Shown one piece after another: positions 1 through 64,000 of a stretch of DNA of 64,000 nt. The notes under the pieces are model-generated. The model saw nothing but the letters and a program-made list of their open reading frames with translations. It was not told the DNA's origin and made no database searches. A program made the translations under genes and the position numbers. Position 1 is the stretch's first letter; every line of letters starts with the position of its first letter. The stretch comes from Desulfomicrobium sp. (GTDB taxonomy: Bacteria; Desulfobacterota; Desulfovibrionia; Desulfovibrionales; Desulfomicrobiaceae): positions 64,001 through 128,000 of the forward strand of contig JAXGMI010000003.1 of the NCBI GenBank assembly GCA_040768745.1, written 5' to 3'.

Positions 1-968
1 GGTGGAATCATCGTCAGCCGGCTCTTGTTTCCCTTGCCGAACTGCACCGCAAGTTGAAGCCGCTCCAGATCAACATCCCTCACCCGCAGTCGCAAAAGTT
101 CGGACAGGCGCAAACCCGAGGCGTACATAAGTTCCGCCATCAGTCGATGCGTTCCATCCATCGAGGCGAAAAGACGGGCACATTCGTCCGAGGACAGCAC
201 GGTCGGCACCTTCCGACCACGTCGCGCACGGGTAAAATCACCAAAGTCCCCGGGCTCGCGATTGAGGACCTCACGGAAAAAGAAAACCACGGCGTTCAGT
301 GCCTGGCTCTGGGTGGCTACGGATACTCGCTCCTTGACGGCCAGATCGGACAGCCAGCGGCGAACATCGCCATGACTCAATTCCACGAGAGGTTTATTTC
401 CGGAAAAGGCCATGAAGCGCCGACACCATGAGCGGTATGTTTTCTCGCTGTTCCAGGCCAGGTTTTTTTCACGAATCCGTCGCACCAGCGTTTGCTCCCA
501 CTCAGGGCCGCCCAACTCACGCGCCCCGGCAGTTGGCACGTCATTCATGGAGTAGACGCGATAGACGTCATGTACCCGGCTGGCTTTTTGTGGCGAAAGC
601 CCTTGTGACGTATCTTGGGCCGGAACTGGTTCGATTTTGCGTTCAGCACTGTTTCCGTGACCTTGAAATCCCTTGTTCGACGCGTCACCGCTCGACAAAG
701 ACACATAGTCTCCTGCCATGCGGTTTCGTCCTTCGCGATAGTACCATCGCAATGCCTCTTGTCGGATAGCGAAGCGCTGAGGCGAAAGATAGGATTGTTT
801 CCAATCGAGGTGTTCTTTGAAGACTGCGGCGCATGCGGTTTTTCCAGTCTCGCGAAGCCAGTGTCTGAATTTGATGATGGACTCGCGGTAGACCCGCTGC
901 CGATCTGACGGGACAACTTCCGCCAAAACGTGCTCCCAATCATCAAAAGAGATTACGGTTGCGTCCAT
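1..968 (-). CDS. intI: Integron integrase (partial, 3' end beyond window)
   Basis: Manual translation from ATG 968 (RBS GGAGGGG) is open to the edge: WEQTLVRRIRE..EKTYRSWCRRF..VSVATQSQALNAVVFFFREVL..RKVPTVLSSDE..LMYASGLRLSELLRLRVRDVD..GKGNKSR. Not in the ORF track because it has no stop in the window. Confidence 0.92.
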   Translation of the reverse strand, partial: MDATVISFDDWEHVLAEVVPSDRQRVYRESIIKFRHWLRETGKTACAAVFKEHLDWKQSYLSPQRFAIRQEALRWYYREGRNRMAGDYVSLSSGDASNKGFQGHGNSAERKIEPVPAQDTSQGLSPQKASRVHDVYRVYSMNDVPTAGARELGGPEWEQTLVRRIREKNLAWNSEKTYRSWCRRFMAFSGNKPLVELSHGDVRRWLSDLAVKERVSVATQSQALNAVVFFFREVLNREPGDFGDFTRARRGRKVPTVLSSDECARLFASMDGTHRLMAELMYASGLRLSELLRLRVRDVDLERLQLAVQFGKGNKSRLTMIP

Positions 969-1182
969 CTCCCCTCCGGGGGCTATTCGGTGATTTCAAG
1001 CACAAGCTTTCACGACCACATAAACATGACTTGAGTCAAAACATAAAGCTGACTTCAACGTCAAGTAGCAGCAGTATACGAGGGATAATATTCTAAAATA
1101 CAAAGACATCGTCGTTGACAAATAATTGACTAAGCGCGTAGGGATCGGAGAAAAAATTGAGACTGCCATTTGGGCGAAGTCC

Positions 1183-1202
1183 GGATAATAACACTGTTCG
1201 TT
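1183..1202 (+). other. attI site (crossover G|TTCGTT at 1196)
   Basis: GGATAATAACACT-GTTCGTT just upstream of cassette 1; GTTCGTT is near-complementary to AGCGAAC at the start of the first attC. Confidence 0.65.
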
Positions 1203-1769
1203 TAAAGATAACGAGGTGATTCATGGCAAATTTATTTTGGAAAAAAGATGGAGTAACCAAAAGTCTTCTATCTACACCCTTCAAGACTGAAGAAGAATTT
1301 GAAAAAGAAATTTTCAACACTCGTGAAATTCTAGAAGACATATTTCTAATTAAGCGTCAAATACGCGGTGGAAACAAAAATGGAATACCAGATATTGTCG
1401 GTATAGATAATGATGGCAATATTTGTATTATAGAAATGAAAAATGTCACGGTTGATGCATCCATAATTCCTCAAGTTCTCCAATACGCCTTTTGGGCAGA
1501 AACTAATCCAGATTCAATAAAATCATTATGGCTTGAGTGTGATAACAAGCCAGACGACATCGCCATTAGCTGGGATAGCTTTCAAGTGAGAATCATTGTT
1601 ATTGCACCATCAATCTTGCGCTCAACATTAGACATTGTTGATAAGATAAACTACCCTGTTGACCTTATAGAAGTAAAAAGGTGGGTTGAAGAAAAAAACT
1701 CATTATATCTTGTTAATAAATTGGAAACTGTGTATCGGTCTACGGTTTTTTGGACACGTTTTTGGTTAA

Positions 1770-2660
1770 TCAAGCCGCAACGTTCACGGCCTCTTTCTGG
1801 ATGGCCCGCACCGCTGCCGGAGTCTTGTAGCCGTGGCGTCCAATGATCCATTCCCGGTTGTACGTCTCCTTGAACTCCAAGAGGGCAAGTCGGAGTTCCT
1901 CGACCGTATCGAACCGCCGGACCCAGAGCAGGTTTTCCTTGAGCGTGCGCACGAACCTCTCGGCGATGCCGTTGCCTTGGGGTTCTCTGACGAAAGCAGG
2001 CGAACTCCGGATGCCCAGGAAGGAAACCTCCTCTTGAAACACACTGGAAACGTACTGGCTACCATTGTCATGTCGCAGGGTCAGGCCCTCTGCCACGGCG
2101 GGTCCAAAGGCTCCAAAGCTGTGGCGCACACCTTGGCGAATCGGCTCCAGGGCTTCAAAGCGCGTCCCGTACTTAGCGGCGTGGATGCCGACACACTCCA
2201 GAGAGCAGTGGTCCACGGCCAGGAAGATCGAAGCGTTGCCTTCCTGCATGGTCATCGTCGTGGTCATGTCCGTGCCCCACATCTCGTCCACCCGGGCAGT
2301 CTTGATCGTCCCGTCATGCGCCTTGGGGCCATGCGGCCTGCCGGGCTTGCGCACTGCGAGCAGGTTGTTCTCTCTCATGATCCGAAGCGTTCGCAGGGGG
2401 GACGTTCTGATGCCCTCAAAACGCAACCTGGCCCACACTTTCCGATAGCCTTCACCAGTAAAAGGGGAGTTCTGGATGCATGCCACGATGTGCCCGAACA
2501 ACTCCCCATCACTGTGGAAGCCAATAGGGCCTCGGCGGCTTGGTGTGCCCTCATTCGCAACCTTGCGTGCATAATGCGTGGACCTGGGGAGATTCCAGAC
2601 CCGGCAAACCAGCACCAGCCCATACGTCTGACCAGTGGAGGGCGAGGTGGACCGGCTCAT
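1770..2660 (-). CDS. IS3 transposase OrfB (DDE/rve domain)
   Basis: GYRKVWARL, WGTDMT, LRHDNGSQY, PQGNGIAERFVRTLKE motifs. Confidence 0.93.
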   Translation of the reverse strand: MSRSTSPSTGQTYGLVLVCRVWNLPRSTHYARKVANEGTPSRRGPIGFHSDGELFGHIVACIQNSPFTGEGYRKVWARLRFEGIRTSPLRTLRIMRENNLLAVRKPGRPHGPKAHDGTIKTARVDEMWGTDMTTTMTMQEGNASIFLAVDHCSLECVGIHAAKYGTRFEALEPIRQGVRHSFGAFGPAVAEGLTLRHDNGSQYVSSVFQEEVSFLGIRSSPAFVREPQGNGIAERFVRTLKENLLWVRRFDTVEELRLALLEFKETYNREWIIGRHGYKTPAAVRAIQKEAVNVAA

Positions 2661-3046
2661 TTCCTCGACCTCCGCAACCCCAAAGGGTCTTTTGCCTCCA
2701 TCATTCGGATCTTCTCGCGGAGCAGTTCTATCTCCATGGTCTGCTCGCCGATTTTCTCATTGAGGCGCTTGTATTCGGCCTCCTCCGCCGGAGAGCGTTT
2801 TTTGAGACTATCCGCGCCACCGGCCAGAAAGGCATCTCTCCATTGTGAGAGCGTGGCAGCCGTCACGCCGAGTTCCCGACTGAGCGTTTCGATGTCTTCA
2901 CCACGCAGAAGCCGGAGGACGGCCTCGGTCTTGTGCTGTGCCCAGAATCGCTTGGGAGTTGCCTTCGTCTCCCCGGTTCCAGTCGGCCTACGGCCTCCCT
3001 CCACCGGGGAGACGGCTGAAATATCCTTGTCGCTTTGTTTGCTCAT
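2657..3046 (-). CDS. IS3 transposase OrfA (HTH)
   Basis: KTEAVLRLLRGEDIETLSRELGVTAATLSQW HTH plus coiled coil; ATGA overlap with orfB. Confidence 0.9.
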   Translation of the reverse strand: MSKQSDKDISAVSPVEGGRRPTGTGETKATPKRFWAQHKTEAVLRLLRGEDIETLSRELGVTAATLSQWRDAFLAGGADSLKKRSPAEEAEYKRLNEKIGEQTMEIELLREKIRMMEAKDPLGLRRSRK

Positions 3047-3527
3047 GAATCACCTCATGGGGAGTCTCTCTACTCCCAATTTGGTGTCCAAGAAAACCCT
3101 ATCCCAGAGGAACTGATCCAAAAGTATCTCGCATCAAACCAACATCAGGAATGGAGGAGTATAACGAGGAATTCTATAAAAAAGAGTACAATAAAAATAG
3201 TGCCATTGAATTTATCAAATACGCCAAGGAAGTTGAAAAGTTTGTCGCGAAAAAGGATTGGAATTTAGAAACAAAATTTAACAAACATTATTGTGGCTTC
3301 AAAGCTGGCTTCTTCAATGCTTTCGGCATTCAGTGGATTGGTACTAAAACTTTTGCTCTTTTCTTTAAGCTACCGGAAGATGAGGCCAAGAGCACAAAAA
3401 TACAAATGACGAAATACGAATCTCAATGGAAGCAAGCTGTTTATTATATTGAACCTGGAAAAACGAAAATCAGTGATTATGAACCACTTTTTGATTTGGC
3501 CTATAAGAAATTGACAGGAAATTGAAA

Positions 3528-3588
3528 AGCGAACAAGGCGCTCAAGCCGATCGCCGCTTCGCGGCTCAGGCTTAGCTCTGCGTTATGT
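3528..3588 (+). other. attC site 1 (61 bp)
   Basis: R'' AGCGAAC, L'' GCTCAAGCC / L' GGCTTAGC with one extrahelical base, R' GTTATGT. Confidence 0.9.
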
Positions 3589-3613
3589 GGTTCGAGCAAT
3601 TTGAGGTACAGAT

Positions 3614-4564
3614 ATGCAATTTGGGAAAATACACAAGCTGAGTCCAAGAGACATATGGCCCAAAGAGGCAAAGGATTTCACACCTTGGCTTGCCGACAAC
3701 ATCGGAGCGCTTGGTGAAGCCCTTGGAATGGAACTTGAGCTGAAGGAAACCGAAGCGGCTGTTGGGGATTTCTCATTGGATCTATTGGCAAAGGACTTGG
3801 GTTCCGGCCACACTGTAATAATTGAGAACCAATTGACTCAAACAGATCACGATCATCTCGGCAAGCTGCTGACGTATGCAGCCGGTTTCGGCGCATCAAC
3901 AGTGGTATGGGTTGCTGAAGTTGTGCGAGATGAACATAGACAGGCTTTGGAGTGGCTAAATCAGCGGACTGACGAAGACACTCAGTTTTTTGGAGTTGTT
4001 GTTGAGGTCTTCAAGATTGACGATTCTAAACCCGCCTACAGCTTTAAACCGGTCGTTTCTCCAAGCGAATGGCAGAAATCAAGAAAAAGGCAAGCTATCG
4101 AAACTGTCTCCGCGAAAGGAGAGATGTACCGTAATTACTTCCAGGCATTGATTGATGAGCTTAGAGAAAAACACCAGTTCACAAATGCGAAGGTTGGGCA
4201 ACCTCAGAATTGGTATTCCTTTTCTTCTGGCATTTCTGGCATCACTTTTGGCGCTGTCTTCGTGCAAGGGGGCAAGGCACGTACTGAGTTTTACATAGAC
4301 TTTGGCGAAGGTGAGAAGAACAAGGCATTGTTTGATTGGCTATACGATAAAAGAGACGAAATTCACTCGAAATTGGGTAAAGAACTCGAGTGGGAACGTC
4401 TTGATGATAAGAGGGCTTCACGCATTGCGGTCTATAGGGACGGTTCAATTCAATCCAGTGAAGCCGAGCTAATGGAAATTAAGGCCTGGCATGTTGAAAA
4501 TCTTATCAATTTCAAGAGGATCTTGACTCCTCTTATAAAGAAAGAGATCAAGGTACATGCGTGA
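3614..4564 (+). CDS. Cassette 2: DUF4268-domain protein with N-terminal PD-(D/E)XK-like domain
   Basis: EAKDFTPWLADN, DFSLDLLAKD..VIIENQLTQTDHDHLGKLLTYAAG; C-terminal LEWERLDDKRASRI typical of DUF4268. Confidence 0.85.
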   Translation: MQFGKIHKLSPRDIWPKEAKDFTPWLADNIGALGEALGMELELKETEAAVGDFSLDLLAKDLGSGHTVIIENQLTQTDHDHLGKLLTYAAGFGASTVVWVAEVVRDEHRQALEWLNQRTDEDTQFFGVVVEVFKIDDSKPAYSFKPVVSPSEWQKSRKRQAIETVSAKGEMYRNYFQALIDELREKHQFTNAKVGQPQNWYSFSSGISGITFGAVFVQGGKARTEFYIDFGEGEKNKALFDWLYDKRDEIHSKLGKELEWERLDDKRASRIAVYRDGSIQSSEAELMEIKAWHVENLINFKRILTPLIKKEIKVHA

Positions 4565-4566
4565 CC

Positions 4567-4657
4567 GCATAACCCGGCATTCAACCGGACGCGGAACACA
4601 GTTTGTTTTATTTTCCCCGGCGTTTTGTGCGCCGCGCCGGTTAATTTTGTGTTAGGC
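4567..4657 (+). other. attC site 2 (91 bp)
   Basis: R'' GCATAAC, L'' ATTCAACCGG / L' CCGGTTAAT, R' GTTAGGC. Confidence 0.9.
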
Positions 4658-4691
4658 AGACCCTGCGGGCGGCAATCCTAAGGAGTTAATT

Positions 4692-5795
4692 TTGAGATAC
4701 TTCATAGACCTGTTTTCTCCTCAAACATTCTCAAAATTCTTAGCTTCAGATAAAAGCATTTCTGGATATGGGAAGAGACAGGAGGGAATTGCAAGTACTA
4801 TAAAAAAGGGAGACCTGTTTATCTGTTACTTAACCAAGGTTTCCCGATTTTGTGGCATTTTAGAGGTCCAAGATAAGTATCTCATAGACTCTACTCCTAT
4901 CTTCACAGATGAAGACGATCCATACATTGTTAGATTTAAGGTAAAACCAATCGTCCTTTTGGATATAGATAAGTCTATTCCGATATTTGAAGATATTCTT
5001 TGGAAAGAACTACATTTTACTCAGGATAAAATGTGGACATCAATGATTAGGTCGAGCCTACGGGAATTAAATGAACATGATGGAAAGATATTGATAAATG
5101 CCCTTATGAATCAAATCGGAGATAATGCAAAGCAGTATCAATTAACAGAGGTAGATCAGAAAAAGCTTAAGCTCCAGAAGCATACCGTAAAGACTCATGA
5201 AAAAGTAATAACTGTTTCTGTTCCAGAAAATGAAACCGACAATAAGAACTCGGTAACCGAAGATATTGAGGTAAGAGAATCAATTAAGATACAAGCAGAA
5301 TTGGCAAGAATTGGTGATCAAATGGGAATGAAAATATGGATTCCTAGATCTGATCGCCAACGAGTATTATTATATTTAAAGGGTAAATTTGACAGTTTTG
5401 TTGATAGTCTTCCTCTAAACTATGACTCAACCACATTAACTACAATTGAGAATATAGATGTCCTATGGCTTAAAGGAAGATCAATTATAAGAGCTTTTGA
5501 GGTTGAACATACAACATCTATATATTCAGGAATTTTACGAATGGCAGATTTAATGGCTTTGCAGCCAAATCTTGATATTAGGGCTCACATTGTTGCCCCA
5601 GAAGAAAGAAAGGAAAAGGTTTTTCAGGAAATAACTAGACCGGTATTCTCTTTACTAGAAGGTAGACCACTTTCAGAAAGATGCACATTTATTTCATATG
5701 ATTCTGTTCTCGAATTAGCAAAGGAAAAGCGATTGCAATATATGAATGACATGGTTTTGGAAGAGTATCAAGAATATGGATCAGAAGATGCCTAA
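4692..5795 (+). CDS. Cassette 3: EVE(PUA-like)-domain + PD-(D/E)XK endonuclease-like protein
   Basis: N-terminal IKKGDLFICYLTKVSRFCGILEV..DPYIVRFKVKP; C-terminal IDVLWLKGRSIIRAFEVEHTTSIYSGILRMADL; TTG start with AAGGAG RBS. Confidence 0.78.
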   Translation: MRYFIDLFSPQTFSKFLASDKSISGYGKRQEGIASTIKKGDLFICYLTKVSRFCGILEVQDKYLIDSTPIFTDEDDPYIVRFKVKPIVLLDIDKSIPIFEDILWKELHFTQDKMWTSMIRSSLRELNEHDGKILINALMNQIGDNAKQYQLTEVDQKKLKLQKHTVKTHEKVITVSVPENETDNKNSVTEDIEVRESIKIQAELARIGDQMGMKIWIPRSDRQRVLLYLKGKFDSFVDSLPLNYDSTTLTTIENIDVLWLKGRSIIRAFEVEHTTSIYSGILRMADLMALQPNLDIRAHIVAPEERKEKVFQEITRPVFSLLEGRPLSERCTFISYDSVLELAKEKRLQYMNDMVLEEYQEYGSEDA

Positions 5796-5890
5796 CAAAC
5801 GCTTCAACTGGACTCGGTGCCCTGAAGCCTAGACCTACGGACGCTAGCCTGGAAACACAGGTACCTCGCCAGTTAAGCGAAATGTTCGGC
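5790..5890 (+). other. attC site 3 (101 bp)
   Basis: R'' GCCTAAC overlapping the stop codon, L'' CGCTTCAACTGG / L' CCAGTTAAGCG, R' GTTCGGC. Confidence 0.9.
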
Positions 5891-5906
5891 AAAAAGAAAC
5901 AACGAC

Positions 5907-6602
5907 ATGAACACACCATGGCAATACAATGAAACGGCTCAGGTAGGAACTGACTACTGCAACGAGAGCGAAGTCGCTGCGTATGACGAGCGGATGCAGA
6001 AACTTCGCAATACGGGTGCCGAGGCAACAGACATCGCAAAAGCTCTGAACCTCTCGGCAGACTCAACCGTATGGGAGATCGGTACTGGCACAGGAGAGTG
6101 CGCCATTGCCCTCTGTGATGTGGTCAAACATGTCTACGCCACGGATGTTTCTCCGGCGATGCTTGAGTGCGCCCGGCGAAAAGCGAACCAGCGCGGTATT
6201 ACGAATATCACGTTTGCAAATGGAGGGTTCCTGTCAGGATTCCGTCCTGATCATTCCGTAGATGGGGTCGTCACTCAACTGGCATTGCATCACCTCCCGG
6301 ACTTTTGGAAGTTTAGAGCCATTTCAGCAATCGCAAACAGTCTTCGTCCCAAAGGGCGTCTATATCTTCGCGATGTTGTTTTCTCTTCGGCAACTGTTGA
6401 TTACGATGCCTTCTTCCAAGTTGTAATAGAGGGTGTTAGATCAAGCGCAGGCGACGATGTGGCAGAGCAAACGGTACAGCACATCAAGACCGAGTTTTCG
6501 ACACTGGATTGGATCCTTGAAGGAATGATCGAGCGCAATGGATTGACCATCGTCGAAAGAAGACAGGAAGGATTCCTGTCGGTCTATATCTGTGAAAAAT
6601 GA
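5907..6602 (+). CDS. Cassette 4: class I SAM-dependent methyltransferase
   Basis: VWEIGTGTG motif I, ATDVSPAML, ALHHLPD, LRPKGRLYLRD. Confidence 0.9.
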   Translation: MNTPWQYNETAQVGTDYCNESEVAAYDERMQKLRNTGAEATDIAKALNLSADSTVWEIGTGTGECAIALCDVVKHVYATDVSPAMLECARRKANQRGITNITFANGGFLSGFRPDHSVDGVVTQLALHHLPDFWKFRAISAIANSLRPKGRLYLRDVVFSSATVDYDAFFQVVIEGVRSSAGDDVAEQTVQHIKTEFSTLDWILEGMIERNGLTIVERRQEGFLSVYICEK

Positions 6603-6604
6603 AA

Positions 6605-6665
6605 GCCGAACCATGCCCTCCTGCGTACGTCGCTATCGCGCCGCCGCAGAGAGCTGACGTTAGGT
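6605..6665 (+). other. attC site 4 (61 bp)
   Basis: R'' GCCGAAC, L'' CTCCTGCG / L' CGCAGAG, R' GTTAGGT. Confidence 0.85.
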
Positions 6666-6682
6666 GGCAGCAGGAAAGTACA

Positions 6683-7132
6683 ATGAATCTCTTAGAAAAG
6701 CTGTTCCGTTCTAAATCTCCGAAACTTCAAAAGGCATCCGGTGAGTTCAAAACTTCGGGAGAGTTAATTGCCGAAGTAACGGACGGAGCAAATCTAGTAG
6801 AAGGTCAGCAAACTTGGGAAGTTGCCGAAGAAAAGAAGCACGATTTAGAAGCAATGAAAAAGTGCTGTGATGCAGAGCTTAAAACAATGGCAACAGCAGA
6901 CATCGTTGCCGCTCCCTATTACTTTGAACGCGTTGCTATTCTTTCCCGCAAAGATAAAAACTATGCTCAAGAAATTGCGTACTGTGAGAAATATATTCAG
7001 TTAGTAGAGGCCTACTACCGTAAGCACGGCACAACAGGTATTGCTGATGTTCGTAAAGGCCCACGGTTCCAGGCTATTCAAAAGCGACTACCCAAAGCCA
7101 AGGAGCTTTTAGCTCGTGCCAATGCCACCTAA
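6683..7132 (+). CDS. Cassette 5: hypothetical helical (TPR-like) protein
   Basis: ATG 6683 lies inside the cassette (track start 6599 crosses attC4); APYYFERVAILSRKDKNYAQEIAYCEKY helical-repeat-like motif. Confidence 0.75.
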   Translation: MNLLEKLFRSKSPKLQKASGEFKTSGELIAEVTDGANLVEGQQTWEVAEEKKHDLEAMKKCCDAELKTMATADIVAAPYYFERVAILSRKDKNYAQEIAYCEKYIQLVEAYYRKHGTTGIADVRKGPRFQAIQKRLPKAKELLARANAT

Positions 7133-7222
7133 CAATTCAATCAACCTGACCGCCCAAAGCTACGCTTTGGGTTCCCTCCGTTGCTGCGCAACTCCGGCGG
7201 CAGGTTATTTCCAACGTTAGGC
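7127..7222 (+). other. attC site 5 (96 bp)
   Basis: GCCACCTAAC is the exact reverse complement of the cassette start GTTAGGTGGC; L'' ATCAACCTG / L' CAGGTTAT; R' GTTAGGC. Confidence 0.92.
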
Positions 7223-7241
7223 CCATTTCATGGAGAGGGGA

Positions 7242-7275
7242 TTGACAATCGGCCACCATGTGATTACATTGTAAT
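7242..7275 (+). promoter_or_regulatory. Sigma70 promoter and operator-like palindrome of the TA cassette
   Basis: TTGACA-17 bp-TACATT; ATTACATTGTAAT palindrome overlaps the -10. Confidence 0.75.
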
Positions 7276-7301
7276 TATTATTAGTGTGGCGGAGGTGGCC
7301 T

Positions 7302-7559
7302 GTGAGAGCAAGCATTGTTCGTATCGGAAATTCGCAAGGAATCCGAATCCCGAAAGTGGTGTTGGAGCAAACACAGCTTGAGGGGGAAGTCGAGTTAGAG
7401 GTGAAGGACAGAGAGATTTTGATTCGAGCGGTTTCCAAGCCTCGTCAGGATTGGGCTCAGAAGTTCAAAGCGATGGCGGAAAAAGGGGACGACAAGCTGT
7501 TGGACAGTTCTTCTATTGACCAAACTTCTTGGGACAAGGAAGAATGGGAATGGAAGTAA
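7302..7559 (+). CDS. mazE: Cassette 6: AbrB/MazE-family antitoxin
   Basis: IVRIGNSQGIRIPK motif; GTG start after GGAGG; overlaps the toxin start. Confidence 0.9.
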   Translation: MRASIVRIGNSQGIRIPKVVLEQTQLEGEVELEVKDREILIRAVSKPRQDWAQKFKAMAEKGDDKLLDSSSIDQTSWDKEEWEWK

Positions 7560-7873
7560 AAAGATTCGATGTATTCCTAGTGAATTTAGACCCTACTGTT
7601 GGTCATGAAATAAAGAAAAGTCGTCCCTGTCTGGTGATATCCCCTGATGAGATGAACAAATTCATAACCACTGTGATTGTTGCACCGATGACGACCAAGG
7701 GTAGAGATTATCCAACCCGAGTCTCTTGTGTATTTCAAGGCAAGGAAGGCCAAATTGTTTTGGATCAGATCCGAACTGTGGACAAGGCGAGACTGGCTAA
7801 GCGCTTGGGTAAAATCGACACGGAAACTCAAGTGAAAGTCTTCTCTGGTTTGGCAGAGCTATTTTCGGAATGA
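7550..7873 (+). CDS. mazF: Cassette 6: PemK/MazF-family toxin
   Basis: VNLDPTVGHEIKKSRPCLVISPDEMN..DQIRTVDKARL. Confidence 0.93.
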   Translation: MEVKRFDVFLVNLDPTVGHEIKKSRPCLVISPDEMNKFITTVIVAPMTTKGRDYPTRVSCVFQGKEGQIVLDQIRTVDKARLAKRLGKIDTETQVKVFSGLAELFSE

Positions 7874-7877
7874 AAGG

Positions 7878-7989
7878 GCCTAACTACAGGCTGAAGCTGA
7901 CGGCTCCTTCGTTCACGCCGCTTGCAGTCTATAACTGTCCTTGGCAAGCGGGCGTGCCCTCAACCCGGAGCTTAGCCTGGGCGTTGGGC
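7878..7989 (+). other. attC site 6 (112 bp)
   Basis: GGGCCTAAC complements the cassette start GTTAGGCCC; L'' AGGCTGAAGCT / L' AGCTTAGCCT; R' GTTGGGC. Confidence 0.9.
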
Positions 7990-8004
7990 GCTAAGGAGAG
8001 AGTC

Positions 8005-8379
8005 GTGTCAGACCTCAAAGAACCCAGGGTCCTTTTCGCCGCAGAGAGAACGTTGCTTGCTTGGAATAGGACAAGCCTCTCACTGATAGCGTTCGGATTT
8101 GTCGTGGAGCGTGCGGGCCTGCTAATCCAGGCCCTGCGACCCGAGGCCGTTCACCCGCAGCAGCTTGAGCTGACTTTCTGGCTCGGTCTCGCATTGATAA
8201 TGCTCGGGGCAGTTACATCCGCGTATTCAGCCCGGCAATATGGAATCGTCCTGAAGTCGCTGACCCCTGCGGAGTTTCCGCCGGGCTACGCTGCAAGGTG
8301 GGGGTTGGCTGTTAATGTCGTGGTCGCAGTGCTGGGCGCAGCCTTAGCTGGTGTGCTTATTTTCTGGCGCATTACCTGA
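8005..8379 (+). CDS. Cassette 7: DUF202/YidH-family membrane protein
   Basis: PRVLFAAERTLLAWNRTSLSLIAFGFVV; three hydrophobic segments; GTG after AAGGAG. Confidence 0.88.
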   Translation: MSDLKEPRVLFAAERTLLAWNRTSLSLIAFGFVVERAGLLIQALRPEAVHPQQLELTFWLGLALIMLGAVTSAYSARQYGIVLKSLTPAEFPPGYAARWGLAVNVVVAVLGAALAGVLIFWRIT

Positions 8380-8387
8380 GTGTTAGC

Positions 8388-8431
8388 GCCCAACAATTCG
8401 TTGCAGTCGCGACGGCCCTGACGGGCCGCGG
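8388..8431 (+). other. attC site 7, truncated (left half only)
   Basis: TTAGCGCCCAAC is the exact reverse complement of the cassette start GTTGGGCGCTAA; central hairpin CGGCCC-TGAC-GGGCCG present; no L'/R' GTT follows. Confidence 0.75.
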
Positions 8432-8552
8432 ATTGCTGCGTCCCGGAGGCTTCCTTGCTTTCACCGACGCGGTCTGGCGCAAGGGAGACCCGCCACAGGA
8501 GGTCAAGGCGAGTTTCGATCTGGATTACCCGACCATCTGCACGAACCATTGA
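8427..8552 (+). pseudogene. Internal fragment of a SAM methyltransferase gene
   Basis: Reads RGLLRPGGFLAFTDAVWRKGDPPQEVKASFDLDYPT; no start codon. Confidence 0.6.
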
Positions 8553-8601
8553 TCATGAATACCATGACTATACGGGCTCGATAACAGTCCAAGACACCGA
8601 C

Positions 8602-8651
8602 AAAAAATACGCCACCCCGGCCCCAAGCGCTTGCCCGGGGCCGGGATGACG
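8602..8651 (-). terminator. Probable intrinsic terminator of clpB
   Basis: GC-rich stem CCCGGCCCC/GGGGCCGGG followed by a T-run on the minus strand. Confidence 0.6.
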
Positions 8652-8666
8652 TAAGCCCAAAAACTG

Positions 8667-11261
<2,595 letters not shown>

Positions 11262-11290
11262 GGGAATCCTCCTTGAATCCTAAGAGGGCC

Positions 11291-11605
11291 TCAGAACTGC
11301 CCTGACAGGGCCCGAACTCTGCGCTCCAGAAAATCGATGCGCTCCAAAAGGTCCACGATTATGGTTCCGGCCACGGGGTTCAGCTCAAAATCCGCGCACA
11401 ACCTTCTGAACTTGCGCACCCTGCCCACATCCACGGCCATGAACAGAAATTCCTGCTGTGCCGTGCGGGCCGGGACGATCCAGTCCATGCGCACGAGTTC
11501 GGTCAGGTCCTCCTCGGTCAATCCGGTCAGTTCCAGGAATTCCCTGGTTCCCATGCGCGCGGAAGGCGCCGGAAGCCCGGGTTCGTGTCTCTGCAGAATG
11601 GTCAT
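11291..11605 (-). CDS. cbpM: Chaperone modulator CbpM-like (MerR-type HTH)
   Basis: RLCADFELN..IIVDLLERID motif; lies between cbpA and clpB. Confidence 0.75.
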   Translation of the reverse strand: MTILQRHEPGLPAPSARMGTREFLELTGLTEEDLTELVRMDWIVPARTAQQEFLFMAVDVGRVRKFRRLCADFELNPVAGTIIVDLLERIDFLERRVRALSGQF

Positions 11606-11614
11606 CGTCCTCTC

Positions 11615-12556
11615 CTACCTCGCCTCGAATGAAGAAATCTGGGACAGTTCCCGCCAGAGCTCGCGTTCGCGGTCAGTCAGCTTCTTGGGGGTGCGGATGA
11701 CGATGCGCACGAACTGGTCACCCTGGGATGAACCCTTGCCCAACCCCTTGCCCGCCAGGCGCAGTTTCTGGCCACTGCTCACGCCGGAAGGAATGGTCAT
11801 GTCCACCGGACCGTCCAGCGTCGGGATCCGCACGGAGCAGCCCAAAGCGGCCTCCCAGGGAGCCAGACGCAAGTCGAAAATCACGTTGACACCCTCAAGC
11901 CGGAACAGCGGGTGATCCTCGATGCTGACCTGCAGCAACAGGTCTCCGGCCGGCCCCCCCCCGATTCCGGGCGAACCCTGGCCGGCCAGACGGATCTTGG
12001 CCCCATCCTTCACCCCGGACGGAATGTTCACCTCCAGGGTTTTGGACTGCATTTGCGGCCTGCCGTCTGGGCCACGGGCCTGCTCCTGCAGGGTCAGGGT
12101 CTTGCGGCCACCCCGGTAGGCCTCTTCCAGAGAAAGCGTCAGCCGCACCTCGGCATCGCGCCCTCTGGAACGCATGGTCCGTCCGAAGGGATCCCCGCCG
12201 AACCGGCTGCCCCCGAATCCTCCGGCGCCTCCGAAAATGGTCTCGAAAAAATCACTGAACCCCTCTCCGCCGAATCCGCCGGAGCGGAACTGAAAGTTTT
12301 CATACCCGGGAGGTGGCTGGAAATTCTGGCCCTCCTTCCAGTTGGGGCCCAAGGAATCGTACAGCCTGCGTTTTTCCGGATCCTTCAGAACCTCGTAGGC
12401 CTCGTTGATTTCCTTGAACTTGGATTCCGCCTGGGAGTCGTTGGGGTTGAGGTCCGGGTGGTATTTGCGGGCCAGCTTCTTGAAGGCCTTGCTGACCTCA
12501 TCCTGACTTGCATCCTTGGAGACTCCGAGCAATTTGTAGTAATCTCTGTATTCCAA
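11615..12556 (-). CDS. cbpA: DnaJ-class chaperone CbpA
   Basis: J domain with HPD, G/F region, no zinc finger, DnaJ C-terminal domain. Confidence 0.88.
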
Positions 12557-12637
12557 AATAGTACCGCTCCTCTTGCCCGAGATGTACGAGGAAGAATAAT
12601 GCCCCCCAGCCGCAAGTCAACAATTTGACACAAATTT

Positions 12638-13273
12638 TCATCCCGTCCCGTACCCCTCCAGGGCGGGGACTGTGGGGGCAAGGACCTGCCACAGGGGACG
12701 GCCGAAATAGATCCACAGGTCCTCGTCGCGAGAACCGACACGTTCTGCAAAAGCCCGGCGGAAGTGGAGTTCCCCCCGGACCATGTCCATGAGTTCCTCC
12801 GGCACAGGGCCTGCGGAACTGCGGACCCATTCAAGGGCCAGATTCAGGGCCGGCAGCACCGGGAACAGGGACTCATGCCCAGCGATGCACTGCCCAAGGG
12901 CCGAATCCGCAGGGACCAAATCGAAGCGTGTGGCGTAGGGATGCTCCATGACCGCGTAGAGTGCAGCGGGGTCAGTACAGGACAGGGCCCGGCATTCCGC
13001 CGGACGCGCCGCGTAGATCCGGCATTGGGAGCTGGCCCGGTCATAGCAGACGCACTCCCATGATGCACCCTTGCCGCGGATTTTGACCAGTTCCCGAGGT
13101 ACGGACTGCAGCCCCCCCCTGCGCGGATCGTAAGCCATTTCACCAGAGCGGATGCAGACCAGATCCTGAACCCGGATACGGCCTTCCTCTACAAGGGGCA
13201 GATCCTCTCTGTGCAAGGACGGTCCGCCCTTGATGCAGCAGGTCCCGCATCGGCGGCATGAAGGTTGGGGCAT
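12638..13273 (-). CDS. YkgJ-family cysteine-cluster protein
   Basis: CRRCGTCC..CVCY..CRIYAARPAECR; ATG 13273 with AGGAG RBS. Confidence 0.8.
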   Translation of the reverse strand: MPQPSCRRCGTCCIKGGPSLHREDLPLVEEGRIRVQDLVCIRSGEMAYDPRRGGLQSVPRELVKIRGKGASWECVCYDRASSQCRIYAARPAECRALSCTDPAALYAVMEHPYATRFDLVPADSALGQCIAGHESLFPVLPALNLALEWVRSSAGPVPEELMDMVRGELHFRRAFAERVGSRDEDLWIYFGRPLWQVLAPTVPALEGYGTG

Positions 13274-13392
13274 GGGCGACTCTCCTGAATTTCGGCCTGG
13301 CCAGCACGAGCAGCGGAACATGGAACGCTGGATCCGGCAAGTTCCATTCCGTGATTGCAGCCGCAAGCCGCAGGCAGTCAAGGCTTGAAAAC

Positions 13393-13420
13393 AAGAAAAG
13401 CCGGCATGGCCGGCTTTCTT
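13393..13420. terminator. Hairpin terminator downstream of the DVU0772-like gene
   Basis: AAGAAAAGCCGG-CATGG-CCGGCTTTCTT. Confidence 0.65.
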
Positions 13421-13437
13421 CCCTCAAACAACCCAGA

Positions 13438-13785
13438 TCAGTTATACAGCTCAGTCTCAAGCCATTCCTTCACATCGGCGTTCACCGGGTAGACACCCTT
13501 ATGGTTGTATACCCCGTGCAGGAATTTTTTGGCCAATGTATCTGGAAGAGCGAGAACGGCCAATTCCTTGGCTCCGTCGGAATTGCGATACAGCAATGTG
13601 GCCGTTGGCTTTTCATTCCACGTGTTGATCACGAAATAATGGGAAAAATCTTCTTTTCCCTTCACCGCGTTCTGATATCCACCCCGATATCCGTTGTTTC
13701 CCCACTCCAGATAAATGGCCACAGCATCTTCGGGGGTCATTTCCCAATCGATGACGAGATCCTTGTAAGCACGTAACTGTCCCAT
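13438..13785 (-). CDS. DVU0772-family protein
   Basis: IDWEMTPEDAVAIYLEWGNN motif, 115 aa. Confidence 0.75.
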   Translation of the reverse strand: MGQLRAYKDLVIDWEMTPEDAVAIYLEWGNNGYRGGYQNAVKGKEDFSHYFVINTWNEKPTATLLYRNSDGAKELAVLALPDTLAKKFLHGVYNHKGVYPVNADVKEWLETELYN

Positions 13786-13834
13786 GATTCACCTCCATCT
13801 TATGAATAATTACTAATAATAATTTTGAGAGGTG

Positions 13835-15268
13835 TCAAGCTGACTTTTCCAGTCGGATATCTGGACAGGGGCGTCGGACGCCGCGATGGTGCTGATAAAT
13901 TCGGGCAGCGGAAACGAAATTTGTGGCCCAAACCGGAATTCCAAGGGCGTGGATATGCGTGTACCCGGCCAGACAGTTGCGGACCAGCACTCCATCCCAC
14001 CCTTTTTTCATGCCCTGCCCCCGATCCAGGGAGAACACGAAGGAGGACACCCGGTCGGCATCGGTGCAGTGGGAATAGTGGAACTCATGTCCGGTCAGAA
14101 CGAACCCCACCGGGTAGAAAGGATTGGCTGACTGCACTCGTGAACAGATGTATCCGTGCCCCTGGGGTTTTTTGAACACCTTCGTCGTCAGCGGGAAAAC
14201 ACCGGCCATGGCATAGGCAGAACCGTCATACTGGAGCTCCTGACTCAGGTACATGAGCCCCCCACACTCGGCGTACACAGGCAGGCCACAACGGACATGC
14301 TCCCGGATGGACTGGCGCATGCCCGCATTGGAGGACAGTCCCTGCGCCAGCGTCTCGGGAAAGCCCCCGCCCATGTAAAGGGCATCCACCTCGGGAACTT
14401 CCCGGTCATCCAGGAGACTGAACTCGACAAGCTCCGCCCCGGCGTGCTGCAGGGCGTCCAGATTTTCCTGGTAATAGAACCACAGGGCCGCATCCCGGGC
14501 CACTCCGACCCGGACCCGCTCACCGCTCTCGGGTGCAGGGTACACGGGAGAAAGATGGCCTGTGAGAGAGGGTGCTGACTGCGCAATGCGCAGACAGGCT
14601 TCCAGATCGGTATGCTCGCGCACGAAGGACGCGATGTCCCTGATGGGATCGGCCAGAAACTCGGCATCGGAGATGAGCCCCATGTGGCGTTCAGGGATGG
14701 GGTTGACCGCCAGCTTTGGCAAAATTCCCAGTACCCGGACATCGGTATATTTCTCTATGGACTGGCGCAAAATATCCTGGTGGCGGCATCCGGCAGTGCG
14801 GTTCAGGATCACCCCCCGGATATCGACTTCCGGGTCAAAGGCGCAAAGCCCCATGATGATGGCCGCCATGGTCCGCGTGACCTTGGTGCAGTCGGCCACG
14901 ACAACAACCGGGCAGCGCAGAACCTTGGCCAGTTCCGCAGAGGAGCAGGAGCCCACGACGTCCTTGCCGTCGTACAGCCCCCGGTTGCCCTCAATGAGAG
15001 CCAGATCAGAGCCTCTGGCCTTGGTCCAGAACAGATTGTGGAGCACGTCGGCAGGCAATAAAAAAGGATCCAGATTGATGGTGATGCTGTTGCTGGCAAG
15101 AGCCAGCCACTTGGCATCAATATAATCCGGACCCTTTTTGAAGGTCTGAACGGAAATGCCCTGTCCGCAATACGCGCGGGCGAGGCCCAAACTCACTATG
15201 GTCTTGCCGGAACCGCCGCCGAGGCCAGCAACAAGAATCCGCGGACAAGACAACACAGAAGCGGGCAT
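13835..15268 (-). CDS. dsrN: Siroheme amidase DsrN (CbiA/CobB-like)
   Basis: GGSGKT, FKKGPDYID, YAECGG, GHEFHYS; directly after dsrD. Confidence 0.9.
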   Translation of the reverse strand: MPASVLSCPRILVAGLGGGSGKTIVSLGLARAYCGQGISVQTFKKGPDYIDAKWLALASNSITINLDPFLLPADVLHNLFWTKARGSDLALIEGNRGLYDGKDVVGSCSSAELAKVLRCPVVVVADCTKVTRTMAAIIMGLCAFDPEVDIRGVILNRTAGCRHQDILRQSIEKYTDVRVLGILPKLAVNPIPERHMGLISDAEFLADPIRDIASFVREHTDLEACLRIAQSAPSLTGHLSPVYPAPESGERVRVGVARDAALWFYYQENLDALQHAGAELVEFSLLDDREVPEVDALYMGGGFPETLAQGLSSNAGMRQSIREHVRCGLPVYAECGGLMYLSQELQYDGSAYAMAGVFPLTTKVFKKPQGHGYICSRVQSANPFYPVGFVLTGHEFHYSHCTDADRVSSFVFSLDRGQGMKKGWDGVLVRNCLAGYTHIHALGIPVWATNFVSAARIYQHHRGVRRPCPDIRLEKSA

Positions 15269-15277
15269 CAGGGAGTC

Positions 15278-15514
15278 TTAATCTTCGCCTTCTGTGTGAG
15301 CCTGCTTGCCGGTCCCGGGAATGCCGTACATGGTGGTGCTGCCACTGGACCAGTATTCGAGCACGCCGTCGGACACGAGCTGGTTGATGAGCTTCTTGGC
15401 CTCGCGCATCTTCATGTCCGGAAACAGGGCGGCCAGGTCGTTGAAATAGAACTTGGACTTCTGCTTGGATTTGGACTGAATGTATTCAAGCACGATATCT
15501 TTAGGATCTGCCAT
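15278..15514 (-). CDS. dsrD: DsrD
   Basis: KSKFYFND..LEYWSSGSTTMYG. Confidence 0.95.
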   Translation of the reverse strand: MADPKDIVLEYIQSKSKQKSKFYFNDLAALFPDMKMREAKKLINQLVSDGVLEYWSSGSTTMYGIPGTGKQAHTEGED

Positions 15515-15580
15515 ACTCGCCTCTCTTATGGTTTAGGGCCGACTTGCGCCGGCCCTATGGATTGTCGACTGGAACCCGAC

Positions 15581-16741
15581 TTAGAACTTGAAGTTCGTGG
15601 TCTGGCGCCAAGTGTAGTACGCAGGATCGCGGAAGTCGTCGATCATGTGTTCGGAGAACTCAAGACCGCACTTCTCGAAGAAGCGTTCCCAGCCGATGCG
15701 CTCGGCCCAGTCACCAACGCGCTCGTACTTGCGGGCATCCGCGGCATAGGCTTCGACAATCTTGCGGATGGTCTTAGCCAGCGTGGGCCAGCGGGGCGGT
15801 TCGTTGGGGATGAAGGCCACGACGACCTTGGAGAACTTGGGATTGCTGATGCGGTTGGAAACCTTGCCGCCAGCCATGATGACCAGGCCGTCACCGGTCT
15901 GGTCGGACAGGGGCAGCGACGGACACATGGTGTAGCAGTTGCCGCAGAACATACAACGATCACCCTTGATGGCCACGGTGTTCACCGTCTTGGTCTCGCC
16001 GGCTTCCGTGGTGATTTCCTTCTTGGTCGGACGGATGGCGCCCACGGGGCAGGCCGCCACGGCCAGCGGAATTTCGCACAGGTTGTCCAGCCATTCGTGG
16101 TCGATGATCGGAGGTTTGCGGTGGTAACCCAGGATGGCGATGTCAGAGCAATGCACGGCGCCGCACATGTTCAGACAGCAGGCCATGGAGATGCGGACCT
16201 GGGCCGGCATGCGCATCTGCCCGAACTCTTCGAACAGCTCGTCCAGAACGACCTTGACCGTTCCGGAAGCGTCCGTGGCCGGGGTGTGGCAGTGGACCCA
16301 ACCCTGGGTGTGCACGATGTTGGTGATGCCGGCGCCAGTGCCGCCGACCGGGAACTTGTGGCTGCCGCCGGACTGCTTCTGGGAATTCAGATAGTCCTTC
16401 AGCTTCTTGGCCTCGGCCAGGGTGCCGACCATGAATTCGATGTTGTTGCGGGTGGTGAAGCGCAGGTGTCCGCCACAGAACTTGTCGGCGATATCGCACA
16501 GGGCGCGGACATGGCCGACGGACATCAGACGGGATCCGCCGCAACGCACGGTGTACACTTCGTCGCCGCTTTCGGCCTTGTGCATCAGAATACCGGGTTC
16601 ACAGATTTCATGCCACAGCCATTTGCCTTTGTTCTTGGCAATAACAGGAGGAAGGAAATCGGAAAAATGGCGCGGGCCAATATCCGTGATCCTGTTTTCC
16701 ATGGGTTTTTCGGGATTGTATCCGGAAGAGATGAAAGCCAT
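15581..16741 (-). CDS. dsrB: Dissimilatory sulfite reductase beta subunit
   Basis: [10 protein letters not shown] start, [30 protein letters not shown]. Confidence 0.98.
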
Positions 16742-16755
16742 TGTCAACCCCCTTC

Positions 16756-18069
16756 TTATCTCTGATGGTGTTTACGGTAATCCGCGATGTCGCGATCCCA
16801 GCCGCCGGGTACGTCTTCTTCTTTCCAGAAGATGTACGGATTGTGACGGGGTTCCTGCACATGCTGCGGCACGGGTGTCGCACCGATGGCGGAAATGGCC
16901 TTGGCCAGACCCTGACGCTTGATCAGTTCGCCAAGACGCTCGCGGTTCTTGCCCTCTTCCATCCACCATTCCCAGATGCCTTCAATGATTGCCTTGATTT
17001 CATCATAAGGCTCTTCGACCTTGATGAAGGGCACCAGCAGGGATCCCATCTGCGCGCCATCCAGGATCGGAGCCTTGGCGCCGACCAGGATGGACAGGCC
17101 GCGGTCGTTACCGATGCGCAGGGCGCGGGGCATGACGTTCAGACAGTGCATGCAACGGGTGCACTCACGGTTATTGATCTTCAGTTTGCCGTCTTCAATC
17201 CACATGCATTCGGTCGGGCAGAGATCAATGACTTCCTTCTCAATGTCAAAGGGACCCCAGTCCTTGCCGGCATGCGCACCAGCATTGGCCTTGAGTTCGC
17301 CGCCGATGTAGGCGGCAACAGCCTTCTGATCGATGCGGATGTCGTCTTTCCACGTCCCGATGAAGGACATGTCGGAACGGGCGATGGAGGCCACGCAGCA
17401 GTTCGGGCAGCCATCAAACTTGAACTTGAACTTGTACGGGAAAGCGGGACGATGCAGCTCGTCCTGGTACTCCTGGGTCATCTGGTAGCACAACTCCTGA
17501 GAGTCGTAGCAGGCCCATTCGCAGCGGGACTCGCCGAGGCACGAAGCTGGCGTGCGCAGGTTGGATCCGGAGCCACCGAGGTCGTTGTTCAGCTTGTGGG
17601 TCAGATCGAAAAAGAATTCTTCCAGCTGAGGAGTGGTGGTGCCCAGGAGCACGATGTCGCCGGTGGCGCCGTGCATGTTGGTCAGACCGGAGCCGCGCAA
17701 GTCCCACAGATCACAAAGCTGCTTCAGGAAGTCTGTGGTGTAGTACATGCCAGCCGGCTGGTTGACGCGTATGGTGTGAAAATGAGCCACGCCGGGGAAT
17801 TTCTGGGGCTGGTCACAGTAACGGCCGATGACGCCGCCGCCATAACCGAACACGCCGACGATACCGCCATGTTTCCAGTGGGTGGTGCCGTCCTTGTAGG
17901 ACAGTTCGAGAATGCCCAACAAATCGTCACAGACGTCAACTGGAATCTGATGTTCCACTTTCGCCGTGTTTTTGTGACGTCTCTCGGCTTCCTCCTTGAT
18001 GTCCGAAACAAAACTCGGCCACGGACCGCTCTGAAGCTGATCCAGCAACGGGGTCGCATGTTTAGCCAT
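16756..18069 (-). CDS. dsrA: Dissimilatory sulfite reductase alpha subunit
   Basis: [40 protein letters not shown]. Confidence 0.98.
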
Positions 18070-18179
18070 TACACATCCTCCTTAAAAGATTAGACCGTGC
18101 ACAGTCATCGCACTCACATTTTCGTAGAGCGCGACCCTCAACCTCGTAACAATTTCAAAGATTTCTAAAAAATTCACGC

Positions 18180-18214
18180 TCGTGAATCTTCGTACAAAGC
18201 ACCTCTTTTGTCAA
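18180..18214 (-). promoter_or_regulatory. Putative dsrA promoter with Rex-like operator
   Basis: TTGACA (-35, 18209-18214) and 18-bp TCGTGAA-TCTT-CGTACAA over the -10 region. Confidence 0.55.
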
Positions 18215-18260
18215 CCCGAATTTCCCCGGAGAAAAATCCCCACTCCTGTGGGGCTTTCGG

Positions 18261-18887
18261 CTAGGAACGATACTGGGCAATCTCAGCCATGATCTGCGGC
18301 TCAACCTCGAACCCTGTCTCCGTGGCCTTGTCGAAATACCGGATCGCTGTGTGCGGATCGCCTTTTTCGAGGTAGGCAAGGCCCATGTTGTTGTAGGCAG
18401 GACCGAACATCGGCTCGATCTCAACCGCCTTGGCGCACTGCATGATGCATCCATCCGGGTCCCCCAGGGCAAGATAGGCGCTGCCCAGTGTGGTGTGGGC
18501 CTGGATGAATTGCGGATCGAAACTGATCGCTTTTTTAAGGGCCTTGACGGCCTTGTCGGGATTTTGCTGCTGCATGTGCACAAAGCCGATATTCCCCCAC
18601 GGGACCGCGAATCTGGGGCGGATTTCCGTCGCTTTTTTGTTCATGGCCAGACATTTCTCCAGATCCCCCCGGTGCATGGCCAGACCCCCCAGCTGCACAT
18701 AGGCTTCCGCGATATCTGGCTCCAGGGCCAGGGCCTCGTGAAACGCCTTTTCCGCCTCATCAAAATTCCGCTCGGCAACCAAGGATACCCCGAGATTGTA
18801 CAGCAAGGCTGCCGAATCCGGGTTGTCCTGCAGGGCGGCCTTGAGAGCGGCCACCGTCTTCGGGCCATAATCAAAAGTCTTCTTCAT
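18261..18887 (-). CDS. Tetratricopeptide repeat protein
   Basis: Repeated TPR motifs (LYNLG, AYVQLG, WGNIG, AHTTLG, AYNNMG); likely start MKKTFDYG. Confidence 0.88.
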   Translation of the reverse strand: MKKTFDYGPKTVAALKAALQDNPDSAALLYNLGVSLVAERNFDEAEKAFHEALALEPDIAEAYVQLGGLAMHRGDLEKCLAMNKKATEIRPRFAVPWGNIGFVHMQQQNPDKAVKALKKAISFDPQFIQAHTTLGSAYLALGDPDGCIMQCAKAVEIEPMFGPAYNNMGLAYLEKGDPHTAIRYFDKATETGFEVEPQIMAEIAQYRS

Positions 18888-18897
18888 CGGATTCCAC

Positions 18898-19269
18898 CTA
18901 GGGCTTGTAGTCATTGATATCGATATTGTGTTTCTTGAGTTCCTGGGCATACCAATGCGCGAACTCGTACATGCCGATGTAGCGGTCATCCCCGTTGACC
19001 ATGCCCAGACACATCTCCAGCACGCCCTGACCGTAGGCATTGCTGTATTTTTCCGGTGCGTGCTGCTGCAGGAATTCACGCACCAGCTGCTGTGTTGTCC
19101 GCCTGGTGCCATCGGTCCGCCACTCGATGGGATCCTTGGGCTCCGCGAAGGGATTCCACTTGTCATACCCGATCCGGTCAATGAATTTCCTGCGCCTGGG
19201 CGCCATCTTTTCATAGATGGCCTTTTTCTGGGCCTCGTGCTCTTCCGTCATGACAGCAGGCTTATACAT
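18898..19269 (-). CDS. Conserved hypothetical protein
   Basis: ATG after GGGAG; tightly packed with neighbours; RRKFIDRIGYDKWNPFAEPKDP. Confidence 0.75.
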   Translation of the reverse strand: MYKPAVMTEEHEAQKKAIYEKMAPRRRKFIDRIGYDKWNPFAEPKDPIEWRTDGTRRTTQQLVREFLQQHAPEKYSNAYGQGVLEMCLGMVNGDDRYIGMYEFAHWYAQELKKHNIDINDYKP

Positions 19270-19948
19270 GCTCACTCCCTCCGATGGTCTCGGAATCACC
19301 GCCCGATGCGCCGAGACCGAAATACTCGTCTGAATAGACGGTCATCAGGGCCGTGGATACGGGGACATGCATGGTGCGGAAATCGGCATATCCCGATCCC
19401 ATGGCATCCAGGACCCTGTTACTGAGGGCCAGAAGTGCGTCCTGAATCCGCTCAATCTTCACCGCCGGGTAGGGCTGCCCCGGTTCAAATCCCGTCAGGC
19501 CACAGGTGTGGGACATACCGCCAATTTCCAGGGGAATCCCGTACAGGCGGCAGGTGATGGGCCGGAATGCATAGAGCTGACACATCTCCCCAGTCCCCAG
19601 CAACGGGCAGCGGATTCTTTCCCTGGCGGCCCGGTGCAGAATTTCCGCAGGATCCTTTTCTTCAGCCTCACGGGAGACCTTTTTTTTCAGAATATAGGCT
19701 TTGCGGTCAGCCTTGTCCGCCTCAATCAGAATCTGGTTCTTGTGTGTGTCGTCAAGATCGGAAAATTTGGAATTCAGGTACAGGGCCTCGATCAGCGTGA
19801 TGTCAAAAAGGGCATGACAACAGTCGCTGCAGCCCTGCCTGCATGTCACTTCCCGGGGAAACTGCCCGGAAACCTTCTGAAAAACGGCGTCGACCTGCCG
19901 CACGAGGGACTCATACTCAGCAAAAAACGGAGCCAGATCCAAATTCAT
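19262..19948 (-). CDS. YkgJ-family cysteine-cluster protein
   Basis: CRQGCSDCC..CPLL..CQLYAFRPITCRLYG. Confidence 0.85.
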   Translation of the reverse strand: MNLDLAPFFAEYESLVRQVDAVFQKVSGQFPREVTCRQGCSDCCHALFDITLIEALYLNSKFSDLDDTHKNQILIEADKADRKAYILKKKVSREAEEKDPAEILHRAARERIRCPLLGTGEMCQLYAFRPITCRLYGIPLEIGGMSHTCGLTGFEPGQPYPAVKIERIQDALLALSNRVLDAMGSGYADFRTMHVPVSTALMTVYSDEYFGLGASGGDSETIGGSEHV

Positions 19949-20066
19949 GAACTCAATCCTCAATCGGGCATGCGCGAAGGCCCGAAAAATTCAGGCATGG
20001 AAGGAAGTAATTTGAAAGAAAGTGACTGATACTGAGGTGCTGCCCAGCATTGAACGAGCAAGAAGC

Positions 20067-20093
20067 ATGGCAGGCCCGAAGGCCTGCCATATG
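20067..20093 (-). terminator. Hairpin downstream of ferredoxin
   Basis: ATGGCAGGCC-CGAA-GGCCTGCCAT perfect stem. Confidence 0.55.
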
Positions 20094-20101
20094 GAAAAGA
20101 A

Positions 20102-20290
20102 CTAGTTTTCTTCGACAGTGATTGCGCCTGAGGGACAGACTTCAATGCAGGATTCGCAGCCCAGACATTCTTCCATGTTCACAGGAACTGCCTTGCCGTT
20201 CTGGAGCTCATACACTTCCACAGGGCAGACATCCACGCATTCCCCATCACCGGTGCACTTGTCGTGATCAACTGTAACCGTATAACCCAT
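20102..20290 (-). CDS. Ferredoxin (CxxDxxC + CxxCxxC cluster motifs)
   Basis: CTGDGECVDVCP and CLGCESCIEVCP, 62 aa. Confidence 0.95.
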   Translation of the reverse strand: MGYTVTVDHDKCTGDGECVDVCPVEVYELQNGKAVPVNMEECLGCESCIEVCPSGAITVEEN

Positions 20291-20449
20291 GATCTACCTC
20301 CAAAATTCTGTAAAATTCTCGCTTTCGCGAAATGGATGAAACCCACTTACACACGAACAATTTGCCTGTAAACCCAAATAACTTCCAGCAAAAAAGATAT
20401 TTCGCGACAGGGGGATATCCGGGCGATGGAGATCGCCCGGAGGTCTGCG

Positions 20450-21604
20450 CTACTCGATTTCTTCCTTCACCCCGATGGCAACCTTGTACAGGATGGTCAG
20501 CACGAGGAATCCTGTGGCGTAAATCCCCAGGGACACGCCGAGTTCCAACTGCGTCGGGACGTACTCGGTGATCTCGTGCAGGGGGTTGGGCACAAAGCCG
20601 CCACCGATCATGCCGAGGCCCTTGTCGATCCACGCCCCGATGAAAATGAGCAGGCAGGCTATGATGAGCATATTGTCCCGCTCCCTGTTTTTGGGCACCA
20701 GCAGGATAAGGATGCCGATGACGGCCATGATCATGGATGACCACATCCACGGCACCAGCACGCCATGACCATGGTAGCCGGCAAACAGGTATTGCAGGTG
20801 CGCCATGTGCGATGGAATCTGGCTGTAGAAGACCGTGAAGACTTCGCAAAGGAGCAGGAAGAGGTTCACGCACATGGCGTACACGACCGTTTTGCCCAAT
20901 GTGGACAACACGCCCTTGCCGGGGTCAAACCCCGTGAAGATCTTGGCGATATAGGTGACCAGGATCAGGAAGGCGGGGCCGGCGGCAAAGGCCGAAGCCA
21001 GAAAGCGCGCCGCCAGGACCGCCGTCAGCCAGTAACCGCGGCCGGGCAGGCCGCAGTACAGGAAGGCCGTGACGGTATGGATGGACACCGCCCACGGAAT
21101 GGACAGGTAGATGAAGAACTTGATCCATTTCGGCGGGGCGATCTGCTTGCGCTCCGCCTCCAGGGTGACCCAACCCACCAGGATGTTGATGAGCAGGTAG
21201 CCGTTCAGGACCACCATGTCCCAGAAGAGAATGGAATTGGGCGTGGGATGCAGCAGGACGTTCATCAGGCGCTGCGGGGAGCCGAGGTCAGCCACGATGA
21301 AGAGCAGACAGAGCACGACCATGGCCACGGCATTGAATTCGCCGAGGATCAGGATCTTGGCGAATTTGTGATAATCATGAAGATACTTGGGGATGACCAG
21401 CATGACGGCCGAGGCGGCAACGCCCACCAGAAAGGTGAATTGGGCGATATAAAACCCCCAGGACACGTCCCGGCTCATGCCCGTGATGGTCAGACCGTGG
21501 GAAAGCTGCTGCCAGTAGCAGGCGGCGCCGACGCTCATCAGCAGGAGCAGGAAGGCGATCCATCCCCAATAGACTTTCGTTCCAGATATGGCTTTTTCAA
21601 GCAT
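20450..21604 (-). CDS. dsrP: DsrP (NrfD-family membrane subunit)
   Basis: TGMSRDVSWGFYIAQFTFLVGVAA; polytopic; operon position. Confidence 0.93.
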   Translation of the reverse strand: MLEKAISGTKVYWGWIAFLLLLMSVGAACYWQQLSHGLTITGMSRDVSWGFYIAQFTFLVGVAASAVMLVIPKYLHDYHKFAKILILGEFNAVAMVVLCLLFIVADLGSPQRLMNVLLHPTPNSILFWDMVVLNGYLLINILVGWVTLEAERKQIAPPKWIKFFIYLSIPWAVSIHTVTAFLYCGLPGRGYWLTAVLAARFLASAFAAGPAFLILVTYIAKIFTGFDPGKGVLSTLGKTVVYAMCVNLFLLLCEVFTVFYSQIPSHMAHLQYLFAGYHGHGVLVPWMWSSMIMAVIGILILLVPKNRERDNMLIIACLLIFIGAWIDKGLGMIGGGFVPNPLHEITEYVPTQLELGVSLGIYATGFLVLTILYKVAIGVKEEIE

Positions 21605-21614
21605 GGCTCACCCC

Positions 21615-22409
21615 CTACACAAGATAATAGACACAAGGTTTGGTTCCCAGGGTCGGGCTACGCCTGATGGAGAAACGCTCGGCCAGAAGCTTGCGCACTT
21701 CGGATTCAGGATCAGACAAGTCACCAAACACCATCGCACCTTCAGAAACCTCGACACAGGCGGGCATCTTTCCCTCCGCCAGGCGCTCGGCACAGAACTC
21801 ACACTTCTCCACGACACCCTTGGTCCGGGTCGGGAAGTCCGGGTTGGTCTTCCCCAGATGCTTGCGGGGGTCCATGAAGTTGAAACTGCGCGAGCCGTAA
21901 GGACATCCCGCCATGCAGTAGCGGCATCCGATGCAGCGGTGGAAGTCCATCATGACAATGCCGTCTTCGCGCTGGAAGGTCGCTTTGGTCGGGCAGACCC
22001 GCACACACGGAGGATTGTCGCAGTGGTTGCACAGCGCCAGGGCGGACTTCGCCCCCGCCTGAGGCTGGAACTCGTGCAGATCCTCCAGGAACAGGTGATC
22101 CATGTGGGCTTCCCAGATCCACTTCAGGTTCTGCTTTCCGGGAATCTCGGGCACATTGTGGATGGAATGGCAGGTATGCACCACCTCTTCCATGATCTTT
22201 TCCGTCAGTTTGGTCGTGTCGATCACCATGGCCCAGCGGGAGGCCTTGAGGGAATTGGGGCCGGCGTGCACCGCGTGGCGGGAGGCGAAAAGCACTCCTT
22301 CGCTGGGTTCTGCCCCTGCCGATGCCAGGAGCTGCGAGGCGGGTCGGACGCCCCATCCCAGTGCAGCAAAGGCTGCGATCTTCAGAAAGTTTCTACGCAT
22401 TGTCTTCAT
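21615..22409 (-). CDS. dsrO: DsrO (Tat-exported FeS protein)
   Basis: MRRNFLK Tat motif; CNHCDNPPCVRVCP, CIGCRYCMAGCP. Confidence 0.93.
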   Translation of the reverse strand: MKTMRRNFLKIAAFAALGWGVRPASQLLASAGAEPSEGVLFASRHAVHAGPNSLKASRWAMVIDTTKLTEKIMEEVVHTCHSIHNVPEIPGKQNLKWIWEAHMDHLFLEDLHEFQPQAGAKSALALCNHCDNPPCVRVCPTKATFQREDGIVMMDFHRCIGCRYCMAGCPYGSRSFNFMDPRKHLGKTNPDFPTRTKGVVEKCEFCAERLAEGKMPACVEVSEGAMVFGDLSDPESEVRKLLAERFSIRRSPTLGTKPCVYYLV

Positions 22410-22792
22410 TTCTTTTCCCCCTTCGGATCAACATGACAATCCCAGCAGTAGGGGCTTACGGAAACTGTCGCATGGCATTTGTCGCAGAACTTATCCTTGT
22501 TCTCATGGCACTTGAGGCAGGTCTTGGTCAGACTTTTCGCATGCACCCGATGCGTGGCGGTGGAATGGTACTCGTGCTGGCCGTTGCGGACGACCTCGTC
22601 ACGCCACTCGTTGAGCATGGCCATGTGCTCGCTGCGCATGAACTCGACCCCTTCCACGCATTCCTTGGCCATTTTGACCTTTTCCAGCTCTGGCCGTTTA
22701 TAGGCGGCACTGCCGATGTTGTTCCAGAAAGGATAGGTCATGAAGACCACGAACACGGCAAGACCAACCAGTATTTTATTCTTGTCGTACAT
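22406..22792 (-). CDS. dsrJ: DsrJ triheme cytochrome c
   Basis: Three CxxCH motifs (CLKCH, CDKCH, CWDCH). Confidence 0.95.
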   Translation of the reverse strand: MYDKNKILVGLAVFVVFMTYPFWNNIGSAAYKRPELEKVKMAKECVEGVEFMRSEHMAMLNEWRDEVVRNGQHEYHSTATHRVHAKSLTKTCLKCHENKDKFCDKCHATVSVSPYCWDCHVDPKGEKK

Positions 22793-24420
22793 TATTCATC
22801 CTCCCCGGGCAGGTCTTCGCCGCGCAGATCGGTTTCGCGTTCCTTTTCTCCGGTCATGATCAGGGCGTTGGCCACCAGCTCATGGAGACCGCACACGCTC
22901 ACCCCGGGCACCCAGTAGTTCATGGAGTTGGGAAGCACTGCCCGGTCAATGGCGCAGACACAGCCGAGCATGTTCACCCCGTACTTCTCATGCACGTACT
23001 TCACGGCATTGGCCCGGGGCAGACCGCCCATCATGCGCAATTCGTCATTCTCGCCCGCATTCAGCCCGGCACCGCCGCCGCAGCAGAAGGTCTGCTCCCG
23101 GATGGTGCCCACGGGCATGTCCGTGAATTTCTCCACCACGCTCTTGGCAACATAACGGGGCTCATCCAGCAGGCCCATCCCGCGCGCCGGATTACAGGAA
23201 TCATGCCAGGTAAGGTGGACTCTGGCATTACGTTTCTTGTCGAAATTGAGCTTGCCGTTCTTGATCAGGTCAGCGGTGAATTCGGCGATATGCACCATTT
23301 TGGTGCTGGCCGCATTCTTGAAGACGGTCCCCGTGATCGGATTGACCGGGGTTTCCATCCTGGAGGACTGGAAGTCAGGACCATTGAGGGTATCCATGTA
23401 CTGATGGATGACGCGCCACATGTGTCCGCATTCTCCGCCCAGGATCCACTTCACACCGAGACGGTCGGCCTCCATGTACATCTTGGAATTGAGGCGCTTC
23501 ATGGTTTCGTGCGAGGTGAAGAAACCGAAGTTGCCGCCTTCGGAAGCGTAGGTGGACCATGTGATGTCCAGGCCGTATTCCCGCTTGAGATGCTCGAACA
23601 GGATCAGGTAGCCCATGCAGGTGTATGTGCCGGGGTCGGCGAAAACGTCACCGGACGGGGTGACAAACAGGATGTCGGCCCCCTTCCTGTTGAATGTCGG
23701 CTCCGGACGGATACCCGTGATGTCCTCGATATCATCGCAGAAGAAGTCGATCATATCGAAAAAGGCATGGGGCTGAATGCCCAGATGGTTGCCCGTGCGG
23801 TAGCAGTTGGCCACGGGGGTGGCGATCCAGTCGATGTTGAGGCCCAGCAGGTTCAGCAGTTCGCGGCCGATGATGGTCACCTCGGCCGTGTCGATACCGT
23901 AGGGACAGAACACGGAACAGCGCCGGCATTCGGAACACTGGAAAAAGTAGTACCACCATTCCTTGAGGACATCGACGGTCAGCTTGCGGCCTCCCGCGAA
24001 ACGCCCCAGGATCTTGCCGAAAGTGGTGAACTCGCCGCGGTAGACCGAGCGGAGCAATTCGGCACGCAACACCGGCATGTTCTTGGGGTCGCCGGAACCG
24101 ATGAAATAATGGCATTTGTCGGCGCACGCACCGCAGCGTACGCAGATGTCCATGAAAATCTTGAAGGACCGGAACTTGTGCAGACGCTCGCGTATGCCGT
24201 TGAAAATGATTTCCTGCCAGTTTTCAGGAAGCTTCCAGTCCTCATCCAGGGGGTTCCATTTCCGGGCATTGGGCAGCCCCACGTATTTAACGCTGTCAGG
24301 GTTGGCGGCATAGCAGTAACGGCCGGGCTTGATCTCCACCGGCACGTCCATCCAGTCCGCTCTGGGCGGATTGTGGTCAATATTGGCAAAAAGTGCTTCA
24401 GGGCGTGGCAGATCAGACAT
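22792..24420 (-). CDS. dsrK: DsrK
   Basis: CVRCGACADKC, CSECRRCSVFCP, CCG domain (TFCCGGG). Confidence 0.95.
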   Translation of the reverse strand: MSDLPRPEALFANIDHNPPRADWMDVPVEIKPGRYCYAANPDSVKYVGLPNARKWNPLDEDWKLPENWQEIIFNGIRERLHKFRSFKIFMDICVRCGACADKCHYFIGSGDPKNMPVLRAELLRSVYRGEFTTFGKILGRFAGGRKLTVDVLKEWWYYFFQCSECRRCSVFCPYGIDTAEVTIIGRELLNLLGLNIDWIATPVANCYRTGNHLGIQPHAFFDMIDFFCDDIEDITGIRPEPTFNRKGADILFVTPSGDVFADPGTYTCMGYLILFEHLKREYGLDITWSTYASEGGNFGFFTSHETMKRLNSKMYMEADRLGVKWILGGECGHMWRVIHQYMDTLNGPDFQSSRMETPVNPITGTVFKNAASTKMVHIAEFTADLIKNGKLNFDKKRNARVHLTWHDSCNPARGMGLLDEPRYVAKSVVEKFTDMPVGTIREQTFCCGGGAGLNAGENDELRMMGGLPRANAVKYVHEKYGVNMLGCVCAIDRAVLPNSMNYWVPGVSVCGLHELVANALIMTGEKERETDLRGEDLPGEDE

Positions 24421-25433
24421 CACTCGGCTCCTTCTGCTGACGGCTTGTCCACGGGAATATCCTTTTCTTCCATCTTCTCACGGAATTCATCCTCGTATTC
24501 CTCGTAGGTGTGGTAGTGGACGTTTTCAAATTTCCATGGATTGACATGGCGGAACTTTCTTGAGGCACAGTTCATGTTCCTGGTCGGGGAGAGGAACACG
24601 CCGCCCATGTGCATGAGCTTGCTCAGCGGGAAGTAGATGAGCAGGACCGAAACGAGGAACAGGTGAATATAGAAAATCACCCCGATCCCCTCGGGAATGA
24701 CCCACGAAAAGGTGACCAGTCCCATGGTCAGCTGCTTGACGGAAATAATGTCCACCTTGGTGAAGTAGCGCATGAAAATGCCGCTGAAGGCTATACCGAG
24801 GATCAGGAAGAGCGGAAAATAGTCCTGCACCTGGGAAATATAGCGGACCTGGGGCACCACGACCCGACGCAAGAACAGATAGGTCACGGCAAGGACAAAA
24901 ACGAGATCGGTCAGGTAGAGGGTGGGGGCTCCGATCTGGAGCAGGGAGTCCATGGTGTCGATCCCGGCAATGAGGACCGGGACCGGTTCCGTGAAAAACC
25001 GCATATGCCGCACCACGATCACAAGAAAGCTGTAATGAAAGGCCAGCGCTCCCAACCAGAGCCACTTGCTTGAACTGTAGGTCACCTTGGTTCCTTCGTG
25101 CAGGTCAACCTTGGTGTTCCGGAACAGAGACCTGAACAACAGCACCTCGAGGATCATCCGCGTGACGACCCCGCCCGTCGTGGACGGATTCTCGATGGTG
25201 CTCTGCTTGATCCAGGGCAGAGACTCCTGCTGGCCGCAGGTGGTGGGAATGCAGAATGGCACCGCCGATCTGCCCCAGTCCACGACCCTCACACAGAACC
25301 CCACCACGAAAACCGCGACTGCCAGGAAGGGTATGTACAGCCCGAAGGCCTTTTCCATACCCAATGTCCCGGCGCCCACAAGGGCTATTGCCGCGAGGGC
25401 AAAGACCAGGAAGAGGGAGTAAAGAGCTTTCAT
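24420..25433 (-). CDS. dsrM: DsrM cytochrome b subunit
   Basis: NarI-like, FHYSFL..RHMRFF, YFPLSKLMHMGGVFLSPTRN. Confidence 0.95.
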   Translation of the reverse strand: MKALYSLFLVFALAAIALVGAGTLGMEKAFGLYIPFLAVAVFVVGFCVRVVDWGRSAVPFCIPTTCGQQESLPWIKQSTIENPSTTGGVVTRMILEVLLFRSLFRNTKVDLHEGTKVTYSSSKWLWLGALAFHYSFLVIVVRHMRFFTEPVPVLIAGIDTMDSLLQIGAPTLYLTDLVFVLAVTYLFLRRVVVPQVRYISQVQDYFPLFLILGIAFSGIFMRYFTKVDIISVKQLTMGLVTFSWVIPEGIGVIFYIHLFLVSVLLIYFPLSKLMHMGGVFLSPTRNMNCASRKFRHVNPWKFENVHYHTYEEYEDEFREKMEEKDIPVDKPSAEGAE

Positions 25434-25483
25434 GTACCTTGTACCTCGCTAAAGGGTTAACTCTGAAATATATTTAACGGACA

Positions 25484-26002
25484 CTACCCCGTTATCTCCT
25501 CGTCCTTAAGCAGATTTGCCTTTTCCAGAAGCTTGTGGGTTCTGCTGTACAATTGATTGGCTTTCTGTTGCCACAGAACCTCGCGGCAATTCATGTAGAG
25601 ATCAAACCCCAGCATGGTCAGGCGATCAACAGTCAGGTTCCAGTCCCGCAGCATGGCGTCCACAACATCAGGACCGGCGGCCTTTTCCAGCTCCCTGTGC
25701 ACAATTTCCTTCAGCGCAGGCACGAAACAGAGGGCCACAGACGGAGAAAACCCCTGCACGGCCCGAATGCGCAGGATTCCGTCCAGCTCTTTGGTGCATT
25801 CGGCCACGTCTGCCCCCTTGGCCAGATTCAGAAACATCTTTTCGATATTGTTCCGGAACGTATGACCCACAGGGTTTGCAAACTGATTGGCAGATCCGGA
25901 AAAAAACTTGGCTCCTTCCGATGGATAGGTCTGAATGATGGCCTCCACCCATTGCGCTGAAATACCCCTGTGATTATCGACCAGAAATTTGCTCAGATCC
26001 AT
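25484..26002 (-). CDS. dsrT: DsrT (RsbRD N-terminal-like)
   Basis: QFANPVG..ILRIRAVQGFSPS..FDLYMNCRE; immediately upstream of dsrM. Confidence 0.85.
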   Translation of the reverse strand: MDLSKFLVDNHRGISAQWVEAIIQTYPSEGAKFFSGSANQFANPVGHTFRNNIEKMFLNLAKGADVAECTKELDGILRIRAVQGFSPSVALCFVPALKEIVHRELEKAAGPDVVDAMLRDWNLTVDRLTMLGFDLYMNCREVLWQQKANQLYSRTHKLLEKANLLKDEEITG

Positions 26003-26104
26003 ATTCACCTTAACTTTATGATTTTACAGAAACAAAAGAAACCTTCGCAACAGCATGGAACAATTGGGCATAGTTGCGCGGTTCTTAAATCAGCTCGGTT
26101 TCAA

Positions 26105-26133
26105 GGTCAAGCCATTTGTGAAAAATGAAACAA
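26105..26133 (-). promoter_or_regulatory. Putative dsrT promoter -35 and Rex-like operator
   Basis: TTGACC on the minus strand (26105-26110) adjacent to TTGTGAA-AAAT-GAAACAA (26116-26133). Confidence 0.45.
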
Positions 26134-26320
26134 AGGCAATTCGCAAATAAATATATTAATTCAGCGTGTTGAATCATTGCGCCCTTTCGCCCACCCCTGC
26201 TCCTGGCCTGGCCATGACCTTCCCGCCGGCCCCTCCCTTCCCTGCGGACTAGGCATTCAGGGACGGTTGTGGTAGCTGCACGCACATTACATGAACAACG
26301 CTAGCTGCACGGCCCCCTGC

Positions 26321-28615
26321 ATGAAATTACAATCTGTCCTTCTGTGCTGTCTCTGTCTTCTCCTTCTGCAGTGCCCCGCTGCATCCGCTGACTCCGCCGA
26401 CCGGGCTGAAACCGAGTCATGGCGGCTGCTTGCGGACAGGACAGAGGCCAGCCATGACAACCAATTCGTCGAAGCCTTTGGCAACGTCGTGCTGGAGCGT
26501 GGAAGCGACTACATTCGTGCCGATTATGCCCGCTTTTATCAAGGGACCAGATGGGTATTCCTCAAGGGCGCAGTGGAGGCCAGGTTCCAGGGGGACTTTC
26601 TCAAGGCCGAGGAGGCGGAGTTCGACCTCAACTCCAATATCGGCTGGCTCAAAGACGGTCAGGTTTTCATGGAAGAGCCGCACATGTACTTCGAAGGGGC
26701 CATCCTGAAAAAAACCGGGCCGGAAACATACGAATTCCGGGAGGCAACCATCACGGTCTGCGACGGGGACAGGCCTGCGTGGTCCATCAAATCCGCCCGC
26801 GGGGACATCACAGTGGATGGATACGCCCATCTCTGGGCGCCCCGCTTCCAGATCCTGGATCAGCCTGTGCTCTTCTCCCCCTACGCGGTCATCCCGGTGA
26901 AAACCAAACGGCAGAGCGGATTTCTCCTTCCGGAAATAGGCTCCAGCGACCGCCTCGGCATCACCTATGACCAGCCTTACTACCAGGTCATCGACGAAGA
27001 ACAGGACGTGACCCTGTACTCCCATCTGATGACATCCAGAGGGCTCATGCTCGGAGCGGAATACCGCCATGTCCCCGATATCCACACCAAGGGCATCTGG
27101 AAACTCGACTACCTGCATGACCTCGAGACTGAAGGTTCGTCCCTTTACAGCGACAATCCAGACATGGAGCGGGGCAACCGCAGCCGGTGGTGGGCCCGCG
27201 GCAAATTCGACGGTTATCTGGGTGAGCCGGACTGGAACCTCAAAGCTGATCTCGACCTTGTGTCCGACCAGGACTATCTTCGTGAATTTTCCAGAGGGTA
27301 TTCAGGATTCAGCAAGTCCCGCCGGGATTTTCTGAAATACTTCGGTCGCGATATCGAAGACAATGACAGCGACCTGCGCATCAACCGTCTCTTTTTGAGC
27401 CGCAGCTGGGCCAATATCGGGATCCAGGGCCTTGTGGAATACACGCAGAATCTCGAATACGGAAGCAACAGCAAGCTTTCCAACAAACGCAGTGAAGACA
27501 ATCCGACTGTGCAGCGCCTTCCCGAATTGAATCTGCACCTCTATCAGACGCAGCTCGCGGCAACTCCGCTGACCATGGAAGGAAGCTCGCAGCTTGCATC
27601 ATTCTGGCGGGAGTACGGCACAACCGGAACCCGCATCGACGTTCACCCTGTCCTCGGCCTTCCTCTCCATTTTCAATACGGGTCGATCATCCCCAAGGCC
27701 GGAGTCAGGGGGACGAGTTACTTCATCCAGCGTTTTGAAGGTGATGACCAGGACGTGGAGACTGACGAGAGCACCCAGGCGCGCTTCCTGCCGGACTTCT
27801 CCGCCACTGCCTACACCGAGTTCTCCCGGGTGTTCACCCTCCACGAAGAACGCGATGTGGAGCTGGATCAGACAGATTCCACCTGGCTCAAACTCAAACA
27901 TGCGGTCCAACCAAGGCTGGAATACACCTATCTGCCCTACGCGGATCAGGACAGACATCCCTATTTTGATGAAACCGACCGCATTGATGCCACCAACGAG
28001 CTGCGGTACTCGCTCAGCAACATTTTCACCTGCAAATCCGGACAACTGCGACCTGATCCGGCCAAACGCGGATCAACTGACATCAAGTTCGATTTTTTTG
28101 AACTGACCAGACTGCGTTTCGAGCAGGCCTACAATTTCCGCGAAGCCAGCAGGGAACACCAGATTGACGAGTATCCCAATCGTCCGTTCTCTGATGTTCT
28201 GACCGACCTGACCACCCGTCTCTCCCCCTGGCTCTCCCTGACCAACAAAACCTGGATCTCCCCCTACGAAGGTCAGGTCACGGAGCACGAACACTATCTG
28301 ACCTTCGCCTACGAGGACCTCACCTACGCCCTGTTCGGCCTGGATTTTCTTGAAGAAATTGACGAGTATGAGCGGCAGGAACAGGAACGGCAACGCATTG
28401 CCAAATTCGGGGGCGCCATGAGCCTCTCCCCGCAGTGGAGCGTGGCCGTTCTGTACCGCGTCGACTACGAAGCCAGCGTGGATCTGGAAAAAGAAGTCGT
28501 CCTCCGTTACGACCACCAGTGCTTTTCCGCAGAAACTGCGTGGAGCCAGACCGAGGATGACAACCGGTTCGAGTTCCGCGTCATTCTGGCCCAACTGGGC
28601 GCTCTCGGCCGCTGA
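26321..28615 (+). CDS. lptD: LPS assembly protein LptD
   Basis: Signal peptide, OstA-like N-terminus, KRQSGFLLP motif, beta-barrel ending YDHQC..LAQLG; alternative ATG at 26291. Confidence 0.88.
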   Translation: MKLQSVLLCCLCLLLLQCPAASADSADRAETESWRLLADRTEASHDNQFVEAFGNVVLERGSDYIRADYARFYQGTRWVFLKGAVEARFQGDFLKAEEAEFDLNSNIGWLKDGQVFMEEPHMYFEGAILKKTGPETYEFREATITVCDGDRPAWSIKSARGDITVDGYAHLWAPRFQILDQPVLFSPYAVIPVKTKRQSGFLLPEIGSSDRLGITYDQPYYQVIDEEQDVTLYSHLMTSRGLMLGAEYRHVPDIHTKGIWKLDYLHDLETEGSSLYSDNPDMERGNRSRWWARGKFDGYLGEPDWNLKADLDLVSDQDYLREFSRGYSGFSKSRRDFLKYFGRDIEDNDSDLRINRLFLSRSWANIGIQGLVEYTQNLEYGSNSKLSNKRSEDNPTVQRLPELNLHLYQTQLAATPLTMEGSSQLASFWREYGTTGTRIDVHPVLGLPLHFQYGSIIPKAGVRGTSYFIQRFEGDDQDVETDESTQARFLPDFSATAYTEFSRVFTLHEERDVELDQTDSTWLKLKHAVQPRLEYTYLPYADQDRHPYFDETDRIDATNELRYSLSNIFTCKSGQLRPDPAKRGSTDIKFDFFELTRLRFEQAYNFREASREHQIDEYPNRPFSDVLTDLTTRLSPWLSLTNKTWISPYEGQVTEHEHYLTFAYEDLTYALFGLDFLEEIDEYERQEQERQRIAKFGGAMSLSPQWSVAVLYRVDYEASVDLEKEVVLRYDHQCFSAETAWSQTEDDNRFEFRVILAQLGALGR

Positions 28616-28618
28616 AAG

Positions 28619-30397
28619 ATGGCGCACGACTCCGGTATCCGTCTTCTTCCCCCCGAATTGCAGAACCAGATTGCTGCAGGCGAGGTTGTCGAACGCCCGG
28701 CCAGCGTGCTCAAGGAGCTGATGGAGAACGCCCTCGATGCCGGGGCCACCCGCATCCGTGTCCAGATCAGGGATGGCGGACAATCCTCGGTTGTCATCTC
28801 GGACAACGGGTCGGGCATTCCCGCTGAGCAGCTCGAACTGGCGGTCACCCGCCACGCCACCAGCAAGCTTGAGACCCTGGAGGATCTGCAGACAATCCGG
28901 ACCTTCGGTTTCCGCGGCGAGGCCCTGCCCAGCATCGCCTCTGTCTGTCGCTTCCACCTGGCCTCATCCTCCGGGGAGGACGGGGTCGGAGCCGCGTTGG
29001 AACTGCTCCACGGACGCCTTCTGGGCAGGACCGAGGTGGCCATGCCCCGCGGGACACGGATTGAGGTCAGCGATCTCTTTGCCAATGTCCCGGCCCGGCT
29101 CAAATTCCTGAAACAGCCGGCAACAGAGACGCGCAAATGCACAGACATTTTCGTGCGCATGGCCCTGGCCAATCTGCAGGTCGATTTCGAACTCCTCATC
29201 GGCGACCGCCAGGTCCACCGCTTCCTGGCGGGACAGTCCCTGGCAGACCGCCTCAGGTCCATCTGGCCCGATGGGATCATGGAGTCCGTTCACGACCTGC
29301 AACACACCGAGGGCGGCCTGCAGATCTGTGGGCTTCTGGGGGATCCGGCCACGGCGCAGGCCAGGCCAGACCGCATCCTGATCTATGTCAACCAACGGCC
29401 CGTGCAGGACAAAACCGTGCTGAGCGCTGTGCGGGAAGGATACCGCGGAAAAATCCTGGGCCGGGAGTATCCCCAGGCTGTCATTTTCCTGCATCTCCCC
29501 CTGGACGAGGTGGACGTCAATGTGCACCCGGCCAAGGCAGAGGTCCGCTTCCGGGACGAGGGGGCTGTTTTCCGAGCCGTGCGCAGGGCCGTGACTCAGG
29601 GCCTGGAACGGACCGCTCCGCCGTCCGGGGACCCCTCTCAACCCGGCCAGCCGGTCCGGTATCCGGATCAGTCCCCGGAACCGGCGTTCCCGTCCCCTGC
29701 ATCCCGCCTTATGGAGCAGACTCCGGGACATGCATTCCCTTGGCCCCTGAAATTCGAATCTTCCAGGTCCGCCGAACGCCTCTTTGCCACCCCCCCTGTC
29801 ACGGACCGGGCCGAATCACGCCCCACGCCCCTCCCAGGACCCGAACCCGCTCCACCCTTCCGCTATCTCGGCCAGCTCGCGCGCACATATCTGATCGTTC
29901 TGACCAACGACGAAATCACGATCATTGATCAGCATGCCGCCCACGAGCGGGTGTTGTTTCACATGCTGCAGACCCAGGGGCACAAAGGGGAGCGCCGCCC
30001 TCTGCTCATGGCCCTGGAAATTCCGCTCCATCCCGCCCACTGTTCTGTGCTGCAGGACAGGTGGAGCGAACTGGGCCGGCTGGGCTTCGGCCTCGAACTG
30101 AGCAGTCCGCAGCTTCTTCTGGTCCGGGCCGTGCCGGCGCTGCTCACCCCTGCCGCGGCAAAGGAATTCATGGAGGATGTTCTCCTCAGCAAGGCCAGAT
30201 CCATGGAGGATCTGTGGTCCATCATGGCGTGCAGGGCCGCCCTCAAGGCAGGGGAAGCCATTGCCGCTGACGAGGCCCTGTCCCTTATCGAGGCCTGGCA
30301 GAAGCTGCCGGATCGCGAGCATTGCCCTCATGGCCGCCCCATTGCCCTGCGCTGGGGAGAGCGTGAACTGGAAAAAATGTTCAAACGCCGCACGTGA
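28619..30397 (+). CDS. mutL: DNA mismatch repair protein MutL
   Basis: NQIAAGEVVERPASVLKEL, GFRGEAL, DQHAAHER, CPHGRP. Confidence 0.97.
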   Translation: MAHDSGIRLLPPELQNQIAAGEVVERPASVLKELMENALDAGATRIRVQIRDGGQSSVVISDNGSGIPAEQLELAVTRHATSKLETLEDLQTIRTFGFRGEALPSIASVCRFHLASSSGEDGVGAALELLHGRLLGRTEVAMPRGTRIEVSDLFANVPARLKFLKQPATETRKCTDIFVRMALANLQVDFELLIGDRQVHRFLAGQSLADRLRSIWPDGIMESVHDLQHTEGGLQICGLLGDPATAQARPDRILIYVNQRPVQDKTVLSAVREGYRGKILGREYPQAVIFLHLPLDEVDVNVHPAKAEVRFRDEGAVFRAVRRAVTQGLERTAPPSGDPSQPGQPVRYPDQSPEPAFPSPASRLMEQTPGHAFPWPLKFESSRSAERLFATPPVTDRAESRPTPLPGPEPAPPFRYLGQLARTYLIVLTNDEITIIDQHAAHERVLFHMLQTQGHKGERRPLLMALEIPLHPAHCSVLQDRWSELGRLGFGLELSSPQLLLVRAVPALLTPAAAKEFMEDVLLSKARSMEDLWSIMACRAALKAGEAIAADEALSLIEAWQKLPDREHCPHGRPIALRWGERELEKMFKRRT

Positions 30398-30441
30398 TTT
30401 GTGCGCGCAGGATGCTCAATCGTACTAAACAGGAGGATTCC

Positions 30442-31716
30442 TTGAATATTCTCATCGTCGGTGCCGGAGGACGAGAGCACGCCCTGGCCTGGAAAATCCG
30501 CCAGAGCCCGCTCCTGGACAGACTTTTCATCGCCCCCGGAAACGGGGGCACGGCCCGGATCGGGGTCAATGTCCCTGTCCGGGATGACGACATCCCCGGA
30601 CTGGTGTCCTTTGCCCGGGACAACGGGGTCGACCTCGTGGTCGCCGGTCCGGAGCTGCCCCTGGTCCTGGGCCTGAAGGAAGCCCTGGACGCCGTGCACA
30701 TCCCCTGCTTCGGACCCTGCGCCTTCGCTGCCCAGCTCGAGGGGTCCAAGGCCTTCGCCAAGACCATGATGCGCGAAACAGGCGTGCCCACGGCGGATTT
30801 CCGCGTTTTCGACACCTACGTGGCCGCCCTCGAATATGTCCGGGCCCATGCCCTGCCCGTTGTCATCAAGGCCGACGGCCTGGCTGCAGGCAAGGGCGTC
30901 GTCATCGCCCAGACCCTGGTCGAGGCGGAGGAGGCCCTCAAAAACATGATGCTCGACCGCGCCTTCGGCGATGCCGGACTGACCGTGGTCGTCGAGGAGG
31001 CCCTGGTGGGCGAGGAGGCCTCCTTCCTGGCCTTCTGCGACGGATCGACCGTGGTGCCCATGCCCTCCCTGCAGGACCACAAGCGGGTCGGCGATGGCGA
31101 TACGGGCCCCAACACCGGCGGCATGGGCGCCTACAGCCCGGCCCCGGTCCTTCCTGCGGATCAGTCCACCACCATGGCCGACCTGGCCATCCGTCCCATC
31201 ACCGACCGTCTCGCGGCCATCGGACAGCCCTTCAAGGGCGTGCTCTATGCGGGCCTGATGATGACCGCCAAGGGTCCCATGGTCCTGGAATACAACGTCC
31301 GCTTCGGTGACCCCGAGTGCCAGCCCCTCATGGCCCGCCTCAAGTCGGACCTGGTCGGGATCATGCTCGCCTGCGTGCGCGGCAGCCTCGCTCCCGAACA
31401 GGTTGTCTTCCATCCCGAAACAAGCTGCTGCGTGGTGGTGGCCGCGGGCGGCTATCCGGGCAGCTACCCCAAGGGCATGGTCATCACCGGCATCGACGAG
31501 GCCGAACAGGTCGAAGGAGTGACGGTCTTCCAGGCCGGGACCCAGCTCAAGGACGGGGTGACCGTGACCAGCGGCGGCCGTGTCCTGGGCGTCACGGCCC
31601 TGGGCCGGGATCTGCAGGAGGCCCGCGACCGGGCCTACCGCGGGGTCAGCCGCGTCCACTTCGACAACAGCTACTGCCGCACGGATATCGCCGTGAAAGG
31701 CTTGAGGAGGTCATGA
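30442..31716 (+). CDS. purD: Phosphoribosylamine-glycine ligase
   Basis: ILIVGAGGREHAL, KADGLAAGKGV, GPNTGGMGAY; TTG start after AGGAGG. Confidence 0.96.
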   Translation: MNILIVGAGGREHALAWKIRQSPLLDRLFIAPGNGGTARIGVNVPVRDDDIPGLVSFARDNGVDLVVAGPELPLVLGLKEALDAVHIPCFGPCAFAAQLEGSKAFAKTMMRETGVPTADFRVFDTYVAALEYVRAHALPVVIKADGLAAGKGVVIAQTLVEAEEALKNMMLDRAFGDAGLTVVVEEALVGEEASFLAFCDGSTVVPMPSLQDHKRVGDGDTGPNTGGMGAYSPAPVLPADQSTTMADLAIRPITDRLAAIGQPFKGVLYAGLMMTAKGPMVLEYNVRFGDPECQPLMARLKSDLVGIMLACVRGSLAPEQVVFHPETSCCVVVAAGGYPGSYPKGMVITGIDEAEQVEGVTVFQAGTQLKDGVTVTSGGRVLGVTALGRDLQEARDRAYRGVSRVHFDNSYCRTDIAVKGLRRS

Positions 31717-32198
31717 TGGCCCAGGTTGCGATCTTCATGGGCAGCAAATCCGACGAGGCCACGGTCCGCCCCTGTGCGGAAGTGCTCGACAAGCTGGGGG
31801 TGCCCCATGTCTTCACCGTCACTTCCGCCCACCGCACGCCGGAGCGGACGGCCCGGCTGGTGAGCGAACTGGAGGCGGACGGCACCCAGATCTTCATCTG
31901 CGCAGCCGGTCTGGCCGCGCATCTGGCCGGAGCCGTGGCAGCCAAGACCATCCGCCCGGTCCTGGGCATCCCCATCGCGGCCTCGGCCCTGGGCGGGATG
32001 GACGCCCTGCTGGCCACGGTGCAGATGCCTCCGGGCTTCCCGGTCGGCACCCTGGCCCTGGACAAGGTCGGGGCGCGCAACGCGGCCTGGCTGGCGGCCC
32101 AGATCCTGGCCCTGCACGATGCCGAGCTGGCCGAACGGATCCGGGCCGAGCGCCGCAAGATGATCGAGCAGGTCGAGGCCGACGCGGCCTCGCTGTAA
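31713..32198 (+). CDS. purE: N5-CAIR mutase
   Basis: VAIFMGSKSD, SAHRTP, AGLAAHLAG, VQMPPG. Confidence 0.95.
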   Translation: MMAQVAIFMGSKSDEATVRPCAEVLDKLGVPHVFTVTSAHRTPERTARLVSELEADGTQIFICAAGLAAHLAGAVAAKTIRPVLGIPIAASALGGMDALLATVQMPPGFPVGTLALDKVGARNAAWLAAQILALHDAELAERIRAERRKMIEQVEADAASL

Positions 32199-32241
32199 AA
32201 TAGGGGCCGCGCCCGTCGGCCCGGCCCTCACTGCGACAAAT

Positions 32242-32282
32242 GACACGACCCGCCGGATACTGCTCCGGCGGGTCGTCGTGTC
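32242..32282. terminator. Strong hairpin after purE
   Basis: GACACGACCCGCCGGA..TCCGGCGGGTCGTCGTGTC; no clear T-tail. Confidence 0.4.
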
Positions 32283-32589
32283 TGGAGCCGGATTCCCGGC
32301 CCCGTCCGCTCCCGTCTCGTTTCATGGTCACCATCCCGCCAGAATCCTTATGGAACACCCCGCAAGGTTCCTCTGCAAATTATCCTACAATTCAAAGCTC
32401 TTGACACATCCGAAACTCTCAGGTTTATCGAGACAGCTGTAAACTTTTGAGCACCGGTGTGACACGTCTTTCGGAAAGGTGGAGGAACATGGTCCAAATT
32501 TACGAAAGGCAAGGAATTGACTGTAGCCAGTCTGCTTCGTCCCCGATATCAGCAGCAAAGCGCTCCCCAAGAAACCCTGAGAGCTATAA

Positions 32590-35500
32590 ATGACTGAGCA
32601 ACAAATCGAAGATGCCCTGATCGAAAAACTGGTCGATCTCAAATATTCGTACCGCCCGGACATCCGCGACCGCGCAACGCTTGAGCGGAATTTTCGCGAG
32701 AAATTCGAAGGGCTCAACCGCGTCCGTCTCACGGATGCCGAGTTCGCCCGGCTGCTGGGCGAGATCATCACCCCGGATGTCTTCACCGCCGCCAAGACCC
32801 TGCGCAACATCAACTCATTCTCCCGCGACGACGGCACGCCGCTGAACTACACCCTGGTCAACATCAAAGACTGGTGCAAAAACGACTTTGAAGTCAGCCA
32901 TCAGCTGCGCATCAACACGGATTACGGACACCACCGCTACGATGTCATCCTGCTCGTGAACGGCGTGCCCTGTGTCCAGATCGAGCTGAAGACTTTAGGC
33001 GTCAATCCTCGCCGGGCCATGGAGCAGATCGTCGAATACAAGGGCGACCCCGGCAACGGCTACACCAAGACGCTGCTCTGCTTCATGCAGCTCTTCATCG
33101 TCAGCAACCGGGACCGGACCTACTACTTCGCCAACAACAACGCCCGCCACTTTGCCTTCAACGCCGACGAGCGCTTCCTGCCCGTCTATGAGTTCGCAGA
33201 CGAGGCCAACAAGAAGATCACCCACCTCGATGACTTCGCCGAAAGTTTTCTGAAAAAGTGCGACCTGGCCCGGACCATCAGCCGCTACATGGTGCTCGTC
33301 GTCAGCGAGCAGAAGCTCATGAGCATGCGACCCTATCAGGTTCTATGCCGTGCAGCATTTGGTGAAGTGCATCGACGAGGACAACGGCAACGGCTTCATC
33401 TGGCACACCACCGGCAGCGGCAAGACGCTGACCTCCTTCAAGGCCGCCACGCTCTTGAAAGAAAACGAGCACATCCACAAATGCGTCTTCGTCGTGGACC
33501 GCAAGGACCTCGACCGCCAGACCCGCGAGGAGTTCAACAAATTCCAGGAAGGCTGCGTCGAGGAAAACACCAACACCGCCGCCCTTGTCCGCCGCCTGCT
33601 GTCCGAGGACTACGCGGACAAGGTCATCGTTGCCACCATCCAGAAGCTCGGCCTCGCCCTGGATGAAAACAGCAAGCGCAACAGGCAGCGCAGCAAGAAC
33701 GGCCAGCCCACCTTCAAGGAGCAGCTCTCCACGCTCAAGCACAAACGCATCGCCTTCATCTTCGACGAGTGCCACCGCTCGCAGTTCGGGGACAACCACA
33801 AGGCGATCAAAGAGTTCTTCCCCAGGGCGCAGCTCTTCGGCTTCACCGGCACGCCCATTTTTGACGCCAACGCCTCATTGCAGAAGATCGAGGGCACCCA
33901 GGCCTCCATGCGCACCACGGCGGACCTCTTCCAGAAGCAGCTCCACGCCTACACCATCACCCACGCCATCGAGGACCAGAACGTCCTGCGCTTCCATATC
34001 GATTATTACAAGCCCGAGGGCAAAAACCCGCCCAGGCCCGGCGAGGCCCTGGCCAAGAAAGCCGTCATCGAGGCCATTCTCGGCAAGCACGATGCCGCCA
34101 CGGGCGGGCGCCGCTTCAATGCCATCCTTGCCACCGCGTCCATCAATGACGCCATCGAATACTTCGGGCTGTTGGCCGACATGCAAAAAAAGAGGAGTGA
34201 GGCCGATCCGGATTTCAAGCCGCTCAATATCGCCTGCGTCTTTTCCCCGCCCGCTCAGCTCGCCGAGAATGCGGAGGCCAAAAAGGACATCGAACAGCTT
34301 TCCGAAGACCTCCCGCAGGAGCAGGAAGACAACAAGATCGATCCGGAAGCCAAGAAGAAGGCCCTTGAGGCCATCATGGCCGATTACAATGCCCGCTACG
34401 GAACGAATCACGCCTTGAGCGAATTCGACCTCTACTATCAGGACGTGCAAAAGCGCATCAAAGACCAGCAATGGCCCAACGCCGACTATCCCGCCGCCCA
34501 GAAGATCGACATCACCATCGTGGTGGACATGCTGCTCACGGGCTTTGATTCCAAGTTCCTGAACACGCTCTACGTGGACAAGAACCTCAAACACCACGGC
34601 CTCATCCAGGCCTTCTCCCGCACCAACCGCGTGCTGAACAGCACCAAGCCCTACGGCAACATCCTCGATTTCCGCCAGCAGCGGGAGGCCGTGGATGCCG
34701 CCATCGCCCTCTTCTCCGGGGAAAAGACCGGCGAAGAGGCGCGGGAAATCTGGCTTGTGGACCAGGCCCCCGTGGTCATCAGGAAACTGGAGGCCGCCGT
34801 CCAGAAACTGGACGAGTTCATGAAATCCCAAGGGCTCGACTGCGCCCCGGAGGCTGTGCCCAATCTCAAGGGCGACGATGCCCGTGTCGCCTTTATCAAT
34901 CATTTCAAGGAAGTCCAGCGCCTCAAAACCCAGCTCGACCAGTACACCGATCTCTCTAACGACGACGCGGCCGCCGTTGAGCACATACTGCCCAAGGAAA
35001 ATCTGCTCGGCTTGCGTGGCGCGTATCTGGAGACGGCCCAGCGCCTTAAGGCCCAGCAGGGCAAAGGCCCTGACAAGACCAGCCCGGAAGTGGAGCAGGT
35101 GGATTTCGAGTTTGTCCTCTTTGCCACCACCCTCATTGATTACGACTACATCATGGGCCTCATTGCCCGCTTCTCCCAGCAGGCTCCGGGCAAGCAGAAG
35201 ATGAGCCGCGAACAGCTCGTCGGCCTTATCTGTTCCGATGCCAAGTTCATGAACGAGCGCGAAGACATCGCCGCCTACATCGCCACGCTGAAGGCGGGCG
35301 AAGGCCTGGACGAAAAAGCCATCCGCGACGGCTACGTGCGCTTCAAACACGAAAAAGACGCCCAGGAACTGGCGGCCATTGCCAGCAAGCACGGCCTGTC
35401 CCCGGAGTCGCTGCAGGGCTTCGTGAACAGCATCCTCGACCGCATGATCTTCGACGGCGAAAAGCTCAGCGACCTTTACGCCCCCTATGATCTGGGCTGG

Positions 35501-35608
35501 AAAGAGCGCGCCCACAAGGAGGCCGCCCTCATGGAAGACTGCGCCCCGTACCTCGTCAAGCGCGCCGGAGAGCGCGAAATTTCGGGGTTGAGTGCGTATG
35601 AGGAGTAA
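32590..35608 (+). pseudogene. hsdR: Type I restriction subunit HsdR, +1 frameshift at ~33341 (real or sequencing error)
   Basis: YDVILLVNGVPCVQIELK nuclease motif in the first frame; HTTGSGKT, DECH, FTGTP, MLLTGFD in the second; removing one T at 33341-33342 restores RPYQVYAVQHL. Confidence 0.88.
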
Positions 35609-35618
35609 GAAAACATCC

Positions 35619-36782
35619 ATGGTTGCGCAGAATAAACCAGCACCGCCGGTTGTTTCCGGCGACTTTGATTCACTGGTATCTTCCATAGTCCACATCCATC
35701 AGCAATCACAGGCTTTCGCAAGCAAGGCGGTCAACGTCAGCCTCACCCTGCAAAACTGGCTCATCGGCCATCGCATCGTGGAGTTTGAGCAGCTGGGAAA
35801 AGACCGGGCAGCCTATGGAGAAAAATTGCTGCCCGTTTTGGCGAAACGACTATCCGCTGCCGGGCTTAAACGTGTGGATGTTCGCGAGTTGCGCCGCTTC
35901 AGGCTCTTTTATGGCGTTTATCCGCAAATTCGGGAGACAGTGACTCCCGAATTGTTGGATGGACTTGGCGCTGGAGTCTTGCAGCCTCTGGTTAACGCCT
36001 TACCTCTGCCAAAACGGGAGACACTGTCTCCCGAATCCGAGATTGTGGAATCACTGTCCCCACAATTGATCTATCGACTCTCCTTCTCCCACTTGGCCGA
36101 ATTGTTGGACCTCCCCGACGACACCCAGCGCCGCTTCTACGAGATCGAGTGTATCCGCGGAAACTGGTCCGTGCGCGAGCTGCGTCGCCAGATCGCCAGC
36201 CTCTACTATCAGCGCAGCGGCCTCTCCAAGGACAAAGCCAAGCTGTCCGCCATGGCCCACGCGGCAGCGGAGACGCTCCAGCCCGCCCACATCATCCGCG
36301 ATCCCTACGTCTTCGAGTTCCTCGGCCTGCGTTCCCGTGATGTCATGGCTGAATCCGACCTCGAAGATGCCTTGTTGGACCGTATTCAGGATTTCCTCCT
36401 TGAACTGGGCCACGGCTTCTGCTTCGAAGCCCGGCAAAAGCGCATTCTCATCGGCGACGAACATTTCTTCATCGATCTCGTCTTCTACCACCGCATCCTC
36501 AAATGCCACATCCTGGTGGAACTCAAGACCGATGCCTTCCGCCACGAGCACCTGGGCCAGCTCAACACCTACGTCGCTTATTACAAAAAGCACCAGATGA
36601 CCCCTGGCGATCAGCCGCCCATCGGCATCCTCCTTTGCACCCGCAAGAATGACGCCCTCGTCGAGTTCGCCCTCGGCGACTTGAGTAACCAGATCTTCGT
36701 CTCCCGCTATGCCGTCGAACTGCCCCGCAAAGAGGAGATGGAACGCTTCATCGCTCAAATCGGCCAGGAGGTGGGAGCGTGA
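35619..36782 (+). CDS. YhcG/DUF1016-family PD-(D/E)XK protein
   Basis: NWLIGHRIVEFEQ..RAAYG, NWSVRELRRQI, RDPYVFEFLG, FIDLVFYHRILKCHILVELK. Confidence 0.92.
   Translation: MVAQNKPAPPVVSGDFDSLVSSIVHIHQQSQAFASKAVNVSLTLQNWLIGHRIVEFEQLGKDRAAYGEKLLPVLAKRLSAAGLKRVDVRELRRFRLFYGVYPQIRETVTPELLDGLGAGVLQPLVNALPLPKRETLSPESEIVESLSPQLIYRLSFSHLAELLDLPDDTQRRFYEIECIRGNWSVRELRRQIASLYYQRSGLSKDKAKLSAMAHAAAETLQPAHIIRDPYVFEFLGLRSRDVMAESDLEDALLDRIQDFLLELGHGFCFEARQKRILIGDEHFFIDLVFYHRILKCHILVELKTDAFRHEHLGQLNTYVAYYKKHQMTPGDQPPIGILLCTRKNDALVEFALGDLSNQIFVSRYAVELPRKEEMERFIAQIGQEVGA
35927..36066. repeat. Three in-frame palindromic repeats inside the yhcG-like gene
   Basis: AATTCGGGAG..CTCCCGAATT (35927-35953), CGGGAGACA-C-TGTCTCCCG (36015-36033), ATTGTGG..CCACAAT (36042-36066). 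Confidence 0.85.
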
Positions 36783-38065
36783 GCAGGAAGACGAAAACCA
36801 CCGCCACGAAGGAAGAGGCAAGGCCCGCGCTGGTGCCGAAGCTGCGGTTTCCGGAGTTTCGGGGGGCGGAGGGGTGGGAGCAGGTTCCGCTGGGCCAACT
36901 TGCTGATCGTGTCACAGCGAGAAATCTTGAGGGCGATTGCACCCGCGTGCTGACCAACTCGGCAGAACGCGGCGTTCTTGATCAACGCGACTACTTCGAG
37001 AAGGATATTGCGACTGCTGGAAACCTTGAAGGTTATTATGTCGTCAATCGAGGTGACTATGTCTATAATCCGAGAATTTCCAACGTCGCACCCGTCGGGC
37101 CGATTTCAAGGAACAATATCGGCCAAGGCGTGATGTCGCCGCTGTACACAGTCTTTCGATTCAAAAGCAAAAACACAGACTTCTACTCGCATTACTTCAA
37201 GACGACCTGCTGGCATTCCTATTTACGACAAGTCGCGAGCACGGGCGCGCGACATGACAGGATGAGTATCTCGATTGGCGATTTCGTGGCGATGCCGCTC
37301 CCGGTATTGTCCTCCGCCGAACAACAAAAAATCGCCGAGTGCCTGAGTTCGGTGGACGAGCTGATGGTCGCGCAAGCGCGGAAAGTGGACGCACTCAAGA
37401 CCCATAAAAAAGGCCTGATGCAGCAGCTTTTTCCCCGCGAAGGCGAAACTGAGCCCCGCCTCCGCTTCCCCGAATTCCAAAACGCCGGGGAGTGGGCGAA
37501 GGATTCAATGCAGGGTGTTTTTGTTTTTCGGCAAGGACTTCAGGTCGCTATTGAACATCAATTCATGGAGGATGGAGATGGTCGAGAGCGGTTTATTCGT
37601 ATCATTGACGTGACCCAAAACAATGAACCTCCAAGATATATAGCTGTTACAAATAATGCGTATACACTTTCAGTTAACGATCTGTTTATGATTCGCTACG
37701 GCACGCCCGGTGTCGTTTCAATAGGATATGAAGGTGTTATCGCTAATAATTTATTTCAATTGATTTTCAGAATCCAAGAAATTCATTCTCCGTTTTTCTG
37801 GTATTACTTTTTACAGACAAAATATGAAGAAATTTCCGGTCTCTCCGGATCGTCGTCCATGCCCGCCATTAGTTTTAAGACATTAAATAATATCGGAGTT
37901 GAGTACCCTTCTCTTCCCGAACAAAAACGCATTGCCTCGTGCCTGACCAGCCTCGACGCCCTGATCGCCGCCGAAACCCAAAAGCTCGACGCTCTCAAGA
38001 CCCACAAGAAAGGGCTGATGCAGCAGTTATTCCCCTCCGTTGGAGGGGTGGCAGGCGAAGCCTGA
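36779..38065 (+). CDS. hsdS: Type I specificity subunit HsdS
   Basis: Two TRDs bracketed by PxLRFPEF and EQxxIAxCL..LKTHKKGLMQQLFP repeats. Confidence 0.95.
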   Translation: MSRKTKTTATKEEARPALVPKLRFPEFRGAEGWEQVPLGQLADRVTARNLEGDCTRVLTNSAERGVLDQRDYFEKDIATAGNLEGYYVVNRGDYVYNPRISNVAPVGPISRNNIGQGVMSPLYTVFRFKSKNTDFYSHYFKTTCWHSYLRQVASTGARHDRMSISIGDFVAMPLPVLSSAEQQKIAECLSSVDELMVAQARKVDALKTHKKGLMQQLFPREGETEPRLRFPEFQNAGEWAKDSMQGVFVFRQGLQVAIEHQFMEDGDGRERFIRIIDVTQNNEPPRYIAVTNNAYTLSVNDLFMIRYGTPGVVSIGYEGVIANNLFQLIFRIQEIHSPFFWYYFLQTKYEEISGLSGSSSMPAISFKTLNNIGVEYPSLPEQKRIASCLTSLDALIAAETQKLDALKTHKKGLMQQLFPSVGGVAGEA

Positions 38066-38187
38066 CGGGGTGGTTAAATGGCACAACGAGACCTGAAAGC
38101 AACCACCCCGCCCCTGCGGGGCACCCCTCCAGAGGAGGGGAATTTAACTATCCCCCCCTGCGGCCTACCTCTCCAGAGGCGAGGAAT
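38029..38187. repeat. REP-like palindromic elements (inverted pair plus degenerate third copy)
   Basis: ATTCCCCTCCGTTGGAGGGGTG..CGGGGTGGTT (38029-38075) vs AACCACCCCG..CACCCCTCCAGAGGAGGGGAAT (38101-38143); decayed copy 38147-38187. Confidence 0.8.
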
Positions 38188-38580
38188 GCTCGGCACACTA
38201 GAAACTATCTGTCATTGCCATTCAATCCTCACTTGAAAGAAAGGGCGAAGGTGTTGCGCCGGGCGGGTAATTTGTCCGAAGTGCTGCTTTGGAATCAGCT
38301 CAAAAAGGGGCAGTTCAAAGGGCTGGATTTCGACCGGCAAAAAATCATTGGTGATTACATCGTCGATTTTTATTGTGCCGAGAAAAACGCTGTCATTGAG
38401 GTGGATGGTAGCAGTCACGACGACAAAGCGGACTACGACGCGCAACGCGATGCTTTTTTGGCGGGCTTGGGTCTGCGTGTTATCCACATCCTAGATAAGG
38501 ATGTGAAGCAGGATGTGGCTGCTGTCATGGTCTTTTTGATGCGGCAACTTTTCCCGGCACCGGAGGGAGTGGAAGCTTGA
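38078..38580 (+). CDS. DUF559 (Vsr-like) endonuclease; start ATG 38078 out of frame by one base at a C7 tract
   Basis: LKERAKVLRR..SEVLLWNQLK..FDRQKIIGDYIVDFYC..VIEVDGSSH..DAQRDAFL. Confidence 0.8.
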
Positions 38581-40230
38581 CCGACCTGATTCTCTACACC
38601 ACCGTAAACTCAGTATAAGAGCGCAACAGAGGAAATCATGACCGATACCAACCAAAAACAACTCGGCAACACCCTCTGGAGCATCGCCGACCAACTGCGC
38701 GGGGCCATGGATGCGGATGATTTTCGCGATTACATGCTGTCTTTTCTCTTCCTGCGCTACCTCTCCGACAACTACGAGACGGCGGCGAAGAAGGAACTGG
38801 GCCGGGATTACCCCGATGTGGGCGGGGATGCCCGCAAGGTGCCCTTGGCGCTGTGGTACGCCCTCAACGTGGACGACATCCCAGCGTTCGAGAAACAGAT
38901 GCGGCGCAAGGTGCATTACGTCATCCAGCCGCCGCACCTCTGGAACAGCATCGCCAACCTGGCCCGCACCCAGAACGCGGAGCTGCTGAACACGCTGCAA
39001 GCGGGCTTCAAATACATCGAGGAAGAATCCTTCGAGAGCACCTTTCAGGGCCTCTTTTCCGAGATCGACCTCGGTTCCCCCAAGCTGGGCAAGACCTACC
39101 CCGACCGCAACGCCAAGCTCTGCACCATCATCCAGAAGATCGCCGAAGGGCTGGCCGAGTTCTCGACCAGCATCGACGCCCTGGGCGACGCCTACGAATA
39201 CCTGATCGGCCAGTTCGCCGCCGGGTCCGGCAAGAAGGCGGGGGAGTTCTACACGCCGCAGCAGATTTCCGATATCCTGTCCGGCATTGTCACGCTGGAC
39301 AGCCAGGAACCGAGGACCGGGACCAGGAAACGACTGGAAAATGTGCTGGATTTCGCCTGCGGCTCAGGCTCGCTGCTGCTCAACGTCCGCAAGAAGGTGA
39401 GCACGGCGGGCGGCACCATCGGCAAGATCCTTGGCCAGGAGAAGAACATCACCACCTACAACCTGGCACGCATGAACATGCTGCTGCATGGGGTGAAGGA
39501 CGCGGAGTTCGAGATCTTCCACGGCGACACCCTGCTCAACGAGTGGGACATGATGCGCGAGCAGAACCCGGCCAAGAAGCCGAGCTTCGACGCCGTGGTC
39601 GCCAATCCGCCCTTCAGCTACCGCTGGACCCCGACCGACGCGTTGGCCGACGACGTGCGTTTCAAGAGCCACGGTTTGGCCCCCAAGTCCGCCGCCGACT
39701 TTGCCTTTTTGCTGCACGGCTTCCACTACCTCAGAGACGAAGGGGTCATGGCCATCATCCTGCCCCACGGCGTGCTCTTCCGTGGCGGTGCCGAGGAACG
39801 CATCCGCACCAAGCTTTTAAAAGACGGTCACATCGACACCGTCATCGGCCTGCCCGCCAATCTCTTTTACTCCACGGGCATCCCGGTCTGCATCCTCGTG
39901 CTCAAGAAATGCAAAAAGCCGGGCGACGTGCTCTTCATCAACGCCGCCGAGCATTTTGTGAAGGGCAAGCGCCAGAACCAGCTCGCACCCGAGCACATCG
40001 CCAAGATCATAAAGACCTACCAGCACCGCACCGAGGAAACCCGCTACTCCCGCCGCGTGGAGATGTCCGAGATTGAGAAAAACGACTTCAACCTGAACAT
40101 CTCGCGCTACATCAGCACCGCCCAGGCCGAAGAGGAAATTGACCTGACTGCGGTCAGTGAGGAAATGGTAAGCGCTCAGACATCCGCATTTTCCACGGGC
40201 GTCCCTGACCTGCGATAGAAGCAGGAGTCT

Positions 40231-58628: not shown

Positions 58629-60011
58629 TCAGAATTCCAGGTGGCGCGGCGTGCGCGGAAAAGAAATGACATCCCGGATATTGGCGATCCCGGTCACCAG
58701 CATGAGCAACCGCTCGAAACCCATGCCGAAACCCGCATGCGGCACCGTACCAAACCGACGCAAATCCAGATACCACCAGTATTCCTCCGCAGGCAAACCC
58801 AGCTCGGCAATTCTGCCTTCCAGAACATGGAGGCGCTCCTCTCTGGCGCTCCCGCCAATCAACTCCCCGATGCGCGGCACCAGCACGTCCATGGCCCCCA
58901 CTGTCCGGCCATCGTCGTTGAGACGCATGTAGAACGCCTTGATTTCCTTGGGGTAGTCATAAACTATGACGGCCTTTTTGAAGTGCTCCTCGGTCAGGTA
59001 GCGCTCGTGTTCGGTTTGCAGGTCCGTCCCGAAGTCGACCGGAAACTCGAATTTCCCAGGCGCCCGCTTAAGAATGTCCACAGCCTCCGCATAAGGCAAC
59101 CGCACGAACGGGTTGGCCAGGATGCTGTCCAGCGTGGCCAGGAGCGTCTTATCCACAAAATTGGCGAAGAGATCCAGGTCGTCCCGGCAGTTGTCCAACA
59201 GGTAAGTGATGAGCCATTTGATGCAGGATTCGCCCAGATCCATGTTGTCGGCCAGGTCGGCAAAGGCCATCTCCGGCTCGATCATCCAGAACTCGGCGGC
59301 ATGCTTGGGCGTATTGGAATTCTCGGCCCGGAAGGTCGGACCGAAGGTATAGACCCGGCCCAGGGCGCAGGCCAGGTTTTCGGCCGCCAGCTGCCCCGAA
59401 ACTGTCAGGGAGGCCTTCTTTGCGAAGAAATCCTGATCGAAATCGGTCTTGCCGCCCTTCTTGGGGACATTGCCCAGATCCAGGGTGGTGACCTGGAACA
59501 TCTCCCCGGCCCCTTCGCAGTCGGAACCGGTGATAATGGGCGCGTGCACATGGAAGAACCCGCGCTCGTGGAAGAAACGGTGCACGCCGTAGGAAAGCTC
59601 GGCCCGGATGCGGTTCAGGGCACCGTACTTGTTGGTGCGGGGACGCAGATGCGCGATGGTGCGCAGGTACTCGTCCGTGTGCCGCTTCTTCTGAAGGGGG
59701 TAACTCGGGTCGGCCACGCCCAGGATTTCCAGACTGTGCGTCTTGAGCTCCCAATTCTGTCCCTGGCCCGGGGACTCCACCAGGGCACCCCTGAGGCGGA
59801 CTGCCGCACCCGTGCCGACCCCCTCCATCAGATCGAACCCCGCTGCGCCGGCATCGACAATGGCTTGCAGGTTCTTCAGGCACGAGCCGTCATTGATCTC
59901 CAGGAACACGAACTCCTTGCTCTCGCGCTTGGTCCGCACCCAGCCCTGAACCACCAGCGACGGAACTTCCGATTCGGACAACAGGACATCGGCAACTCTG
60001 ATATTCTTCAT
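58629..60011 (-). CDS. asnS: Asparagine-tRNA ligase
   Basis: GWVRTKR, LTVSGQL, FGPTFRAENSNT, PHAGFGMGFERL; likely start MKNIRV. Confidence 0.97.
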   Translation of the reverse strand: MKNIRVADVLLSESEVPSLVVQGWVRTKRESKEFVFLEINDGSCLKNLQAIVDAGAAGFDLMEGVGTGAAVRLRGALVESPGQGQNWELKTHSLEILGVADPSYPLQKKRHTDEYLRTIAHLRPRTNKYGALNRIRAELSYGVHRFFHERGFFHVHAPIITGSDCEGAGEMFQVTTLDLGNVPKKGGKTDFDQDFFAKKASLTVSGQLAAENLACALGRVYTFGPTFRAENSNTPKHAAEFWMIEPEMAFADLADNMDLGESCIKWLITYLLDNCRDDLDLFANFVDKTLLATLDSILANPFVRLPYAEAVDILKRAPGKFEFPVDFGTDLQTEHERYLTEEHFKKAVIVYDYPKEIKAFYMRLNDDGRTVGAMDVLVPRIGELIGGSAREERLHVLEGRIAELGLPAEEYWWYLDLRRFGTVPHAGFGMGFERLLMLVTGIANIRDVISFPRTPRHLEF

Positions 60012-60033
60012 TTTTCCCTCGGATATGAAAGGG

Positions 60034-62343
60034 CTAAAGCATGTCGACGGGATCGAGGTCCACTGACATGCGGACATGTTTTTCTCCGGCCAGCGAAGCG
60101 CGCATCTCAGCGCAGACGCCCCGTATGGCCGGCCAGTTGTCGGCCTTGAGCAGGCACTGAAACCGCTTGCGCCCGCGCAGGATGGTCAACGGGGCCGGTG
60201 CGGGCCCCAGGACACGCAGCCCGGCCGCAGCCCCCAGGGCGCGGATGCGGTCCCCGAAAGCCGCAAGCAATTCGACCTCGGACTGCTCCACAGGCAGGCT
60301 GATGCGCACCAGGGCCAGCTTGACAAAAGGCGGATAGGCCATGGACCGCCGCAACTCGATTTCCCTGGCGAAAAAGCCGGTGTAGTCATTGTCACGGATA
60401 AACTGCCAGCAGTAGTGGCCGGGATTCCTGGTCTGGATCAGGACCCGTCCTGGCTTGTCCCCACGCCCGGCTCTGCCCGCAACCTGCACCAGCATCTGGA
60501 AAGATCGTTCCGTAGCTCTGTAGTCCGGAAGATTCAAGCCCAGGTCCCCATCCACGACCACGACCAGGGTAACGCCGGGAAAGTGATGTCCCTTGCTCAG
60601 CATCTGAGTACCGACCAGAACCTGCCCATCCTGACGGGCAAATGCCGCAAGGGTGTCCTGAAGTGTTCCCGCCCGCTGCACCGTGTCCCGGTCCAGACGT
60701 AAAACCCGTGTTTTCTCCGGCAGATCCTGACGCAGAAATTCTTCCAGGCGTTCCGTCCCAGCCCCCAGGGGAATGAATTGAGTTCCCCTGCACTGCGGGC
60801 ACGACAGCGGGAAAGCTACTACATGCCCACAATAATGGCAGAGCAGAATTTCGCGCCGCTTATGCAATGTCAGGGAAACCCGACAGTCGGGGCACCCGAT
60901 GGGCTCAGCACAGGTTTCGCAATAGAGCACAGGTGCGTATCCCCGGCGATTGTGCAGAATGATGACCTGATCCCCGGCATGGATCGTGTCCAGAATCGCG
61001 TCGCGGACCAACGTGGCAAAAGGGCCATGTTCCGGGGGATTCAGGCGCAGGTCGACAAACGAGACCTCCGGCAACCTTCCGCCTCCGACGCGCGTTTCCA
61101 GACATTCCAAGGCAATGTCCCGGTTTGTTGCGGCATGAAACACTTTGATATCCGGCGTGGCCGACCCCATGACCAGCAGGCCGTTTGTACGGGCGACGCG
61201 GCCATAGGCCAGTTCCCGGGCCTGATAGATCAACCCCTCGTCCTGCTTGAATGAGGCATCGTGCTCCTCGTCCAGGATGACGAGCCCAGGCTTCAGGGGC
61301 AGAAAGAGGCTGGATCTCGTGCCGACCACGATACAAGGATGGTCCTGTTCGGCGGCCAGATCCATGAAGATCCTCTGCCGTTCGGCAGGGTTGAGATAGC
61401 CGTGGTAGAGCCGGACATCGGCCCAGGGCAGGGCACGGCGGACATCCGCATGCAGTTTCAGGGCGATGGCGACTTCCGGGGCCAGAAGCAGAACATGAAG
61501 GTCAAGGCTCAGGCATCGCGCCGCCAGTTCCAGGTACACGGCTGTCTTGCCGCTTCCGGTCACACCGAAAAGCAGAGCCGCTTCGGGTTGCCCGGAGGTG
61601 AGCAACGCGGTGAACCTGTCCACCGCCCGCCGTTGATCGTCATTCAAGGACGTCACGGCCACGTCTGAATCGTTCACCTCTTCCCGGAACCGGAATTCCA
61701 CCTCGCGCACCAGACCTTTGCGCAGAAGTGCGGCCAGCGGCTGGGCAAGACCCTTCCCGAAACGGATATGCAGCGCCTTGGAGGAGGAAACGCCGTGGAC
61801 ATCGAGATAGCGCAAAATCTCGAGTTGGGCAGTGGCCCCGGGGCGGAGCTGCCACGGGGGTTCTACCGACAGGGAAAAAAGCCGCGCCTTTTTGCTTCCG
61901 GGAAGGACCGCAGCGAACTCTCCGTTTCTCCACCAGGTCCCGAATTCCACGCGGCGGACGGGATCCGACATCTCCCTCATCTCTATACGTCTGCCTGTGC
62001 GGGTGCGGAAATCCGGAAGTTCCCGCATGCCGGCCGGCAATACCCTGGACAGGATGCGGCCCGGCCTTTCCATCTGCCGCACAGAGAGGTCCCGGATAAA
62101 ATCGAGATACTGGGCATCGAAAAGACACGTCCTGTCGATGGGCCAGAACACATCCTTCGGGATCAAACCTTCTGGCAGAGGTACCCCGACTTCAAGAAGA
62201 ACTCCCACGCGCAAATTCCGCCCCAACGGTACAAGGACCCTGGCCCCGACGTGCCAGAACTCCACGGGCAAGGCCGGAGGCAATCTGTAGGTCAGGACGG
62301 AAAATGGCGCTGAAAGCAGAAGGACCGAGCAGAATTCGTCCAT
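60034..62343 (-). CDS. priA: Primosomal protein N'
   Basis: GVTGSGKT, DEEH, four CxxC motifs, QVAGRAGR. Confidence 0.95.
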   Translation of the reverse strand: MDEFCSVLLLSAPFSVLTYRLPPALPVEFWHVGARVLVPLGRNLRVGVLLEVGVPLPEGLIPKDVFWPIDRTCLFDAQYLDFIRDLSVRQMERPGRILSRVLPAGMRELPDFRTRTGRRIEMREMSDPVRRVEFGTWWRNGEFAAVLPGSKKARLFSLSVEPPWQLRPGATAQLEILRYLDVHGVSSSKALHIRFGKGLAQPLAALLRKGLVREVEFRFREEVNDSDVAVTSLNDDQRRAVDRFTALLTSGQPEAALLFGVTGSGKTAVYLELAARCLSLDLHVLLLAPEVAIALKLHADVRRALPWADVRLYHGYLNPAERQRIFMDLAAEQDHPCIVVGTRSSLFLPLKPGLVILDEEHDASFKQDEGLIYQARELAYGRVARTNGLLVMGSATPDIKVFHAATNRDIALECLETRVGGGRLPEVSFVDLRLNPPEHGPFATLVRDAILDTIHAGDQVIILHNRRGYAPVLYCETCAEPIGCPDCRVSLTLHKRREILLCHYCGHVVAFPLSCPQCRGTQFIPLGAGTERLEEFLRQDLPEKTRVLRLDRDTVQRAGTLQDTLAAFARQDGQVLVGTQMLSKGHHFPGVTLVVVVDGDLGLNLPDYRATERSFQMLVQVAGRAGRGDKPGRVLIQTRNPGHYCWQFIRDNDYTGFFAREIELRRSMAYPPFVKLALVRISLPVEQSEVELLAAFGDRIRALGAAAGLRVLGPAPAPLTILRGRKRFQCLLKADNWPAIRGVCAEMRASLAGEKHVRMSVDLDPVDML

Positions 62344-62401
62344 GCATCTCATATAAAAGCGGGGAACGGACTGGTCCCGTTCCCCGGGAAGACGGGCATC
62401 G

Positions 62402-63274
62402 TCAACGGGCAGGTGGGATCAGTTCGCGCAGCCTGTCGATAAGATCGTATCGGAGGTCTTCGTCCTGAAGGGCGAAATAGATGTTGGCCGTCAGATAATC
62501 GACCCAGTCGCCGACATCAAAACGCTGGCCGCGCAGCTTCACGGCCAGAATCCTGTTCTGCCTGGCCAGAGACTGCAGGGCGTCCGTAAGCTGGATCTCT
62601 CCTGTCTGATCAGGGGCCAGCCCTTCGAGATGGGCGAAAATTTCCGGGGTCAGCACATAACGGCCGACCAGGGCCAGCCGGGATGGGGCTGACTCGACAC
62701 TCGGCTTTTCCTTCACTCCGCGGATCCGATACAGGCCCGGAGCAAACTCCTCGGCATCGATGATTCCGTAATTGCTGACCTTGTCCCTGGGGACATCCAT
62801 GACTCCAACCACAGGCATGCGTTCGTTCTTAAAGACATCCAGCAGCTGATTGATGCCGGGGTCCCTGTTGAACATCAGATCGTCGCCGACCATGACCGCG
62901 AAGGGTTCGTCCTTGACGACCTCCTTGGCGCAGAGCACCGCATGACCCAGTCCGAGCTGCTCTTTCTGGCGCACGACGATGATGTTGGCCATTTCCGCCA
63001 CTTTGCGCACCTCGTCCAGCAGTTCTTTCTGCCCCCTCCGCTCCAGAAGTTGTTCCAGGGCTAGGTTGTAGTCGAAATGATCTTCAATGATACGCTTGTT
63101 CTGGTTGTTGACGAAAACCACATCTGACAGTCCGGATGCGATGGCCTCTTCGACGATATACTGGATGGATGGCTTCCGGAATACGGGCAGAATTTCCTTG
63201 GGCACATTCTTGGTCGCAGGGAGGGATCTGGTCCCCCATCCTGCCACCGGGATGACAACTTTACGTACCTGCAT
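62402..63274 (-). CDS. galU: UTP-glucose-1-phosphate uridylyltransferase
   Basis: VIPVAGWGTRSLPATKNVPKE, LGLGHAV, GEIQLTDAL; likely start MQVRKV. Confidence 0.95.
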   Translation of the reverse strand: MQVRKVVIPVAGWGTRSLPATKNVPKEILPVFRKPSIQYIVEEAIASGLSDVVFVNNQNKRIIEDHFDYNLALEQLLERRGQKELLDEVRKVAEMANIIVVRQKEQLGLGHAVLCAKEVVKDEPFAVMVGDDLMFNRDPGINQLLDVFKNERMPVVGVMDVPRDKVSNYGIIDAEEFAPGLYRIRGVKEKPSVESAPSRLALVGRYVLTPEIFAHLEGLAPDQTGEIQLTDALQSLARQNRILAVKLRGQRFDVGDWVDYLTANIYFALQDEDLRYDLIDRLRELIPPAR

Positions 63275-63337
63275 GCATCGCTCCTTATAGTTTCTCACCC
63301 ACTCAGGAAGGGTCACCCCCTCCTCCATGAATTTCCT

Positions 63338-64000
63338 TTAAGCCAGCCCTGCCTCCACGGCCTGGACCAGTTCGGCGCAGAGCGCATCGACCATTGACTG
63401 ATCCTGGGCCTCGACCATGATCCGGGCCAGGGACTCTGTCCCGGAATACCGCAGCAGGACGCGCCCCGTGCGACCGAGCCTGTCTTCCGCGTGTCGGACT
63501 GCATCCTGAATCGAAGGCACCTGACCAAAGGGCACTTTCTTTTTCACGCGTACATTGACCAGCTTCTGCGGATAGGGGGTCAACAGCTTGGCAATCTCGG
63601 AGACAGGACGCTGACGGCCGACCATGATGCTCAAAAGCTGCAAAGCAGCCAGAATGCCGTCACCGGTGGTTGAATGCTCCATGAACACCAGATGTCCGGA
63701 CTGCTCTCCACCTAGAACATATCCTCCCTTGCGCATTTCCTCAACGACATACCTGTCCCCGACCTTGGTCCGCACCAGACGGCCTCCATGTTCAGCCATG
63801 AACACTTCGAGAGCCATGTTGCTCATGACCGTGGACACCAGCGTATTGCCGGTCAGGGTGCCACGATTCATCATTTCCTCCGCGCAGAGGGCCATTATCT
63901 GATCGCCGTCCAGAACATCTCCGTGTTCGTCCACCACGATCAGCCTGTCCGCGTCCCCGTCCAGGGCCAGACCGATGTCCGCTCCGTGCTCGCGGACCTT
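63338..64000 (-). CDS. glmM: Phosphoglucosamine mutase (partial, 5' end beyond window)
   Basis: [33 protein letters not shown]. Confidence 0.93.

Follow-up and report, generated by a model that had tools for sequence, protein, structure and literature searches.

Three candidate reader-nuclease fusions at the head of a chromosomal integron in a sulfate-reducing Desulfomicrobium

Do the three cassettes nearest to attI in a Desulfomicrobium integron encode anti-phage nucleases, and do these nucleases act on modified DNA? The locus lies in a window (i.e., the whole 64,000-nucleotide stretch of DNA analyzed here; G000:C3:64001-128000) of a 3.09-Mb genome with a G+C content of 60%. Since the window contains dsrB (15581 to 16747; TIGR02066, above the cutoff), we regard the organism as a sulfate reducer. 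The reading that we favor, at a probability of about 0.6, is that cassettes 1 to 3 encode three stand-alone type IV-like (i.e., modification-dependent) anti-phage nucleases with structurally different readers.

The locus is a small sedentary chromosomal integron with an intact IntI, an attI site, and seven plus-strand cassettes, and its array ends before clpB (8667 to 11261, minus strand). The 5' part of intI occupies positions 1 to 968 on the minus strand (TIGR02249; E = 6.6e-48, best match on the window part), and its open reading frame (ORF) runs out of the window to G000:C3:63526. Read from the genome, this ORF is open and encodes 480 amino acids (aa), including an N-terminal extension of approximately 150 aa. 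An IntI orthologue with 90% identity occurs at the same locus in another genome of the genus (G422), and IntI is present in 2 of 25 genus genomes. The position of attI (1173 to 1202, plus strand; crossover G1196|T1197) is fixed by this orthologous integron, because the two sequences share the 24 nt up to G|TT and diverge beyond. The attI core (GTTCGTT) pairs with the inverse core of cassette 1 (AGCGAAC) at 6.5 of 7 positions. The first-pass annotation regarded attI-proximal cassettes as the best expressed, for which we found no support here: a promoter scan detected no consensus Pc upstream of attI. A TTGACA hexamer (1115 to 1120, plus strand; approximately 80 nt before attI and also present in G422), which was not among the scan output and is not followed by a consensus -10, is a candidate -35 element of Pc.

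Cassette borders were well defined. An attC with paired R and L boxes follows six of the seven cassettes, a test that none of 299 host genes passed, and the core/inverse-core border score was 6.5 to 7 of 7 for cassettes 1 to 5 and 7, versus 3 hits in 436 host control genes; the border test used a 50-nt search range, outside which cassette 6 fell. We used this test in place of a strict attC heuristic that missed cassette 1 and made too few calls among homologues, with a cassette called in 1 of 70 non-self loci. The attC sites did not appear in a generic repeat search. Cassettes 1 to 3 end in attC sites of 61 nt (3528 to 3588), 91 nt (4567 to 4657), and 101 nt (5790 to 5890), respectively, all on the plus strand. 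Each of the three contains a single ORF and, as had been noted at first reading, no methyltransferase, and the described AT richness of cassettes 1 and 3 is confirmed (G+C contents of 0.34, 0.455, and 0.35 for cassettes 1, 2, and 3 versus 0.60 for the genome). The nuclease motifs proposed for all three proteins were also confirmed, the nuclease folds, with conserved acidic residues, were supported, and all three proteins match PADLOC defence candidates.

Cassette 1 comprises a NucS-like PD-(D/E)XK nuclease in its 5' part (1223 to 1730, plus strand; motif P56-D57...E71-M-K73) and a putative reader domain with a predicted YjbR/MotA-CTD/frataxin-like fold in its 3' part (3116 to 3525, plus strand). 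The PADLOC model PDLC04944 (PDC-S18) spans both parts (positions 1 to 168 and 173 to 307 of 307). The reader had been described as DUF5655-like. This label is only partly supported, because Pfam gave no DUF5655 (PF18899) match on the cassette 1 protein itself and the sole match among 20 proteins scanned was a homologue, P0250, that falls below the cutoff (E = 1.3e-4; 22.4 bits versus 24); an Atlas score of 0.85 between the C-terminal domain and DUF5655 serves as a lead only. McrB-N was not among the 50 structural matches listed for cassette 1, which excludes nothing. Elsewhere, the reader domain occurs in fusions with TIR, kinase, and GIY-YIG domains. We rejected the possibility that the cassette 1 reader is hypervariable or has been swapped, as the C-terminal domain just diverges faster than the nuclease. 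In a profile comparison of cassettes 1 and 2 (probability, 9.8), the nuclease core alone aligned. No relatives of cassette 1 were encoded in phage records.

In this strain, a 1,381-bp IS3-family element (1731 to 3111, minus strand; orfA, 2657 to 3046; orfB, 1770 to 2660; NF033516, E = 2.6e-40) lies between the nuclease and the reader, antisense to the gene and flanked by a 4-bp target duplication (ACTG; 1727 to 1730 and 3112 to 3115). The gene reads into the element as a 207-aa ORF (1223 to 1846), so that the predicted product would be no longer than a 207-aa nuclease fragment that lacks the reader. The insertion probably inactivates cassette 1 and, by analogy with the polarity described for integron defence cassettes (BRiCs), may perhaps reduce read-through into cassettes 2 and 3. 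The genome contains 10 near-identical full copies of the element (BLAST; 99.7 to 100%). A preference of the element for defence genes was not supported, since the other copies sit at unrelated or intergenic sites.

Wild populations carry an intact cassette 1, and the break is confined to this strain. In three of three DNA sequencing runs from three studies, the intact cassette lies directly behind attI with the element skipped; in one contig, cassette 2 is joined behind it, and the homologue P0121 is likewise uninterrupted. The suggestion that the array reflects recent selection is not supported: cassette 1 is disrupted here and stands first in populations from three studies, which does not resemble a fresh, strain-specific gain. 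Two runs also contained another attC ahead of cassette 6, and one contained a weak joint between 4650 and 7216; no excision circle of cassettes was seen in the DNA runs examined. Differences in cassette depth among metagenome contigs and gaps in the RNA run were not taken as evidence of frequency or expression.

Cassette 2 (3614 to 4564, plus strand; 316 aa) joins a NucS-like nuclease (motif D56...E71-N-Q73) to the DUF4268 domain first proposed for it (residues 171 to 306; PF14088, E = 2.5e-27), and its best PDC-S11 model (PDLC04911; E = 1.1e-116) covers residues 2 to 310. The E-N-Q motif is kept in 11 of 12 phylum homologues, which form a clade of approximately 315-aa proteins. Compensation for the glutamine by a downstream-helix lysine was rejected, because clade members have either K or Q at this position. 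Homologues occur in 66 plasmid records. Two relatives have been tested, according to the available text of the reports. MdgA, a NucS plus DUF4268 protein, degrades modified T4 DNA and requires E77 (Rodriguez-Rodriguez et al., PMC12366544). Madara, a renamed PDC-S11 and thus of the same PADLOC family as cassette 2, restricts T4 with glucosyl-hmC, not T4(C), and its activity is abolished by D63A (bioRxiv 10.64898/2026.09.05.749240). DUF4268 is also joined to GmrSD type IV enzymes (PMC4619093). Like MdgA and Madara, cassette 2 is a single gene with an N-terminal NucS-like PD-(D/E)XK domain, a C-terminal DUF4268, and no methyltransferase; unlike them, it is an integron cassette. On our reading of the gene start in the available supplement, MdgA has 375 aa and the motif D63...E77-N-K, with which Madara D63 would agree in numbering. 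L185 (374 aa; E-N-K; PDLC04913 clade), our stand-in for MdgA/Madara, shows 34% identity over 89 aa and 35% over 111 aa to cassette 2. On these sequence features (i.e., E-x-Q rather than E-x-K and 316 rather than approximately 375 aa), cassette 2 is placed in a sister clade outside the tested one. Modification-dependent restriction, the function first suggested for all three cassettes, is thus published for relatives of cassette 2, which itself belongs to the sister clade; homology in both domains suggests that it works like MdgA and Madara.

Cassette 3 (4692 to 5795, plus strand; TTG start; 367 aa) has an EVE/YTH-like domain (residues 1 to 143; Pfam EVE, E = 4.2e-6, confirming the first assignment), a disordered linker (165 to 191), and a restriction-endonuclease fold (194 to 360). 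The PD-(D/E)XK domain retains conserved acidic residues (E253/D256...E270-V-E272; i.e., E-x-E), as in the EVE-PD-(D/E)XK class. A search of solved structures found nothing with the cassette 3 sequence alone and only EVE proteins with its profile, and the Foldseek list was filled by EVE/YTH matches. Among plasmids, 178 records matched the nuclease half only, none at 80% coverage; the family was not found in the 24 other genus genomes searched.

Cassette 4 (5907 to 6602, plus strand; attC, 6605 to 6665) encodes a class I SAM methyltransferase that matches PADLOC mad2 (E = 2.3e-21) in the SAM-binding stretch only. We rejected it as a DNA methyltransferase partner, because its best Pfam (Methyltransf_25/11/31/12) and NCBIfam (CpaM) matches are of the small-molecule/protein type. 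Cassette 5 (6683 to 7132, plus strand; attC, 7127 to 7222) encodes a conserved hypothetical protein with no Pfam or NCBIfam family and Atlas scores of 0.97 to 0.98 to unnamed clusters. Cassette 6 (7284 to 7873, plus strand; attC, 7878 to 7989) is a MazEF-type toxin-antitoxin pair (PF04014 and PF02452) with its own promoter-like site (7242 to 7270), and cassette 7 (8005 to 8379, plus strand) encodes a DUF202 membrane protein (PF02656) and has an inverse core and a truncated attC.

The neighbors of cassette 1 and cassette 3 homologues are enriched in defence genes. PADLOC matches (E < 1e-20) were obtained for 17 of 90 neighbors of cassette 1 homologues (16 of 90 after removal of a group II intron reverse transcriptase; P = 0.002) and for 17 of 140 neighbors of cassette 3 homologues (P = 0.03), compared with 6 of 130 genes at least five genes away in cassette 3 loci; these figures are to be read with the limits that PDC models are built from defence-embedded genes, that ORF calling was simple, and that kin are not independent. 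Neighbors were adjacent genes of at least 130 aa, dereplicated and cut to 520 aa (140 of 141 for cassette 3; the control was a random 130 of 215). The matches include type I, IIG, and III restriction-modification (R-M) systems, BREX BrxL, Gabija, and PDC-S11. No conserved neighbor, methyltransferases included, was found in 80 and 84 loci, and the methyltransferases that adjoin homologues belong to mixed type I, II, IIG, and III systems. In one locus (L113), a PDC-S18 gene is followed by a PDC-S11 gene with no cassette borders. The host genome encodes type I and other N6/N4 methyltransferases and gave no match for a C5 methyltransferase.

We propose that the reader of each protein (YjbR/MotA-like in cassette 1, DUF4268 in cassette 2, and EVE in cassette 3) would bind a modified base in the DNA of an incoming phage and would then recruit or dimerize the PD-(D/E)XK domain, which would cut that DNA. 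A partner methyltransferase would be unnecessary under this proposal, since the mark would be absent from the DNA of the host. The likeliest targets would be modified cytosines, because the host has N6 methyltransferases and no C5 methyltransferase was found; this set of enzymes fits the idea that readers of cytosine modifications would be harmless to self. An anti-phage or anti-mobile-element function of some kind is highly likely for each of the three proteins. Modification dependence is quite probable for cassette 2, nearly as probable for cassette 3, and evenly balanced for cassette 1.

Of the competing explanations, the most serious is that these are anti-phage or anti-plasmid nucleases of which at least two sense other cues, such as DNA ends or structure (as Shedu does), a host-rare motif, RNA (EVE), or a phage protein, and that possibly act by abortive infection. 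We consider this unlikely, given that both tested PDC-S11/DUF4268 relatives are modification dependent in the published text available and that no methyltransferase, which an enzyme with sequence specificity would require, travels with the homologues. Less likely still is a locus of defence-type enzymes that is largely silent in this strain and whose grouping at the front reflects historical chance or cost-driven decay. The antisense IS within cassette 1 agrees with it, and the leading position of three nucleases among seven cassettes has a chance of 1/35 (a post hoc figure). The same platform in G422 holds four different cassettes, with PADLOC matches in 0 of 4 and one PIN7. According to the available text, polarity and cost are frequent among defence cassettes (Kieffer et al., 10.1101/2024.07.02.601719), and promoter-distant ones protect little (Darracq et al., 10.1101/2024.07.02.601686). 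Against this explanation, cassette 1 is intact behind attI in the three studies, once with cassette 2 joined; the ORFs of cassettes 2 and 3 are intact; and the IS insertion needs no selection, because its 10 copies sit at unrelated sites. This explanation concerns ecology rather than biochemistry and can be compatible with our preferred one.

That cassettes 1 and 2 encode NucS/EndoMS-type repair nucleases acting on mismatches or damage, not defence, is very improbable. NucS/EndoMS is the top structural match of cassette 1, and there is an NCBIfam NucS match at E = 4.2e-8, but the score is 32.6 bits against a cutoff of 216 and the match is confined to the catalytic part (model positions 128 to 199 of 250), leaving the N-terminal domain uncovered. 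The patchy spread of the two families (5 and 12 of 401 phylum genomes, respectively) and the defence genes that adjoin homologues also argue against repair.

With three modification-dependent nucleases as the preferred reading, the locus would supply three compact candidates (i.e., PDC-S18, an EVE plus E-x-E nuclease, and a cassette 2 clade of a tested family) and extend integron-borne phage defence to sulfate reducers. Cassette 1 also offers a natural pair of an IS knockout and an intact allele. Its predicted reader is new and the part most worth testing: if it binds modified DNA, it would represent a new sensor class, useful in base-modification mapping, and would connect type IV nucleases to effectors of the TIR and kinase kinds. 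More tentatively, this YjbR/MotA/McrB-N-related domain may be a portable sensor of modified phage DNA for nuclease, TIR, and kinase effectors, and the integron may stack three orthogonal readers (double-wing, DUF4268, and EVE), with E-x-K, E-x-Q, and E-x-E active sites, and so form a type IV restriction panel that can be reordered and is tuned to the hypermodified phages found in anaerobic digesters.

The literature searched, mostly without subscription papers and bioRxiv supplements, contained no test of PDC-S18, the E-x-Q clade, or the cassette 3 EVE family; no mention of PDC-S18 by name, of PDC-S11/S18 with an integron, or of relevant DUF5655 work; and no comparable array of three reader-nucleases in a sulfate reducer. 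Each of the three genes is already covered by a PADLOC model or by a predicted class. PDC-S18 is a PADLOC candidate predicted from its embedding in defence loci, as described in the available text (Payne et al., bioRxiv 10.1101/2024.01.29.577857); the match of cassette 1 extends over the full model, and our analysis adds the reader fold and the TIR, kinase, and GIY-YIG fusions. The available account of END nucleases (END-Mag; bioRxiv 10.1101/2025.03.31.646159) describes a similar NucS-like nuclease with a C-terminal sensor and modular sensor/effector swapping, although the END-Mag sensor is an inactive EndoIII/Ogg domain and those of cassettes 1 to 3 are YjbR-like, DUF4268, and EVE. Known EVE-nuclease type IV enzymes include the EVE-HNH proteins VcaM4I and TspA15I, and YenY4I (PMC6765204; PMC7897488), and EVE-PD(D/E)XK is a predicted type IV class (PMC7641849). 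As far as these sources describe them, cassette 3 differs in that its EVE domain is fused directly to PD-(D/E)XK, its E-x-E motif is invariant, and DUF3427 is absent. Integrons have been presented as defence banks (Darracq et al.; Kieffer et al., who term such cassettes BRiCs), and the concept of integrons stocking defence nucleases confirms this published work, to which other reports of integron screens can be added. Their integrons likewise hold single-gene nuclease cassettes and, in the text available, show first-position activation and a natural three-cassette defence array. Those are Vibrio and class 1 integrons, whereas the present one belongs to a sulfate reducer, has seven cassettes, and carries three consecutive reader-nuclease fusions.

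The integron integrase (IntI) gene (window positions 3 to 968; G000:C3:63526-64968 in the source genome) encodes a 480-aa ORF product with approximately 150 additional residues at its N terminus, ahead of the SAM_4 domain. In the orthologous integron of a genome from the same genus (G422), the sequence suggests that the region corresponding to the 5' part of this gene is deleted or frameshifted. Cassette 5 of the array (6683 to 7132) encodes a conserved protein that belongs to no named family (its Atlas matches, at 0.97 to 0.98, are to unnamed clusters; TPR-like leads were weak) and is possibly a further defense candidate.

Farther along the window, a type I R-M locus (32590 to 40215) contains an embedded PDC-S02 gene. 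Its hsdR is split over two overlapping frames (32590 to 33666 and 33350 to 35608) and is apparently frameshifted. The locus is followed by an IS that we take to be IS66-like (40231 to 42529). Two near-identical blocks are arranged in tandem at about 47900 to 58600; judging by their ORF-like translations, they may be rRNA operons.

Copies of the IS3-family element that interrupts cassette 1 also occur elsewhere in the source genome. Two facing copies (G000:C1:696382-700282) lie on either side of a duplication of the 5' portion of a large, presumably glycyl-radical-like gene, and another interrupts a gene assumed to encode a TRAP-like transporter (G000:C2:648169-649547).

The C-terminal domain of cassette 1 is fused to diverse partners in other proteins (namely, GIY-YIG in P0292, a HipA/PI3K-like kinase in P0298, an HSDR_N-like nuclease in P0300, TIR in P0383, and a carboxypeptidase-regulatory-like domain in P0381). 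At locus L087 (1041 to 2800), the attC of a 92% identical cassette 1 homologue carries an inserted group II intron reverse transcriptase in the opposite orientation. At four other loci (L158 to L160 and L162), the genes that precede the cassette 1 homologues encode a type III Res-like helicase, a stand-alone EVE protein, and an OST-HTH protein. At the AT-rich locus L113 (5253 to 6650), which lacks cassette borders, a PDC-S11 gene (E-x-Q-clade model) directly follows PDC-S18, an order matching that of cassettes 1 and 2.
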